Position numbers and translations under genes: made by a program. A stretch of 64,000 nucleotides of DNA from a virus, in the IMG/VR virus record IMGVR_UViG_3300017917_004222, positions 83,840-147,839 of that record. The stretch is one strand, 5' to 3'. The notes below the pieces were generated by a model. That model searched no databases, was not told the DNA's origin, and was given only the letters and a program-made list of their open reading frames with translations. Shown here piece after piece: positions 1-64,000 of this stretch. How positions within the stretch are numbered: position 1 is the first letter of the stretch; each line of letters starts with the position of its first letter.

Positions 1-1040
1 ACACCTCTTACTTTGTGGTGGGCGTGAGCGGGCAAGATGCCACACTGAGCCGATCGTACGGCGGCGCACCTGTGACGAACTTGACTTCGGGAACCAGTCT
101 CACACAGAGCGTGCGAGTCAACTCAGGCGTGGGCGCCACACTCACCAGCAACACCAACGGTGCACTGGTTGTGGACGGTGTGACCTTGAGCACAAACGAT
201 CGTGTGCTGGTATACAATCAGACTCCAGCATACCAAAACGGTGTGTATGTGGTTACTGATGCAGGTTCGGTCAGCACACCCTGGGTCTTGACACGTGCCA
301 CCGATGCCGACAGTTACATCCCCGACAACATCACCGGCATGGACTCGGGCGACTACTTCTTTGTTCAGCAAGGTGTTACTGGTGCAGGCGAAAGCTATGT
401 GCTCACTGCACCTCCGGGACCAATCCTTATCGGTTACGACTCGATTACATATACCCAGTTCAGCGCCAGCCAGGTGTACAGCGCCGGCAGCGGTATTGCA
501 CTAACTGGTACCACATTCTCGGCCAACGTTGACAACGTCACCACAGCTATTGTGAGCGGCAACATTGTGGTCAAAGCTAGTGCACAGCTGACCACTCCCA
601 ATATTGGTGCTGCAACCGGTACCAGCTTGAACGTTACCGGATCAGTCACAGCCACCAGCGTGGATGCAGGTTCGGGCAACATTGCAACCACTGGTAATGT
701 GCTGGCTGGTACAGTAACTGCTACCACAGTGTCTTCGGGCACAGTGACAGCTTCGGGTAATGTTGCTGGCGGAAATCTTACCACAGCAGGCCAAGTAGCC
801 GCAACTGGCAACATCACTGGTGGCAATATTGCAACCACTGGCACAGCCAACGTGGCAACGCTGATTGTGACCACGGTGGCCAATATCACATCAACAACTC
901 CCAGCTCAAATACCACCACAGGTGCGTTGATTGTGGCAGGTGGTTTGGGTGTAGCAGGCAACATTTATGCTGGTGCACTGTATGACAACGGCACAGCGGT
1001 ATTAACTATCAACTCGATTGTGGACGGTGGTACATACTAA
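1..1040 (+). CDS. Tail fibre/virion structural protein, 5'-truncated by the window edge
   Basis: Frame is open from base 3. Gly/Thr/Asn-rich, with a 'DRVLVYNQT..QNGVYVV..W.LTRATDAD' tail-fibre motif, GNI/GNV repeats and a C-terminal 'VDGGTY'. Confidence 0.75.
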   Translation, partial: TSYFVVGVSGQDATLSRSYGGAPVTNLTSGTSLTQSVRVNSGVGATLTSNTNGALVVDGVTLSTNDRVLVYNQTPAYQNGVYVVTDAGSVSTPWVLTRATDADSYIPDNITGMDSGDYFFVQQGVTGAGESYVLTAPPGPILIGYDSITYTQFSASQVYSAGSGIALTGTTFSANVDNVTTAIVSGNIVVKASAQLTTPNIGAATGTSLNVTGSVTATSVDAGSGNIATTGNVLAGTVTATTVSSGTVTASGNVAGGNLTTAGQVAATGNITGGNIATTGTANVATLIVTTVANITSTTPSSNTTTGALIVAGGLGVAGNIYAGALYDNGTAVLTINSIVDGGTY

Positions 1041-1054
1041 TTTAAAGACCACAC

Positions 1055-2095
1055 ATGACAAATAGGGTACTTATAAAGCGCTCGGGAACGGCAAACGCTG
1101 TTCCTGGGGCAGCAAATCTTGAGCTGGGCGAGTTGGCCATCAACTATGCCGACGGTAACCTGTTTTACAAGGATGCTGCCGGAAACGTGGCTGTGATTGC
1201 CAGCAACCGATCTGCAGTCTACAGCGGCAACGTCACTGCACAGTATTTTATTGGCAACGGTAGCCAACTGACTGGCGTCACAGCCACTGGTTGTGTTGTG
1301 GTCAGTTCAAACTCACCTGGGTCGCCTAAAATTGGCGACATCTGGATTGATTCCGACGATGGTACTGAATACTTGTATTTCAATGATGGCACCAGCAATG
1401 TGTGGGCCGAAATGGCATCGGTCTACAGCTTCAGCTCGGGTGGCGGCGGTGCTAGTGTAGCTGGGGCAAACACTCAAGTTCAGTACAATTCCGACGGCGT
1501 GCTGGCAGCATCGGCCAACTTCACATTCAACGGGTCTAGTGTCACAGTTTCGGGCAACATCAATGGCGGAAATCTAGTCACTGCAGGCGCTGTAACAGCC
1601 ACAGGCAACGTGTCTGGTGGCAACATCATCACCGCAGGCGCAGTATCAGCAACAGGCAACGTCACTGGCAACTACTTCATTGGCAATGGCTCACAACTGA
1701 CTGGTATAGTTTCCAGCGCATATTCGGCCCAGTACACCCTTACTGCCACAACCTCTAACAACACCGAAACCGAAGCGTTTGTAGGCGGAGTAGCTGGGAC
1801 CAGAATCCCTGTACCGCTCAACACAACCGTTTATTACACAGCCGACATCGCCTGCCGCAGAACTGATACAGCAGGAGATCATGCAGCATGGTTCCTCAAA
1901 GGTGTGGCCACCAACAACGCAGGCAACGTGACCGACGTGGGCTCGTTGTATGAAGTGATTGTGTCACGAACAGACACATCATTGACCGTGGATTTGCGAG
2001 CCGACAACACCAATGACAGCGTGGGTGTGTTTGTGACTGGTGCAACGGGTAAAACACTGTCGTGGCGTGTTGCAATAACTACAGTGGAGGTATAA
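1055..2095 (+). CDS. Tail fibre-like protein with Mtd/hyaluronidase-type N-terminal anchor
   Basis: N-terminal 'LIKRSGTANAVP..LELGELAINYADGNLFYK', an internal 'GDIWIDSDDGTEYLY' motif and GN repeats. Confidence 0.7.
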   Translation: MTNRVLIKRSGTANAVPGAANLELGELAINYADGNLFYKDAAGNVAVIASNRSAVYSGNVTAQYFIGNGSQLTGVTATGCVVVSSNSPGSPKIGDIWIDSDDGTEYLYFNDGTSNVWAEMASVYSFSSGGGGASVAGANTQVQYNSDGVLAASANFTFNGSSVTVSGNINGGNLVTAGAVTATGNVSGGNIITAGAVSATGNVTGNYFIGNGSQLTGIVSSAYSAQYTLTATTSNNTETEAFVGGVAGTRIPVPLNTTVYYTADIACRRTDTAGDHAAWFLKGVATNNAGNVTDVGSLYEVIVSRTDTSLTVDLRADNTNDSVGVFVTGATGKTLSWRVAITTVEV

Positions 2096-2096
2096 C

Positions 2097-2570
2097 ATGC
2101 CAAGAACAAGAAGTGTGCTGGTTGACAACACAATCGGACGAATTTTTAGAAACGTGACCACAGTTGCACAAGCCAGTGCAGCCAGTGTGATTGCAGGTGA
2201 CCGTTTGACCACACGATCCATTGGGTCTGGGCAAGCCGCATTGATAAAAATTGCCAACAACATCGGTGGCAAGGGTTTGTTTTTTGTTACAGGTGCGTCT
2301 GTGACTCAGTTGCGAGTAAGTTTGATTCGTGCTCCGCGTGGGCGCGATGCATTGATCCAAGTGCGCAAAGGTCTCACGTATGCCACCTCTACCACAGTTG
2401 GAGAACCATACGCTATTCCTGCTGGCAATGTCAATGTTGCAGCCACAGCCACTTATACCGTTGCTATTACTCTAGCAGCTGGCGAATCGTTGTATTTCGA
2501 TGTGGTTCAAGTGGGCAGTATGTTCGCCGGCACCGGGTTAACAGTCACTGTGAACCTTTATACAGTATAA
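2097..2570 (+). CDS. Hypothetical virion-associated protein
   Basis: 157-aa ORF with GGAG RBS, coupled to the preceding gene in the tail operon. Confidence 0.55.
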   Translation: MPRTRSVLVDNTIGRIFRNVTTVAQASAASVIAGDRLTTRSIGSGQAALIKIANNIGGKGLFFVTGASVTQLRVSLIRAPRGRDALIQVRKGLTYATSTTVGEPYAIPAGNVNVAATATYTVAITLAAGESLYFDVVQVGSMFAGTGLTVTVNLYTV

Positions 2571-2573
2571 AAC

Positions 2574-2762
2574 ATGGAACAACAACTCAAACAACATTTT
2601 GGCGACGTTGACATTTACCGCTTCAATGGGCACCGCAGCCGCATTGGGGAATTGGGTATCGCTGTCAACTACGTGATTGTAGAAAACGAAATCTACTTTG
2701 TATCCGAACAAGTCAGTACCGACATTCGTGTTGAACTTGTGTATCCGAAAGGAACTGAATAA
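2574..2762 (+). CDS. Hypothetical small protein
   Basis: 62-aa ORF whose stop overlaps the next ATG (TAATG). Confidence 0.5.
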   Translation: MEQQLKQHFGDVDIYRFNGHRSRIGELGIAVNYVIVENEIYFVSEQVSTDIRVELVYPKGTE

Positions 2763-3790
2763 TGTATGCAAAACTCGTGGTAGGCGCAACTGCCATCAAC
2801 GTGCATCAAGCCATGCGAGACATTGGCCGCTTGATCACATCTGAAACTCCATCAACTGCCCTGCTGGGCGCATTCAGTCAAGTCAACTCGGTGATTGTGG
2901 ATGACACCCCAGCAGGCTGGACCTATGTGGGCAGTGTGAGTGCAGATGATCGTCCCACCATAGCCGCGGTGGGCGCAGCCATCAACTATACCATTGATAC
3001 CCACTGGAATCTGGCATTTTCAGCCCCGTGCCTGGAAGGAGAAGCCCTCAAGTACATGACACTGAACGTGGCCTGGCGCGGACTCACTGCCAATAACAAC
3101 CGCAACTTTACCATGACTGGTGCAGAGAGCGTGACTTCATTGGGTGTGGCCACTAACGAAGGCGGACGATACTTTTGGGGTTCTGCCGAAGGTGTAACCG
3201 AGCCAGACGCAGTGTCGCTACAGACCACAGCAGGATCTATCATTCATGTGATTGCCACACCGCGACATGTGACTTTGATCAATGAAGGTCGTGGCATGCA
3301 GGCCATCTGGGAAACCACCATGACTGATGTGCATCGTTTTTACGGTACAGCACCTTTTGTGCATTTTAGCAATGCCAGCAGCGTGACTGGCTTGGCCGGT
3401 GCAATCATCCCCACAGTGCAGACCACTGCAGCGGCCAACTCATTCCATGCCACTGTGTTTGCAATTACTGATCTAACCACAAGCACATTGTATGGCACAT
3501 ACGGCCCCACAGTGAATGACACACTGAATCAGACCTACTTCCGTCAGCAGTCGTCGAGTCTGCGTCGAGCCACAATCTCTGATACCGGAGCACCGCGATA
3601 CCAAATCAGTCCATGCTTTTTCCAACTGGGCAACTTTGGGTATCCTACCCAATACGTCACCGGAGTGGTGCCCATGTACTGGACTGCTCCACAAATAGGA
3701 ACCACTGGCGACACAATTGACATCAATGGCGACAGTTACACATTTTTCAACTCCGGCACCATATTTGGTGTTGCAATGAAGACTTCGTAA
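2762..3790 (+). CDS. Hypothetical tail-associated structural protein
   Basis: 342-aa beta-rich, Thr/Gly-rich ORF within the fibre operon. Confidence 0.6.
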   Translation: MYAKLVVGATAINVHQAMRDIGRLITSETPSTALLGAFSQVNSVIVDDTPAGWTYVGSVSADDRPTIAAVGAAINYTIDTHWNLAFSAPCLEGEALKYMTLNVAWRGLTANNNRNFTMTGAESVTSLGVATNEGGRYFWGSAEGVTEPDAVSLQTTAGSIIHVIATPRHVTLINEGRGMQAIWETTMTDVHRFYGTAPFVHFSNASSVTGLAGAIIPTVQTTAAANSFHATVFAITDLTTSTLYGTYGPTVNDTLNQTYFRQQSSSLRRATISDTGAPRYQISPCFFQLGNFGYPTQYVTGVVPMYWTAPQIGTTGDTIDINGDSYTFFNSGTIFGVAMKTS

Positions 3791-3792
3791 TC

Positions 3793-4707
3793 ATGGCCAC
3801 CAACGCAGGACTTGTTTCATACATCAACTCTCTATCGCCAGCTGTGTACTGGCGACTGGACGAAGCCAGCGGCACCTCTTTTGCGCAAACTGGTTCCAGC
3901 ACAGCTGGGGCCATGACCGCATCGGGCACAGTCACTGCCAGCGACGCCACACTGATCCCAGGCGATGCAACAGAGTTTGTGACGTTCGGGGTAGGTGGGT
4001 ATGCCAGCGCAGCTCGCGGCAACATCACAGTGCCCTTGACTGACGTGACCATTTCCTACTTGATTCGTTTCTATCCGCCCTACACTTCCTCGGCCAACAT
4101 CTTTGCACTGAGTCTCATGGGCTCAGGCGACTCGTCGTCAACCACCAACGTGCAGACCTATCAGTATTTCACACCCACCACCGGCATATTCAACGAAATC
4201 ATGGAATATGGCACAGGTGTGAACGAGTTGATTGAATCCATCAGCCCCATGGATCCAAGATTTGCGGTGAATGGCATTGACAACACTTTCATGATCACAA
4301 CTGTGCGCAACAGCGTGGCCAAGCAACTGTCTACCTATGTGAATGGTGTGCTGTTTGACCGTCAAACATATGTCAACAATGCCACAGGCGGTACTGCAGC
4401 AGGTGTGGTATGGAGTCTAGGCAACAACACCGCTGTTGGTATTGCAGCTGGCGGCAGTGCTACCAGCATGGGTCATGTGTGTGTGTTTACTCGATTGTTG
4501 AGTGAGCAAGAAATCCGTGACATGGCAGATGCCGCCGGACGTTTGGATGCCAGCCCAGGCCAGTTGAGATTTGACATGTCTGCAGCAACGGGCCCAGCAA
4601 GCAATTTCCTTGAAACCAATGTAGTCAAAACCTTACTGTGTGCAGTTGATCCGTTGGTGGACATCAGTGTGGCATTTCCGAGCGAAGCCTACACAACCGA
4701 AGAATAA
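3793..4707 (+). CDS. Concanavalin A-like/LamG lectin-domain protein
   Basis: 'PAVYWRLDEASGT' start, 'YVNGVL' and 'VFTRLLSEQEI' are LamG-type motifs. Confidence 0.65.
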   Translation: MATNAGLVSYINSLSPAVYWRLDEASGTSFAQTGSSTAGAMTASGTVTASDATLIPGDATEFVTFGVGGYASAARGNITVPLTDVTISYLIRFYPPYTSSANIFALSLMGSGDSSSTTNVQTYQYFTPTTGIFNEIMEYGTGVNELIESISPMDPRFAVNGIDNTFMITTVRNSVAKQLSTYVNGVLFDRQTYVNNATGGTAAGVVWSLGNNTAVGIAAGGSATSMGHVCVFTRLLSEQEIRDMADAAGRLDASPGQLRFDMSAATGPASNFLETNVVKTLLCAVDPLVDISVAFPSEAYTTEE

Positions 4708-4734
4708 ATACAAGATCAACAACGGTAACACAGT

Positions 4735-7044
4735 ATGGCTCTAAGTTTTCCAATTTCCCCAACCCCAGGTCAAACCTATACCTACAGTGGTAGAACCTGG
4801 GTATGGACCGGGTCAGCCTGGAAGGTCAACGACACCGGCGCCATCAACGGCATCATAATTGGCAACACAACTCCAGCAGCTGGCTCGTTTACCACGCTCA
4901 CAGCCAACGGAGAAGTCAATCTTGGCAACGTGGGCAACATTACCATACTGGGCGGCACCAGCGGCCAAGTGCTCAGTACAGACGGAGCAGGAAACTTGAG
5001 TTGGGCCGACGGCGGCGGAGGCAGCAACGTCACTTCTATTGTGGTGGACAATTTTACCGGCAATGGAGTGGCCAACAGCTTTGTGCTCACTACCACCCCC
5101 ATCAGTGAAGACTGGGTCTCTGTGAACTACAATGGTGTGATGCAACAAACTGATGCATACAGCGTGAGTGGTAACACCATAACATTTGTTACCACCCCGG
5201 CCAACACCGCTGCTATTGAAATTCGCACAGTGACATTTGGGGGCACTGTGGCCCTGGCCAACACAGCCGAAACCGTGACTGGCAACGCACAGGCCAACAT
5301 CACCAGTGTGGGTACATTAACCAGTTTGACAGTGTCGGGCAATGTCACGGTGTCAGGTACCGGAAGTCGTATTGTTGGCGACTTCACATCCGCGGCCAAC
5401 AACCGTCTTGCGTTTCAAACCAGCACAGCCAACTCACTTTCAATTGTGGCTGCATTGCCGTCTGGTACGGGTACCACATCAATTTTGCGGGCCTACTGCG
5501 GCTCAACCCCGTCTACAGCATCTTTCCTTGACATACGTGCCACATCCACTGCCACACAACTGTGGTCTGGCCGCGAAATCTCGTCCACATTTGGCTTCTT
5601 GCCACTGACTTTTCACACCAACAATGCGGAGCAGATGCGATTGGACACATCGGGTAACCTGGGTGTTGGTACCAATGCACCGTCGCAGCGTCTAGATGTA
5701 AATGGTAATGTTGCAATCACTGGCTCGGCGCGCCGGATCATTGGCGACTTTAGTGACGCTACATTCTCAAATCGGCTTTTGTTTCAGACCAGTGTTGCAA
5801 ACACAAACACAATAGTAGGAGCTGTACCGAGTGGAACCGGACAAATTGCCGGGTTCCGTGTGTTCAACAGCTCTGATTCGGTCAACGCATCTTTTGCCAC
5901 ACTGGCTTGCAATGCCACAGTGGCCTACATTGATTCATCTCTTTCGGGTACTGGGTCATACTTGCCTTTAGCGTTCTTCACAGGTGGCAGCGAGCGCATG
6001 CGTATTGACACTGGTGGTAACTTGATTATTGGCGGCAGTTTTAGCAGCGATGCCGGCGCAGTCACACTAACAGGGGACGGAACTGTTCGGGCAATCCTTG
6101 CCAATGCAGCTGGCGGACAATCAATTATTGGTGCAGTTGGCGGGGTTTCAAACGGGTTTGAGGTATCAGTTGCTGCAACCAACGCAACAACATATAGGTG
6201 GAACAACCCTGCGGGCACAGTAATGACACTGGACGCCGCTGGCAACCTCGGCCTTGGAACGGTTCCGAGTGCGTGGTCTGCGCCCGCGCGGGCGATCCAT
6301 CTCGGTAATTTTGGGGCAGTCTACCAGAACGCATCAGGCTATCCAGAACTGGCGTTCAACACCTTCCAGAACACATCCAACGTCTACACCTACCGAAATA
6401 CGGACGTAGCTACGCGTTACAGCCAAACCAACGGTCAACACCAATGGTTTACCGCCCCCTCCGGCACCGCGGGAAGCCCAATCACATTCACACAGGCGAT
6501 GACGCTGTCTGCCGCTGGAGACCTGTTGGTGGGAACAACAGATACTGGTCTTACCACAGGCAACGGCTTTAAACTCTTAACCAGCGCAACTGGTCGAAAC
6601 TTGGTCATAAATGCCCCAGCAAGCACAAACGCCAACGAAGGTTTTATGATGTACTCCACTGGCGCAGGTGCATATCGATTCTATGTACAATGGAACGGGC
6701 AAATTAATGCAACCAACACCAGTATTACAGCCATTTCAGATGTATCGCTTAAAGAGAACATCCGCGATCTCGAAACTGGACTTGATGAAATCATGGCCTT
6801 GCGCCCTCGCCGGTTTGATTGGAAAGAAGAAACACACCTCGGTGAAAAAAATGTTGCTGGCTTCGTTGCTCAAGAGCTTGAGCAAGTCTTGCCAGATCTG
6901 GTGTACGAATACAAGTACAATGAAACTGGAACAAAAAAGTCAATCAAGATGGGCGACATTTTGCCTACGCTAGTAAAAGCGGTACAAGAACAACAGGCCA
7001 TCATCCAACAATTACAAGCCCGTCTCGACGCCGCCAATCTTTAA
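4735..7044 (+). CDS. Long tail fibre with C-terminal peptidase S74 intramolecular chaperone
   Basis: Repeated 'MRIDxxGNL' fibre motifs and a C-terminal 'SDVSLKENI..GFVAQE..LVKAVQEQQAII' autocleaving chaperone. Confidence 0.85.
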   Translation: MALSFPISPTPGQTYTYSGRTWVWTGSAWKVNDTGAINGIIIGNTTPAAGSFTTLTANGEVNLGNVGNITILGGTSGQVLSTDGAGNLSWADGGGGSNVTSIVVDNFTGNGVANSFVLTTTPISEDWVSVNYNGVMQQTDAYSVSGNTITFVTTPANTAAIEIRTVTFGGTVALANTAETVTGNAQANITSVGTLTSLTVSGNVTVSGTGSRIVGDFTSAANNRLAFQTSTANSLSIVAALPSGTGTTSILRAYCGSTPSTASFLDIRATSTATQLWSGREISSTFGFLPLTFHTNNAEQMRLDTSGNLGVGTNAPSQRLDVNGNVAITGSARRIIGDFSDATFSNRLLFQTSVANTNTIVGAVPSGTGQIAGFRVFNSSDSVNASFATLACNATVAYIDSSLSGTGSYLPLAFFTGGSERMRIDTGGNLIIGGSFSSDAGAVTLTGDGTVRAILANAAGGQSIIGAVGGVSNGFEVSVAATNATTYRWNNPAGTVMTLDAAGNLGLGTVPSAWSAPARAIHLGNFGAVYQNASGYPELAFNTFQNTSNVYTYRNTDVATRYSQTNGQHQWFTAPSGTAGSPITFTQAMTLSAAGDLLVGTTDTGLTTGNGFKLLTSATGRNLVINAPASTNANEGFMMYSTGAGAYRFYVQWNGQINATNTSITAISDVSLKENIRDLETGLDEIMALRPRRFDWKEETHLGEKNVAGFVAQELEQVLPDLVYEYKYNETGTKKSIKMGDILPTLVKAVQEQQAIIQQLQARLDAANL

Positions 7045-7059
7045 TTAAGGAACTCAGCA

Positions 7060-7404
7060 ATGGCAACATTCAAATGGATTATTTCTGCGCTGGATTGCGT
7101 GCCCTCACTTGACGGTCGCACCAACGTGGTACGCACAGTACACTGGCGCTGCACAGGGCACGGCACTGTGGCGGATCGCGAATATATTGGCACAGTGTAC
7201 AGCACTTGCACTCTTCCTGATCCCGCTGGTTCGGGCGATTTTGTTGCGTATGCAGACCTAACGCAAGAACAGGTGTTGGCGTGGATTTGGGATAACGGAG
7301 TTGATCATGTGGCTACAGAAGCTTTGGTACAGCAACAACTGGATCTGCAAATCAATCCGCCTGTTGTACAACCACCGTTGCCATGGAATTCTACTGCCGA
7401 CTAA
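7060..7404 (+). CDS. Tail fibre-associated protein
   Basis: AAGGA RBS. 'VHWRC..FVAYADLTQEQVLAWIW..PPLPW' is a family that commonly follows phage fibres. Confidence 0.65.
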   Translation: MATFKWIISALDCVPSLDGRTNVVRTVHWRCTGHGTVADREYIGTVYSTCTLPDPAGSGDFVAYADLTQEQVLAWIWDNGVDHVATEALVQQQLDLQINPPVVQPPLPWNSTAD

Positions 7405-7440
7405 AAAGCGGTGTAAATATTCCCGTCAACGGAGACACAC

Positions 7441-7602
7441 ATGAACACTGAATCCACAATCTCAATCCAACTCACAGTGAACGAAGTCAATTTTGTTCTG
7501 CAAGTGCTAGGCGAGCTACCTACCAAATCTGGCGCCTGGCCTCTAGTTACCAAAATTCAAGGTCAAGCACAGAGCCAGGTAGAATCCCCTGCAGCAGAAT
7601 AA
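7441..7602 (+). CDS. Small hypothetical protein (53 aa, MNTESTISIQLTVNEVNFVLQVLGELP...), not in the ORF track
   Basis: TAAATA at 7414, GGAG RBS, ATG at 7441, TAA at 7600-7602. Confidence 0.65.
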   Translation: MNTESTISIQLTVNEVNFVLQVLGELPTKSGAWPLVTKIQGQAQSQVESPAAE

Positions 7603-7658
7603 GTCTGGCAACCCAGCAGGGTCGAGATCAGCATAAATACACCAAACAGTGAATATCT

Positions 7659-8093
7659 ATGTCTATCACCCTAGTTCAACCATTCAACATCGACACCAGC
7701 AAGACGTTTGAGTTTGCCAATGTATCAGTAACAGGCAACACAGTGATTGGTTCACAATCTGCTAATGCTAAACTAGACGTCAGTGGCAGCATTGCAGTCA
7801 ACGTGGTAGCGGTGCCTGCGCTAGACATTGATTGTTCGCAAGGCACATTTTTCACAAAAACCATCAGCAGTGCGTCGGAATTCACATTCAGTAATCCGCC
7901 AGCTGATCGCGCATATGGGTTTGTGCTTGAACTCACACTTACTAGTGGCACAGTGACTTGGCCAGCGTCGGTTCGTTGGCCTGGCGGCACCGCCCCCACA
8001 CTCTCAACTGGCAAAGTTCAGATTTTGATTTTCATTACTGACAACGGCGGCACCACCTGGTATGGTGCATCTAGCATCAATTACAACACGTAA
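7659..8093 (+). CDS. Virion structural/tail adaptor protein
   Basis: TAAATA at 7634. 'TVTWPASVRWPGGTAPTLS..DNGGTTWYG' is a domain typical of phage tail proteins. Confidence 0.65.
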   Translation: MSITLVQPFNIDTSKTFEFANVSVTGNTVIGSQSANAKLDVSGSIAVNVVAVPALDIDCSQGTFFTKTISSASEFTFSNPPADRAYGFVLELTLTSGTVTWPASVRWPGGTAPTLSTGKVQILIFITDNGGTTWYGASSINYNT

Positions 8094-8103
8094 AGGCAGG
8101 TGA

Positions 8104-11100
8104 ATGCTTACTATTCCAAGTCAATTGCTTTTGGGTGCAGGAGCATCTGAACCCGCACCGACCCCGGGGCAAAACTGGATACCCCGAATGCCCGGGGTAT
8201 CGGCTTTCAACGTCAAGTCTACATATTCGCCCGAGCTGGGTATTTTTGTTGTTGTAGGCGCCAACGGAACAGTACTGACATCCCCGGATAATTTGGCCTG
8301 GACCAGGCAAATATCCGGAACCTCATTTCAATTGAACGATGTGGTCTGGTCAGGCACTCAGTTTGTAGCAGTGGGCAACACAGGTACAATCATCACCAGT
8401 CCCGATGGCGTTACATGGACCGCCAGAACTTCGGGTACCACTGTTACGTTGAACGGGGTGTCTTGGTCGGGTACTCAGTTTGTGATAGCAGAAGCCTTTA
8501 GCGCACGTTTTATCACATCAACTGACGGCATCACATGGCAACGAGTGCAGTTTTCACAGCCCTATGCTGGCATGGTATATGTGTCATCATCTAACCTGTT
8601 TGTGTCAGTAGGTACTTTCGGGGTAATTCAAACCTCGCCTGATGGCGACACTTGGACTATACGCACCAGTCCAACTTCGCAGACGCTTAACTCAGTTGCA
8701 TGGAATGGAAGCATTCTAGTAGCAGTGGGCAACTCGGGCACAATCGTCACCAGTCCCGATGGTGTCACTTGGACGGCTAGAACCTCAAATACCAACGTCA
8801 CATTGTCGTCGGTCACATGGTCAAGCTCCAACAATCAGTTTGTGGTTGTGGGCAACAGTGGTACAGTGTTAACGTCACCCGACGGAGTATCTTGGACATC
8901 ACAGTTGCTTGGCCAATCTATATTGGATGTGACCTACGCACCAACATTGAATACGTTTTTGGCAGTGGGCACAATTGGGCTAATTGCAACCAGCACCGAC
9001 GGCGCCACCTGGACGCCGCAACAACCGGCCACACTCAACCAATTGAACGGGGTCACCTGGAGTGGCAGCCAGTTTGTGGCTGTAGGCAACTCGGGCACAA
9101 TTTTGACCAGTCCCGATGGCACCACGTGGACTTTGAGGACCTCGGGCACAACTGCCATCTTGACTTCGGTAGTTTGGGGCAACAACATATTTGTCGCAAC
9201 TGCGTTTGGTCAGGTGTTTACTTCTCCAGACGGCATCACTTGGACCCCACGAACAGTAAGCAGTGGTAATCAATTCACCAACATCACTTGGTCTGGGACT
9301 CAGTTTGTGGCTGTGGGCAACACTGGCATCGTGGCCACCTCGCCTGACGGAGTCACATGGAAAGTAGTAGGCCATAGCAATACGCTTTTGGGCAATATAG
9401 CATATTCATCCTCGCTGGGTGTGTTTGTGTCAGTGGGTGCAAACGGCACAATATTACGATCAACCGATGGCAATTTCTGGGAAAGACAGGTATCGGGCAC
9501 TGCCAACCAATTGAACTCAGTCATATGGAACGGTACAAATTTTGTAGCGGTGGGAAACACCAGCACGGTGCTGATCTCGCCTGACGGTATAACATGGACC
9601 CTTAGGGGTGCCGCCGCACAGGATGTTCTGTGGATTGCACAATCGCCCAGTTTAATGGTTGCTGTGGGAACAACTGGCATGATTTCGACCAGCACCGACG
9701 GGCAGGCTTGGACTGGAAGAGTAACGGGCACTACCAACCGAATGACCTCGGTGGCCTGGAGTGGCAGCCAGTTTGCGGCAGTAGGAGCCGGGGGTACAGT
9801 TCGCACCAGTCCTGATGGCATCACGTGGACCGCACAAACTTCGGGAACCACTAGTCAATTTCAGGGCGTGGTGTCATCTGGAAGTCAGTTTGTGGCCGTG
9901 GGAGCCGGGGGTATGATTTCCACCAGTCCCGATGGCGTCACATGGACTGTACGAACTTCGGGAACTGCTAACCAATTGAACAGTGTGACCTGGTCAGGAA
10001 CTCAGTTTGCGGCAGTGGGTGCCACAGGCACAATTGTTACCAGTCCAGATGGCATCACGTGGACCACCAGAACTTCGGGCACCACTGTTTCGTTAAACGG
10101 GGTATCTTGGATCGGCAGCCAGTTTGTGGCAGTGGGTGCCACAGGCACAATCCTTACCAGTACCGATGGTGTGACCTGGACACTAAAATACCAAGGCATT
10201 ACCAACAACCTTTTGGGAATCACTTGGGACGGTGCTCAGTTTGTAGCGGTGGGAGCCACCGGTATTATTCGTACCAGCCCCGACGGTGTCACCTGGACCA
10301 CCCAGTCGTCGGGGGTTAGTACTCAGTTAAGTGGTATAGCTTGGACTGGAACCACTCTTGTGGCTGTGGGGGCCCCGGGTGTGATTCGCACCAGTCCCGA
10401 TGGCATCACCTGGAGTGGGCGAGCCAGCGCCACAACCACAACATTGAACCGAGTCGTTTGGTCGCCACAGCAGTTTCTTCTTGTGGCTGTGGGCGCCCTG
10501 GCAGTTACCACAAGGTCGCCCACATCTAACGGAGACGGATGGATTGCCCAACCCACTGGTACCTCTAGCAACTTGGTGGGAGTGACATGGTCAGGCACTC
10601 AGTTTGTGGCTGTGGGCGCGTCAGGTACAGTTAGCACCAGTACTGATGGTGCCGCGTGGATTTTGAGAACGTCGGGTACTACTAGCCAATTGAACAGTGT
10701 GGTCTGGTCAGGCACTCAGTTTGTAGCAGTGGGCAACACAGGTACGATTGTTACCAGTACTGATGGTGCCGCGTGGATTTTGAGAACGTCGGGTACTACT
10801 AGCCAATTGAACAGTGTGGTCTGGACTGGCACCCGGTTTGTGGCAGTGGGCGTCAGCGGTGTCATACGTGCTAGTGACGATGGCAGTACCTGGACTGGTC
10901 CTTTTTACTCGCAAAACTTAACATACACCCCGGTGTATGCAAGTTCTCTAGGTTTGTATGTTGCAACTGGAGCCGGTGGAACAATAATCACATCTCCGGA
11001 CGCAACGTCTTGGACCACACGTACAGTTGCCACCACGCTTGAACTATACATGACTGCATGGTCAGGTACCACACTAGTGGTGGTGGGGCAAAGCGGTGTA

Positions 11101-13116
11101 ATTTTTACATCAACTGATGGCATCACATGGACCAGCCGCACTTCGGGCACCACCAACAACTTGTTGGCAGTGACTTGGAGTGGAACACAGTTTGTGGCGG
11201 TGGGTGTGTCGGGCACAATTCGTACTAGTCCAGACGGCACCACCTGGACCACTAGAACCTCGGGTACCACTACAACATTTCAGTCAGTAACATGGTCAGG
11301 CAGTTTATTTGTGGCCGTAGGCAACTCGGGAATGATTCGTACCAGTCCCGATGGCATCACTTGGACAGTTCGCACGTCGGGGACCTCTAACACTTTGACA
11401 TCAGTGGTGTGGACTGGCAGCCAGTTTGTGGCAGTTGGCGCTTCGGGCACGGCTCTCACCAGCACTAACGGCATCTCTTGGACCATTAGATCCACAGGAA
11501 CCACCAACCAATTGAACGGTGTGGCTTGGAGTGGAAGTCAGCTGGTGGCAGTGGGATCACTGTCTACAATAATAACATCCACCGATGGCATCACATGGCA
11601 ACGTGTAAATCTCGGTAGTGAAGCGTCTGGTACTGGTGTGGCATGGGTCAACAGTCAATTCTTAACTGTGGGGCCCAGCGGGTTCGTTGCCACATCAGCC
11701 AACGGGTCTAGTTGGACAGTGAGGTCCTACAATCCCAGCCTCAGTACGCTGAACACAGTTGTGTGGTCAGGATCGAAGTTGGTAATTGGAAGCGTAAACG
11801 GGCGGGTATCAAACAGCAGTAATGGAATCAACTGGCAAACCACGTTCTTGGGTTATCCAACTGACACTAGAGACATAGCGTTTGGTAACGGTCTTTATGT
11901 TGCTGTTAATGTTGGATCTGTTTTCACAAGCACTGATGGTGTAAATTGGACATTTGTGCCTATTTTTGGGACCTCATCCACCAACCTAAATGCAGTGGTC
12001 TGGAGTGGCACTCAGTTTGTGGTTGTGGGTTCCACAGGCACAATTGTCACCAGTACCGATGGTGCCACCTGGACCATTAGAACCTCGGGCACTGTGCAGA
12101 ATCTCAGCGGGGTGGTATGGAGTGGTACTCAATTTGTGGCCGTGGGGGTTAGCACTATTCTCACCAGCCCCGATGGTGTCACTTGGACTTCAAGAACCCC
12201 GGCTGCTTCCACTAGTTTTTTTGATGTATCGTGGTCAGGCAACCGATTCATAGCGGTGGGTCTCGACACGCTTATCACCACCAGCACTGACGGCATCTCT
12301 TGGATTGTAACCAAAACCAATCAGTCTTTGCTGGATACTGCTTATGCATCCTCTCTTGGTCGTATTGTGTCTGTGGGCAGCAACGGTGATGTGATGACCT
12401 CTGCTGACGGAATCACATGGACTGGTCGCGTGTCGGGCACAACCAATCAGTTGAGAAGATTGACCTGGACCGGCAGCCAGTTTGTGGCAGTAGGCGCGTC
12501 GGGCACAATTCGCACCAGTCCCGATGGCATCACTTGGACAGCTCAAACATCGGGAACTGCCAACTCTTTGATCGGAATTGCTTGGAGTGGTAGTTTATTC
12601 GTGGTTGTGGGCAACACAGGTACAATCATTACCAGTCCAGATGGCGTGACCTGGACCACCAGAACTTCAGGTACCACTGCCCAATTGTTTGATGTGGCCT
12701 GGGGCGGCGGCCAATTTGTAGCAGTGGGAGTAGCAGGGACAGTGCTTACCAGTCCAGACGGTGTGACCTGGACGTTACGAAATTCGGGATTAGCCAACGC
12801 GGCCCTGTCAAGAATAATTTGGGACGGTACTAGATTTTTAGCAGTGGCTTCCATATTGTATTACAGTACTGATGGTATCACATGGCAAACATCAGCACCT
12901 CAAGACTCGGCATCGATAATATTGGGAGGCCTAACAAGTGGCAATCAGATTGTTGCCGTGGGCAGTAGTGGTCGCATTTATGTGTATACCGGAGTCTCAT
13001 CCTGGACCAGGACACTAGCAACGCTCACTGGCGGCGAACTCAACTCAGTTCTCTGGACTGGTACACAATACGTAGCCACTGGACAAACTGCTGCAATACT
13101 AACCAGCAACAACTAA
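8104..13116 (+). CDS. Giant Asp-box/BNR beta-propeller repeat protein (putative adhesin/receptor-binding protein), 1670 aa
   Basis: About 41 S-x-D-G-x-T-W boxes in ~39-aa repeats (SGTTxxLNxVxWSGxQFVAVGxxGTIxTSPDGxTWT). Confidence 0.85.
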   Translation: MLTIPSQLLLGAGASEPAPTPGQNWIPRMPGVSAFNVKSTYSPELGIFVVVGANGTVLTSPDNLAWTRQISGTSFQLNDVVWSGTQFVAVGNTGTIITSPDGVTWTARTSGTTVTLNGVSWSGTQFVIAEAFSARFITSTDGITWQRVQFSQPYAGMVYVSSSNLFVSVGTFGVIQTSPDGDTWTIRTSPTSQTLNSVAWNGSILVAVGNSGTIVTSPDGVTWTARTSNTNVTLSSVTWSSSNNQFVVVGNSGTVLTSPDGVSWTSQLLGQSILDVTYAPTLNTFLAVGTIGLIATSTDGATWTPQQPATLNQLNGVTWSGSQFVAVGNSGTILTSPDGTTWTLRTSGTTAILTSVVWGNNIFVATAFGQVFTSPDGITWTPRTVSSGNQFTNITWSGTQFVAVGNTGIVATSPDGVTWKVVGHSNTLLGNIAYSSSLGVFVSVGANGTILRSTDGNFWERQVSGTANQLNSVIWNGTNFVAVGNTSTVLISPDGITWTLRGAAAQDVLWIAQSPSLMVAVGTTGMISTSTDGQAWTGRVTGTTNRMTSVAWSGSQFAAVGAGGTVRTSPDGITWTAQTSGTTSQFQGVVSSGSQFVAVGAGGMISTSPDGVTWTVRTSGTANQLNSVTWSGTQFAAVGATGTIVTSPDGITWTTRTSGTTVSLNGVSWIGSQFVAVGATGTILTSTDGVTWTLKYQGITNNLLGITWDGAQFVAVGATGIIRTSPDGVTWTTQSSGVSTQLSGIAWTGTTLVAVGAPGVIRTSPDGITWSGRASATTTTLNRVVWSPQQFLLVAVGALAVTTRSPTSNGDGWIAQPTGTSSNLVGVTWSGTQFVAVGASGTVSTSTDGAAWILRTSGTTSQLNSVVWSGTQFVAVGNTGTIVTSTDGAAWILRTSGTTSQLNSVVWTGTRFVAVGVSGVIRASDDGSTWTGPFYSQNLTYTPVYASSLGLYVATGAGGTIITSPDATSWTTRTVATTLELYMTAWSGTTLVVVGQSGVIFTSTDGITWTSRTSGTTNNLLAVTWSGTQFVAVGVSGTIRTSPDGTTWTTRTSGTTTTFQSVTWSGSLFVAVGNSGMIRTSPDGITWTVRTSGTSNTLTSVVWTGSQFVAVGASGTALTSTNGISWTIRSTGTTNQLNGVAWSGSQLVAVGSLSTIITSTDGITWQRVNLGSEASGTGVAWVNSQFLTVGPSGFVATSANGSSWTVRSYNPSLSTLNTVVWSGSKLVIGSVNGRVSNSSNGINWQTTFLGYPTDTRDIAFGNGLYVAVNVGSVFTSTDGVNWTFVPIFGTSSTNLNAVVWSGTQFVVVGSTGTIVTSTDGATWTIRTSGTVQNLSGVVWSGTQFVAVGVSTILTSPDGVTWTSRTPAASTSFFDVSWSGNRFIAVGLDTLITTSTDGISWIVTKTNQSLLDTAYASSLGRIVSVGSNGDVMTSADGITWTGRVSGTTNQLRRLTWTGSQFVAVGASGTIRTSPDGITWTAQTSGTANSLIGIAWSGSLFVVVGNTGTIITSPDGVTWTTRTSGTTAQLFDVAWGGGQFVAVGVAGTVLTSPDGVTWTLRNSGLANAALSRIIWDGTRFLAVASILYYSTDGITWQTSAPQDSASIILGGLTSGNQIVAVGSSGRIYVYTGVSSWTRTLATLTGGELNSVLWTGTQYVATGQTAAILTSNN
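10636..10824 (+). repeat. Exact 72-nt direct repeat, period 117 nt, within the propeller gene
   Basis: 10636-10707 is identical to 10753-10824 (accagtactgatggtgccgcg...gtggtctgg). Confidence 0.9.
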
Positions 13117-13130
13117 TTTAAGGACAAAGC

Positions 13131-13688
13131 ATGTATCTAAAGATCACACAAAACCAAATGGTATACCCGTATGATGTTTCGCTCCTGCGAACTGAACACC
13201 CAAATGTGTCATTTCCGTCGGACTACAAAACCAATTATGCACTGCTGGCAGAGTTTGGAATACACTGGGCGACCGAAACCCCGCCGCCCCAAGTTGACAA
13301 ATTCACCCACCGGGTTCAAGCAACAGACCCAGCCGAAGTCAACGGTGAGTATGTTCAGCAGTGGCAGGTTATAGAACTCTCGGAGCAAGAACAGCAAGAC
13401 AAAATACGTGCGGCTCAGCGTGAGTTTGAAGCACTGGTGCAAGAACGGCTGAATGCATGGGCCATGCAGAAGGGCTACAACGGCATTGAGTCAGCTGTGT
13501 CTTACGTGTACAGCAAAGTAGCTAAATTCGCCGAAGAAGCAAGATATGCAGTTGATATGCGAGATGCTATGTGGGCTAAATTGTACGAGATATTTGATCA
13601 AGTGAATCAGGGCCAACGAGCCATGCCGCGATCACTTGCTAAAATCGAATCTGAGTTGCCAACCTTGACCTGGGACACCGCAGAATAA
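13131..13688 (+). CDS. Tail fibre assembly-like protein
   Basis: AAGGA RBS. 'YPYDVSLLRTEHPNVSFP', 'QQWQV' and 'ELPTLTW' are typical of fibre-adjacent chaperones. Confidence 0.6.
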   Translation: MYLKITQNQMVYPYDVSLLRTEHPNVSFPSDYKTNYALLAEFGIHWATETPPPQVDKFTHRVQATDPAEVNGEYVQQWQVIELSEQEQQDKIRAAQREFEALVQERLNAWAMQKGYNGIESAVSYVYSKVAKFAEEARYAVDMRDAMWAKLYEIFDQVNQGQRAMPRSLAKIESELPTLTWDTAE

Positions 13689-13700
13689 CTGCCACAGTGG

Positions 13701-14132
13701 TCAACTGATGCTGTGTTCCACCTGTTGCAGCTTGGCCTGCACAGCATCCACATTCACAGTGTTCCACAGGCCTGGGTGCAAGGGCCTGGGCCAATGCCCA
13801 CGATCTATCCAAGCCCAGCCCAGGTGCTCGTGATTGAGAACCGGCACAAACTCCGAATCCACCACGCACACCCAGGTGTGATATTCAAACATGCCATCGG
13901 CGCTGGTGAATTTTTCCAGGGGAACCAAGCGTTGGTAATCGGGGAAGAAGCCCAGCTCTTCTGTGCACTCTCGCTCCATGCCGCCCAGCAGGGTTTCGTT
14001 GAGTTCCAGTTTGCCCCCGGGCAAGGCCCAGGTGCTGGGGTGCCGTGGATCGTTGCGCAACAAGAACAGGTAGCGTCCGGTTGCTGCGCTCTTGAACAGC
14101 ACACCAACCGCTTTCAAAGTACCAGACTCCAA
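13701..14132 (-). CDS. NUDIX hydrolase
   Basis: Nudix box 'GGKLELNETLLGGMERECTEELGF'. Start is probably TTG at 14132 or 14117, overlapping the upstream gene end. Confidence 0.85.
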   Translation of the reverse strand: MESGTLKAVGVLFKSAATGRYLFLLRNDPRHPSTWALPGGKLELNETLLGGMERECTEELGFFPDYQRLVPLEKFTSADGMFEYHTWVCVVDSEFVPVLNHEHLGWAWIDRGHWPRPLHPGLWNTVNVDAVQAKLQQVEHSIS

Positions 14133-15517
14133 AGGCCGCCGGGATAGACTCCTTGGTAACTCTTGATCCATGCCTCTCCGGTCCATTTGTATTGTGTTCC
14201 TGTGGTGATGTTGGTAACGTATTGAATGTCTTGCTGGTTTGTGCTGGCAAACACCACACGCCATCTTGTGCCATCGTACTCGATGATGTCGTTGGCCTGG
14301 GCCACCAAGGGCTGCCCTAGATCCCCGCGCCAGGCTTGGGGATTGTATGCGTTTATTGTAGCACCAGTGGGTTCAGTTAGCAAGTATCGTGTGCCAGCCG
14401 CAGCAGGCGGCAGCCCGTTGTCGGGTCCACTCACTTGAGGATCAATAATGGCATCAATTGGTGCCAGGGTATTTTGCGGAGCAGTATCTGGATCTGGCGA
14501 GAATATGATCAAGCGGGTGTCATTGGGATCCACAACAAACGTACCCACAATGGGAGACTCGTCGTTTTGGTCTCTGAACAGTCGAATTTGACTCACACCT
14601 GGGCGGTATACCCCGTATGCATCCAGCAGCGCTGGCCACAACAGCGGACTGTCGCCCACAATTTCGGTGGGAGTCAGTGTGTCTAGGCTGCCGTTGGGTA
14701 CCACAGCAGGGGCATACAAGCACTGAATCTTGTTGTCAATCACCACCAGTTTGTAGTTCCAGGGAGTGACCATGACTCGAGTGCCCAGCAACAGATCATT
14801 GTTGGTGATGGCGTCGCGCAGGTCGCCTTGAGCATCGTAGATGCCGGCCACGATGCGCTCTACCACACCCAGCTTCTTGACCTTGGCCGGAGCGCTGATC
14901 CAAATGGGAATGTTGAATCTCAGGGTGGCAATGTCAATGGGATTTTCAGTACCAGTGGGTATGGTTCTTGACGTCCAGGTTGTGGATTCAAGCTCAACTA
15001 CCGAGAGACTGGTCCAGTCAATATAGTTGTCGGTGCTCTGTACTTCCAGGCTGGGGTTGAACAAGGTCACAATCTGTTCCAGCAGTTGAAACTTTTGATT
15101 GGTGTTTGAAGTCCAAATATCCAAATTGATGGTGAGTTTGTAAGGCACTGGCATCAGCCGCTCGATTGTGAATGCATTGCCCTGTGTGGTTTCGTATGTT
15201 TCGGTCACGGGATCGTAAGTTCGCTGCCGTACATGCATCTTGCTCACATGATACGGCTCTTGCATCCTGGGGCGATCGTAGTCAAACCCAGTGATGTAGA
15301 AAGTCATGAGCGGTGTACTGGGCAGGTTGTTGGCCGAGTTTTCTTGCAGAATAGTTTGCGCATTGCGGCTGGCATCGCCGTAGCGAATGGGCACACGAAT
15401 CAGTGCAGCAGCCTGGGTATTGGGATCGATGCCATACTCCACTTGAAACCCGCTGAAGATTCGAGTGAACTGCAGCAGGAAACGTCGGATTTGTTCGTCG
15501 TAAAAGAAGGCTTGAAT
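14114..15517 (-). CDS. Tail sheath stabiliser/terminator (T4 gp15-like), probable ATT start
   Basis: 'FFYDEQIRRFLLQF..RVPIRYG..MPVPY..DIWT..QLLEQIVTLFNPS' is gp15-like. AAGGAG lies 7 nt before an ATT at 15517. Confidence 0.7.
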   Translation of the reverse strand: MQAFFYDEQIRRFLLQFTRIFSGFQVEYGIDPNTQAAALIRVPIRYGDASRNAQTILQENSANNLPSTPLMTFYITGFDYDRPRMQEPYHVSKMHVRQRTYDPVTETYETTQGNAFTIERLMPVPYKLTINLDIWTSNTNQKFQLLEQIVTLFNPSLEVQSTDNYIDWTSLSVVELESTTWTSRTIPTGTENPIDIATLRFNIPIWISAPAKVKKLGVVERIVAGIYDAQGDLRDAITNNDLLLGTRVMVTPWNYKLVVIDNKIQCLYAPAVVPNGSLDTLTPTEIVGDSPLLWPALLDAYGVYRPGVSQIRLFRDQNDESPIVGTFVVDPNDTRLIIFSPDPDTAPQNTLAPIDAIIDPQVSGPDNGLPPAAAGTRYLLTEPTGATINAYNPQAWRGDLGQPLVAQANDIIEYDGTRWRVVFASTNQQDIQYVTNITTGTQYKWTGEAWIKSYQGVYPGGLWSLVL

Positions 15518-15537
15518 TTTGATTCTCCTTGATAGTG

Positions 15538-16908
15538 TCAGCTACTGGGCTGCCCAGGCTGTGTACCCGGCCTTGGTCTAGACGGCTTGTTGCCGCCTGC
15601 ATCGCCGTTGTCAGCACGAGGCTTGAGAATTTCGCTGAGACTCTGACGGCTGGGAATGTTGCCCTGGTCAGTAGTGGGCACTGTGTAACTGTTGTTCACA
15701 AAGCCCGAACGCAAGGTGTTGTTGTTTGGACCGTTGTCAAGATTGGTTCGCACCTTTTCTTCGATCTTGATCCAAGTGGATCCGTTGTAACGGAACAGAC
15801 GATTGGGGAAGTAATCCAAACGCAAGCAGTAGTCGCCGGCCACTGCATTGGGCGGAAAGCTCACACCTGGAGTCACTGGCAATCCGTTGGGAGGAATGCC
15901 GTCGCCTGTGAGGTAACCGGCTGTGTAACCATCGCTGCGCGGAGTCACGTTCATACCGCCCTGTGTGCCATCCACTGTGTCGGTATCTTCAGTTGTGAGA
16001 GAAACAGGGTTAGCCGGCTGCCCATCCACTGTGGTGGGCTCGATGTAGAACGACACAGTGTCGTAGCCACTTAGTGGTACCTCCACGTTGGCTTGTGTGA
16101 CAATGGCATCGTTCAGTGCAGTGTCTTTGGCTCTGGTACCTTGCACTTCGCTGATGGTGGGCGGAGTGTATTCAGTCCAGTAACTGGGGTTGGAGATTTC
16201 AACGCCGGCAGGTACGTTTTGTGTGGCACGATAGTACACATCGCTGGAGTTCACAATGCTGCCAGCAGGATAGTAGTCACCCGGATCCCAGATGTATTCG
16301 CTCACAAACGGGCGATTGGTAATGGAGTTGTATTCTTGCGAGTCTGTCAATGGCGTGGCCTTTACTCTCCACAGGTGCGGAAGCCATGTTTGCGAGAACC
16401 CCTCGCTGGCAAATGCAGCATCCTGTATCACATAGTATTTGGGCAGGGGCAGCATGGCAGGGTTCAAGGGATTGTAATCCTTGAGATTGGGCAGTTCCAG
16501 CACATCACCGTTCATGAGCTTGCGCCCAATGGTGTCGATCATGCTGTTGTAGTGGAATGTGATAAACAGGGTGTCGTTGTTGAGAAACAGGCCAAACTGA
16601 CTGAGGTCAAAGTCCACGTCTTGTTGGTTGTAAACACCTCGCATGACATACACATCAGGCGCATACACCCGATCGCGGTTTTCCAACAGCAGCAAGTCTT
16701 GGATGTTCAACACGCTTTGTTCTTCGTACACCGGCTGTGTGGCATCAGCATTGCCCGAAAATGCCGAATCCTCGCCCCCAGTTTGTGGACCTATGTAGCG
16801 ATGAACATAGATATCCAGTCCGCCCACGGTGTATTGTTCTCTTATCGTCCGGTCAAGAAACTGGTAGTCTCTTGTGCGGTTAGGCCGCCACAAACTTAAT
16901 CTTGGCAT
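15538..16908 (-). CDS. Neck/head-completion protein (T4 gp14-like)
   Basis: 'FDLSQFGLFLNNDTLFITFH..GRKLMNGDVLELP' resembles gp14, and the gene lies directly upstream of the gp15-like gene. Confidence 0.6.
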   Translation of the reverse strand: MPRLSLWRPNRTRDYQFLDRTIREQYTVGGLDIYVHRYIGPQTGGEDSAFSGNADATQPVYEEQSVLNIQDLLLLENRDRVYAPDVYVMRGVYNQQDVDFDLSQFGLFLNNDTLFITFHYNSMIDTIGRKLMNGDVLELPNLKDYNPLNPAMLPLPKYYVIQDAAFASEGFSQTWLPHLWRVKATPLTDSQEYNSITNRPFVSEYIWDPGDYYPAGSIVNSSDVYYRATQNVPAGVEISNPSYWTEYTPPTISEVQGTRAKDTALNDAIVTQANVEVPLSGYDTVSFYIEPTTVDGQPANPVSLTTEDTDTVDGTQGGMNVTPRSDGYTAGYLTGDGIPPNGLPVTPGVSFPPNAVAGDYCLRLDYFPNRLFRYNGSTWIKIEEKVRTNLDNGPNNNTLRSGFVNNSYTVPTTDQGNIPSRQSLSEILKPRADNGDAGGNKPSRPRPGTQPGQPSS

Positions 16909-17600
16909 GTTGGATCCTTTGCTCGCATGCAGTTATTATTGTGCCATCTTTCAAGATTTGATTTCCCGCCAACAGTCTTGCCACAATGCTGGCAGACATA
17001 TTTTGGTTTTGGTGCACGAAGTTTCATTAGGGTGGCATCGGTGTGTGTTTTTCCGAAAAACGAATTATCGACCCCAGTTTTTCTTACACCGTAAAAATGA
17101 TTGTTCACCCCGGATTGATGTGGTCTTTTCTCTCCCTTGCGTCGCTGGTTGATCGCAATCATGTTATTGCGTCTAATGGCTTTTTTGTCATCGCCTTCAC
17201 TTTGGGCGCGGGCTTGTGCAGAGATTTTTAACTTTTCAATCCATTCGTCGGTGAATTTTCTGCCTTTAAGAGATGAGTTTAACGACTCTCTAAGGTTCTG
17301 ATAAACTCGAGAACCAACTTTGTATCTGTCTTGTTTGGTGTTATTGCTATGCATCATTTTCTTGCATGCGTACACCATTTTTCTTTTAGGTTCCCCAGTT
17401 ACCATCTTAGTAAGCAACCAGTGAGCAATAAAATGCTCGCGAGCTGTTAACCTAACCAAATTCTCTGTATTATCGCTACCACCAAGTGACTTGGGGATGA
17501 TGTGATGGCACTCGGAATAACACTCGTTGGGCAACTGACGTCCTTGTGCTCGGACAATTATTTGGTAGTACCACTGAGTATATTTGTTATCACTGAACAT
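16896..17600 (-). mobile_element. HNH homing endonuclease with NUMOD3-like C-terminal motifs
   Basis: 'ECHHIIPKSLGGSD..NLVRLTAREHFIAHWLL' and 'NSFFGKTHT'. AT-rich, with TAAATA 7 nt upstream of the ATG. Confidence 0.85.
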
Positions 17601-17625
17601 AGTGGTGTATTTAGCAACCGCTTGG

Positions 17626-17654
17626 TTGCTCAAAATCCTCACATGCGCTATAAT
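17626..17654 (+). promoter_or_regulatory. sigma70-type early promoter
   Basis: TTGCTC-17 nt-TATAAT. Confidence 0.75.
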
Positions 17655-17686
17655 ATGGTTTTGCAGCAACAAACCCCAGGATCACC

Positions 17687-17923
17687 ATGCCACAGTTCTA
17701 CACAGACCAACAGGTGCGTGATCACGCACAGGCACAGGGCCTGCATGCCCGCAGCACTGAACAGGAAATCCGTGCAGCGTTCCCCGATCTGCCAGCTGAA
17801 AGCGAAGTTTTTGGGCCCGAGGGGCGCCTGCGCATGGTTGACGGCATTCCGGGTTGGGTCAGCCCCCGTGCCGCACGCCCGGTTGACCATAAATCCGCCC
17901 TGTGCTACAATACAAGTTACTAA
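17687..17923 (+). CDS. Hypothetical early protein
   Basis: 78-aa ORF after a sigma70 promoter, AGGA RBS. Confidence 0.5.
   Translation: MPQFYTDQQVRDHAQAQGLHARSTEQEIRAAFPDLPAESEVFGPEGRLRMVDGIPGWVSPRAARPVDHKSALCYNTSY
17883..17911 (+). promoter_or_regulatory. sigma70-type early promoter
   Basis: TTGACC-17 nt-TACAAT with TGn extension. Confidence 0.75.
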
Positions 17924-17950
17924 ACAACTGAACCCTTTCAAGGAAACCAC

Positions 17951-18493
17951 ATGACACTGCGTTCTTTCTCCCACCCTGGTCTGGTTGATTACAAGTATGA
18001 CACTGAAAAGCGTCAGGTCATCAGCTACAAGGTCAATGCCGCCGGTCAACCCCGCGCCTGGAGCTTTGACAACAGTCGCATCGCTCGCATGGGCCTGCGC
18101 ACTCGCAGCGGCAGCACGGTGAACATCCGTCGGGACCAGATCGAGCAACACCTTGTTCCGGAAGCTCGCAAAACCACTGTGACCCGCATTGGCAGCGCCA
18201 CCCAGCGCCAGATCAACGAAGCCCGCGACATCCGTGCCAAGATCAACTCTGGTGCCACTGTGACCAACAACCTGGACTTGCTCAAGCCCGACTTTGAATA
18301 CGTGCTGTTCAGCGTGAAAAACCAGTGCAGCCAGTATTTCTTCCGTGGCACTTCGGTGGGCGATGCTCTGCGCATGTTTGCACGTCGTGGCGAACACATC
18401 GCGCCCAGCGACATTCGCATCCTCAACACCCGCACCAACACGGTGACGGAACTGCAAACCCAGGTGATCACCACCTACGTGCTGGCTGCGTGA
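17951..18493 (+). CDS. Hypothetical early protein
   Basis: 180 aa, AAGGA RBS, strongly biased codon usage. Confidence 0.7.
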   Translation: MTLRSFSHPGLVDYKYDTEKRQVISYKVNAAGQPRAWSFDNSRIARMGLRTRSGSTVNIRRDQIEQHLVPEARKTTVTRIGSATQRQINEARDIRAKINSGATVTNNLDLLKPDFEYVLFSVKNQCSQYFFRGTSVGDALRMFARRGEHIAPSDIRILNTRTNTVTELQTQVITTYVLAA

Positions 18494-18496
18494 TAC

Positions 18497-18523
18497 ACAC
18501 TGCCCGGAGATCCCGGGCAGTGT
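18497..18523 (+). terminator. Stem-loop after early gene
   Basis: 11-bp stem acactgcccgg/ccgggcagtgt, no clear U tract. Confidence 0.5.
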
Positions 18524-18529
18524 CACGAC

Positions 18530-18558
18530 TTGACCCAAAATGGCAGGTGTGCTATAAT
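18530..18558 (+). promoter_or_regulatory. sigma70-type early promoter
   Basis: TTGACC-17 nt-TATAAT with TGn extension. Confidence 0.8.
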
Positions 18559-18588
18559 TACAGTGTTGACAACAAGGAGCCATCAAAC

Positions 18589-19731
18589 ATGAAAAGCACT
18601 GCAACAGTTCGAGCCCTGAATCCCCGCAATCCGGACACCAAATACATGGGCAACGAGCCCACTTGGGAAGTCCAGCCCACTGCGGGCCGCATCACTGCCA
18701 TGAGCCGTGCCTTCAACTGGTACAACTACTTCTACGGCAAAAAGGATGCCAAGGACTTTGTGGCAGCTTGGTTGGACAGCCAGGGTCGCACTGCAGATGC
18801 CAAGAAGATTCGTGCACTGTCTGACAGCCAGGTGCGAGCCACCACTGGCTGGTTGTGCCGCATGGTCATGGTGGGTCTGGAACTGACTGAAGCGGAAAAG
18901 GTCAAGCTGTTGGCATCTGTGTCTGAACTCCTGATCAAGCACGATGAGCCCGCTGCAGAGGCTGAAGTGGTCAGCACCGAACCCGAAACACCGCGAGTGA
19001 CCATTCAGGATCGCCTGCGTGAAAAGGTCAGTGAGTGCCTGGGCGAGCTGGACGGCTTGTTTGATGACTTTTTGGCGGCAGGCGCCAAGATGAGTGCAGA
19101 TTACAAGCCCATTGCCACCATCCGTGGCATGAACGTGGCTCCGCAAATGATCAGCATGATCAGCGATCGTTGGAAGCAACGCCTGGCTGAATTCGAAGCG
19201 GTGCAAGCGGGCAAAGATGCCCAACTGGCGGAAGGCTATGGCAACTGGAGCAAGATCCAGGTGCGCAACATTGTCAAGTTCTGCGAGACTGTGGTGTCTG
19301 ACTGCGGCGCATACGTGCAGATCAAGAAGGTGGAACGCAAGCCCCGCAAGGTCAAGCCCATCACTCCGGAAAAACAAGCCAGCCGATTCAAGATCTGCGC
19401 TGAGTTTGCCGAACTCAAGCTCCGCAGCCTGCCAGCTGCACAGTTGGTGGACAAGACCGAAGCCTGGTTGTATGACAGCAAAAAGCGCAAGTTGATCCAC
19501 TTGGTGGCTGACGAATACACCAAGACCTTCACTGTGAAAAACAACGCGGTGATTGGGTTCAGCACCACCGAAACTCAGCAGAAGACGCTGCGCAAACCTG
19601 CAGAAACGCTCAAATCCATCATGACCAGTGGCAAGCCCAGCTGCCGCAAGGTGTTCAAAGACATCAAGGCCACTGAAACTGCCTGGAACGGGCGTGGCAC
19701 TGAGAATCTGCTGGTGCTGCGAGTCTGGTAA
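18589..19731 (+). CDS. Hypothetical early protein (380 aa)
   Basis: AAGGAG RBS before ATG 18589; the ORF-track extension to 18325 is unlikely. Confidence 0.75.
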   Translation: MKSTATVRALNPRNPDTKYMGNEPTWEVQPTAGRITAMSRAFNWYNYFYGKKDAKDFVAAWLDSQGRTADAKKIRALSDSQVRATTGWLCRMVMVGLELTEAEKVKLLASVSELLIKHDEPAAEAEVVSTEPETPRVTIQDRLREKVSECLGELDGLFDDFLAAGAKMSADYKPIATIRGMNVAPQMISMISDRWKQRLAEFEAVQAGKDAQLAEGYGNWSKIQVRNIVKFCETVVSDCGAYVQIKKVERKPRKVKPITPEKQASRFKICAEFAELKLRSLPAAQLVDKTEAWLYDSKKRKLIHLVADEYTKTFTVKNNAVIGFSTTETQQKTLRKPAETLKSIMTSGKPSCRKVFKDIKATETAWNGRGTENLLVLRVW

Positions 19732-19747
19732 GGTTGGGTGTTTTACA

Positions 19748-19773
19748 AAGTGGCGCTGAATTCAGCGCCACTT
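19748..19773. terminator. Perfect 26-bp palindrome at the early/late boundary
   Basis: aagtggcgctgaattcagcgccactt is its own reverse complement. Confidence 0.6.
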
Positions 19774-19824
19774 CTCACATGTGTTCGGACAGGCACTCCC
19801 ATAAATATAACATTGGAGCGCAAC

Positions 19825-20595
19825 ATGGCCGAGCAACAACAGGATACCCTATCTGTACTGAAACAACAACTGATTGACTACGTCAAGCTACAGCTGGGCG
19901 ATCAAATCGTAGACATCGAACTGGACCCAGCCCACTACGAGGCTGCATACCAGCGCACCATTGGCACTTATCGCCAACGGGCTAACAATGCATATGAAGA
20001 AAGCTACAGCTTCTTCATGCTGGTCAAGGATCAAAACGTTTACCAACTGCCGCAGGAAGTCATGAGTGTGCGCCAGATTTTCCGCCGTACATTTGGTGAT
20101 GCAACCGGACCCTACGCTTCAAACTTTGACCCGTTTGCACAGGCCAGTATCAATGTTTATCTCATGAACTTCAACGTGGCTGGCGGTCTTGCCACATACG
20201 ACTTCTACAGTCAATACGTGGAACTGGCAGCCCGCATGTTTGGCGGTTATGTGAACTACACTTTCAACCCAGTGACCAAAATGTTGCAAATCATTCGTGA
20301 CCCCAAAGCCACTGGTGAAACTGTGTTGTTGTGGACCTACAACCTCAAGCCTGAAATTCAACTGTTGAGCGACATGCAAATCCGGCAATGGATTCGTGAC
20401 TACATGGTGGCCAACTGCAAGTTGATCATTGGTGAAGCTCGCGAGAAGTTTGCCAGCATTGCGGGCCCACAAGGTGGAACCAGCCTCAACGGTGCAGCAA
20501 TGAAAGCTGAAGGCCAGGCGCAGATGGATGCCCTGATCGAACAGCTCAAAATGTATGTAGACGGAAGCCAGCCGCTGACCTGGGTGATTGGATAA
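19825..20595 (+). CDS. Neck protein (T4 gp13-like)
   Basis: 'LIDYVKLQLGDQIVDIELD..KFASIAGPQGGTSLNG' is gp13-like. TAAATA at 19802, GGAG RBS. Confidence 0.75.
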   Translation: MAEQQQDTLSVLKQQLIDYVKLQLGDQIVDIELDPAHYEAAYQRTIGTYRQRANNAYEESYSFFMLVKDQNVYQLPQEVMSVRQIFRRTFGDATGPYASNFDPFAQASINVYLMNFNVAGGLATYDFYSQYVELAARMFGGYVNYTFNPVTKMLQIIRDPKATGETVLLWTYNLKPEIQLLSDMQIRQWIRDYMVANCKLIIGEAREKFASIAGPQGGTSLNGAAMKAEGQAQMDALIEQLKMYVDGSQPLTWVIG

Positions 20596-20598
20596 TTC

Positions 20599-21045
20599 AT
20601 GTACCCATTGACATTTTACATCAAGTCCAAGCAGGTTCTTCGTGGTTTTGCAGGACTGACTTTTGGTCCTGTGGTGCTGATTGACGAAGCATATCGCAGC
20701 GATCGCGGCCTGCTGGTGCATGAACTCACACATGTTCAACACTGGGCAGTGCTCACAGCATTGTGTTGGGCTGTGTTGTGGTGGTTCATGCCTTACACCA
20801 GCCCTTGGATTTTGGCAGCCGGTGCCAGTTCAGGTTATGGAATCTTGTATCAGTTTGTGGCCCCATTCCGCATGTGGGCTGAAATACATTGCTACCGCCG
20901 ACAGTTGGCAGTGTATCGGGATGAGGGCGCCAGCGCGGCCGAATTGGCACGCCGCAAGAGTCGCCTGGCCCAGATCATCATGACCAAATATGATGATGCT
21001 CACGGCAGCCGCTCGCAGTCGTGGATTGAATCTCAACTGCAATGA
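20599..21045 (+). CDS. Hypothetical protein with HExxH motif and hydrophobic segment
   Basis: 'LLVHELTHVQHW' followed by a hydrophobic stretch and 'WAEIHCY'. Confidence 0.55.
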   Translation: MYPLTFYIKSKQVLRGFAGLTFGPVVLIDEAYRSDRGLLVHELTHVQHWAVLTALCWAVLWWFMPYTSPWILAAGASSGYGILYQFVAPFRMWAEIHCYRRQLAVYRDEGASAAELARRKSRLAQIIMTKYDDAHGSRSQSWIESQLQ

Positions 21046-21575
21046 GAGCCACGGAGTTTGCCAAAAACACTTGGCACATGTTGCTGAGCACCAGTGACAA
21101 AGAGGATGCAAGCGACCAGCTGATTGATCTGGTGCAAACTGCCTATGCCGCTGCACCACGTGGCAGCTTTGTTGCCAGTCTCGGTGATGTGTTGCCCAGC
21201 GACTGGCATGTGCTGGACTGGGACCAAGATCCCGACCTGGATTGTGCTGTGTTTTATCGTGGACCCCGGGCTCGGGAAACCTGGCGTGGATTCAAAATAC
21301 AGGGCATTGGACACGATGGGCAGCCGGGCAGTCGCCGACGTGTGATCGAGCGTGTGCAGGATCTGTTGAACCGCTCAGGCTGGTGGATTGAAACCTCAGA
21401 TGCCATGCGATCGGCACTGTTGCGAGTGAACCAAACTCCTGTGACCGATGTGCGTGTGCTGCGGCGCCTGTTTCGTGATCCCGAGCTGGCGATGATTGAC
21501 CGCGTGACCTACCGACGCAGGCTCAGTGACGGCAGCTCAGTGCTGGAAACTGTGTTCGGACGGCCTGAGTTCTAA
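21042..21575 (+). CDS. Hypothetical protein (MRATEF start, possible head-internal protein)
   Basis: ATGA overlap with the previous gene; 177 aa. Confidence 0.6.
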   Translation: MRATEFAKNTWHMLLSTSDKEDASDQLIDLVQTAYAAAPRGSFVASLGDVLPSDWHVLDWDQDPDLDCAVFYRGPRARETWRGFKIQGIGHDGQPGSRRRVIERVQDLLNRSGWWIETSDAMRSALLRVNQTPVTDVRVLRRLFRDPELAMIDRVTYRRRLSDGSSVLETVFGRPEF

Positions 21576-21590
21576 CACTTGCCTATTGTG

Positions 21591-21619
21591 TTGATCTCCC
21601 CTGTGATGTTTGCTACAAT
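21591..21619 (+). promoter_or_regulatory. sigma70-type promoter, probably giving a leaderless mRNA
   Basis: TTGATC-17 nt-TACAAT, ATG at 21625, no SD. Confidence 0.6.
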
Positions 21620-21624
21620 GCAGC

Positions 21625-22146
21625 ATGCACTTGATGATCGACCTCGAAGGACTGGCAACTGGTCCCGACGCAACCATATTGACCATTGCTGCTCAGGCGT
21701 TTGACCCGTTTGGCAACAGCTATTACGATCAGCACTACTATGCTCGAATCACCTTGGAAAGCCAGGAAAATCGAGTCATTGACCAAGACACCATAGACTG
21801 GTGGGCCACACAACCAGCTGTGGTGCGCGATGAAGCCTTTGCCGAAGATGGGCGCATTCCCTTGGACCAGGCCCTGGACGAACTGGGGCGCTTGATTTGG
21901 CGCTCCCAAATGATCTGGAGTCAAGGCCCCACATACGACATGAACATCCTGGAGCATGCCTACAAGAGCTATCACAAGTCCTTGCCCTGGAAATACTACA
22001 TGGTTCGAGACAGCCGCACTGTGTTCAGTTTGTGGCCAGATCAGCCCATCCCACCCACCACTCACCATGCGTTGGAAGACTGCCGCAGACAGATCGGTAT
22101 GCTGCAGAGAACCCTGCGCCATCTCAAAGTAACAGCACTCAAATGA
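21625..22146 (+). CDS. DEDDh 3'-5' exonuclease (Rv2179c-like)
   Basis: 'HLMIDLEGLAT', 'WSQGPTYDMNIL', 'VRDSRT', 'HHALEDC'. Confidence 0.85.
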   Translation: MHLMIDLEGLATGPDATILTIAAQAFDPFGNSYYDQHYYARITLESQENRVIDQDTIDWWATQPAVVRDEAFAEDGRIPLDQALDELGRLIWRSQMIWSQGPTYDMNILEHAYKSYHKSLPWKYYMVRDSRTVFSLWPDQPIPPTTHHALEDCRRQIGMLQRTLRHLKVTALK

Positions 22147-22712
22147 CCCTACCCAAGCTACTAATCATTGGCCACGGACGCCACGGCAAGGATACCGTGT
22201 GCGAGATCTTGCGAGACCAGTTCGGATTCCGATTCCAAAGCAGCAGCGAGTTCTGCGCTCGGCAGTTCATCTACCAAGAGCTGGCACCCAAATACGGTTA
22301 CACCAGCTATGAACAGTGTTATGCAGATCGACACAACCACCGTGCCGAGTGGTTTGACATGATCTACAACTACTGCCGCGAAGACAATGCCCGGCTGGGC
22401 CGCGAGATCTTCGCTGAATACGACATCTACTGCGGCCTACGCAACCGGGCTGAGTTTCATGCCATGCGCAACACCGGTGTGTTTGACCATTGCATCTGGG
22501 TGGACCGTAGCAACCATTTGCCCCCAGAAAACGCCAACAGCATGAACTTGGAAATCTGGATGGCTGACTATGTGATCGACAACAACGGCACCCTACAAGC
22601 TCTTGAACGCAACGTGTGCGACTTGGCTAGGCATCTGGTGTCAAATCACCTCGCCGCCACACAGAATCAGACTTTGATAAATCGATCTCGCAGTTACGGC
22701 ACACAGTTTTGA
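22143..22712 (+). CDS. Deoxynucleoside monophosphate kinase-like P-loop protein
   Basis: 'LLIIGHGRHGKDTV' P-loop, 'GLRNRAE', 'DYVIDNNGTL'. Confidence 0.7.
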   Translation: MTLPKLLIIGHGRHGKDTVCEILRDQFGFRFQSSSEFCARQFIYQELAPKYGYTSYEQCYADRHNHRAEWFDMIYNYCREDNARLGREIFAEYDIYCGLRNRAEFHAMRNTGVFDHCIWVDRSNHLPPENANSMNLEIWMADYVIDNNGTLQALERNVCDLARHLVSNHLAATQNQTLINRSRSYGTQF

Positions 22713-22974
22713 GATTCTTGGCTTCGCAGTTGTTGAGATTGCCGTCCACATGATACACCAGGGTCTGCGCTGAATAACGTGCCCTGAAGCCACAGCGGTC
22801 ACACACCATCTTTTTTCGATACCCAGCTGATTCCCAGTTGGGTTTTCTTTTGGGCAAATTTTTGTTCTTGCGAATGCAGTTCTCGCAACGGCTGCGATAG
22901 TGTACTACATCGCCCTTGCGATAGTTCACAGCACATGGTCGCTGGTTACAAACTGGACATGTGGGGCGGCTCAT
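22627..22974 (-). CDS. Cys-rich HNH-like zinc-binding protein
   Basis: CxxC pairs and 'YHVDGNLNNC..NLKTVCRNC'. TATAAATA 4 nt upstream of the ATG. Confidence 0.7.
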   Translation of the reverse strand: MSRPTCPVCNQRPCAVNYRKGDVVHYRSRCENCIRKNKNLPKRKPNWESAGYRKKMVCDRCGFRARYSAQTLVYHVDGNLNNCEAKNLKTVCRNCEIDLSKSDSVWRRGDLTPDA

Positions 22975-23071
22975 CAGGTATTTATAGTCCGGACCTTGGC
23001 AAAGGGCACCCTAACAGGGGTTTTTTACAAGAACCCAATAAATATCAATAACTTGAAAGGGAACCCATAAC

Positions 23072-26000
23072 ATGGCTCTAATATCACCTGGCGTAGAAGT
23101 TAGCGTAGTTGACGAAAGTCAATTCATTCCTTCTGCTGTTAACTCAGTACCATACTTCTTGGTCGCTACAGCGCAGAACAAAGTATCCAGCGACGGCGTC
23201 ACTGTCGCAGCAGGAACCTTGGCTGCAAACGCAAACAAAACATACCTGATCACCAGTCAGCGAGATCTGGCTGCAACATTCGGCGTGCCATTCTTCTACA
23301 ACACCACTACTGGTACTCCAATCAACGGTTACGAACTCAACGAGTACGGCTTGTTGGCTGCATACAGCGCCCTGGGCGTTACCAATCGTGTGTATGTGCA
23401 ACGTGTTGACGTTGATCTGACCCAACTGTCAGCAACACTGACTCGTCCAACTGGCAATCCTGCAAATGCAACTGCCTGGGTTGACCTGGGCGCAAGTCGT
23501 TGGGGTATTCAGGAATGGAACCGCGATACCAACACATTCACAGTCAAGACTCCACTGTTGATCACCGAAGCAGCTGACATGGTTGATGCAGTCGGTGGTG
23601 ACTTTACACCGCTGACCACTATTGGCAGCATTGGCGACTACGCACTGTCGTTCTATGATCCCAGCATTGTGGGCTACTACAAGAACAACAGCAACGTCTG
23701 GGTGAAAATTGGTAGCGATGCTTGGAAATTGAGCTGGCCAACTGTGCAGGGCTCGGCTACCCCCAACTCACTCACAATTGGCGCCAACCTCCTGATCAAC
23801 GGTGTGTTGTGCACCGTGGGCGTGACAAACACCGTGAGCGGGTTTGTCGCAGTAGTCAACGGACTGTCCATTCCTGGTGTCACCGCAGCCAACGTGGGCG
23901 GCAAGTTCACTCTGTATGCAGACAGCACAGCAACCAACGATGGATCTTCAGCAGATGGCGGCATTGTCAGCATCGAAGCTGGCCCCAACAGCGGTGCTGC
24001 ATTGTTGACCGAACTGGGCATGACTGCCAACGAATATGGTGCACCTGAGTATCTGCCCAGCTACAGCTATCAAGCTCCGCGCTGGCGCCTGACTGACACT
24101 CTGCCCAAGCCAACTGGCTCTGTGTGGAACAACATGAGTGCAGCCAACAACGGTATCAATCTGGTGTTCAAGCGCTATGATTCTACCTTGGGTGCATGGG
24201 TAGCACAGTCTACTCCGGCATACTACGACGATGCTGATGCATTGTTTGGCCTTGCTCCTGGATCTGGCGGCGCCACACTGGCAGTGAATTCCACATATGT
24301 GTCGTTTGACGCCTACAGCCTAGGCGACACCGACGCCACACTGGGCTTCCGAATTCTGTCTCGCACAGCATCGGGTCCAACTGTGATCACCGGCAACGAG
24401 CAATTGAGCGGTACCCCGTTCATCGCTGGCAACCAGTTCACTCTATCTGCCACAGCAGCAGGGCAAGCAGCTCTGAACACAGCCACAGTCACAATTGGTG
24501 GCACTTCGGCGTCTGACTTTGTGGCAGCAGTGAGCGCAGCCAACGTGCCGTTTGTCAGCGCCAGCGTCAACAGCGATGGTTACATGGTTCTCACACACAG
24601 CCAAGGTGGCAACATGTACCTGGACAACATCCAGGGTCAAGGAACTCCAATTGAGGACGCAGGCTTTGTGGGCGGTCTTCCTGGTGTGCGCGTTGACACC
24701 CAGCTGAGTGCTTCTCCTGGCAGCTTGATTCTGTCCAACTGGGGTACTGCACCATATGTGCAATGGACCGCTGGCACAAGCGAGCCAACTGTGAACCCAG
24801 CTGACGGAACCCTGTGGTACTACAGCACCGCAACCGAAGCTGACATCATGATTCAGAACAATGGTTCCTGGGTGGGATACAAGACTGTGACCAACGATGT
24901 TCGTGGTTACAACCTGAGCTTGACCAACGCAACTGGCCCAATCTTTGCAACCAGTGCCCCAACCACACAAACCAACACAGCAGCAAGTCCGCTGGTACCT
25001 GGCGATCTCTGGATCGACACCAGCGACCTTGAAAACTATCCCAAGCTGTATCGCTGGGAATTGGTGGATGCTGTGGGACAGTGGGTCGCTGTGGATGTTG
25101 CTGATTCTGTGACACAGAACGGCGTGCTGTTTGCCGATGCACGTTGGGGCACAAACGGGTCTGTAAACCCAATTGAAGACCCAATCCCCACCATCACAAG
25201 CCTGCTGACCAGCAATTATCTGGACCTGGACGCACCCGATGCTGACTTGTATCCACAAGGTATGCTGTTGTGGAACACTCGTCGCAGTGGCTACAACGTC
25301 AAGAGCTTCCGTAGCAACTACTTCACACAGGCCAACTTCCCTGATGCGCCATCGTTGCCTGCTGAAGCCAACGCTTGGGTCACTGCCAGCGGCAACCGCC
25401 CCGACGGTGCAATGTATGCAGGACGCCTGGCTCAGCGACAAATGATCGTGAAAGCCATGCGAGCCGGTATCGACGGCAGCGCAGGAGCCCGAGAAGAATC
25501 CACAGAGTTCAACTTGCTGGCTTGCCCTGGCTATCCAGAGTTGATCACCAACATGGTTGCACTCAGCAACGAGCGCAACAACACTGTGTTTGTGGTTGGT
25601 GACACCCCCATGCGCTTGCCTGGCGATGCAACTGCTATCACCAACTGGAGAAACAACAACGGTGGTGATGGATTGCCATCCGGTGACGGCCTTGATGTGT
25701 CTGGATCTACATCATTCAGTCAGTATCTGGCCACTTTCTGGCCCAGCTGCCAGACCAACGACCTCAACGGCAACACTGTTGTGGCTCCTCCAAGCCACAT
25801 GATGGTACGCACAATTCTGCGCAACGACGAGATTGCATATCCGTGGTTGGCTCCGGCTGGTACACGTCGCGGTGTTGTGGACAATGCAAACGCTATTGGC
25901 TACATCGATGCAGCTACTGGCGAATTTGTGCAAGTGGGTGTGAACCAAGGCTTGCGCGATGTGCTGTACAACTTGTCGATCAACCCAATCACATTCGTGC

Positions 26001-26383
26001 CTGGTGTTGGTATCACCAACTTTGGTAACAAGACATCGACCACAATTGACAGTGCGCTGAATCGCATCAACGTGGCACGATTGGTTGCGTTCCTGAGACA
26101 GCGTCTGGACCAAATTGGCAAGCTGTACCTGTTCGAACCCAACGATCAGATCACACGCAACGAGATCACAAACACCATCAACAGTTTGATGATCGACTTG
26201 ATTGCCAAGCGAGCAATTTATGACTACCTGGTGGTTTGCGACTTGAGCAACAACACACCAGCACGCATTGACCGCAACGAACTGTGGGTGGACATTGCTA
26301 TTGAACCTGTCAAGGCCGTGGAATTTATCTATATTCCGCTGCGCATCAAGAACACAGGTGAGATCTCGGGAACAGTGGCCTAA
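23072..26383 (+). CDS. gp18: Contractile tail sheath protein
   Basis: 'MALISPGVEVSVVDES', 'PWLAPAGTRRG', 'RINVARL', 'FEPND..TR', 'IEPVKAVEFIYI'. Confidence 0.95.
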   Translation: MALISPGVEVSVVDESQFIPSAVNSVPYFLVATAQNKVSSDGVTVAAGTLAANANKTYLITSQRDLAATFGVPFFYNTTTGTPINGYELNEYGLLAAYSALGVTNRVYVQRVDVDLTQLSATLTRPTGNPANATAWVDLGASRWGIQEWNRDTNTFTVKTPLLITEAADMVDAVGGDFTPLTTIGSIGDYALSFYDPSIVGYYKNNSNVWVKIGSDAWKLSWPTVQGSATPNSLTIGANLLINGVLCTVGVTNTVSGFVAVVNGLSIPGVTAANVGGKFTLYADSTATNDGSSADGGIVSIEAGPNSGAALLTELGMTANEYGAPEYLPSYSYQAPRWRLTDTLPKPTGSVWNNMSAANNGINLVFKRYDSTLGAWVAQSTPAYYDDADALFGLAPGSGGATLAVNSTYVSFDAYSLGDTDATLGFRILSRTASGPTVITGNEQLSGTPFIAGNQFTLSATAAGQAALNTATVTIGGTSASDFVAAVSAANVPFVSASVNSDGYMVLTHSQGGNMYLDNIQGQGTPIEDAGFVGGLPGVRVDTQLSASPGSLILSNWGTAPYVQWTAGTSEPTVNPADGTLWYYSTATEADIMIQNNGSWVGYKTVTNDVRGYNLSLTNATGPIFATSAPTTQTNTAASPLVPGDLWIDTSDLENYPKLYRWELVDAVGQWVAVDVADSVTQNGVLFADARWGTNGSVNPIEDPIPTITSLLTSNYLDLDAPDADLYPQGMLLWNTRRSGYNVKSFRSNYFTQANFPDAPSLPAEANAWVTASGNRPDGAMYAGRLAQRQMIVKAMRAGIDGSAGAREESTEFNLLACPGYPELITNMVALSNERNNTVFVVGDTPMRLPGDATAITNWRNNNGGDGLPSGDGLDVSGSTSFSQYLATFWPSCQTNDLNGNTVVAPPSHMMVRTILRNDEIAYPWLAPAGTRRGVVDNANAIGYIDAATGEFVQVGVNQGLRDVLYNLSINPITFVPGVGITNFGNKTSTTIDSALNRINVARLVAFLRQRLDQIGKLYLFEPNDQITRNEITNTINSLMIDLIAKRAIYDYLVVCDLSNNTPARIDRNELWVDIAIEPVKAVEFIYIPLRIKNTGEISGTVA

Positions 26384-26389
26384 ACTGTA

Positions 26390-26411
26390 GGGGGCCGGGA
26401 AACCGGCTTCC
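26390..26411 (+). other. GAAA-tetraloop hairpin between sheath and tube genes
   Basis: gggggccgg-gaaa-ccggcttcc, followed by TAAATA at 26420. Confidence 0.5.
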
Positions 26412-26444
26412 ACAATAGGTAAATAAAGATATAGGAGATAACAA

Positions 26445-27086
26445 ATGGCAGTTTCATCACTACAGAGAATGACAGTGCCCTTGGCAAGTGACCAGAGTGC
26501 AAGCACTCAGGGCTTGCTGATGCCCAAACTGAGATATCGCTTCCGCGTGTCCTTTGAGAACTTTGGTGTAAGCAAACCCACAACTGAACTTACCAAGCAG
26601 GTTGTGAGCTTTGCTCGTCCCAACTTGAACTTTGAGCAGATTGCTCTTCCAGTTTACAACTCGACCCTGAAGTTGGCCGGACGTCACAGCTGGCAGCCAG
26701 TGCAGTGCGAAGTTCGCGACGATGCCAGCAACGCAGTTGCCAAGCTGGTGGGCGAACAGTTGCAGAAGCAGATGGACTTCTTGGAAATGAGCTCGGCCAG
26801 CTCGGGTATTGATTACAAGTTCCTGACCAAAGTTGAGATTCTCGACGGTGGCAACGGAGCTAACGAGCCGGTTGTGTTGGAAACCTGGGAACTGTACGGT
26901 TGCTACCTGGCCAGTGTGGACTACGGTCCCCTGAACTACGGTGCTAACGAAGCCGCTGCAATCACCATGACCATCGAATATGACAATGCCAACCAGACTC
27001 CTAACGGAACTGGTGTTGGTACTGCAATTGGTCGTACCCTGGGTGACGTTGTAACTGGTGCTGGTACCACTCAGACTCAGGTCTAA
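26445..27086 (+). CDS. gp19: Tail tube protein
   Basis: Follows the sheath. 'MPKLRYRFRV..ETWELYGCY..ITMTIEYDNA'; AGGAG RBS. Confidence 0.85.
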   Translation: MAVSSLQRMTVPLASDQSASTQGLLMPKLRYRFRVSFENFGVSKPTTELTKQVVSFARPNLNFEQIALPVYNSTLKLAGRHSWQPVQCEVRDDASNAVAKLVGEQLQKQMDFLEMSSASSGIDYKFLTKVEILDGGNGANEPVVLETWELYGCYLASVDYGPLNYGANEAAAITMTIEYDNANQTPNGTGVGTAIGRTLGDVVTGAGTTQTQV

Positions 27087-27101
27087 CACAAGGGGTAGCC
27101 C

Positions 27102-28241
27102 ATGAACGGTGGCGGCCCTTTCGGTCAACAAATTCTACAAGGGTTTTTTGGGTCAAGTAACTTGCGTGATTACACTCACGCAAGCAAGACCTTTCTTACC
27201 AACAGCTACGAACTTAAACCTCGGTTCAAGTTCTTGTTTCACGTCAAATTTGTGCTCAACGTGGGTGAGATTCGCGGACTGCAAAATGCTGGCATTTTTC
27301 AACAGCAAGAAATAACAAATTTGAGCTTGGCAGTCAAGACCATTGATCTGCCCAAGTATTCGGTTGATACCGAAGTCATGAATCAATACAACCGCAAGCG
27401 ACTGATTCAGACCAAGATCAACTACGATCCCATCAACATCACATTTCACGATGATGGTGGAGACAACATTCGTGAACTTTGGTATCAGTACTACAGCTAC
27501 TATTACAAAGATCCCAGCTACAAACTGGACACCACTCCCAACACCAACGGGTCCATAGGCGAGATACAGCAACAACAGACTGGATTTGGCTATCAGCCGC
27601 GAGACATCTACTCTCAGCAGCGAACAGGCAATGTCAACGACTGGGGCTTTATTGGTGAAAACTACGGCGATGCCAGCAGCGGCACCAGCGGCAAGCCACC
27701 TTTTTTCAAGCAGATTGAAATCTACGGTTTCGATCAGCACAAGTACGCCAAGTATGTGTTGTTCAATCCGCTGATTACCAACTGGTCGCATGACACTTAC
27801 GACTACAGTCAAGGCAACGGTATCATGCAAAACTCCATGACTGTGCGATATGAGACTGTCAAATATTTCAGCGGTGCACTGAGTGAGTCCAAGCCTGATG
27901 TCAACATTGGAACCTTCCCGGATCCAGCACACTACGACACCACCACAAGCCCAATTTCCCGTCCTGGCTCAACTGCCACAGTGTTTGGTCAGGGTGGAGT
28001 GTTGGAAACCGCAGATGGTATTCTCAAGGACTTGCAATCGAACAGTGTCATGGGCCTGCTGGGCGCTGCACAAAAGGCCGGAACAGCATACAACACTTAC
28101 AAAAACAAAAATCTTGCGGCCATTGCCAAGAGCGAAACAGTCAAATTGGGCACCAATGTGTTGATCAACAACTTGCCTGCAGCCACAAGAGCCATGACAA
28201 ACAAAGCTGATGGGGTATTCTTCCCCAAGGAGAAAAAGTGA
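27102..28241 (+). CDS. Tube-like baseplate/tail-tube initiator (gp48/gp54-like)
   Basis: 'KTIDLPKY..NQYNRKR..YDPINITFHDD..NPLITNWSHD..MTVRYE' is a tube-fold paralogue pattern. Confidence 0.6.
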   Translation: MNGGGPFGQQILQGFFGSSNLRDYTHASKTFLTNSYELKPRFKFLFHVKFVLNVGEIRGLQNAGIFQQQEITNLSLAVKTIDLPKYSVDTEVMNQYNRKRLIQTKINYDPINITFHDDGGDNIRELWYQYYSYYYKDPSYKLDTTPNTNGSIGEIQQQQTGFGYQPRDIYSQQRTGNVNDWGFIGENYGDASSGTSGKPPFFKQIEIYGFDQHKYAKYVLFNPLITNWSHDTYDYSQGNGIMQNSMTVRYETVKYFSGALSESKPDVNIGTFPDPAHYDTTTSPISRPGSTATVFGQGGVLETADGILKDLQSNSVMGLLGAAQKAGTAYNTYKNKNLAAIAKSETVKLGTNVLINNLPAATRAMTNKADGVFFPKEKK

Positions 28242-28597
28242 GCACAGTAAACAACACCAACTATCAGTTGGATCAGAGCGTGAGAATCTTTGACGAATTC
28301 TACAACTACGATGCTCTGGTTCCGTCTGCCGAGTATGACCTGGTGTACAGTTTCTTCAAGAAAGAAATGCCCAGCGACACGGTGGCAGCAAACTTTGCTG
28401 CCAACTTGTTTAGGGTAGCAGACACCACTGGAGTTCCAGTCATGGATCTGCTCAAGAGCATACAAGGATCCACAGGACTGCAACTCACTGCCAGCTTGGC
28501 CTACTATCTCAACAACATTCGAAGCAATGCTACTCTGCTGGGCGTGAACACCGCCACCAGCCCCAATCTCTATGCTGCACGGGCTGTGATCACATGA
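28238..28597 (+). CDS. Hypothetical protein
   Basis: GTG start with AAGGAG RBS, coupled to both neighbours. Confidence 0.65.
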   Translation: MSTVNNTNYQLDQSVRIFDEFYNYDALVPSAEYDLVYSFFKKEMPSDTVAANFAANLFRVADTTGVPVMDLLKSIQGSTGLQLTASLAYYLNNIRSNATLLGVNTATSPNLYAARAVIT

Positions 28598-29028
28598 GCA
28601 ACAACTGGGCACAGGGCTTTTACGAAGTCATGAACCCGCAAAAATATGTGGGCAATCGCCGCCCACGATATCGTTCGGGCTGGGAACTGGGATTCATGCG
28701 CTTCTGTGACACCAACGATCACATACTGCAATGGGCCAGCGAAGCCATCCAAATCCCATATCGACACCCGCTCACTGGCAAACAAACCATCTATGTGCCG
28801 GACTTTTTGATCACTTACCGAACTCGCAACAACACAGTTCGTGCCGAATTGATCGAAATCAAGCCCAAAAAACAGAGCGTGCTAGAGTCAAAAATGAGCA
28901 GTCGAGACCGTGCTGTGGTTGCAGTCAACTACGCCAAGTGGGATCAAGCTGCCAAGTGGTGTGCTGCACAAGGCATTCACTTTAGAATCCTAACCGAAGA
29001 CCAGTTGTTTCACCAAGGCCGAAAATAA
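28594..29028 (+). CDS. Head completion nuclease (T4 gp4-like, TnsA-type PD-(D/E)xK)
   Basis: 'YRSGWE..WASE..IPY..YVPDF..LIEIKP..NYAKW..FRILTE'. Confidence 0.85.
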   Translation: MSNNWAQGFYEVMNPQKYVGNRRPRYRSGWELGFMRFCDTNDHILQWASEAIQIPYRHPLTGKQTIYVPDFLITYRTRNNTVRAELIEIKPKKQSVLESKMSSRDRAVVAVNYAKWDQAAKWCAAQGIHFRILTEDQLFHQGRK

Positions 29029-29033
29029 TATCC

Positions 29034-29041
29034 TATAAATA
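29034..29041 (+). promoter_or_regulatory. T4-type late promoter TATAAATA, representative of many TAAATA boxes
   Basis: TAAATA also occurs at 4705, 7414, 7634, 17608(-), 19802, 22979(-), 23039, 26420, 29541, 35149, 38679, 42157, 45253, 51031(both strands), 55900(-) and 60721, each upstream of a gene. Confidence 0.8.
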
Positions 29042-29045
29042 TAGG

Positions 29046-29543
29046 ATGACTTTATCCAACAAACGACTCGAACAATTGTTTGATCTGCCTCCCACAGAGT
29101 CAACTGATCAGGACAATGCACCTGCGCTGCCGCCCTCAACTGAGACTATCGAAGCCATTGACCAAGCCATTGACAAGATCGACAGTGCATTGCCTGCAGT
29201 GCGCGGTCTAGATGCCAGTGACAGTGAGATGGACGAATTGGCGCAGTTGGCCACTGGCAGCTACAAAGATCTCATGGAGCTAGGCATGCAAGTTGACTCG
29301 AGATTTGCGTCAGACATATTCAGCGTGGCATCCAACATGCTGGGTCATGCCATCACTGCCAAAACAGCCAAGCTGGACAAAAAGCTCAAAATGATTGACC
29401 TGCAGTTGAAAAAGGCTCGTCTGGATCAATCACAGCCGGAAGGTGCTGCACAGCCGCAGCAGGGCACTGGTCATGTGCTGAGTCGCAATGAACTGTTGGA
29501 AAAAATACTGGCCGGTACCCGTCAAAACGGTACAAATGAATAA
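29046..29543 (+). CDS. Terminase small subunit (gp16-like)
   Basis: Helical 165-aa protein with 'YKDLMELG..IFSVASNML..KLKMIDLQLKK..SRNELL', next to the gp4-like gene. Confidence 0.6.
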   Translation: MTLSNKRLEQLFDLPPTESTDQDNAPALPPSTETIEAIDQAIDKIDSALPAVRGLDASDSEMDELAQLATGSYKDLMELGMQVDSRFASDIFSVASNMLGHAITAKTAKLDKKLKMIDLQLKKARLDQSQPEGAAQPQQGTGHVLSRNELLEKILAGTRQNGTNE

Positions 29544-29563
29544 ATATAAAACAGGATACTGAT

Positions 29564-30172
29564 ATGAAACCATTTGCAAAATATCTTGCCGAGAGCGAAC
29601 GCACATACGATTACAGGATCAAAATCCTGGGCCGTGTCGGCGACGATCTTGTGCGACAACTCAAACAAAAACTGGCACAATTTGATCCAGTCTCGGTGGG
29701 GGAGTTGAAATCAACTCCCATACAAAAAGTACCTACCGATTTCCCGGGCAGTCAAAACGAAGCAGTGAGCATGTTTGACGTCAAGTTCAAGTATCCTGCA
29801 ATTGACGCACAGATCAAACAGTTGTGGCAGTTGCTGGGCCAGAACCCCAACCACATCATCATGGGCACGGTCAAGCATGCTGAAGGTCTTGCAAAAGAAT
29901 ATCAACGCATCGAAGATGAAAACAAAGACCTGATCAACGATACTGATTACCCCGAACCCGATAGCGAGCAAAAATCACTCAGCCGTGACTATGCTGCAGA
30001 ACCGCATGACCATGTGGTACTAAAAAATGCTTATCGAAGTGATTTCACCATTGCCGGCGGCCGCACTCCTGCTGCCAAAACCACCAATGACATTGCGCAA
30101 GGTACCAAGAGTCCAATGACCAATGTCAAGCGTCCAGCCAAGCCAGCTACTGGCCGTAACCCAAGAGGATAA
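29564..30172 (+). CDS. Hypothetical head-associated protein
   Basis: N-terminus MKPFAKYLAE resembles the T4 capsid-targeting sequence; late promoter at 29541. Confidence 0.65.
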   Translation: MKPFAKYLAESERTYDYRIKILGRVGDDLVRQLKQKLAQFDPVSVGELKSTPIQKVPTDFPGSQNEAVSMFDVKFKYPAIDAQIKQLWQLLGQNPNHIIMGTVKHAEGLAKEYQRIEDENKDLINDTDYPEPDSEQKSLSRDYAAEPHDHVVLKNAYRSDFTIAGGRTPAAKTTNDIAQGTKSPMTNVKRPAKPATGRNPRG

Positions 30173-30177
30173 ACCAA

Positions 30178-32682
30178 ATGTCATTTTTTTACGATCTCAA
30201 CAAAAAACTACAGCAAGTGCTGGAATCCCCCAAGAGCGAGCACAAACAACTGAACGAGGGCTGGAAGGGCGGCGCAGCTGGTGCTGGCGTGGGTGCAGTG
30301 GCTGGCGGGCCAGTTGGTGCTGCCATTGGCTCGGTGCTGGGCGACAAAATTGGCGATGAGCTGGGCGAAACTGGCTACAGCGCCCGGGCAGCCAGTGCTG
30401 GACGAGACATTGGCAAACCCGGCAAGAACTTTGCCAAAATTGCCAAAAGTGCTGGCGAGCGCTACGGCTCTAAAGAACGCGGCGAAGCTGTGGCAGGCGC
30501 TGTGCTCAAGAAGCTGCGAGCCAAAAACGAAGGTGTTGATTCTGACGCTGGCGATGACAACCGAGTGTCCACAGTGGTCCGACTGTTGAAGCGATTGCTG
30601 ACTTCGGAAGCACTACGTGACGCCTACGACATTGGCGAAGATGATGTGTTCCAAATTGAAGAGCTGGCAGCTGCATTGGAAAACAATGACATGGAAGCAG
30701 CACAAGACGCATGGAGCGTGTTTGATGTGAACGAGCTGGACAATGCATTGGACAGTTATGTGGCCGACAATGGGCTCGAAACCGGTTACTTGTTTGACCT
30801 ACTGGGCCACAATGTGAACGAAGGCTCCAAAGTTCCAACAGACTGGATGGGAGTCCCTACTAAGCTGGGCAAAAATGACAAGAAGCCAATCCAGTTCCCA
30901 GCAGGGTATGATGAATATATCAAGCAGGGTGCCAAGCATGGATTCCAAGATGATCCCAACAATCCTCTGCGTAAACGAGTCAAAAAAGCAGGCGTAGCAG
31001 AAGGCCGCCATACTCAATCCAACGCACTGGAACTGAACCCTGACCTCCGGGCCCAGGCCAACAAGCCCACAGTGGCCGGCCGCATTGGCAGCGCAGCCAA
31101 GCGGGTGGCAAACGCCATCACTGGTGGCAGCGATGAAGACGCCAAGAATCGTTTGCTGAACCGCATGGGCGGCCGCCGCACTCCCCTGGCACGTGATGAC
31201 ATGTCCGAAGCCACTAAAGAAATCCCGGGCGGTCGTCGTCACACATCTGAGCCAGGTGGCTACGGTCGCAAGGACGACGACGAAGCCCCCAAGGCAAAAA
31301 CTCAGCGTGGTCGTGGTCGTCCCAAGAAGGGCGGCGACAGCGAAACAGGTGAAGTCAAGAAGTACGACTGGAGCGCATTTGGTGCAACTGGCAAGGATGT
31401 CAAGTTGCCCAAGCACTCGGGTACCGTTACCAAGCACAAAATGAGCGACGAAGAACCCAAAAAGAAAGTCAAAGAAGCCACCAAGGAAATCCCAGGTGGA
31501 CGTCGTCACACTGCTGATGCAGGCGGCTATGGTCGCCGAGACGACGAAGATGACAAGGGCAAGCGAGTCGCAGCTCAAGTCAAACGTGGCCGTGGTCGTC
31601 CCAAGAAGGGCGGCGATAGCGAAACAGGCGAAGTCAAGAAATATGACTGGAGCGCATTTGGCGCCACAGGCAAAGAAGTCAAACTGCCCAAGCACAAGGG
31701 CAATGTTACTCGGCACAAGATGGACGAGGCTGTGAGTGAAGATGATCTTGCAGTTCTTGAACGACTCATGGACCAGGCGTTTGCCGAAGGCAACACTGCC
31801 CTAGGCAATGATATTCAGGGTGTGATCGAGCGCATCCAGGGCGATCAAGACGAAGGCCAATACGATGACGAGCCGGTGAACGAAAAAGCTGTGAGTAAAA
31901 AGCAGCAACGGTTCATGGGCATGGTGCATGCTGCACAAAAAGGTGAAAAGCCTGCGTCAAAAGAAGTGGCCAAAGTGGCCAAGGAAATGCCCAAGAAGGA
32001 AGCTGAAAAGTTTGCCAAGACCAAACAAAAAGGCCTGCCCGAGAAAAAACAAGCCACTGACGAAACATCAGACAGCAAGCCAGCCAAAGGCGGCATGACT
32101 TTTGGCAAGGGCATTTATGACAGCATGAATCGTGAGCTAGAGAGCATGATTGCTGAAAGCATGAGTGTTAACTTGAGCATGAATGATGACGGCCATGGCG
32201 GTCCACGCCGCAGCCTCACAGTGACTGCCACTGACGACGATGCAACCAAGCTGGCTGAACTACTGAAAATGGCTGGCATTGGCGACGAATCATCTGCTGA
32301 GTCAAGTGACTGTGGCTGCGACGAGCTTGAGGAAAACCAAGCCGATTGGCCAACTGATGCTGAAACCAGCAATGATCCGTTCCAGTACTCGGGAGGACTC
32401 AATGGTCCCAAGAGCACAGGACAGACCACTGGTGCTCCGTTCAACCGTCAACCGCAGCGCCAGGGCGCCATGGTAGACGAAGAGGACGAATTGGCTCGCA
32501 TGATGGAAATGGCTGGTGTCAAGAAAGGCAGCAAGCCCGACTATGTTGACCTTGACAAAGACGGCAACAAAACCGAGCCCATGAAGCAAGCGGCCAAAGA
32601 CGCCAAGGAAGACAGTGCAGATCAAGTGGACGAAGGCATCCTCGGCGCCACTCGCAATCTGTGGAAAACCTATCAAGGCTGA
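30178..32682 (+). CDS. Modular, highly charged putative internal-head polyprotein
   Basis: Modules bounded by LNE/VNE/GVAE/MSE/VKE. Contains a glycine zipper, a duplicated RGRGRPKK module, 'KAVSKKQQRFMGMVHA' and an EF-hand-like 'DLDKDGN'. Confidence 0.7.
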   Translation: MSFFYDLNKKLQQVLESPKSEHKQLNEGWKGGAAGAGVGAVAGGPVGAAIGSVLGDKIGDELGETGYSARAASAGRDIGKPGKNFAKIAKSAGERYGSKERGEAVAGAVLKKLRAKNEGVDSDAGDDNRVSTVVRLLKRLLTSEALRDAYDIGEDDVFQIEELAAALENNDMEAAQDAWSVFDVNELDNALDSYVADNGLETGYLFDLLGHNVNEGSKVPTDWMGVPTKLGKNDKKPIQFPAGYDEYIKQGAKHGFQDDPNNPLRKRVKKAGVAEGRHTQSNALELNPDLRAQANKPTVAGRIGSAAKRVANAITGGSDEDAKNRLLNRMGGRRTPLARDDMSEATKEIPGGRRHTSEPGGYGRKDDDEAPKAKTQRGRGRPKKGGDSETGEVKKYDWSAFGATGKDVKLPKHSGTVTKHKMSDEEPKKKVKEATKEIPGGRRHTADAGGYGRRDDEDDKGKRVAAQVKRGRGRPKKGGDSETGEVKKYDWSAFGATGKEVKLPKHKGNVTRHKMDEAVSEDDLAVLERLMDQAFAEGNTALGNDIQGVIERIQGDQDEGQYDDEPVNEKAVSKKQQRFMGMVHAAQKGEKPASKEVAKVAKEMPKKEAEKFAKTKQKGLPEKKQATDETSDSKPAKGGMTFGKGIYDSMNRELESMIAESMSVNLSMNDDGHGGPRRSLTVTATDDDATKLAELLKMAGIGDESSAESSDCGCDELEENQADWPTDAETSNDPFQYSGGLNGPKSTGQTTGAPFNRQPQRQGAMVDEEDELARMMEMAGVKKGSKPDYVDLDKDGNKTEPMKQAAKDAKEDSADQVDEGILGATRNLWKTYQG
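31207..31728 (+). repeat. Tandem duplication of an ~85-aa module with an AT-hook-like RGRGRPKK motif
   Basis: 31207-31452 and 31474-31728 both encode EATKEIPGGRRHT..RGRGRPKKGGDSETGEVKKYDWSAFGATGK.VKLPKH. Confidence 0.9.
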
Positions 32683-32684
32683 TC

Positions 32685-34328
32685 ATGAAATCATTTCGCG
32701 AACATCTAAGAGAGACACAAGAAACATTTGATCGCCCGGCAACGGGCGATGACTTCGCCATCAACATTCGTGAAGAATGCTTGATCGAAACCTATGTGGT
32801 CGACGAGACAGCCGACGGCATTGTGCTGCATGCTGACGAGCGCATGATGCGATTGCTAGAATCTTACGGTTACGTGCAAGAAGGTGGCGTCAAGGAAATG
32901 TTGATTGGTGCTGCCGAGCGCATGACACTTGATGAGTTCATTGATGCCTACGGCAGCCAGTTTGGACCCGACGAAGCAGAAGAATTCTGGCACACTGTGA
33001 ACGACGAAAATGAAGTTGAACAGTCTGGTCCGGGACACTGGATGCACGAGGAAACTTTTGTTGCGGCAAACAGTGATGGTATATCACACCAGGATGCTGG
33101 CGAGTACGATTACGAAGGCGACATGGCCAAGGATGACTTGAGCACAATCATTCGTGCTGCTCGTCGACTCACAGGCATGCTGGACGACAACGAAAACATG
33201 CCCGAGTGGGTGCAGAGCAAAATCAACAAAGCCGCTGACTATGTGGACACAGCCGCCGATTACATCGAGTCCAACAAAGAACGCGGTGTCATGGAAGGCG
33301 GTGATCCTGCAACTTACCGGGCAAAAGCCCAAGAGGCACACGCCAAATATCTCAAGTACGAAGACTTGGTTGATCAGGAGTTGAGAAAACTAGGTGAGCG
33401 TCTGCCTCGGTCCTGGGATGCCAACGCCTTTCAAAACAAGTTGTCCAGCGACCCCAAGTATGCCCAGGCCTTGAAGTATTACAAACTCAGCGAAAAATTT
33501 GGCGGCCTAGCCGTTCGTTATAAAGAACTGTCCAAGAAGCGGGGCATGGCAGAAGGTCAGTTGGCCAACCCAGACAACCAAGACTCGCCTGTGGCCCGAG
33601 CAATCACACACCGCATCCTTATGCAACACACTGGCCTGTTGGCCAAATACGGCCCCGAGCGGGTCATGGACGCTGTGGATGAAGTGGCTGATTTTGTCGG
33701 CGATGTAGAAGAAATTGGGTCAAGCGATGTGTCGGGCTGGGTGCGTCATGTGGAACAGATGCTGACCAACATGCCCGACAGCTTGGATGAACAATATGGC
33801 GACGAGTTTGACAACGAAGAGGACGAAGAAGACGAAGCAAACGGATTCTACGTGGTAATTGCCAGCGAAACCAATGGCGTGTTTATTGGCCAAGTGATCA
33901 AGGACGGCAGCAAGTGGCGCGAAATGGGCGGGGTTGGTAAACAGCCCTACAGCTGGGGCGGAAACTACATGGGCTATCTTTCCCCGGATGACGTGATCAG
34001 CTGGATACGTAAAGACTACCGCAATGCTGAGGTGGACGGCCCGTTCTCAAGCGAGGACGAAGCACAACAAGCTGCTGACAATTTGAGCGAAGCCAAATAC
34101 CAAGGACGTGAAGTTCCACTAGGCAAACCCATGCAGGGCGATGTCAAGAAGAGCAAAGTCTACGTCCGCGGACCCAAGGGCAACGTGGTCAAGGTCAACT
34201 TTGGCGACCCCAACATGCGCATCAAGAAAAGCAACCCCGAGCGTCGCAAGAACTTCCGTGCGCGCCACAACTGCGACAATCCAGGTCCACGTTGGAAAGC
34301 ACGCTACTGGAGTTGCCGCGCCTGGTAA
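32685..34328 (+). CDS. Modular putative internal-head polyprotein
   Basis: Starts MKSFREHLRE. Modules are bounded by VQE/GVME/GMAE/LDE/LSE, ending in a 'KVNFGDPNMRIK..ARYWSCRAW' module. Confidence 0.7.
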   Translation: MKSFREHLRETQETFDRPATGDDFAINIREECLIETYVVDETADGIVLHADERMMRLLESYGYVQEGGVKEMLIGAAERMTLDEFIDAYGSQFGPDEAEEFWHTVNDENEVEQSGPGHWMHEETFVAANSDGISHQDAGEYDYEGDMAKDDLSTIIRAARRLTGMLDDNENMPEWVQSKINKAADYVDTAADYIESNKERGVMEGGDPATYRAKAQEAHAKYLKYEDLVDQELRKLGERLPRSWDANAFQNKLSSDPKYAQALKYYKLSEKFGGLAVRYKELSKKRGMAEGQLANPDNQDSPVARAITHRILMQHTGLLAKYGPERVMDAVDEVADFVGDVEEIGSSDVSGWVRHVEQMLTNMPDSLDEQYGDEFDNEEDEEDEANGFYVVIASETNGVFIGQVIKDGSKWREMGGVGKQPYSWGGNYMGYLSPDDVISWIRKDYRNAEVDGPFSSEDEAQQAADNLSEAKYQGREVPLGKPMQGDVKKSKVYVRGPKGNVVKVNFGDPNMRIKKSNPERRKNFRARHNCDNPGPRWKARYWSCRAW

Positions 34329-34338
34329 GGAGAAACAC

Positions 34339-34509
34339 ATGGAACATTACAAACCCTACAACCCTGCACCACTCACAACACCTCCGGTGCAAAACCCGCA
34401 CTCGCCTGCTGGCAGCGGATATCGTCAACAGCCAGTGAACATCCCGGGTGTGCTGGACCAAACACGAAACATGTTTCAACCATACCAACCCAAGGATCCT
34501 AACAAATGA
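34339..34509 (+). CDS. Small Pro-rich hypothetical protein
   Basis: AAGGAG RBS before ATG 34339. Confidence 0.55.
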   Translation: MEHYKPYNPAPLTTPPVQNPHSPAGSGYRQQPVNIPGVLDQTRNMFQPYQPKDPNK

Positions 34510-34793
34510 GCAGTCAAGCCAACGTTTACACCTCGGTCAGCAGCCAAACTTGGTTCACTGACAAAGTTTTGATATCAACTGGCAACACCGCAGTCACATA
34601 CAACGTGGCTCTGGCCCCAGCTTTCTCCGACACCATTTATTCCAATGCTGTGAGCGTGCCGGCATTTGACAGCACCTATGCCTATGTTGGTGTGGGCAAC
34701 AAGCTCACTATCACTGGCAGCAATTTCACAGCAGCCGAAGCTGGCACAGCATCGTCGGGCACAGCCGGTGTGTCGGGCGGCGGCAGCTACTAA
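34506..34793 (+). CDS. Hypothetical virion protein
   Basis: 95-aa beta-rich ORF with an ATGA overlap. Confidence 0.6.
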   Translation: MSSQANVYTSVSSQTWFTDKVLISTGNTAVTYNVALAPAFSDTIYSNAVSVPAFDSTYAYVGVGNKLTITGSNFTAAEAGTASSGTAGVSGGGSY

Positions 34794-34799
34794 GGAGTC

Positions 34800-35177
34800 A
34801 TGGTGCGAGCAAGAGAATTTTTAGGCGAAGAAAAGGTTGGAAAAATTTCCAAACGACTGCAATCGGCCACCCGCGGTCTCAACAAGTTTAGAGACCGCTC
34901 ATTCTCTGACCGCGTGTACGAACTGAACCGTGTGATGATGGCAGCCGCATGCAACGACGGTGATGATTTTGCCCATCCAGTTGACGCTGAATCCTGGGCT
35001 GGACGCCACGACATTGCGGCACCTTATACCGAGGTTGAGCAACGCATGCTGGAAAAAGCATACAAGGCTGTTGGATCTTTGTATCAAGACATCAACCACG
35101 GCAACATGGACAGTGAAGAGCACCCAGCTGTGAACAAAACAAGTCCTATAAATAGTTTCAAAGGATACCCAAGATGA
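34800..35177 (+). CDS. Hypothetical head-associated protein
   Basis: AAGGAG RBS; N-terminus MVRAREFLGE. Confidence 0.65.
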   Translation: MVRAREFLGEEKVGKISKRLQSATRGLNKFRDRSFSDRVYELNRVMMAAACNDGDDFAHPVDAESWAGRHDIAAPYTEVEQRMLEKAYKAVGSLYQDINHGNMDSEEHPAVNKTSPINSFKGYPR

Positions 35178-35554
35178 AAATTGCTGAAGTGCTTAGAGCA
35201 TTGCTTGATGTTATTGATCGTGCAGAAGTTGCTGGCTCAGTGCCACAAATGCGCAACGATGTGCAGAATCTGTCAAGTCCAGAACAGGTAGAACCTGCCA
35301 ATGTTGAAGACCCGCACGACCTGTTCATGCCCCCTTTGCAAATGAAACTGGAACTGTTGAAAAAAGCAGTGGGTGTGGAAAACGTGTACGATGATGGTAC
35401 CGATGCTGATCGTGATGAATGCAACGAAGTTGGTGATCCCAGTAGTGAAACCGAAACTGACTTTGAAGTGGAATTGAACAACATCAAAAAAGCTGCAGGT
35501 ATCAATCCTGTGGTGCTATCTGATCTTGGCGACGATGAGCCATTGGACAACTGA
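35174..35554 (+). CDS. Hypothetical acidic protein
   Basis: TATAAATA at 35147 inside the previous gene; AAGGA RBS. Confidence 0.65.
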   Translation: MKIAEVLRALLDVIDRAEVAGSVPQMRNDVQNLSSPEQVEPANVEDPHDLFMPPLQMKLELLKKAVGVENVYDDGTDADRDECNEVGDPSSETETDFEVELNNIKKAAGINPVVLSDLGDDEPLDN

Positions 35555-35559
35555 TACAC

Positions 35560-37050
35560 ATGGCCATTCAGAATTTCTTTACCAGTCGCGACAACAAACT
35601 TGACGGCAACACGTATGTGGGGCAGTTGGGTCGCCTTTGGTACAACCCCGATACCAACAGCATATATGCCAGCGATGGCAGCACCGTGGGCGGAATCCCA
35701 GTAGCGCTGGCCACCAACGCCAACATCTTGGCCAACAATATCACTGTGAGCACAGTGACGTCCACCAGTGGCAACATCACCGTCAACGGCAACTTGGTCA
35801 TCAATGGCAACATTTCGCCAGCCACCGACGTCAAGATTGGCGGCATCAAGGCCGGCCCAGGCGCCAACATATCAAATGATGGCACACTCACGATTGATAC
35901 CACTGGCTTGCCACTCAGCTTTGGCAACTTCACAGCCAACAACAACATACTCACTATTGTCAACGTAGACGAGGACATGATTCTCGAAACTTCGGGCAAT
36001 GCCGAAATACAATTGGTGGGCAACATCGGGTTCTACAAACCCAACGGTGGCGGAGTTCCTGAACCCAGTGCAAAATATTTCTTTGCCCGAGACGATGGGC
36101 AGATTACTATCTTGGTTCCTGTCGAAGACCCATTTTTGGGCGCAGTGGAGATCATAGGATCTTCCACAGGCAATGTTATATCGCCTGGCGCGCCTGGCGC
36201 CATGCTGCATCTCACTGGCAATCCTAGTGTACCAACTCGCCTGTACATGGACGGCAACAACAGCTATGCCAGTATTGTGGGCCGCCGTTGGAACGGAAAT
36301 GTAGCCACGCCCACACAGGTTTTGGCCGGCCAAGATGTGTTGCGTATCAATGCCACCGCAGCCACTGATGCAGGCAGCAGCAATGTGGGCAACGTGGCAT
36401 TTGCTCAAGTGCGTATGACAGCCTTGGAAACCCAAACTGCCGCAGCACAGGGTTCACAAATAGTGTTTACAGTGACTCCGGTGGGGCAGCCTGCTACCAG
36501 TCGTGTGGATGTGGCCAACATCACAGTGGCTGATGGAGTATGGGCTACTAAGTTTACCACCACAGGCAATGTGTCAGCGGCCAATGCCATAATCTCGGGC
36601 AACATTTCGGTTGCCGGCAGCATTCTAGGCAATGCAGTGACCACCACCGCCACAATTGGGACTGGCAACATCACCACATTGAATGTGAGCGGCAACGCCA
36701 CTGTGGGCGGCAACATTCGTTACAACATTGCCAACAACAACGCCACGGTGACTCAGGCCACCAGCAAGGCCACTGCAGTGACCTGCAACGGCAGGACTGG
36801 CCAAATCACCACCAGCAACAGCTCAATCGCCAAGGGCGAAGCAATTACATTCACTGTGAACAACAGTTACATCACAGCAGCAACCGACGTTCCTGTTGTG
36901 GTTTTGCAGTCTGGTGCCACCGCCAACAGTTACTCAGTGTCGGTCACGCGGGTTCAGCCCGGCAGTTTTGCCATCACATTGGTCAACAACGGCACAGGCC
37001 CTTTGTCTGATACCATTGTCATCAACTTTGCTGTGATCAAGGTGAGCTAA
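35560..37050 (+). CDS. Virion structural/fibre-like protein
   Basis: 'GRLWYNPDTNSIYASDGSTVGG' N-terminus, GNI repeats and a C-terminal 'TVTQATSK.T.VT.NGRTGQITT' domain. Confidence 0.7.
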   Translation: MAIQNFFTSRDNKLDGNTYVGQLGRLWYNPDTNSIYASDGSTVGGIPVALATNANILANNITVSTVTSTSGNITVNGNLVINGNISPATDVKIGGIKAGPGANISNDGTLTIDTTGLPLSFGNFTANNNILTIVNVDEDMILETSGNAEIQLVGNIGFYKPNGGGVPEPSAKYFFARDDGQITILVPVEDPFLGAVEIIGSSTGNVISPGAPGAMLHLTGNPSVPTRLYMDGNNSYASIVGRRWNGNVATPTQVLAGQDVLRINATAATDAGSSNVGNVAFAQVRMTALETQTAAAQGSQIVFTVTPVGQPATSRVDVANITVADGVWATKFTTTGNVSAANAIISGNISVAGSILGNAVTTTATIGTGNITTLNVSGNATVGGNIRYNIANNNATVTQATSKATAVTCNGRTGQITTSNSSIAKGEAITFTVNNSYITAATDVPVVVLQSGATANSYSVSVTRVQPGSFAITLVNNGTGPLSDTIVINFAVIKVS

Positions 37051-37094
37051 ATTGCTCACTGGGCAGCAGCCCTAGCACACGTTTGGAGATTCTC

Positions 37095-38681
37095 ATGATC
37101 GCTAACAAAGCCAGTTCACTAGAAACGGTATTGGTCAAAACCCCACACCGTCGTGAAACCTATACAGACCAAGAATTGATGGAGTTTGCCCGATGTGCAG
37201 ACCCAGTCAACGGCCCCATGTATTTCATGGACCACTACTTTCACATTCAGCATCCCACACGTGGCAAGATGCTGTATCAGCCGTTTCCGTACCAAAAAAA
37301 GCTGATTGAAACCTATCACCGTTATCGCTACAGCATCAGTCTCATGCCGCGACAGACTGGTAAATCAACATCAGCTGCAGGCTATCTGTTGTGGTACGCC
37401 ATGTTTGTGCCCGACAGCACCATTCTCATTGCGGCACACAAGTACACAGGTTCACAAGAAATCATGCAGCGCATTCGATTTGCCTACGAGCTGTGCCCCA
37501 ACCACATACGTGCAGGTTGTACCAGTTACAACAAAGGCAGCTTGGAATTTGAGAACGGCAGTCGTATTGTGTCGGCCACCACAACAGAAAACACTGGTCG
37601 TGGTATGAGTATTTCGCTGTTGTACGCTGACGAATTTGCGTTTGTGCGACCCACCATTGCGCAAGAGTTCTGGACTTCTATTTCGCCCACGCTGGCCACA
37701 GGTGGTAAGGCCATCATCACATCAACTCCCAACAGTGACGAAGACAAGTTTGCTGAGATTTGGAAAAGCGCCAACAAGTGTCTTGACGAAAACGGCAACA
37801 CCACTGAACTGGGCATCAACGGCTTCAAGGCTTATCGTGCTTACTGGAATGAACATCCGGATCGTGATGAAAAGTGGGCTGCAGAGCAGCGGGCTCAGCT
37901 GGGCGAAGAACGTTTTCGTCGTGAGATGGATTGCGAATTTGTTATCAATGATGAGACCTTGATTTCGCCTATCAAACTGTTGGATCTTGAGGGCGTGGAA
38001 CCTCGATACAAAACCGGACAGGTGCGCTGGTACAAACCATTGTCCAAGGACCGGATGTACATTGTGGCCCTGGATCCCAGCCTGGGCACTGGCGGCGACC
38101 CAGCAGCCATACAAGTGTTTGAAGCTGAAACAACCGAACAGGTGGCCGAGTGGAAACACAATCGAACTGACATTCCCACGCAGATTCGCATCATGGCCGA
38201 CATAGTGAAAGAAATCCACGACGTGGTCAAGGACAGCAAAAAAATCTACTACAGTGTGGAAAACAATACCCTGGGCGAAGCTGCACTGATATCTATTGCT
38301 GAGTACGGGGAAGAAAGCATTCCGGGATACTTTCTAAGTGACAACTCGGTCACAGGCTCGGGAACTCAACGATTCCGCAAAGGCTTTAACACCACCCACA
38401 AGGCCAAGGTCACTGCCTGTAACAAGTTCAAGATTCTTGTGGAATCGGGGCGTATGAAACTGCACAGCAAGCCCTTGATCAGCGAACTCAAAAACTTCGT
38501 GGCCAAGGGCAACAGTTTTGCTGCCAAACCTGGCGAGACTGACGACCTTGTGATGGCCAGCCTCTTGATTATTCGCATGTTGATGTTGTTGCAAACTTAC
38601 CATGCCGAATTGGACCAGCACATCAAAGATCACAATGATGTCATTGTGGAACCTTTTCCCTTTATATCTGTCATGCGCTAA
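37095..38681 (+). CDS. gp17: Terminase large subunit
   Basis: Walker A 'PRQTGKST', Walker B 'LLYADEFAF', 'ITSTPN', nuclease 'VALDPSLG..DDLVMA'. Confidence 0.95.
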   Translation: MIANKASSLETVLVKTPHRRETYTDQELMEFARCADPVNGPMYFMDHYFHIQHPTRGKMLYQPFPYQKKLIETYHRYRYSISLMPRQTGKSTSAAGYLLWYAMFVPDSTILIAAHKYTGSQEIMQRIRFAYELCPNHIRAGCTSYNKGSLEFENGSRIVSATTTENTGRGMSISLLYADEFAFVRPTIAQEFWTSISPTLATGGKAIITSTPNSDEDKFAEIWKSANKCLDENGNTTELGINGFKAYRAYWNEHPDRDEKWAAEQRAQLGEERFRREMDCEFVINDETLISPIKLLDLEGVEPRYKTGQVRWYKPLSKDRMYIVALDPSLGTGGDPAAIQVFEAETTEQVAEWKHNRTDIPTQIRIMADIVKEIHDVVKDSKKIYYSVENNTLGEAALISIAEYGEESIPGYFLSDNSVTGSGTQRFRKGFNTTHKAKVTACNKFKILVESGRMKLHSKPLISELKNFVAKGNSFAAKPGETDDLVMASLLIIRMLMLLQTYHAELDQHIKDHNDVIVEPFPFISVMR

Positions 38682-38691
38682 ATAACTGACT

Positions 38692-41600
38692 ATGGCAACA
38701 AGCAACAATATTGGCAAAGATCTCGTGGATTTGCTGGCCACCCACAACTTTGATGTTGAAACATCCAGCGCCAAAAACCCATCGGCCACCCCCGACGAAG
38801 CCACAGTGTTCAAGTTTGATTACGTGAGTCAACACAATCGCAACTACGGCACTGCAGTTATCGTGATTGGTGACGACAATGACCTCATTTTGTTCTACGG
38901 TGACAATCTGGGACGGGGCATGGAACCCGAGGACAAGGACGAATGGTTTGCGTTCATGAAAGAGCTCAAGGATTTTTCAGTACGCCACAACTTCAAAACA
39001 TTCAGCCCCAAAAACCTCAATCAACTCAAGCACACCATGCAAGGCATGGCAGCCATCAAAGAAGGCTTGTTTGAAGGCTACTATGGATCTCGACGGGTCA
39101 GCTACATGGGTCCGGCTACCGAAGCACGACTGGTGATCAATCACAATCGGCTGATTGGCGAAAATGACAAGCGATTCCGTTATATCGAAAGCCTGTTTAT
39201 CGAGACTGTGGAGGGCGAACGATTCCGCTTGCCGTTCAAGCACATGGCCGGAGCTCGAGCCATGCTGGAGCATGTGCGCCAAGGTGGTCGTCCGTATGAC
39301 ATTCGGGGCCAGCACATTGCTGATGTTGTGAACGAGATGTCGGTGTTGTCACGTTTTCGACGTGCGCAACAAGGACGAGTGTTTGAGGGAGTGACACGGG
39401 AGTTGGTAGAGCAGGCCAACCAGTATTACCAGTCGTTGCACACCAATCTCAAGCACATGTCCAGCAATCGCGGGTACCGTTCGTATTTTGAATCCTGGAC
39501 TCCGGCCGACATTGGGCCAGAAGAATCCCTAGTGGAAGATCTGCGAACCATGTTTGTGGAACAAACCATAGACAGCAGAATTGAACAAGCATTGCCTACC
39601 CTGGCCAAGCTAAAAGGAAAAACAATGAAAGAAGCTGATATTTTTGAATCATGGGCCAACCGGTTGACCGAAGGCACTTGGGCACTGCCCGACAATCCCG
39701 AAGCACAAGAAAAGCTCAATCAACTCATGAGCAGTGAGCTGATTGTGGGGCCAGATGCAACCAATGCCACAGAACTGTTGTACGATGTTGTGGGCGACGA
39801 TGAGCTGTATGACATCCTTGACGATTTGGCCGCAAGGAACCCTAGAGCCAACATCTGGGACGATTCTGATGTGATTCAGCGCATGCAAGAACTAGGCATT
39901 CAGCTGCCCAACGGCGATGAAGAACCCAACACCAACATGGATATGCCAGCGCCTGGCGACGCTGCCGAGGTCAGAGAAGGCGACAACCTGGCGACATTTG
40001 TCGAAGGCAGCTGCAATCACACCCGGGAAGGCGAATACTGCCCCGAGCATGGACTCATGGAATGCGGCATGTACGAAAGCATGGGCGGCACAGTGGCTGG
40101 CGCTGTTGCTACTGGAGTGCCGCATGCGTCAGAAGGTGTGGAGGAAGGCTCCGCAAAGTATATCAAGCGCAGCGTGGCAGGTTGGGGCTGGTACGACAAA
40201 GACAAGCCTAAAGATGTGGTGAATAAAGTCAAGGGTCAAGACACAGATGTGCTAAAAAGGCTGCATGAACCTGACACCAAAAAAGGCAAGGGTTCTCCTG
40301 CTGAACTACAACAAAAAGCCATCAGTCGTGAGTTGAAGAGGCGTGGTAAGCAAGGTGTAGGGGAAGCTGAATATGATTCTAGAAAACCCTATGGGGTTCG
40401 TTATAGAGTATTTGCCGGGCGTGACGGCAGATTAACTACTAAAGAATTTTGGACTACCTCGTCGGAAAAATTAAAAAAGGCCGTTGCCAAAATTGAAGCC
40501 TTGGGCAACTTCTACGAAATTGACGGATATAGCTATCCCAAAGAACAGCCGGGCGTGTCAGAAGAATATACGCAAGTTCACGAACTAAGTAAAGACACTC
40601 TGCAATCATATCGTGACCGGACAAAAGAAAAGCGAGCTGCATACAACGCTGCAATCCGGCACGCCGGCGATCCGCCACTGGGCATGACATCTACCCACTC
40701 TAGTGATGAAGTAGACCGGTGGATTAAAAAGTATGATAAAATGGGCGGCGGTATGAAAAAGGCTGCCAACAGAATCAAAAATTTAGATAAGCAAGGCGTG
40801 TCGGAAACCAATGTTGCAAAATACCGAGACCTGGGCGCTACTGCAGACACTACCCACTTTGTCAAGAACGTCACCACAGGCAAGATTGTGAGTCCACATC
40901 GCAGCCGTCAAGATGCCGAAGACGCCCTGGTTGCGTTGCAGCGTCGCCCTGACGGCAACGAATACAAGATTGTTCGTGCCAGAAAAGATGTGACCGAAGG
41001 TGATGATCGTGGCGATTATCACTCTACTGCCCGCGCTGCCGAACAAGCCACAAGGCAAGCCAAGGACCCTGCAGGCCACCGAAAGGCAGCAGGTTTGCAT
41101 GACCGTGCAGCAACTTATGCGCTATCGGCCGGTCACGACAGCAGTGTTGTCCACGATCACCAAATGGCAGCACGGGAACACACCCGAGCAGCCCGAGGAT
41201 TGACTAAAAGCTCGTTGGAAGAAGCCGGCGGAGCAAAACAATACAATGAATTCAAGCGTGAATGGCGTGCAAAACACGGTGCTGATGCCAAAGTTCCCGG
41301 CTATGATAGCCGAGAATATACATCCTACTGCTATCGTCAACTTGATAAAAAGCATGGTGTGTCAGAAACCCGAGCTGATCCCACCAGCACCTGGGTGGTG
41401 TATGACGGCAAAAAAGTTCAGCGTTTCAAAACCCACGCTGGTGCCAAGGCCTATGCTGAAAAGCACGGCGGCAAAGTTGCAAGCTCGGCGCACTATGCCG
41501 ATCGCATCCAAAAGTCCGAAGTAAAGGAAGGCTTGGACATCGAAGCCGCTCGTGAACGACTTGCATCACTGCAGAGGGACCTGAAGGCAGTGACCGGCAA

Positions 41601-42159
41601 TTATCCCGGCGATGATCGTAATCGCATGATCCTGCGCAGGCAAATATTTGATCTGAAGGCACAAATCAAATCAGCAGGCAGCAAGAAATCTGAGGTGAAG
41701 GAAGGCCAACTCAACGAATATCTAGTGAACGAAGGAGAACCGTTTTCTGAGGTATTGAATCTGAATGTGTTTATGGACACCAGCCCAGATGGTCAAGTAG
41801 GGATGGATCATGATCCTCAATGGCAACAACTAATGGCAAAATATCAACCCATTGCCAAACAGTTAGAGCAACAAATACAAGCACTTGACGAGTACGAACT
41901 CTCGCCCAAAGAAGTAGACGCAATTCACAATGTTTGGTATGATGGATCAGACGCCTATGATGACATGGAAGTTGATGTTCTAGCCAGGCTCTACGACCAG
42001 CAAATCAAGTTGGTCAAACGAATGATAACCGTTAGATTGAGAAAGCAAGGTGTGTCTGAAGACTCAACTGACCCCATGGACCATCGTGGTGCTGTGACCG
42101 ACAGCTTCCGTGAAAGTCTGGATCGCATAAAAACTCTGGCACAGATTCGCAAGAGCTAA
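38692..42159 (+). CDS. Large modular putative internal-head polyprotein (1155 aa) with an array of GVxE-linked cassettes
   Basis: TAAATA at 38679. An N-terminal region of ~480 aa is followed by nine unrelated modules separated by (K/Q)GVxE, DVTE, SLEE or EVKE linkers. Confidence 0.75.
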   Translation: MATSNNIGKDLVDLLATHNFDVETSSAKNPSATPDEATVFKFDYVSQHNRNYGTAVIVIGDDNDLILFYGDNLGRGMEPEDKDEWFAFMKELKDFSVRHNFKTFSPKNLNQLKHTMQGMAAIKEGLFEGYYGSRRVSYMGPATEARLVINHNRLIGENDKRFRYIESLFIETVEGERFRLPFKHMAGARAMLEHVRQGGRPYDIRGQHIADVVNEMSVLSRFRRAQQGRVFEGVTRELVEQANQYYQSLHTNLKHMSSNRGYRSYFESWTPADIGPEESLVEDLRTMFVEQTIDSRIEQALPTLAKLKGKTMKEADIFESWANRLTEGTWALPDNPEAQEKLNQLMSSELIVGPDATNATELLYDVVGDDELYDILDDLAARNPRANIWDDSDVIQRMQELGIQLPNGDEEPNTNMDMPAPGDAAEVREGDNLATFVEGSCNHTREGEYCPEHGLMECGMYESMGGTVAGAVATGVPHASEGVEEGSAKYIKRSVAGWGWYDKDKPKDVVNKVKGQDTDVLKRLHEPDTKKGKGSPAELQQKAISRELKRRGKQGVGEAEYDSRKPYGVRYRVFAGRDGRLTTKEFWTTSSEKLKKAVAKIEALGNFYEIDGYSYPKEQPGVSEEYTQVHELSKDTLQSYRDRTKEKRAAYNAAIRHAGDPPLGMTSTHSSDEVDRWIKKYDKMGGGMKKAANRIKNLDKQGVSETNVAKYRDLGATADTTHFVKNVTTGKIVSPHRSRQDAEDALVALQRRPDGNEYKIVRARKDVTEGDDRGDYHSTARAAEQATRQAKDPAGHRKAAGLHDRAATYALSAGHDSSVVHDHQMAAREHTRAARGLTKSSLEEAGGAKQYNEFKREWRAKHGADAKVPGYDSREYTSYCYRQLDKKHGVSETRADPTSTWVVYDGKKVQRFKTHAGAKAYAEKHGGKVASSAHYADRIQKSEVKEGLDIEAARERLASLQRDLKAVTGNYPGDDRNRMILRRQIFDLKAQIKSAGSKKSEVKEGQLNEYLVNEGEPFSEVLNLNVFMDTSPDGQVGMDHDPQWQQLMAKYQPIAKQLEQQIQALDEYELSPKEVDAIHNVWYDGSDAYDDMEVDVLARLYDQQIKLVKRMITVRLRKQGVSEDSTDPMDHRGAVTDSFRESLDRIKTLAQIRKS

Positions 42160-42162
42160 ATA

Positions 42163-42342
42163 AAACACTCAAGCAAGGGGTGGCAACACCGCTTGCACAG
42201 GCAGCATACTTGGCAACACTGGCAGGAACAATCTTGCCAGTTGCCTAGGAAACACAGGCAAGGCTGTGTAAAATAACCTTGAAGGCAGCATTTAAGTAAA
42301 TCTTAAATTCAAACATATTAACACTTTGAAAGGCAACATAAT
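42163..42342 (+). ncRNA. Candidate structured RNA/5' leader of gp32 with repeated GGCA motifs
   Basis: Hairpins at 42173-42196 (GCAA loop), 42212-42245, 42252-42269 and 42290-42308; seven (A/T)GGCA motifs. Confidence 0.45.
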
Positions 42343-43380
42343 ATGGCATCCTTAGCAGAAATTCGCGCAAGACTTCAGGCAGCTGAAAACAAACAAGGTG
42401 GGCAATCCACCGGTGGTGACAACTCAATCTATCCGCACTGGAACATGGAAGAAGGGCAAAGTGCAAGCCTGCGATTCCTGCCAGACGGCAACAGCAAAAA
42501 CACATTCTTCTGGGTGGAACGAGCCATGATTCGTCTCCCATTCAACGGCATCAAGGGCGAAATGGACTCCAAGCAAGTCATGGTCCAAGTGCCATGTGTG
42601 GAGATGTGGAACGAAACCTGTCCTATCCTGACCGAAGTTCGCACCTGGTTCAAAGACAAGAGTCTGGAAGACATGGGTCGCAAATACTGGAAAAAGCGCA
42701 GCTACCTCATGCAGGGCTTTGTGCGTCAAAACCCCATCGCAGATGACGCCACCAAGGCACCTGAAAATCCAATCCGTCGCTTCATCATGGGTCCTCAGAT
42801 CTTTACCCTGATCAAGAGTGCACTGATGGATCCCGAACTGGAAGAACTGCCCACTGACTACATGCGTGGTCTGGACTTCCGCATTGCCAAGACCAGCAAG
42901 GGCGGCTATGCTGACTACAACACCAGCCAGTGGGCTCGCAAAGAGTCGGCCCTGACCGAAGCTGAACAGGCAGCGATCGAAACTCATGGTCTCTACGACC
43001 TCAGCACTTTCTTGCCCAAGCGACCTGGCGAAGTGGAACTGCGTGTGATCAAGGAAATGTTCGAAGCCAGCGTGGACGGTCAACCCTATGACCCTGATCG
43101 TTGGGCACAATACTTCCGTCCGCCTGGCGTGGCAGCACCTGGTGGCGCAGCCAGCGGCAGCGCTGATGTGGACGAAGACTCGGCTCGTGTCCCAGCTCGT
43201 GCACCTGCACCACGTCCTGCACCTGCTCCGGCTCCTGCAGCAGAGTCGGCACCCTGGGAAGGCGAAGATGACACCGCAGTGGCCACAGCACCTGTTGCTG
43301 CCCCTGCTCCTGCAGCCCGCGCAGGTGGCCAGAATGCACAAGACATCTTGGCCATGATCCGCAGCCGTCAACAAAAGTAA
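42343..43380 (+). CDS. gp32: Single-stranded DNA-binding protein
   Basis: 'LRFLPD..CVEMW.E.CPI..KYWKKRSY..GLDFRI.K..GGYADY..S.W' with an acidic Ala/Pro tail; adjacent to uvsX. Confidence 0.9.
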   Translation: MASLAEIRARLQAAENKQGGQSTGGDNSIYPHWNMEEGQSASLRFLPDGNSKNTFFWVERAMIRLPFNGIKGEMDSKQVMVQVPCVEMWNETCPILTEVRTWFKDKSLEDMGRKYWKKRSYLMQGFVRQNPIADDATKAPENPIRRFIMGPQIFTLIKSALMDPELEELPTDYMRGLDFRIAKTSKGGYADYNTSQWARKESALTEAEQAAIETHGLYDLSTFLPKRPGEVELRVIKEMFEASVDGQPYDPDRWAQYFRPPGVAAPGGAASGSADVDEDSARVPARAPAPRPAPAPAPAAESAPWEGEDDTAVATAPVAAPAPAARAGGQNAQDILAMIRSRQQK

Positions 43381-43389
43381 TGTTGATTC

Positions 43390-43424
43390 AGCATGGCGCC
43401 TGGCGCGCCATGCTTTCTGTTTTT
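43390..43424 (+). terminator. Rho-independent terminator
   Basis: 10-bp stem agcatggcgc/gcgccatgct followed by ttctgttttt. Confidence 0.75.
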
Positions 43425-43437
43425 AAGGCAAAACCTC

Positions 43438-44502
43438 ATGGGAAAACCATTTGACATTTCCAAGTTCCGTAAGGAAATTACCAAGAGCATTGATGGCCTC
43501 AGCATTGGCTTCAATGACCCAACTGACTGGATCAGCACCGGCAACTATGCGTTGAATTACCTCATTAGCGGAGACTTTCACCGGGGTGTGCCCCTGGGCA
43601 AGGTCACTGTGTTTGCAGGCGAGTCGGGCGCAGGCAAGAGCTACATCTGTTCGGGCAACATCATCAAGAACGCACAAGAGCAAGGCATCTATGTGGTCTT
43701 GATTGACAGTGAAAACGCACTGGACGAGGCATGGCTGCATGCCCTGGGCGTGGACACCAGCGAGAGCAAACTGCTCAAACTCAGCATGGCCATGATCGAT
43801 GATGTGGCCAAGACCATCGCCACGTTCATGAGCGACTACAAGGCCCTGCCCGATGGCGAGCGCCCCAAGGTGTTGTTTGTGATTGACAGCTTGGGCATGC
43901 TGTTGACTCCCACCGACATCAACCAGTTCGAAAGCGGTGACATGAAGGGTGACCTGGGTCGCAAGCCCAAGGCACTGACTGCACTGGTTCGCAACTGTGT
44001 GAACATGTTCGGCAGCTACAACGTGGGCCTGGTTTGTACCAACCACACATACGCATCGCAAGACATGTTCGACCCTGATGACAAGATCTCAGGTGGTCAA
44101 GGCTTCATCTACGCCAGCTCGATTGTGGTGGCCATGAAAAAGCTCAAGCTCAAAGAGGACGAGGCCGGCAACAAGATCTCGGACGTGATGGGTATTCGAT
44201 CTGCTTGTAAGGTCATGAAAACTCGCTATGCCAAGCCGTTTGAAGGTGTGCAGGTCAAGATCCCCTACAGCACAGGCATGAGCCCCTACTCGGGTCTGAC
44301 TGACTTGGCTGAAAAGAAGGGTCTGTTGAAAAAGGACGGCAACCGTTTGATGTTTGTGACCAGCGATGGCGAGATCATCAAATACTTCCGCAAGGGTTGG
44401 GAAGCCAACGAAGATGGCTGCCTGGATCGACTCATGGCTGACTTTGCCAACCACAAAGACGAAGCCGAAGTTGCTGCTGAAACTGCCACAGGAGAAGAAT
44501 GA
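43438..44502 (+). CDS. uvsX: RecA-like recombinase
   Basis: 'ISTG..LNYLISG..G.PLGK..FAGESGAGKS', 'IDSENA', 'VIDSLG', 'GGQGFIYASS'. Confidence 0.95.
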   Translation: MGKPFDISKFRKEITKSIDGLSIGFNDPTDWISTGNYALNYLISGDFHRGVPLGKVTVFAGESGAGKSYICSGNIIKNAQEQGIYVVLIDSENALDEAWLHALGVDTSESKLLKLSMAMIDDVAKTIATFMSDYKALPDGERPKVLFVIDSLGMLLTPTDINQFESGDMKGDLGRKPKALTALVRNCVNMFGSYNVGLVCTNHTYASQDMFDPDDKISGGQGFIYASSIVVAMKKLKLKEDEAGNKISDVMGIRSACKVMKTRYAKPFEGVQVKIPYSTGMSPYSGLTDLAEKKGLLKKDGNRLMFVTSDGEIIKYFRKGWEANEDGCLDRLMADFANHKDEAEVAAETATGEE

Positions 44503-44756
44503 TGTCAGACAACTTACTGGTACCAAGCGAAATCTGGGGCGAGATCAAGCGCTACATCAGTCCAGTTGATCGAGAGGAAGCTGCGGATGCCGTGGTCAAC
44601 ATCTTGATCGACCATGACTTCGATGCCGAGCAGATTCGCGACGCATTCAAAGGCGACAGCGACATCCGCACAGCCCTGGGTCACCATGCCGACGACGAAG
44701 AAGAGCTGGACGAAGATCTGGACTGCGACGACGCAGACAACGGAGATTGGGACTAA
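44499..44756 (+). CDS. Small acidic hypothetical protein
   Basis: ATGA overlap, AGGAG RBS. Confidence 0.65.
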   Translation: MMSDNLLVPSEIWGEIKRYISPVDREEAADAVVNILIDHDFDAEQIRDAFKGDSDIRTALGHHADDEEELDEDLDCDDADNGDWD

Positions 44757-44765
44757 GGAAACAAC

Positions 44766-45218
44766 ATGTGGTACAACCGAGTGACGGCAGATCTGGCTCG
44801 CATACCAGACTTCATTGCCCACTACGAGTCCGAGTTGGTTCAGGCCAAGGCTGAATGTCGCATTGGTGGTTTGGTTGAGCGCAACATCAAAGAACTGCCA
44901 GGAGTAACCGAGCACCGTTTCAATCAACTGCAAGAGATTGAGGCGGTGCTGAATTACTTGAACATTCAGCTGCGAAAGATTCGTAGAAAGCATTTTCAAA
45001 AGTACCTGGAAAACTATGCCCGTGCTCTGACCAGTCGTGATGCCGAAAAGTATGTGGACGGCGAGGACGAAGTGATTGACTTTGAAACCTTGATCAACGA
45101 AGTTGCACTGTTGCGCAACCGGTGGTTGGGTATCATGAAGGGCCTGGAAACCAAACAGTGGCAAATGGGACACATCACCCGATTGCGCACCGCAGGCATG
45201 GAAGATATCTCAGTGTGA
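44766..45218 (+). CDS. uvsY: Recombination mediator (UvsY-like)
   Basis: 150-aa helical protein with 'DAEKYVDGEDE..IMKGLETKQWQM', near uvsX. Confidence 0.65.
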   Translation: MWYNRVTADLARIPDFIAHYESELVQAKAECRIGGLVERNIKELPGVTEHRFNQLQEIEAVLNYLNIQLRKIRRKHFQKYLENYARALTSRDAEKYVDGEDEVIDFETLINEVALLRNRWLGIMKGLETKQWQMGHITRLRTAGMEDISV

Positions 45219-45275
45219 TGGTTGTTACTGGTGGGTTTGCTTCTAAGTAATATAAATAAACATATAGGAGGATAT

Positions 45276-45965
45276 ATGTTTATTGACAACAAATACTCAA
45301 AGTGCTACTACAGAATTATCGAAAATAGAAAAAATAACCCATTTGATGGTTACGTTGAGCGCCATCATATTGTTCCAAAAAGTCTTGGCGGTAGCAATAA
45401 AAAAGAAAATATTGTCGCGTTGACAGCAAGAGAACATTTTATCTGTCATCGACTGTTGGTTAAGATGACATCAGGAAGAGATAAGATGAAGATGTCTTAC
45501 GCTATTAGATGCTTAGTCAATCAGGAAAACAAACATCAACAGCGTCACAAAATTAGCGCTCGTACATACGCTTCTATAATTTCAATTACAAAAGATAGTA
45601 TTTCTAAGTATCAAGCTGGCGAAAATAATCCGTATTATGGACGAAAACACTCTGACGAAGTTAAAGCAAAAATGAGAGTAAAGCGAGCACTTCAAGAGCC
45701 GCCCCTACTAGGTAAAACTCACTCTGCAGAAACAAAAGAAAAACTTCGCCTAGCAAACAAGAAGCAATTTCAAGATCCGGCACAAACTGAGATGCGCAAA
45801 AAATGCACATTGGAGCAAATGAAAGATCCTTTGCGACGACACGCCGCTGGTAATGGCAAGCGCGGGAAAAAATGGTATTATTGTCCTGTGACAAAAAACT
45901 GTTCTACCTTTTTTCCTGACAACGTTCCACCAGGATATATAGAAGGAAGGATTATTAAAAAATGA
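45276..45965 (+). mobile_element. HNH homing endonuclease with NUMOD3-like motifs
   Basis: 'ERHHIVPKSLGGSN..LTAREHFICHRLL', 'NPYYGRKHS', 'GKTHSAETKEK'. AT-rich, TATAAATA at 45251. Confidence 0.85.
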
Positions 45966-46726
45966 AAATTGTACTTTGCACTGGGGGGTACGATCCAGTG
46001 CACTCGGGTCACCTGTCTTATTTTGAAGCTGCACGAGCACTTGGCGATCGCTTGATTGTGGGACTCAATTCAGATGCATGGCTGACCCGTAAAAAAGGTC
46101 GGCCATTCATGCCTTTGAGCGAGCGTCTAGCAGTGATTGGTAATCTACGCTGTGTGGACGAAGTTGTGGTCTACAATGACGATGATGGCTCCAGCTCAGA
46201 CGCCATTCGTGTGGTTCGCGGCAGATACCCCACTGCAGATATTGTGTTTGCCAACGGTGGCGATCGCACTCAGGACAACATCCCTGAAATGAGTGTGCAA
46301 GATCCACGCCTGACATTTGAGTTTGGAGTTGGAGGATTTGACAAACGCAACTCCAGCAGCTGGATTCTGGAAGATTGGAAAAAGCCCCGAACTCCACGAG
46401 CCTGGGGTGAATATCGTGTGTTGCACGAAGTAGGCAGTCATACCAAGGTCAAAGAGCTCACTGTGGCACCTGGTTCCTGCCTCAGCATGCAACGACATGA
46501 CCGTAGAGCAGAGTTCTGGTTTGTGGCCGAAGGTGTTGCTACTGTGTACACGCTTGACTCTGCATCCACTGATGTGGAAGTCACTGCCACGCTGCAAGCC
46601 CACGAACACACTCACATCAGATGCCACGAATGGCACCAGTTGTGCAATGAAACTGACCAACCTCTGCGCCTGATTGAAATTCAATACGGCACAGATTGTG
46701 TGGAGGAAGATATCGAACGCCGATGA
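45962..46726 (+). CDS. Bifunctional cytidylyltransferase-like (HxGH) plus mannose-6-P-isomerase-type cupin
   Basis: 'GGYDPVHSGH..LIVGLNSD..FANGGDR' followed by 'RAWGEY..LSMQRH..EFWFV..WHQL.N..IEIQYG..EEDIER'. Confidence 0.85.
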   Translation: MKIVLCTGGYDPVHSGHLSYFEAARALGDRLIVGLNSDAWLTRKKGRPFMPLSERLAVIGNLRCVDEVVVYNDDDGSSSDAIRVVRGRYPTADIVFANGGDRTQDNIPEMSVQDPRLTFEFGVGGFDKRNSSSWILEDWKKPRTPRAWGEYRVLHEVGSHTKVKELTVAPGSCLSMQRHDRRAEFWFVAEGVATVYTLDSASTDVEVTATLQAHEHTHIRCHEWHQLCNETDQPLRLIEIQYGTDCVEEDIERR

Positions 46727-47409
46727 AACCTATTCCTGTATTTGTTGGCTATGACCCACGTGAGGCCATAGCCTATCACACCTGTGTGAACTCTATTATT
46801 CGCACGGCATCGGCGCCAGTTGCAATCATGCCCCTGGCGTTGAACTTGTTCACAGACTACACTGAAACGCACTCAGACGGTAGCAACCAGTTCATCTACA
46901 GCCGTTTTCTTGTGCCCTGGCTCATGGAGTACACCGGTCATGCCATCTTTATTGATGGTGACATGCTTCTGCGCGGCGACATTGTGGAACTGTGGAACCT
47001 GCGCGATGCCACCAAGGACGTGCAAGTGGTCAAGCATGATTATCAAACCTGCATGCCAGTCAAGTATCTAGGTGCTCCAAACGAGGACTATCCCAGAAAG
47101 AACTGGTCCAGTGTGATCTTGTGGAACTGCAACAGCTACCCCAATCGCCGACTCACTCCTGAGTTTGTGCAGGCAGCATCGGGTGCCCAGCTGCATAGAT
47201 TCACTTGGTTGGACGATGATCGCATTGGCGAGCTGCCGCCTGAATGGAACTGGCTGGACATCGAATACGATGCCAACCCCAACGCCCGACTGGTGCACTA
47301 CACCCTGGGCACTCCGTGCTTTCGAGAGTTTGCCGATCAAGGCAGTTTTGCTAACGAGTGGCATCGCGAACGCATACTAACCGAACACTGTCAACAGAGG
47401 AACACATAA
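46723..47409 (+). CDS. GT-A glycosyltransferase
   Basis: 'VFVGYDPRE', 'SRFLVP', DxD 'IDGDM', 'RKNWSS', 'HYTLGTP'. Confidence 0.8.
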   Translation: MKPIPVFVGYDPREAIAYHTCVNSIIRTASAPVAIMPLALNLFTDYTETHSDGSNQFIYSRFLVPWLMEYTGHAIFIDGDMLLRGDIVELWNLRDATKDVQVVKHDYQTCMPVKYLGAPNEDYPRKNWSSVILWNCNSYPNRRLTPEFVQAASGAQLHRFTWLDDDRIGELPPEWNWLDIEYDANPNARLVHYTLGTPCFREFADQGSFANEWHRERILTEHCQQRNT

Positions 47410-47957
47410 TGGGATATAGTCTTAGAGGTGGCAAGCCCGAAACTGCCAAGTGGTTTGCCGATAACCAAGCCAACATCAAACGAGTATTAGACATCGGTGC
47501 TGGCTCGGGCACATATGTCAAGCTGATCAAGCAGGAGTTTGGTATCTGCCAAGACACCGAGTGGACCGCAGTTGAAGCCTGGGAGGACTACATCAAGCGA
47601 TTTGACCTTGAGTCCTTGTATGACCGTGTGTTGCATCAAGATGTTCGCACACTGGACTGGTCTCAACTGGGGTACTTTGACGTGGCCATTGCTGGCGATG
47701 TGCTTGAACACATGACCAAACAGCAGGCTCAAGACTTGGTTGACCAAGTGTTGAATCATGCTACCACTTTGATTGTGAGCATTCCCATTGTGTACATGCC
47801 CCAGGACGAGATCGAAGGCAATCCGTACGAAGTGCACGTCAAGCCTGATTGGTCACACGACGAAGTCATGGAAACATGGGGTGCAGACATACGCACATTC
47901 TATCGCAAAAGCCCCAAGAGCAAAATTGCAGTGTATTGGTTGTCGCGGCATGCTTGA
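47409..47957 (+). CDS. Class I SAM-dependent methyltransferase
   Basis: 'VLDIGAGSGTY', 'GDVLEHM'. Confidence 0.85.
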   Translation: MGYSLRGGKPETAKWFADNQANIKRVLDIGAGSGTYVKLIKQEFGICQDTEWTAVEAWEDYIKRFDLESLYDRVLHQDVRTLDWSQLGYFDVAIAGDVLEHMTKQQAQDLVDQVLNHATTLIVSIPIVYMPQDEIEGNPYEVHVKPDWSHDEVMETWGADIRTFYRKSPKSKIAVYWLSRHA

Positions 47958-48591
47958 TGTGGTATGTGTGCTTAGGTCAGGAGGCAAGGTAGGCTACTGT
48001 GCCGACTGGGTTCATCGCCTGCAACGAGCAGTTGACCGTAATCTCACGCTGCCGCACAGATTTGTATGCCTTACTGATACTCCAGTTGAATGTGAGTCAA
48101 TACCACTTGCACATGATCACGAGGGTTTTTGGAGCAAACTGGAACTGTTTCGTCCCGGGCTGTTCGCTGGCCCAACCCTGTACATTGACCTAGACACTGT
48201 GATATGCAACAACATCAACGATGTGGTGCATCGGGCCAGCGGCCACGAATTTGTGATGTGGATGGAACCTGACAAAGGCATACACTCCAGTGCACTCATG
48301 TATTGGCAAGGCGATCAGAGTCGCATCTGGGACGTGTATTGCAGTAAACCGTTTGAGTATTGGAAAAGCCTATACGCATCACCGCCGCTGTATGGGGATC
48401 AAGCAGTGGTCAGCGAGCATGTGTCGCATGTGGTGTTTCAGGACATTTGTCCCCCTGAGTGGTTCCACATAGCATCCAAACACGACCATGACATGGATTT
48501 GTCAAACATTCGCATGTTGATGTTCAGGAAAACAAAACAAAAACCATCAACCATGCAGCACCATGCTCTAGTACAACAACATTGGATCTAA
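47950..48591 (+). CDS. GT-A glycosyltransferase (GT8-like)
   Basis: 'FVCLTD', 'WSKLELF', 'YIDLDTVI', 'SSALM', 'GDQ'. Confidence 0.8.
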   Translation: MLDVVCVLRSGGKVGYCADWVHRLQRAVDRNLTLPHRFVCLTDTPVECESIPLAHDHEGFWSKLELFRPGLFAGPTLYIDLDTVICNNINDVVHRASGHEFVMWMEPDKGIHSSALMYWQGDQSRIWDVYCSKPFEYWKSLYASPPLYGDQAVVSEHVSHVVFQDICPPEWFHIASKHDHDMDLSNIRMLMFRKTKQKPSTMQHHALVQQHWI

Positions 48592-48592
48592 C

Positions 48593-49348
48593 ATGAAAGC
48601 ATTTGTAATCTATTTGCCCAGCCGTGAGCACAGTGTAAATCATGCCACAGGCATGATCGAAACCCTGACTTCGTATGGAATTGACGCCGAGCTGTTTGAA
48701 GGCACACCGGGAGACCGGGCAGTGGAACTGGCACAGCGAGCCAAGAAAACACTGTACCCTTACAGCATCAAGAATCGTGTGCTGGATGCACAGGATGTGC
48801 AGAACCTCATACGGCCTGAGTTGTATGACGATTTTGTCAAACGCCACCGATTTGAAATCATTGAACGGCAGTTGATTGGTGAAAAAGACATAGGCAAACT
48901 CAGTCGCCCGGGAGTAATTGGCTGCTTCTACAGCCACTATGCGCTGTGGCAACGCTGTGTTGATCTTGGCGAGCCCATCATGATTTTCGAAGACGATGTC
49001 AAGTTCTATCGTGGCTGGCATCCAGTGGAGTTTGAGGGCGTGTTGATACTGAGCCTGGGCAAGAGCAGTTTCATGAGTGATCCTCAAAAAACCTATCTTG
49101 AAAACCCCACTGGAGTGCCCATGGCACGACGGTGGCAGAACTTTAGCATGCCTGGCGCCAGCGGTTATGCCATCAAACCAGACGCTGCCCTGGCTCTGAC
49201 CAAATTTTATCGACCCTATTGGTATCCCGCTGACAACGCAATCAATCAGTTTGTTTGCCCAATTGAAATCAGCACCTATATCATGGGACGCAACACCTTG
49301 CCAGAAGAAGGCAATGTGTCAATGACCAAAGCCAAAGATTGGATTTGA
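48593..49348 (+). CDS. Glycosyltransferase family 25
   Basis: 'AFVIYL', 'GCFYSHYALW', 'IFEDD', 'GYAIKP..A'. Confidence 0.85.
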   Translation: MKAFVIYLPSREHSVNHATGMIETLTSYGIDAELFEGTPGDRAVELAQRAKKTLYPYSIKNRVLDAQDVQNLIRPELYDDFVKRHRFEIIERQLIGEKDIGKLSRPGVIGCFYSHYALWQRCVDLGEPIMIFEDDVKFYRGWHPVEFEGVLILSLGKSSFMSDPQKTYLENPTGVPMARRWQNFSMPGASGYAIKPDAALALTKFYRPYWYPADNAINQFVCPIEISTYIMGRNTLPEEGNVSMTKAKDWI

Positions 49349-49349
49349 A

Positions 49350-50261
49350 ATGAAAGTCGGGATATTCTATAACTCCATATCCAACCCTGCCAAGTTCAGC
49401 AACAAAGTGATGTTGATGAACAACTTTGCGGCAGGGGTGCGAGCACACGGAGATCAAGTGATTGAGTATCACAGCAACGTGCTGCCTGATCAACCGCTTG
49501 ACGCAGGGTTTGTGCTGGGCTATACTCTGGAAGACAACTTCCGCCGCAAGATCATTGACCAGCTGCGGGCACGAAACACACCAGCGGTGTTTGTGGACAG
49601 CAACATCCTGCACTATTCGCGCCCCGAACATGAGTGGCATCGCTACAGCATTGGCTCAGTGTATCCCGACTCGGGCACATACTTTTTCAGTGATCCCGAC
49701 CCTGATCGCTGGCAGCAATACAGCAGTTGGCATGGTGTGGAGTTGAAACCCTGGCGCACACAAGGCAGGCATGTGCTGGTGCTGGCTCAGCGTCCCAAGG
49801 GCTTCAACATGTTTACAGATCAAGACACCTGGCTGGAGCAAGCGATCAACAGCATTCGTGCTCACACAGACCGACCCGTTGTGCTGCGCATGCATCCAGG
49901 TGATGGTGCTCGGGACAAACAGATTGACAAGATTCGCAAACGCTACGGCAGTGGGGTTGCCATTGATCAAAACACCATCATTCGTGATGCCTTGGTTGAT
50001 TGCTGGTGCACTGTGGGCTACAACTCCACCCCCAACGTGGTTGCACGAATTGAAGGCATACCGGGCTACGTGCAGGATCCAGTGCACAGCTGGGCAGCTG
50101 ATGTCAGTTTTGGCGATTTGTCACAGCTGGAAACACCGCCCTTGCCTGATCGCAGTGAGTGGATTCACCGCATTGCCAACATCCACTGGAGCAACCAACA
50201 GGTGACATCAGGACAGTTGTGGGCAGCCATCAAGCAGCATATTTCTGTTGCTCGCGGATAA
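49350..50261 (+). CDS. KpsC/KpsS-like (GT-B) glycosyltransferase
   Basis: 'VLVLAQ', 'TDRPVVLRMHP', 'VGYNSTP.V.A.IEGIP'. Confidence 0.6.
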   Translation: MKVGIFYNSISNPAKFSNKVMLMNNFAAGVRAHGDQVIEYHSNVLPDQPLDAGFVLGYTLEDNFRRKIIDQLRARNTPAVFVDSNILHYSRPEHEWHRYSIGSVYPDSGTYFFSDPDPDRWQQYSSWHGVELKPWRTQGRHVLVLAQRPKGFNMFTDQDTWLEQAINSIRAHTDRPVVLRMHPGDGARDKQIDKIRKRYGSGVAIDQNTIIRDALVDCWCTVGYNSTPNVVARIEGIPGYVQDPVHSWAADVSFGDLSQLETPPLPDRSEWIHRIANIHWSNQQVTSGQLWAAIKQHISVARG

Positions 50262-51027
50262 AGATTTCCAGTTCCTTGCGTTGGCCTTTGGCAGTCCACA
50301 CAGCACTGTCGGGTCGCATTTCCCAATCAATCCATGACATGGGCAGTTGTGCCACACGGTAGTGTGGCACCACATGTTCCAGCACGTCTTGATCCAGCCC
50401 CCAATACAAGCGGTCGTTGGCCAATTTGAGCTCTAGCTCATGTGCATACTGTGTGATGAATTGGTATGCGGAGTCAGTTCCTGGTAGGTAGATGCCGCCT
50501 GCAAGGTATCTGGCTCGACGGCCTGAAATGTAGTGGATGTAGAAGTCTGGACCTGGCGGCAACGGCTGCAACTGGGATCGAACCACAGCATCCGAATCAA
50601 TGGCCAACACCTGGTGGTTGGGTTGCATGCATTGTTGCAGGCGAATGAATCGGGCACAAGCATAGTAGGTCTTTTGCAGTCGCTCCAGTAGACTTTGATC
50701 GTGACCTTTTTGCATGGCTGTGTGAGTGCGCCGCAGCTGATCTGCCTGCACCGGGTCTAGGTCACTCTGTTGCCAATACTGGGCAGCAGCAGCAAATGCC
50801 ATTGGATCCACATGTTCATACGTGAGCGACACCTGCGGTTGCGATTCGCACCAGCACACCTGTTCGGCTGTGGGATTGTAAAGGTGCAGGTGTATGCCCA
50901 TTGTGGTATTGCGCTGAATGCTACGCACAATGATGCGGCCAAATTCTTCAAAGTAGTGAGTGTCGCAAGCGGTGTAGACGAACATGCCTGACTGTTCGAT
51001 TTTTCCGTGTAGGGGTGGGAGTTGCAT
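50230..51027 (-). CDS. Nucleotide-diphospho-sugar transferase-like protein
   Basis: 'ACDTHY', 'ARF', DxD 'IDSDAVV', 'WGLDQDVL'. ATG 51027 is preceded by TAAATA. Confidence 0.6.
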   Translation of the reverse strand: MQLPPLHGKIEQSGMFVYTACDTHYFEEFGRIIVRSIQRNTTMGIHLHLYNPTAEQVCWCESQPQVSLTYEHVDPMAFAAAAQYWQQSDLDPVQADQLRRTHTAMQKGHDQSLLERLQKTYYACARFIRLQQCMQPNHQVLAIDSDAVVRSQLQPLPPGPDFYIHYISGRRARYLAGGIYLPGTDSAYQFITQYAHELELKLANDRLYWGLDQDVLEHVVPHYRVAQLPMSWIDWEMRPDSAVWTAKGQRKELEIFIREQQKYAA

Positions 51028-51030
51028 GGT

Positions 51031-51040
51031 TAAATATTTA
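51031..51040. promoter_or_regulatory. Palindromic bidirectional late promoter TAAATATTTA
   Basis: Self-complementary 10-mer between divergent starts (ATG 51027 on minus, GTG 51041 on plus). Confidence 0.6.
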
Positions 51041-51883
51041 GTGATCACCAGCGCCAGTATTTTTCCTTCCCAATGTGCTTTGAATTCAGCCCCAGTCATG
51101 GCAGCCATGATGTCGGCTTTGAGCCATCGTGGCATCCAGACTCCAGTCAACAGCATGACAGCAGATGCAGCCATCATCTGGAGCGTGTTGTGGTCAGGTC
51201 GTATGGCCGCCAATCGCCAAGTGTACCAGCACTATCGCAGTCAAGGCCGGCCAGTGATCATAGTGGAAGTGGGCGCACTACAGCGTGGCCACACCTGGCG
51301 AGTGAGTGTGAATCATGTGACCGCACAGGGCTATTATGGGCACAAGGATCTCTTAGATTGGGATCGCCCCAAGCGTCTAGGCCTTGCGCTGCAACCGGTT
51401 GTGAATCGAAGCAGGCACATCACAGTGGCCCTGCAACATCCTCGCAGTCTGCAGGTGGAACACATACACAATTGGAATCAATGGATTCACAACACCGTAG
51501 ACAGCATACGTGCTCACACAGATCGACCCATTGTGCTGCGACCGCACCCGCGTGGGCGCGTGGCCATGCCCGAAATTGCAGGAGTCACAGTGAGCCACCC
51601 TCAACAGCTATTGGGCACCTACGACAGTTATGACTTTGACTTCAACTGTCATGCAGTGGTTAATGTCAATTCGGGCCCGGGTGTGCAGGCAGCCATTGCT
51701 GGTGTGCGACCCATTGTGGAATCTTCGAGCCTGGCTCATCCTGTTGCAATAGGTTTTGATCAAATCGAGAAACCCTATGAGGTTGACCGCGACCTGTGGT
51801 TTACTCAAATCTGTCACACTGAATACACTGTGCCGGAATTGCAACAAGGTGTGTGGCTGGATCGTTTGGAGGCAGTGCTGTGA
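51041..51883 (+). CDS. KpsC/KpsS-like (GT-B) glycosyltransferase, paralogue of 49350
   Basis: 'ITVALQ', 'TDRPIVLRPHP', 'VNVNSGPGVQAAIAGV'. Start is GTG 51041 or ATG 51026. Confidence 0.6.
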   Translation: MITSASIFPSQCALNSAPVMAAMMSALSHRGIQTPVNSMTADAAIIWSVLWSGRMAANRQVYQHYRSQGRPVIIVEVGALQRGHTWRVSVNHVTAQGYYGHKDLLDWDRPKRLGLALQPVVNRSRHITVALQHPRSLQVEHIHNWNQWIHNTVDSIRAHTDRPIVLRPHPRGRVAMPEIAGVTVSHPQQLLGTYDSYDFDFNCHAVVNVNSGPGVQAAIAGVRPIVESSSLAHPVAIGFDQIEKPYEVDRDLWFTQICHTEYTVPELQQGVWLDRLEAVL

Positions 51884-52587
51884 TTGATTGTGCATGTGTG
51901 ATACACGGTACAGCCTATGATTGGATCTACGTAGAACGGTTGTACAACATGTTGCAAAAACATGTGCCCCAAGGAGCAAGATTGCATGTGTATACCGAAG
52001 CTGATCGCCAGGTTCCGTCGCACATGATCAAGCACGAACTACAGCAGTGGCCTGGTGTTGCTGGGCCCAAAAAGTCCTGGTGGTACAAAATGCAGTTGTT
52101 CAACCCCGAACATCACACAGGAGACTTGTTCTATATTGACCTAGACACTGTGATTGTGGATGACCTGGGATGGATTTTCAACCACTCCACCCAGTACTTT
52201 TGGACCATTAGGGATTTTAGATACCTGCAGCACAGCACAATCAGCACCATGAACTCCAGTGTGATGTGGTTCAATGTAGATGCCATGTCATGGGTGTACC
52301 ACAAGTTTTCTCAAGAGCATCTGCCCACCATAATGCGAACGTATCACGGAGATCAGGATTACATTGAGGCAGTGGTGCCACACCAGCAACGCAGGTTTCT
52401 AGACATCTCAAAGTTCGCAAGTTTCAGATGGCAGGCATATCAAGGCGGCATGAATTGGCAAACACGCCGTCCACATGACACACAGGCCAACACCAACATT
52501 CCTCCAGGTACCAGTGTGCTGGTGTTTCATGGGCACCCCAAGCCGCACGAAGTCAACTGCCCATTGGTAAAACAGTTGTGGCAGTAA
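51880..52587 (+). CDS. GT-A glycosyltransferase (GT8-like), paralogue of 47950
   Basis: 'WWYKMQLF', 'YIDLDTVI', 'NSSVM', 'GDQDYI', 'VFHGHPKP'. Confidence 0.8.
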   Translation: MIDCACVIHGTAYDWIYVERLYNMLQKHVPQGARLHVYTEADRQVPSHMIKHELQQWPGVAGPKKSWWYKMQLFNPEHHTGDLFYIDLDTVIVDDLGWIFNHSTQYFWTIRDFRYLQHSTISTMNSSVMWFNVDAMSWVYHKFSQEHLPTIMRTYHGDQDYIEAVVPHQQRRFLDISKFASFRWQAYQGGMNWQTRRPHDTQANTNIPPGTSVLVFHGHPKPHEVNCPLVKQLWQ

Positions 52588-52610
52588 CACTCAAGTACTA
52601 ATTTCTAAAT

Positions 52611-52639
52611 TTGCTCAAAATGACGCCTGGTGTTATACT
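52611..52639 (+). promoter_or_regulatory. sigma70-type early promoter
   Basis: TTGCTC-17 nt-TATACT with TGn extension. Confidence 0.7.
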
Positions 52640-52669
52640 GTGTGAACAGTAACACATAGGAGCCACAAC

Positions 52670-52804
52670 ATGCCTGCAACTGACATCAAACAGCGAATTC
52701 TGGAACTGTATCGTGGTGGGGCCGAGGACTCGGAAATTGCCGAACAACTTGGCATCGACGAGAGCTTTGTGTCCAACGTGATCGACGCTTTTGAGGAGGC
52801 TTGA
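52670..52804 (+). CDS. Small helix-turn-helix-like protein (44 aa), not in the ORF track
   Basis: MPATDIKQRILELYRGGAEDSEIAEQLGIDESFVSNVIDAFEEA; AGGAG RBS. Confidence 0.65.
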   Translation: MPATDIKQRILELYRGGAEDSEIAEQLGIDESFVSNVIDAFEEA

Positions 52805-52805
52805 A

Positions 52806-52976
52806 ATGTTGTTTACCGCTTACTACATCTTGACCGCATTGTTCACAGCATTCATCAGCTTTGCTTGGAGCGGTCGATTTGGGGTCAACCTCCTGATCAA
52901 ACTCACCGCGTTCGCACTGTGCATCTCCAGCATTCTCATGCTGTTGCGCGAACAAGGCTTCTTGGTCCAGATTTGA
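52806..52976 (+). CDS. Small membrane protein with two hydrophobic helices
   Basis: GAGGAGG RBS; 56 aa. Confidence 0.6.
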   Translation: MLFTAYYILTALFTAFISFAWSGRFGVNLLIKLTAFALCISSILMLLREQGFLVQI

Positions 52977-53001
52977 CCGAAATTCACCCCTGTGCTATAA
53001 T
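52973..53001 (+). promoter_or_regulatory. sigma70-type early promoter
   Basis: TTGACC-17 nt-TATAAT; the -35 overlaps the previous gene's TGA. Confidence 0.8.
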
Positions 53002-53033
53002 ATCAACATAGCGTAACAAAACAGGAGTTGACG

Positions 53034-53255
53034 ATGGGCTGGATCAAAGACAACAACCAAGTTCGTGCACTGTATCTGGGTCGTGTGGAAGTGCAGGGCC
53101 GGGTGACCGAAAGCCGTGTGCGTTACGGTGGCAAGGTGTGCTACACCCTGCAGCTGAACTCTCCGGTGATGTTGCCCTGGCGCAGTGAGCCCACCGACGT
53201 GGTCATCGTTGACGAACAAGAAATCCTGGAAGAAACGGTTGTGGCAATTGCTTGA
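53034..53255 (+). CDS. Hypothetical early protein
   Basis: AGGAG RBS; 73 aa. Confidence 0.65.
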   Translation: MGWIKDNNQVRALYLGRVEVQGRVTESRVRYGGKVCYTLQLNSPVMLPWRSEPTDVVIVDEQEILEETVVAIA

Positions 53256-53280
53256 CCGAAATTCGTGCTTCTGCTATAAT
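53252..53280 (+). promoter_or_regulatory. sigma70-type early promoter
   Basis: TTGACC-17 nt-TATAAT; the -35 overlaps the previous gene's TGA. Confidence 0.8.
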
Positions 53281-53322
53281 AACAACATAACGTAAACGAT
53301 CAACCGCACAACTGGAGCCAAC

Positions 53323-54354
53323 ATGAGTGCTAACACTGTTCGAATCATTTCCGGCAAATACCGTGGCTATGTCATCGAGAACACAGAGTTTGAGCTGGTG
53401 GCTGAACTGACCACGGGCGCTCGTGGTTCTTATGTGACCGTGAAAAACAACGGTGCCTTCCCCAAATTTGGCGATACGATTCGCATCACTGTTGACGGTC
53501 CCGAGCAGGTGCTGTATAATCAGCCCATGACTGACACTGTTGACACTGCCCCTGCTCGTGCCGCTGCACCTGCAGAAACTGAAGAACAAGCCATCGAGCG
53601 CATTCGTGAGCGCTTTGAGATCCTGACTGAAATGAGTCGTGCCTGCGTGAGCGGCGACATCCGTGCCATGATTGTGAGTGGCCCTCCTGGCGTGGGCAAG
53701 AGCTTTGGCGTGGAGCAAGAGATCGAAAAGGCCACCATGTTTGACAAGATCGCTGGCAAACGCCTGCGAGCCGAAGTGGTCAAAGGTTCGGCCACTCCCA
53801 TTGGTCTGTACCAAACTCTCTACAAATACTCGGACCCCAACTGTGTGGTGGTGTTTGACGACTGCGATAGCATCCTGCTGGACGATGTCAGCTTGAACCT
53901 GTTGAAGGGTGCCCTGGACTCGGGCAAGAAGCGCAAGATTTCCTGGTTGAGCGAAAGCCGTGTGCTGCGTCAAGAAGGCATTCCTGACAGCTTTGAATTC
54001 AAAGGCAGTGCCATCTTCATCACCAACCTCAAGTTTGACAAGATGAAGAGCCAGAAACTGCGTGATCACTTGGACGCACTGCAGAGTCGCTGCCACTACT
54101 TGGACCTGACCCTGGACAGCATGCGTGACAAGATCCTGCGCATCAAGCAAATTGCCAAAGATGGCGTGCTGTTCGCAGACTACGATTTTGATCAGGCAGC
54201 CCAAGACGAGATCATTGACTTCATGGACGCCAACAAGCATCGCCTGCGTGAAATGAGCCTGCGCATGGCGCTGAAGATTGCAGACCTCCGCAAGTTGAGT
54301 GCCACTACTTGGAAGCGCTTGGCCGAAACCACTTGCATGCGAACCCCCGACTGA
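53323..54354 (+). CDS. AAA+/P-loop ATPase
   Basis: Walker A 'GPPGVGKS', Walker B 'VVVFDDCD', sensor 'IFITN', Arg finger 'ALQSRC'. Confidence 0.9.
   Translation: MSANTVRIISGKYRGYVIENTEFELVAELTTGARGSYVTVKNNGAFPKFGDTIRITVDGPEQVLYNQPMTDTVDTAPARAAAPAETEEQAIERIRERFEILTEMSRACVSGDIRAMIVSGPPGVGKSFGVEQEIEKATMFDKIAGKRLRAEVVKGSATPIGLYQTLYKYSDPNCVVVFDDCDSILLDDVSLNLLKGALDSGKKRKISWLSESRVLRQEGIPDSFEFKGSAIFITNLKFDKMKSQKLRDHLDALQSRCHYLDLTLDSMRDKILRIKQIAKDGVLFADYDFDQAAQDEIIDFMDANKHRLREMSLRMALKIADLRKLSATTWKRLAETTCMRTPD
53492..53520 (+). promoter_or_regulatory. Intragenic sigma70-type promoter
   Basis: TTGACG-17 nt-TATAAT, with an in-frame ATG at 53527. Confidence 0.55.
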
Positions 54355-54365
54355 AAGGAACCGAC

Positions 54366-54476
54366 ATGTACGAAATCTGGGATGGTGATTTGATGCTGTA
54401 CGCTACCGACAGCCAGTATGAGGCCGACGAGGCCGACGAGGCTGGTTTCACTGTACGGGTGCGCGATGACCGCTAA
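54366..54476 (+). CDS. Small acidic protein (36 aa, MYEIWDGDLMLY...), not in the ORF track
   Basis: AAGGA RBS, ATG 54366, TAA 54474-54476. Confidence 0.55.
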   Translation: MYEIWDGDLMLYATDSQYEADEADEAGFTVRVRDDR

Positions 54477-54843
54477 CACCAAGGCCCCGGTGTTCACCGA
54501 TGTTGCCGAGGTTGTCGCCAAGCGCACCCGGGCCCGAACAGTCAAGGAAGAAAAGCTGGTGTTCCGGCCTGAGCTGCCCGGTTACCGAGCCGAGGTTGAA
54601 CTGCAGTTGGTAGGCGGGCTTGTGATGGAAATGATCGCAGCATTGGCTGAAGTCAGTCCTGACCATGCACTGCTGAAACACCCAGTGGTGCGGGGCATTC
54701 AGAAACGTGCAGAGGATCATGCAGAGAAGCAACGCCAGGCTCGAATAGCCGACCTGGCCCGACGTGAAAAACGCAAACAGGACCGCGCCGCTGCGCTGGC
54801 CAAACTGACTCCAGAAGAACGCAAAGTGTTTGGATTTGAATAA
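54466..54843 (+). CDS. Hypothetical protein
   Basis: C-terminal 'AALAKLTPEERKVFG' motif, common in phage small proteins. Confidence 0.6.
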   Translation: MTANTKAPVFTDVAEVVAKRTRARTVKEEKLVFRPELPGYRAEVELQLVGGLVMEMIAALAEVSPDHALLKHPVVRGIQKRAEDHAEKQRQARIADLARREKRKQDRAAALAKLTPEERKVFGFE

Positions 54844-54844
54844 C

Positions 54845-55165
54845 ATGGAACGAGATCAACTGCTGGAATTGATGACTCAGCGAGTGAGTCGGGTGCGTCT
54901 CAATCAGGGTCGCTACGCCATCATGGCCATGCTGGAACTGGAACGCAACGGCATGGCAGACTTTGTGTTGTTGCGCAACGATGATCTGCGCAACTGGTGG
55001 CTCCAGCTGATGGCAGACTTCGAAAAGAACTGGCAGCGATACCTGCAGGAACAGTCAGAGTTTCACATCCGCCTGGCAGTGTGGAAGAGATTGAGCATTG
55101 GCGAGCGCAGAGTGTTGAACATTACCAAGCCCCGCGAACCGACAGAACCCGACTTGGTCCCGTAA
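54845..55165 (+). CDS. Hypothetical protein
   Basis: Coupled to the previous gene; related 'WKRLSIGERRVL' motif. Confidence 0.55.
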   Translation: MERDQLLELMTQRVSRVRLNQGRYAIMAMLELERNGMADFVLLRNDDLRNWWLQLMADFEKNWQRYLQEQSEFHIRLAVWKRLSIGERRVLNITKPREPTEPDLVP

Positions 55166-55222
55166 GCTTCTTGATCAAACAGTTTTCCTGAGCATCACGG
55201 TTGGCTCCGGCTCAGGCTTTAC

Positions 55223-55249
55223 AGTAGGCGCTTCGGTGCCTACTTTTTT
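55223..55249 (+). terminator. Rho-independent terminator with cUUCGg loop
   Basis: agtaggcg-cttcgg-tgcctact followed by a T run. Confidence 0.85.
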
Positions 55250-55254
55250 GGCCG

Positions 55255-55878
55255 TTACTTGTCCCGTCTTCTTGCTTCGCTAATCTTCAGTTTGGTTTCG
55301 GGCGACAGTTTCGACCCTAATCTTGCAGCCCTTATTTTTTCGCCAAATCCCTCGGGCTTGGGTTTCCTCATCCGGTGTTTAGTTTCTTCAGACTTTGGTC
55401 TGCCTTTACCTGCCTTGCTGATTTTAAGCTTCTGATCCTCGCTGAGTGGCTTGCCCTTTTTAGCTTCGCTTATTTTTCGCTTTGTCTCTTCACTCATCGG
55501 TCCTCGTTTCTTCCCCAAGTTATACGTATTCCCTCTGAGAAAATCAGACCTTGCAGCAGAAACTAAGCGTCTTACAGTTTCGTATTGCCTTCCTGATATT
55601 TCTCTTTCCTGGTTGCTACTGGAACGCCTAAACGAGTTGAATGCAAAGCACATCTTGTAATAAGATTGCCCTGAAGTCATCTTGGTTAGTAAATAATGAC
55701 AAAGAAAGTGTTCCTTCGCAGTTAACCTGACCAAGTTTTCTTTTGAGTCTGATCCGCCAAGGCTCTTAGGAACAATGTGGTGGTTTTCTGTGTAGGCATC
55801 AGAAACAGTCCGTTGTCTTGCATTTGAGACAATGTTCATGTACCATCTCGTATACTTGTTTTCAATAAACGTTGACAT
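55255..55878 (-). mobile_element. HNH homing endonuclease with NUMOD3 repeats
   Basis: 'ENHHIVPKSLGGSD..LTAKEHFLCHYLL' and repeated 'SEETKRKISEA'. Confidence 0.85.
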
Positions 55879-55900
55879 TTGTGTATGCTTTCTTTATACT
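55872..55900 (+). promoter_or_regulatory. sigma70-type promoter for uvsW, overlapping the HNH start codon and its late promoter
   Basis: TTGACA-17 nt-TATACT; minus-strand TAAATA at 55900-55905. Confidence 0.7.
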
Positions 55901-55928
55901 ATTTAGTCAAGTTAGAAAAAAGTAACCT

Positions 55929-57398
55929 ATGAAAACCTGCACCATTGTTATCAAAGACGAAGTTAATATTCGACTTATTGGGCTTGATTTGGATGTGCGC
56001 AAGACCCTAGTCAACACATTCAAATACGAGAATCCCGCAGCAAGATACATTCCATCAGTTCGTCTGGGACGTTGGGACGGCAAAGTGGCGTATGCACAGT
56101 TGGGCGGCAGCACCTACACCAACCTGTTGCCTGAAATCTTGCCCATACTGGAACGCTACAACTATGACGTGGAAGTGGATGATCAGCGTGACTACTCCAC
56201 CACATTTGAGTTCCAAGAGGTAACTGAACAGAGCTGGGCACATCGTTGTTGGCCCGATGGACACCCTGCAGCAGGGCAACCCATACAGTTGCGTGACTAC
56301 CAGGTGGAGATCGTCAACAATTTCTTGGCCAACCCGCAGTGTGTGCAAGAAGTGGCCACAGGTGCAGGCAAGACCATCATGACAGCCACACTCAGTGCCG
56401 CTGTGCAACAGCACGGGCGAAGCATTGTGATTGTGCCCAACAAGGATCTGGTGCGCCAAACCGAGCGAGATTATCGCAACGTAGGACTAGACGTTGGTGT
56501 GTATTTTGGCGATCGCAAAGAGCATGGCCACCAACACACCATCTGCACCTGGCAGAGTCTCAACGTGCTGCTCAAGAACACCCAGAGCGGCAGTGCCGAA
56601 ATTACCATTCAAGACTTCATTGAGGGTGTGGTCTGTGTCATGGTGGACGAAGTGCACATGGCCAAGGCCGATGCACTCAAGACCCTGTTGACCGGAGTCA
56701 TGAGCCGCATTCCCATTCGCTGGGGCTTGACTGGCACAGTGCCCAAGGAAAAGTTTGAAAGCCAAGCACTGCTGGTCAGTCTGGGACCTGTGGTGGGGCG
56801 ACTCAGTGCCAATGAACTGCAACAGCAAGGTGTGTTGGCTCAGTGCCATGTGAACATTGTGCAACTGCAGGATCATGTTGAGTTTCCGGACTATCAGAAA
56901 GAGCTCAAGTATCTCTTGGAAGAGCGTGGCCGCTTGGACACCATGGCCCAGCTGATTCAGCAGGTGAACGAGACTGGTAACACCCTGGTGCTGGTGGATC
57001 GTGTGAGTGCCGGACATGCGCTGTTGGAACGCTTGGGGGACCGTGCTGTGTTTGTGTCAGGAGCAACCAAAGGCACCAAGCGTCAAGAAGAATACGATCA
57101 AGTGGCCGAGTCTGACGACAAGATCATCATAGCCACATATGGTGTGGCCGCTGTGGGTATCAACATTCCCAGGATCTTTAACCTGGTGCTGATTGAACCT
57201 GGCAAGAGCTTTGTGCGTGTGATTCAAAGCATCGGGCGTGGCATTCGCAAGGCCGAAGACAAGGACCATGTGGAAATCTGGGACGTGACCAGCACCTGCA
57301 AGTTTGCCAAGCGCCACTTGACCAAGCGCAAGGCCTACTATCGCGAAGCCAACTACCCATTCAGTCAGGAAAAACTCGACTGGATGAAGGTGGCTTGA
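55929..57398 (+). CDS. uvsW: SF2 DNA helicase
   Basis: 'LRDYQ', 'ATGAGKT', 'VDEVH', 'GLTGT', 'QSIGRGIR'. Confidence 0.9.
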   Translation: MKTCTIVIKDEVNIRLIGLDLDVRKTLVNTFKYENPAARYIPSVRLGRWDGKVAYAQLGGSTYTNLLPEILPILERYNYDVEVDDQRDYSTTFEFQEVTEQSWAHRCWPDGHPAAGQPIQLRDYQVEIVNNFLANPQCVQEVATGAGKTIMTATLSAAVQQHGRSIVIVPNKDLVRQTERDYRNVGLDVGVYFGDRKEHGHQHTICTWQSLNVLLKNTQSGSAEITIQDFIEGVVCVMVDEVHMAKADALKTLLTGVMSRIPIRWGLTGTVPKEKFESQALLVSLGPVVGRLSANELQQQGVLAQCHVNIVQLQDHVEFPDYQKELKYLLEERGRLDTMAQLIQQVNETGNTLVLVDRVSAGHALLERLGDRAVFVSGATKGTKRQEEYDQVAESDDKIIIATYGVAAVGINIPRIFNLVLIEPGKSFVRVIQSIGRGIRKAEDKDHVEIWDVTSTCKFAKRHLTKRKAYYREANYPFSQEKLDWMKVA

Positions 57399-57435
57399 TA
57401 TTGACTTTTGTAACGCAATCAAGTAACATAGTCAC

Positions 57436-57939
57436 ATGAGAATACTCAACCTTGACCATAACCAATTTTACGACCTTGACCACCTGCCAGACGAAATCGA
57501 CGACATGCGGTTTGCTATTCTGGACAACAGTGACCCCAAAGAGCCCGACTATCACTTTATTCCCTTGATCTTTCTTGAAAGCTTCACAGCACCTGCCCTG
57601 GTTCTCAAGATAGGCGATAACACCATCAAAATGCCTGTGGACTGGCAGGTGCTGATTGGTGAACCCGAAGTGGGTGACTTGGAAATGCTGCCGCTCACAT
57701 CCATCAATGATCGCGGCTTCAAGGTGTTTGAATTCAATCCCATCAGCAGCTACCGGCCCAGCTTTTTGCCCATTGAGATAGTGGATGTGTATCACGAAGT
57801 CACATGGTACGCACCCAAACTCAAGAACGGGCAGATGTTGGCGGTGCCCATCAACAACGATCCCCAACCGGCCTGTGTGTACTTTGTCAAAGACATCAGC
57901 CGCAACTGCGAGATCGTGGACTACAACCAAGCATGGTGA
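57436..57939 (+). CDS. Hypothetical protein, probably leaderless
   Basis: TTGACT(57401)-17 nt-TAACAT, with the ATG 6 nt later. Confidence 0.7.
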   Translation: MRILNLDHNQFYDLDHLPDEIDDMRFAILDNSDPKEPDYHFIPLIFLESFTAPALVLKIGDNTIKMPVDWQVLIGEPEVGDLEMLPLTSINDRGFKVFEFNPISSYRPSFLPIEIVDVYHEVTWYAPKLKNGQMLAVPINNDPQPACVYFVKDISRNCEIVDYNQAW

Positions 57940-57942
57940 CCC

Positions 57943-58092
57943 ATGGCACACTACACTGAACCCCAGATGTTTGAACAGCTGGACCGCATGGTCCGCATCT
58001 ACTTGGAAAGCTGGCCCAACGATCGCGAGCAATTGGAACGCTTCTTGCGCTGGGCCCACAGTCAATACGGATACGAGTATGGGAAGTCTTAA
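57943..58092 (+). CDS. Small hypothetical protein (49 aa, MAHYTEPQMFEQLD...), not in the ORF track
   Basis: Fills the gap between coupled genes. Confidence 0.5.
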   Translation: MAHYTEPQMFEQLDRMVRIYLESWPNDREQLERFLRWAHSQYGYEYGKS

Positions 58093-58327
58093 GCCTGGCG
58101 CTACCCTGATCTACGAGCATTCAGGCGGCATAACCTATGCTCGTGAGTTCGGGCAGACTCAGAGACGAGTGGTTGTCATTGACATCGACTCTGCCCAGCG
58201 CGGCTCACAGGCCCAGGAAATTGCCGAGTGGTTGGACGTGCTCGCAGCAGCAAAGGCCAATCCTGCATTGCAAGATGCTGTGGATCGTGTTAAAGTGCTG
58301 TACAACCTGAGCAAAACACATGAGTGA
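58079..58327 (+). CDS. Hypothetical protein
   Basis: 'MGSLKPGATLIYE..ITYAREFG..NPALQDAVDRVKVLYNLSK'. Confidence 0.6.
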   Translation: MGSLKPGATLIYEHSGGITYAREFGQTQRRVVVIDIDSAQRGSQAQEIAEWLDVLAAAKANPALQDAVDRVKVLYNLSKTHE

Positions 58328-58763
58328 CAAACTTTCAATCGCCAACGAAATGCGGCAACTGGATAGCAAGAACCGCGACTTTTACGACGAACTCACGCCC
58401 GAGGAACGCAAGAAGTTCAGCACATTCCTCATGCTGCGCTGGGGCTCGGCAGTGGAAGGCAGTCGTGAACTGCAGGAATACTATGTGCAGAGCTGCAACC
58501 ACTATCTCAACCGGCATTTCTTTGCCATGAGCCGTCATCCCAAACTGCAGTGGCTGATGGCCACTGCAGTGAGTCCGGGCATGGGCACCATGCGGCACAA
58601 CTGGATTGCACCCAAGAAGAAAGAATCTGGTGCCAGCGCCCGTCGTCGCGCCCTGCAAGAAATCTTCCCGCACTACAAGGACGACGAGATAGATGTCATG
58701 ATGTCCTTGACCACTCAGAAAGAAATTGACCAATACCTCAAGCAAGCCGGACAGGAAAAATGA
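58320..58763 (+). CDS. Clamp-loader small subunit-like (gp62-like)
   Basis: 'KKFSTFLMLRWGS..HPKLQW..HNWI'; size and replication-cluster context fit. Confidence 0.5.
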   Translation: MSDKLSIANEMRQLDSKNRDFYDELTPEERKKFSTFLMLRWGSAVEGSRELQEYYVQSCNHYLNRHFFAMSRHPKLQWLMATAVSPGMGTMRHNWIAPKKKESGASARRRALQEIFPHYKDDEIDVMMSLTTQKEIDQYLKQAGQEK

Positions 58764-59434
58764 GCTTTCAGTGTGAGTTTTGTTCCAAGACCTTTGCCAA
58801 AGAAAGCACAGTGGTCAGCCACATGTGCGAAGCCAAACGCAGACGCATGGAGCAACACGAGCGAGGTGTGCAACTGGGTCTCAACGCATATTTGCAGTTC
58901 TATCGCACCATGAATCGTTCGGGACGTGCCCGAACCTTTGATGACTTTGCTGCATCGCCCTACTACAAGGCCTTTGTGAAGTTTGGTAGATACTGTGTGG
59001 ACATACGTGCTGTCAACCCCGCACGGTTCATTGACTGGCTGTTGAAGAATCAAAAGCGTATCGACAACTGGTGCAGCGATCGCATGTATTCGGACTACCT
59101 AGTGGATCTTTTGCAGAGCGAGGCAGTGAGCGATGCCCTGATTCGCAGCATTGAGTCCAGTGTGGAATGGGGCGAGCGCAACGGCTACCCGCCGCATGAT
59201 TGGTTGAGATACGGCAACCGCAGCGCTCTTTGCCACTCCGTTGTGACTGGCAAACTCAGTCCCTGGGCAGTGTATTGCTCGGAGTCAGGACAAGCGCTGC
59301 TCAACGACTTGGACAGCCAACAGCTGACCATGATATGGCCCTACATTGACTCAGATCGCTGGCAAAAAATTCTGGCTGACTCCCAAGGCGATCGAGCATA
59401 CGCAACAGAAATTTTGAAACAAGCAGGATGGTAA
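58760..59434 (+). CDS. Hypothetical protein with N-terminal zinc finger
   Basis: 'FQCEFCSKTF.KE....SHMC'. Confidence 0.65.
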   Translation: MSFQCEFCSKTFAKESTVVSHMCEAKRRRMEQHERGVQLGLNAYLQFYRTMNRSGRARTFDDFAASPYYKAFVKFGRYCVDIRAVNPARFIDWLLKNQKRIDNWCSDRMYSDYLVDLLQSEAVSDALIRSIESSVEWGERNGYPPHDWLRYGNRSALCHSVVTGKLSPWAVYCSESGQALLNDLDSQQLTMIWPYIDSDRWQKILADSQGDRAYATEILKQAGW

Positions 59435-59435
59435 C

Positions 59436-59789
59436 ATGGTAAACAACATCACAGGAGGCCCAGGCATACATGTGTCGGGCAATGGCTATTCCATGCCCTA
59501 CATCAACATGGGCGCACCAGACGCTGGACGAGTGCGATACAACGGTGCTTCGTTTGAGGTCTATGATGGCAATGGATGGCGACAATTGACAACAACATTT
59601 CCGCAGATCGGCTTGGATAGCGAAGTACAGTCGGTAATTCAGTGGGTTCGGAATCAAATGGCCCGTGATCAACAGCGTCAGGCGCTGGCCCGAACCAGTC
59701 CTGCAGTGGCCGATGCCTTGGCTGCACTGGAACAAGCTGAACAACAGCTTGACATTGTGATGGCCTTGGTACAGAAGAACACACCATGA
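59436..59789 (+). CDS. Hypothetical protein
   Basis: 117 aa, coupled to its neighbours. Confidence 0.6.
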   Translation: MVNNITGGPGIHVSGNGYSMPYINMGAPDAGRVRYNGASFEVYDGNGWRQLTTTFPQIGLDSEVQSVIQWVRNQMARDQQRQALARTSPAVADALAALEQAEQQLDIVMALVQKNTP

Positions 59790-60373
59790 GCGCAGATATT
59801 GACATTGACGTGCCCGACCGGGATGCTGTGCTGAAGTTGATTCAGCACACTCCGGCGCGCATTGTGGTAGATGGGCAGCCGCGCCGTCACAACTCGGGCA
59901 TCTATGTGACTGAAATTCCCCGGGATCCTGTGCATGGCTGTGCTGCCTTGGACTACAAGACAGCAGAACAGCGTGGCTATTTCAAGATTGACTTGTTGAA
60001 CATGAGTGTGTACAGCTTGATCCGCGATCCTGCACACTATGAGCAACTGCTGGCAACAGAGCCTCCCTGGGATCGATTGTGGACTGATCCCGTCTGGACT
60101 GGTCAACTGGTTCACGTGGGCAATTATGCGGATCTACTGCAAAGCATGCGACCAGATTCCATACCCAGAATGGCAGCGTTTATATCAGTGATTCGTCCGG
60201 GCAAAGCACACCTACAACGACGCCCGTGGAACGAAGTGTTTGCTAGTGTATGGGATGGGGACGACAGCCGAGGCTATACCTTCAAGAAGGCGCATGCGAT
60301 TTCTTATGCAGCCCTTGTGGCTCTGCACATGAATCTCCTGAACTCAGTTGATTCGTCGCACCAGCGTGATTGA
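59786..60373 (+). CDS. Miniature DNA polymerase III alpha (DnaE)-like protein
   Basis: 'ADIDID', 'HNSGIY', 'GYFKIDLL', 'VIRPG' and 'GYTFKKAHAISY' match DnaE motifs in order. Confidence 0.75.
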   Translation: MSADIDIDVPDRDAVLKLIQHTPARIVVDGQPRRHNSGIYVTEIPRDPVHGCAALDYKTAEQRGYFKIDLLNMSVYSLIRDPAHYEQLLATEPPWDRLWTDPVWTGQLVHVGNYADLLQSMRPDSIPRMAAFISVIRPGKAHLQRRPWNEVFASVWDGDDSRGYTFKKAHAISYAALVALHMNLLNSVDSSHQRD

Positions 60374-60721
60374 TTTTCGTTTGGATTTTTTGCGGGATAT
60401 GTCCAACAAACTGCACACTGGTCCGTGGACAATTTCAAGGTCTTTGTTGTTGAACGTGCGCAGTGTGTGACGAAATTGATCCCATTCACCGCGTAGAAAA
60501 ATGTTTATGGGCAGGCTGCGATTGCTTTCCCACCACCATACCGAAGCCAGCTGCAAAAATTCAGCTTTTTGTTCAGCCGTAACTAGCACACCAATGTCAT
60601 ACATGGTGGTCACGTAGTCGTCTCGATTCTGTATAATGCCCACGTACTCTTCGTTGGCATACACACAGAGAGTTATGAACGGATACTTTTCAGCTAGTTT
60701 TGTTATAATGTCAGGGCCCAT
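60344..60721 (-). CDS. Hypothetical protein
   Basis: 'KYPFIT..EYVGIIQN..WWWESNRSLPINIFL'. Confidence 0.7.
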   Translation of the reverse strand: MGPDIITKLAEKYPFITLCVYANEEYVGIIQNRDDYVTTMYDIGVLVTAEQKAEFLQLASVWWWESNRSLPINIFLRGEWDQFRHTLRTFNNKDLEIVHGPVCSLLDISRKKSKRKSITLVRRIN

Positions 60722-60742
60722 AAATATTGTTTTGAGGATATC

Positions 60743-61816
60743 ATGTATTCCACCACCGTTTACTTATACCAACAGATAGTTCGGGTACTTTTGATTGACA
60801 CCGGCGGTGGGTATTTTACTGCGAGGTACGATCCCGTGTATGCAAAACAACTGACCGTCAACAAGGGCGTAGACAATGTTCTACTGTTTGAGTTCATCAA
60901 CCAAGATCAAAAACCAGTCAATGTGACTGGGTCAACATTTGTGTTTAGAATGGTGAGCCAAGATGGCAACCAGCTGTTGCTAGAGAAGCCCATGGAAATT
61001 CTCAGTGCCAGTCTGGGCCGTGCCAAAGTGGTGCTGGACACTGCTGACACCATAAACTTGGTAGCACAGCCAGCCAGCTACAGCATTCAACGCACCAGCG
61101 GCTCATATGTGCAGGCAGTGTATGTGGATGCCAACAGCCAAGCTCGTGCTGACTGCAATATTGTGGATTCGATACTGCCTGAGTTTGTGCCCAGCTCTCC
61201 GCTGACCATACCCACCATCTACGGCAAGGCCCAGGCCATGCAACCCGGGCCCACCAACTGGCCAGACTGGGCGCAGTATCCGCAACCGCAGAATTCAGTT
61301 CAACGCACCGAGTTCTACAGCAGTGAAATCCCCACCAACGGGCAGAGCCTGACCACCATAAAAATGGACATGGACCACTTTACTGGTACCGTGAAATTTC
61401 AGGCAGCAGAGAACTACCTGTCTGATTGGTTTGATGTAACACCCAGCCAAACATTCTTGAACGAAACCTCCACTCAGTACTTCAACGTGGTGGGCTTCTT
61501 CCCGCTGATTCGTGCAGCATTCAACAATCAATTTGGTTTCGGTGCAACTGCCACCGCACAGGTTTCGCCCGAAGGCGTACTTACTGGCATTGAGATTGGC
61601 AACCCTGGTTCGGGATACATTGCCCCGCCCCGAGTACAAATACTTGGACCTGGTGCAGGTGCTGTGGTAGAAGCGTCGGTGGGGGCCGACGGTGCTGTGG
61701 CGCAGTTCACAGTGATCAACGGCGGATCTGGATACTGGCCCATACAGTATCAGAGCTCGCAACGTGCCACTGTGTTGATTGACAACGGTACCATTACCAA
61801 CCTCCAATATCGTTGA
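60743..61816 (+). CDS. Virion/baseplate-like structural protein
   Basis: TAAATA at 60721; BppU-like N-terminus and C-terminal 'NPGSGY..PP.V/NGGSGY' repeats. Confidence 0.6.
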   Translation: MYSTTVYLYQQIVRVLLIDTGGGYFTARYDPVYAKQLTVNKGVDNVLLFEFINQDQKPVNVTGSTFVFRMVSQDGNQLLLEKPMEILSASLGRAKVVLDTADTINLVAQPASYSIQRTSGSYVQAVYVDANSQARADCNIVDSILPEFVPSSPLTIPTIYGKAQAMQPGPTNWPDWAQYPQPQNSVQRTEFYSSEIPTNGQSLTTIKMDMDHFTGTVKFQAAENYLSDWFDVTPSQTFLNETSTQYFNVVGFFPLIRAAFNNQFGFGATATAQVSPEGVLTGIEIGNPGSGYIAPPRVQILGPGAGAVVEASVGADGAVAQFTVINGGSGYWPIQYQSSQRATVLIDNGTITNLQYR

Positions 61817-61848
61817 TTTGTTTTAGCTGTTAAATGATAAGTAGGTGT

Positions 61849-62496
61849 ATGAAGTACATCTACCTTATAACCTCGCCTTCGGGAAAACAATATATTGGAA
61901 AAAGTACAGTGTCGCCAGAAGAAAAATCAACACTGTATCAATCTGCAGCCAAATACCATACGGATATAAAACGTCCAATCTTAGAAGCGATTCGCAAGTA
62001 TGGGTGGGGCAACATGTCTTTCGAGATGATTGAACGAAATGATAGTTGGACATCGGCGGAACTGAATGAACGAGAAAAGTATTGGATAAAGAACTACAAT
62101 ACATTAGAAAATGGGTACAATGTTACGTCAGGTGGCGACGGGCACGATTCAGAATCTGCAAAGTTATTCTGGAAAACCGTTTCAGCAGAGTGGAAAGCCA
62201 GGAGATCCATAAACTGCAGCATAGGTCAAAAAAGAAGATACGAAAAATCAACGGACTCTGAAGTAACAAAAAAACGAAAAAGCGACTCGCACAAAGGATC
62301 TTATAGGGTAACATCGCCTGACGGGAGAGAGTGGATTACCAATCTCGGGCTTAAAGAATTTGCCGAAACACATCAAGACGAGCTAAAAATAACTTACTGG
62401 CAGTTGTTTTCTGCATACAGAAAGTGTTATAGTAACAAACAAATTTCAGTCAGACGAAATAACGAAAATCTTTGGAAAGTAGAACGGCTTGATTGA
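61849..62496 (+). mobile_element. GIY-YIG homing endonuclease
   Basis: 'YIYLIT..GKQYIGKS', 'AIRKYG', 'EKYWI..GYNVTSGG'; AT-rich. Confidence 0.85.
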
Positions 62497-63502
62497 CATA
62501 CTATCGTATTGGAGAACCGGCAGAAAAACCAAGACCACACCGTCGGGCTGGGTGTCGGGCAATGCGCCGTGCTGCCAGCACAACGGCCAGAGTCCTGACC
62601 ACAGAGGTCGCGGAGGTATCAAGGTAACCGACGGCGCCTGGAGTTATTCGTGCTTCAACTGCGGCTACACTGCCAGCTTTGCTCTGGGCCGAGCCGTGAG
62701 TTTCAAAGCACGTCGATTGCTGACCTGGTTGGGTGTGCCCGAGCAGGAAATTGAACTGTTGTCTTTGGAAACTCTAAGGCATCGCAGTGTGCATGGCATC
62801 CTGGATGACCGTGCCCGAGCATACAACATCTTGGCTGGGTTTGACTTTGAAGAGCGCGAACTGCCACCCGGCTGCGAAGTGATCACCCCAGAACTGCCGC
62901 TGTATTGGAACTACTGTCGCGACCGTCAACTGCCCCTGGACTTTCCCTTGCTCACGCCCATACGCAATGATGGCATACACTGGACCAGGCCATTTGTGGT
63001 CATACCGTTCACCTATGACAATCGTGTGGTGGGCTACACAGCACGGGCTTTGGACGGACGTGCACCCAAATACTTGTCCAACTCACAGCCGGGCTATGTG
63101 TTTGGCATTGACCTACAGGGCACAGACTGGACACATGTGCTGGTCATGGAGGGTGTGATTGATGCACTGTGTATAGGTGGCACCGCAGTCATGCACAACA
63201 CCATTTCGGATGAGCAGGCACGACTGATTCGCAGCCTGGGCCGTGAAATCACTGTGGTGCCCGACCATGACCGTGCAGGCTTGGAACTGATAGACCGAGC
63301 CATGGAACTGGGTTGGGCAGTGAGCATACCCGACTGGCCAGACGATGTCAAAGATGTGAACGATGCAGTAAAGAAATATGGTCGCCTGGCCACACTGCTA
63401 ACTATCATGCAGGCCCGGGAAACCAGCCGAATCAAAATCGAACTAAGGAAGCGTCAACTTGTTAAACGAATACAACATCGAGATCCAAAAGCTGTTTCTT
63501 GA
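62489..63502 (+). CDS. gp61: DNA primase (gp61-like)
   Basis: Zinc-binding 'CC..H..CFNCG', 'GYTAR', TOPRIM 'VMEGVIDA', 'PDHD', 'KDVND'. Confidence 0.85.
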   Translation: MIDILSYWRTGRKTKTTPSGWVSGNAPCCQHNGQSPDHRGRGGIKVTDGAWSYSCFNCGYTASFALGRAVSFKARRLLTWLGVPEQEIELLSLETLRHRSVHGILDDRARAYNILAGFDFEERELPPGCEVITPELPLYWNYCRDRQLPLDFPLLTPIRNDGIHWTRPFVVIPFTYDNRVVGYTARALDGRAPKYLSNSQPGYVFGIDLQGTDWTHVLVMEGVIDALCIGGTAVMHNTISDEQARLIRSLGREITVVPDHDRAGLELIDRAMELGWAVSIPDWPDDVKDVNDAVKKYGRLATLLTIMQARETSRIKIELRKRQLVKRIQHRDPKAVS

Positions 63503-64000
63503 AATGATGCTGGAGGACGCACAGAGTTTTGTGCGTGTGGCCAACATCTACAACCCTGACAACTTTGACCGCAGTCTCAAGCCCGCTGCAGAGTTTCTCA
63601 AAGAGCACAGCACCAAATACGGCACCTTGCCCGAGCGTGTGCAGATTGCAGCCACCACAGGCGTCAAGCTGGAGGCTGTGCCCGAACTCAACGAGGGACA
63701 CTATGAGTGGTTCATGCGTGAGTTCGAGGGCTTTACCAAGCGCAAAGAACTGGAACGTGCTATTCTCAAGAGTGCAGACCTGCTGGACAAGGGCGAGTTT
63801 GAACCCGTGGAAAAGCTGATCAAGGATGCAGTGCAGATCAGCTTGACCAAGGACCTGGGCACTGACTATTGGGCAGATCCTGCAGATCGTATCAACCGCT
63901 ACTTCAACTCAGGCGGTCAGGTGTCGACAGGCTGGCCACAACTGGATCGACTGTTGTACGGTGGTTTCAGTCGTGGCGAACTCAACATCTTTGCAGGTGG
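63459..64000 (+). CDS. gp41: Replicative DnaB-like helicase (gp41-like), 3'-truncated by the window edge
   Basis: TTG 63459 opens LLNEYNIEIQKLFLEMM...; the window ends at 'STGWPQLDRLLYGGFSRGELNIFAG', just before Walker A. Confidence 0.85.
   Translation, partial: MLNEYNIEIQKLFLEMMLEDAQSFVRVANIYNPDNFDRSLKPAAEFLKEHSTKYGTLPERVQIAATTGVKLEAVPELNEGHYEWFMREFEGFTKRKELERAILKSADLLDKGEFEPVEKLIKDAVQISLTKDLGTDYWADPADRINRYFNSGGQVSTGWPQLDRLLYGGFSRGELNIFAG

Follow-up and report, generated by a model that had tools for sequence, protein, structure and literature searches.

A gene encoding a chain of nine swappable modules joined by candidate prohead-protease sites in an uncultured giant T4-like phage

Why would a phage place, between its terminase and its SSB genes, a long reading frame whose distal part changes character every 48 to 119 residues, each change falling just after a recurring glutamate motif? 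The source is an uncultured giant T4-like (jumbo) phage represented by a 148-kb fragment; its capsid protein shares 66% identity with the PA5oct one. The window analysed here is a stretch of 64,000 nucleotides from that fragment. The frame has the coordinates given by a sequence-only reading, is open throughout and is the sole long frame at the locus. The gene and its surroundings are as follows.

30178..34328, + strand: two more genes (834 and 547 aa) whose linkers follow the same grammar (KKAGVAE↓G, KERGVME↓G, KKRGMAE↓G; the arrow follows the linker Glu)
35147..35154, + strand: TATAAATA, T4 late-promoter consensus, the closest upstream copy on this strand
37083..38681, + strand: large terminase (TerL) gene, directly upstream in 61 of 63 related loci
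38692..42159, + strand: whole ORF, predicted cargo polyprotein P0001, 1155 aa, starting 10 nt past the TerL stop codon
42343..43380, + strand: gp32-like SSB gene, directly downstream in 51 of 66 related loci

The full consensus TATAAATA occurs four times in the window against 0.23 expected, and the copy at 35147..35154 is likely the promoter of an operon comprising TerL and the cargo gene; its position as the closest upstream late consensus on the + strand suggests that the two are co-transcribed. A late TAAATA box proposed for the gene itself did not hold up well, because the element (38679-38684) shares bases with the TerL stop codon and only 7 nt separate its end from the ATG, leaving hardly any leader. 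The modules of the 834-aa and 547-aa genes occur together with those of the studied gene in other carriers.

Along its length, the ORF can be divided into a conserved base, a cargo region and a conserved tail:

38692..39906, + strand: folded N-domain, aa 1-405, the carrier or base part, common to all homologues, with zero G[VM]xE
39907..40005, + strand: disordered acidic/Pro-rich spacer, aa 406-438, pLDDT ~31-37
40006..40077, + strand: conserved Cys motif, aa 439-462, GSCNHTxEGEYCPEHGLMECG
40078..40146, + strand: Gly/Ala/Val-rich spacer, closing with the linker EGVEE (Glu485)
40147..40365, + strand: module 1, aa 486-558, basic, ends KQGVGE; full length in 23 other proteins
40366..40563, + strand: module 2, aa 559-624, small alpha/beta unit, ends QPGVSE; in 40 other proteins
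40564..40806, + strand: module 3, aa 625-705, two long helices, ends KQGVSE
40807..40998, + strand: module 4, aa 706-769, ends KDVTE; in 20 other proteins
40999..41223, + strand: module 5, aa 770-844, His/Ala-rich three-helix bundle (pLDDT ~88-95), ends SSLEE
41224..41367, + strand: module 6, aa 845-892, helical hairpin, ends KHGVSE
41368..41529, + strand: module 7, aa 893-946, small alpha/beta unit, ends KSEVKE; in 41 other proteins
41530..41703, + strand: module 8, aa 947-1004, helical hairpin, ends KSEVKE
41704..42060, + strand: module 9, aa 1005-1123, acidic, helical, ends KQGVSE; in 19 other proteins
42061..42156, + strand: conserved C-terminal tail, aa 1124-1155, DSTDPMDH...LDRIKTLAQIRKS, predicted amphipathic helix

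The studied gene is a chain of nine small, unrelated, swappable modules joined by a short linker. The ten linker Glu codons fall where they had been placed, at residues 485, 558, 624, 705, 769, 844, 892, 946, 1004 and 1123, and the module lengths of 73, 66, 81, 64, 75, 48, 54, 58 and 119 aa were reproduced exactly, with a 32-aa tail in addition. The description of all linkers as GVxE-type was too broad: six of the ten carry the Gly, whereas KDVTE, SSLEE and KSEVKE (twice) lack it and fit only the looser [V/L]-x-E, which is satisfied in sequence by all ten linkers of the ORF. We accept these four as module boundaries because the same modules end there in other proteins. KQGVSE is the commonest form in this phage. 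Within residues 481-1155, GVxE is observed six times against 0.24 expected (none of 20000 shuffles reached six), [QKHP]GVxE five times against 0.05 and KSEVKE twice against 0.00025. The cargo ORF alone holds seven G[VM]xE, as compared with 19 in the ~42,700 residues of the remainder of the 148-kb contig.

Modules 1-4 and 6-8 are all net positive, module 5 has no net charge, and module 9, at a net charge of -13, is acidic. In an AlphaFold model of the cargo region, which was built on a shallow, partly noisy alignment and has a pTM of 0.29, compact units are separated by coil, and it is in this coil that all nine internal linker Glu residues are placed, eight of them at pLDDT <50. Module 2 is modelled as strand-strand-helix-strand-strand, and module 7 reaches pLDDT 75-96. 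Structural matches of the cargo are confined to single modules; module 5 matches generic TPR/MIT-like structures only (best Z 10.2), and module 9 has no named relative in the ESM Atlas. Family and structure searches with the nine modules matched no family or specific fold, and a Pfam scan gave no family above cut-off, and no peptidase domain, in the whole protein or the cargo region. No deposited cultured phage carries the modules.

The boundaries are best seen in other proteins. The cargo region is matched by 382 representative proteins, and in per-module searches nearly every match covers one query module, at full length and at an arbitrary position in the protein. Each query module recurs singly elsewhere, the matches together amounting to hundreds of proteins, with the motif at both flanks and unrelated sequence past it; BLAST alignment ends peak precisely on the linker Glu. 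Module 1, for instance, has QGVAE at both flanks in other proteins, some of them small carriers that open with a T4 CTS-like leader, and module 4 elsewhere reads 'QGVAE↓T(K/N)VSKY ... IVRARK-x-GVAE'. Between close relatives, 61 of 134 clean insertions of at least 30 aa start and stop right after [V/M]xE, where 0.35 would be expected. The closest relative (P0121) is 92% identical in modules 2-3; modules 4, 7, 8 and 9 are missing from it, and four different ones are present in their stead. We found 419 motif-bounded segments that fall into 209 families with varied neighbours; in the module 2 family, ten adjacent pairs gave ten different right-hand neighbours. An unbiased 5-mer count in 150 carrier proteins ranks QGVAE (187) and GVAEG (163) at the top, the clade-wide consensus is [K/E]-Q-G-[V/M]-A-E↓G, and the clade logo has V (87%) or M (12%) at P3 and G (51%) or A (16%) at P1'. 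In evolution as well as in structure, each module is a unit of its own, and the linker marks precisely where one module stops and the next starts.

The folded N-domain of ~405 aa, the Cys motif and the C-terminal tail are common to more than 1100 homologues, encoded between TerL and SSB; the sequence separating these parts varies, so that total length ranges from 508 to 1408 aa. The expectation that homologues would keep a constant N-terminal region and C-terminal tail, vary in the number and order of modules and break at the linkers was confirmed, and neither colinear homologues nor one continuous fold spanning the linkers was seen. The architecture is more complex than had been claimed in that the Cys motif shifts position: it precedes the cargo in the studied ORF and follows it in most homologues. 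The motif is possibly a metal-binding knuckle. The spacer before it (aa 406-438) holds a first candidate site, AEVRE↓G (Glu429), where homologues read 'EQG[MV]AE↓G'. The N-domain is 56-80% identical among the 120 homologues listed and is modelled with pLDDT ~85-93 across most of residues 1-405, lower near 121-142 and 271-331. It matches phrog_13484, 'virion structural protein', and its PA5oct homologue, EST35_0206, is annotated as a virion protein and was detected by ESI-MS/MS (PMC7318152). Structure searches with the N-domain matched no solved fold (Foldseek, nothing at E ≤ 0.001; best VIA Z 6.6); a distant structural relative carries the annotation 'large polyvalent protein-associated domain'. 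The tail is retained as LARIKSLALLK/R at the end of nearly all of 80 related genes and as ARLRKLAGI in phage Phosso. We also noted, post hoc, that its pattern resembles the C-termini of the genome's own protease and scaffold-like protein.

What might read the linker? The contig encodes a T4-type head module with portal, Peptidase_S77 protease, scaffold-like protein and major capsid protein. The protease, a T4 gp21-type prohead protease located 8 kb upstream of the window (PF03420, 80.8 bits, G000:C1:75440-75862), also matches phrog_207, 'head maturation protease' (E 6e-57), and the scaffold-like protein is rich in [VLIM]xE. Cleavage by T4 gp21 falls after L/I-X-E and that by the related enzymes of phiKZ and SPN3US after S/A-X-E (PMC9026906; PMC10052503). 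The linker has V/M at P3, an unrestricted P2, P1 Glu and Gly/Ala at P1'; judged by its residues, it departs only conservatively from the gp21-family site. The linkers had been called prohead-protease-like, and the presence of a gp21-family protease gene in the same genome and the fit of the sites agree with this; cutting itself is a prediction. The T4 capsid targeting sequence is MKTYQEFIAE (PMC8442874; also PMC9026906), which leaders of the MKITDVITE type resemble in sequence. Such leaders (MKITDVITE or MKTLRDYINLIE, for example) open 34 of 140 carriers of the same modules as compared with 2 of 130 ORFs in the genome, and CTS-like leaders are present in the neighbouring ORFs at 29564 and 32685. 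The cargo ORF itself begins MATSNNIGKDLVDLL, with no N-terminal CTS of ~10 residues ending in L/I-x-E.

We consider it on balance probable that the gene encodes a head-cargo polyprotein jointed by protease sites, a variant of the T4 internal-protein system, and that the capsid is thereby loaded with mini-proteins whose set can change. The base protein (N-domain, Cys motif and amphipathic tail) would be a virion protein of PA5oct/Rak2-related jumbo phages, with strings of small autonomous modules inserted in frame within its disordered regions. The precursor would be brought into the prohead through its conserved parts; for this CTS-less ORF, entry is assumed to proceed via the N-domain and the tail, the latter being a candidate prohead-targeting signal. 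The phage's own gp21-type protease would then recognise the linkers and cut the precursor into the N-domain, nine mini-proteins and a tail peptide. More speculatively, the mostly basic mini-proteins may remain with the DNA, like T4 IPI*-IPIII*, and may enter the host on ejection, as early-acting factors whose repertoire changes quickly. Pieces released by prohead proteases often exit the head (PMC10052503), so that retention of pieces of 5-13 kDa is not assured. The location of the gene, adjoining terminase and replication genes and outside the head module, also counts against head cargo. In addition, QGVAE is far more specific than L/I-x-E, and a reader other than, or besides, the protease may therefore exist. 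For the clade of abundant uncultured giant phages as a whole, we suggest only tentatively that QGVAE↓G serves as both protease cut site and in-frame joint, where carrier genes could gain, lose or exchange any small folded protein, and that capsids deliver a strain-specific cocktail of dozens of mini-effectors, with roles in anti-defence or host takeover, out of hundreds of available families.

The linker might instead be chiefly an in-frame recombination joint within an uncut, beads-on-a-string virion protein, a short conserved word at which genes could trade modules and stay in frame; we regard this as unlikely. Indels and module swaps fall precisely at the motif, as a joint would require, and linker codons are biased, with GCG used for Ala in 43% of cases against a background of 5% and GGA, GTT and GTC absent. 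However, silent positions vary (GGT/GGC, GTG/GTA, GCA/GCG) across the window's linkers and among 42 distinct ones taken from 80 related loci, and therefore selection acts at least on the peptide. The same is indicated by four linkers in which P2 Ala is replaced by Ser, through three different codons (TCA, TCG and TCT are all used in the studied gene), while V-x-E is kept. A joint acting only as DNA needs no Glu at a fixed position followed by Gly/Ala, nor would the motif be expected to reappear as the cleavage-type end of CTS-like leaders. It is worth noting that the joint role and the protease-site role are compatible.

Alternatively, the protein could be packaged and cut, with pieces that are disposable: scaffold-like spacers, neutralisers of DNA charge, or adjusters of pressure or volume, expelled or inert in the host. 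T4 gp22, gp67 and gp68, like the long SPN3US propeptides, are cut into many fragments, which mostly leave the head (PMC9026906; PMC10052503), most modules are merely basic, and none resembles a known enzyme or inhibitor in family and structure searches. We nonetheless hold this improbable, since the modules are compact, folded and kept at 40-80% identity in many phages, while close relatives differ in which ones they have, a pattern typical of accessory conflict genes and not of filler. Bulk properties poorly explain a pool of more than 200 families, and Sigma70_r4 (E 1.9e-14) and the SutA RNAP-binding domain (E 2.4e-05) were each matched by one of the carriers scanned, carrier-level matches that hint at host-directed functions. 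Very improbable, in our judgement, is that the linkers are cut or used by another activity, such as a host or phage protease after ejection or a Gln-acting enzyme, for example a transglutaminase. The conserved Q-G at P5-P4 does exceed the known needs of gp21-type enzymes, and polyvalent proteins have been proposed to be processed after delivery (PMC5512222), but the Pfam scan found no peptidase domain in the protein, and P1 Glu with a hydrophobic P3 is the signature of the gp21 family, of which a member is encoded in the same genome.

Should cleavage of the linkers take place in the prohead, this gene would represent a polyprotein strategy in a tailed phage whose content changes between close relatives, and hundreds of small families without assigned function would become candidates for capsid-delivered proteins acting in the first minutes of infection. 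These would belong to the same class as T4 IPI* and would be rich ground in which to search for new anti-defence or host-takeover factors. Cutting would also explain how giant phages diversify their internal head proteins while leaving conserved flanking genes undisturbed, and the order carrier, linker, cargo, linker would serve as a natural design rule for packing T4-like capsids with several foreign proteins. Even with inert pieces, the sharp in-frame joint clearly exemplifies the shuffling of domains at one set word of peptide or DNA. Our literature searches found no paper on this swappable-module architecture or on such a polyprotein in tailed phages.

Among known systems, the T4 internal proteins are the natural reference. 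The IP locus of T-even phages is polymorphic, and T4 has one cargo per gene behind a 10-aa leader, whereas the studied ORF has nine unrelated cargoes, a much more specific linker (QGV[A/S]E) and, in place of a CTS, a 405-aa folded domain and a C-terminal tail as carrier. As with T4 IPI, IPII, IPIII and Alt (PMC9026906), there is a gp21-family protease and there are candidate sites with P1 Glu and an aliphatic P3; the predicted products are small, mostly basic and compact, of IPI*-like size, and the same modules elsewhere sit behind CTS-like leaders. T4 IPI* is the precedent for an ejected anti-restriction protein (PMC9026906). The phiKZ, 201phi2-1 and SPN3US ejection or inner-body proteins likewise belong to giant-phage heads, where they are cut after Glu by gp175/gp245 (PMC9026906; PMC10052503), as is predicted here. 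Their precursors sometimes have several sites each, and a large protein mass is packed with the DNA. However, processing there strips long N-terminal propeptides off a single mature protein, and exchangeable folded modules chained through a fixed linker have not been reported.

Polyvalent proteins (PMC5512222) also combine many unrelated domains per polypeptide in variable combinations, are thought to be delivered with the DNA, and have been proposed to release their units by processing; the nine modules fall within the range of two to fifteen unrelated variable domains that defines them. Their domains are larger and mostly enzymatic or DNA-binding, with an embedded zincin-like MPTase as the proposed cutter (PMC5512222), whereas the studied ORF has modules of 48-119 aa, no peptidase or known Pfam domain, and a fixed linker that fits a separate prohead protease. 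At the DNA level, the joint resembles PeSL shuffling and the hyperplastic regions of T4-type genomes (PMC2839356; PMC4122927), where short conserved flanks mark the points of cassette exchange. PeSLs are, however, intergenic promoter-terminator motifs that move whole genes, while the studied joint lies inside the reading frame and encodes a candidate protease site.

MuF/SPP1 gp7-type head proteins have a carrier domain that is incorporated in the head and variable C-terminal toxin domains. The studied gene similarly fuses a conserved carrier to variable cargo, but with multiple cargoes and protease-type linkers; for a MuF domain, Pfam gave no head-protein family at E ≤ 0.01 and N-domain searches gave no Foldseek match at E ≤ 0.001 and VIA Z ≤ 6.6, and remote kinship is possible. 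Finally, the polyproteins of RNA viruses and African swine fever virus are single translation products that a viral protease cleaves at recurring copies of a short motif, yielding several mature proteins. In those viruses the content and order are fixed and essential, whereas in the studied gene both vary between close relatives.

The polyprotein is composed of an N-terminal domain (N-domain), a Cys motif, nine modules bounded by linker Glu residues and a C-terminal tail, encoded as follows.

38692-42159, + strand: polyprotein ORF, open over 1155 codons
Residues 485, 558, 624, 705, 769, 844, 892, 946, 1004 and 1123, + strand: ten linker Glu codons

Recomputation matched this ORF, the ten Glu codons and the module lengths described in the sequence-only reading (73, 66, 81, 64, 75, 48, 54, 58 and 119 aa for modules 1-9, i.e., 48-119 aa overall), with a tail of 32 aa. 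The linker motif is enriched, as residues 481-1155 contain six GVxE vs. 0.24 expected, a count reached in none of 20000 shuffles, and KSEVKE is found twice in the same region. Across the 148-kb contig (G000), there are 26 occurrences of G[VM]xE in 43.8 thousand residues, seven of which are in the polyprotein ORF. Net charge is positive in modules 1-4 and 6-8.

At the level of sequence comparison, the modules evolve as units. Residues 482-1125 of the cargo region (the string of modules), used as the query of an exhaustive HMMER search, retrieved 382 representative proteins, and when modules were searched one by one, nearly all matches consisted of a single query module, at full length and at an arbitrary position in proteins of 95-1748 aa. 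These matches are bordered on both sides by [K/E]-Q-G-[V/M]-[A/S]-E, with unrelated sequence past the motif, and BLAST alignment ends cluster on the linker Glu (28 at offset 0, with the start peak at -5). An unbiased 5-mer count over 150 carriers (other proteins holding the polyprotein's modules) ranked QGVAE first (187), followed by GVAEG (163); the linker logo has Q at P5 (60%), V (87%) or M (12%) at P3, A at P2 (72%) and G (51%) or A (16%) at P1', and the median spacing between linker sites in carriers is 70 aa.

Insertions of at least 30 aa between close relatives with well-conserved flanks start and end exactly after [V/M]xE in 61 of 134 distinct cases, compared to 0.35 expected, and among the insertion examples shown, several that fail this exact test are still located at slightly differing motifs. 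This clean-flank test replaced an earlier indel test on forced global alignments, which was noisy (102/544 vs. 14/544 in the control). P0121, the closest relative of the cargo region, shares 92% identity in modules 2-3 and has module 3 joined directly to module 5; modules 7-9 are absent, and four other modules are present. Overall, 419 motif-bounded segments from 322 proteins fell into 209 families, including 156 singletons, and the module 2 family forms 10 adjacent pairs with ten different right-hand neighbours. The linker grammar is also present in both neighbouring genes (30178-32682 and 32685-34328), the modules of which co-occur with query modules in carriers, suggesting that one module pool supplies several genes. 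A related-locus search of IMG/VR with the cargo region as the query found no relative, and no deposited phage matched the cargo region (tblastn) or the polyprotein gene (megablast).

More than 1100 proteins of 636 to 1408 aa match the polyprotein, and every match is made via the N-terminal 35-44% of the query. IMG/VR contains at least 580 related loci, with gene lengths of 508-1175 aa among the 80 fetched; TerL is directly 5' in 61 of 63 related loci, and SSB is directly 3' in 51 of 66. Common to all homologues are the N-domain of about 405 aa, the Cys motif GSCNxTxEGEYCPEHGLxECG and a tail ending in LARIKSLALLK/R, and the shortest homologues consist of these three elements and nothing else. 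In most homologues, the variable segment follows the N-domain and precedes the Cys motif; in the query, it comes after the Cys motif and before the tail. The proposal of a constant N-terminal region and tail, with module turnover at the linkers, is borne out by the homologue comparison. The homologue in Pseudomonas phage PA5oct, EST35_0206 (497 aa, without cargo), carries a structural-protein annotation that refers to ESI-MS/MS detection; the PA5oct study reported 93 virion-associated proteins (PMC7318152). The 976-aa homologue in Sinorhizobium phage Phosso has no linker grammar, and its C-terminus is ARLRKLAGI.

Residues 1-405 were confidently folded by AlphaFold, and residues 408-485 were predicted to be disordered. 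Neither the N-domain model nor the cargo model had a Foldseek match in PDB at E<=0.001, and the best VIA-align match of the N-domain (Z 6.6) was to generic helical hairpins, which we do not count as a relationship. Pfam and PHROGs searches with the whole polyprotein returned only phrog_13484, in the N-domain, and a THP2 hit below threshold. The label "large polyvalent protein-associated domain" is attached to a distant structural relative of the N-domain. The Cys motif (window 40006-40077), with three Cys and a conserved His that are invariant in the family, is disordered in the AlphaFold model; it may bind metal.

The model of residues 486-1155 was built on a shallow, partly noisy alignment of short carriers; when 84 multi-module carriers (set A3) were aligned globally with MAFFT, the modules were misaligned, and that alignment was left out of folding. 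The model has a pTM of 0.29, and its compact units correspond to the modules. The prediction is a three-helix bundle for module 5 (pLDDT about 88-95), helical hairpins for modules 6 and 8, small alpha/beta units for modules 2 and 7, a helical unit for module 9 and a helix for the tail. The internal linker Glu residues are all in coil (9/9), and eight of the nine are in segments with pLDDT <50. Hence, the cargo region does not appear to be one domain spanning the linkers; a continuous fold across them, which the sequence-only reading had named as one refuting outcome, was looked for in the predicted model and not seen. Structural matches to the cargo model are generic and confined to single modules: the best VIA-align match of module 5 (Z 10.2) was to generic TPR/MIT-like three-helix units, not counted as a relationship, and module 9 matched no named cluster in ESM Atlas (scores <=0.80). 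In Pfam searches of the 84 A3 carriers, which are from other phages, DUF6321 was found in three, DUF5872 in two, Sigma70_r4 in one (E 1.9e-14) and the SutA RNAP-binding domain in one (E 2.4e-05); the Sigma70_r4 carrier was not among ten large carriers scanned with Pfam. The Sigma70 region 4 and SutA matches, at the whole-carrier level, are the sole functional pointers and should be taken as hints.

The window makes up the 3' portion of a 147,839-bp IMG/VR contig, whose CheckV completeness of 43% points to a jumbo phage with a genome of about 340 kb. A T4-type head module lies about 8 kb 5' of the window (G000, contig numbering).

G000:72428-74236: portal
259-aa acidic protein
G000:C1:75359-76000: Peptidase_S77 (gp21-type) prohead protease
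G000:C1:76013-77110: scaffold-like protein, 365 aa, full of [VLIM]xE
Major capsid protein

Identity between the capsid protein and its counterparts is 66% for PA5oct, Vibrio phage 2.275.O and Phosso and 62% for Rak2-like phages. The polyprotein is neither the portal nor the scaffold, as separate genes for a portal and a scaffold-like protein are present. In the window, the gene order is large terminase, polyprotein gene, gp32-like SSB and then UvsX. Just 5' of TerL, a 496-aa ORF (35560-37050) rich in Thr, Asn and Gly contains GN(I/V)-type repeats and is fibre- or beta-helix-like in appearance, its sole match being phrog_18251. Separately, a common N-terminal motif, NKYTxWYYxI, links at least five paralogous ORFs (about 210-265 aa each), which may be a homing endonuclease-like gene family dispersed over the genome.

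Window 16896-17600, - strand: NKYTxWYYxI paralogue
Window 45276-45965, + strand: NKYTxWYYxI paralogue
Window 55255-55878, - strand: NKYTxWYYxI paralogue
G000:8372-9166: NKYTxWYYxI paralogue
G000:18262-19044: NKYTxWYYxI paralogue

Given V/M at P3, Glu at P1, Gly/Ala at P1', a predicted disordered position between folded units, and an encoded gp21-type enzyme, the linker is best read as a putative prohead-protease cut site. Cleavage is after the Glu of L/I-X-E for T4 gp21 and after S/A-X-E for its phiKZ and SPN3US counterparts (PMC9026906, PMC10052503). We infer that the polyprotein would enter the prohead, where its linkers would be cleaved by the phage's gp21-type protease, and that the module pieces would be retained in the head and later ejected; T4 IPI* passes the portal by virtue of its small compact size (PMC9026906).

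The nucleotide sequence of the linkers allows a peptide signal to be weighed against a DNA signal. Silent positions vary in the window (GGT/GGC, GTG/GTA, TCA/TCG/TCT) and are not fixed in 42 distinct linkers from 80 loci of the polyprotein gene family, in which the Ala codon GCG accounts for 43% vs. 5% in the background. At P2, four polyprotein linkers (window 40363-42060) have Ser (TCA, TCG, TCA and TCT) where relatives have Ala (GCN); these TCN codons are one step from GCN, and the Ser codons preferred by the genome are AGC/AGT. The varying silent positions and the Ala-to-Ser shift argue that selection is at least on the peptide. The shift could be parallel or concerted over the linkers, possibly tracking protease preference, and module exchange is probably aided by linker-module co-descent and short microhomology.

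In T4, a leader directs internal proteins to the core and is then removed by gp21 (PMC9026906). Leaders resembling the T4 capsid targeting sequence (CTS), MKTYQEFIAE (PMC8442874), were identified in 34 of 140 Met-starting carriers (e.g., MKITDVITE, MKINEIITE, MRFTEFISE and MKTLRDYINLIE), so the polyprotein's cargo modules, in other genes, sit behind a T4-like packaging signal. Only two of 130 contig ORFs have a CTS-like leader, both in the cluster just 5' of the polyprotein gene. The polyprotein has none, and therefore its N-domain, tail or both would need to do the targeting. A basic amphipathic pattern is found at the C-terminus of the polyprotein (LDRIKTLAQIRKS, window 42061-42156), as well as at those of the protease (EVKRLIRDLKI) and scaffold-like protein (VIDLKRLAGL); as defined post hoc, it is restricted to these three among the contig's 130 ORFs. 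It may be a common prohead-targeting signal, which we regard as a lead only.

CTS-like leaders were also noted on three ORFs that, together with the terminase genes, look like a head-cargo locus.

29564-30172: ORF with leader MKPFAKYLAE
32685-34328: ORF with leader MKSFREHLRE
34800-35177: ORF with leader MVRAREFLGE

Features of the 834-aa ORF at 30178-32682 include a Gly-zipper-like stretch close to the N-terminus, a KKAGVAE/G linker (slash marking the position after Glu) and two tandem module copies of about 85 aa with GRGRPKKGG (AT-hook-like), which begin directly after x-x-E (MSE/ATKEIPGG and VKE/ATKEIPGG).

The T4 late-promoter consensus TATAAATA has four exact matches in the window vs. 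0.23 expected.

22979, - strand: TATAAATA
29034, + strand: TATAAATA, upstream of the ORF start at 29046
35147, + strand: TATAAATA, upstream of the ORF start at 35174; nearest + strand copy 5' of the polyprotein gene
45251, + strand: TATAAATA, upstream of the ORF start at 45276

Each of the three + strand sites is 11 to 19 nt 5' of an ORF start, a spacing that suggests T4-like late transcription. The TAAATA late box previously assigned to the polyprotein gene is present (38679-38684), but it overlaps the TerL stop codon and is unconvincing as the gene's own promoter, with only 7 nt between the hexamer end and ATG. It is more likely that the gene is transcribed within a late operon together with TerL.

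In the literature searched, no phage polyprotein of swappable mini-modules with prohead-protease-type linkers was described. Among known systems, the T4 internal-protein system, whose capsid targeting sequence the carrier leaders resemble, comes closest. Conceptually, the nearest counterparts are polyvalent proteins, which, unlike the polyprotein, contain large known domains and an embedded peptidase (PMC5512222).
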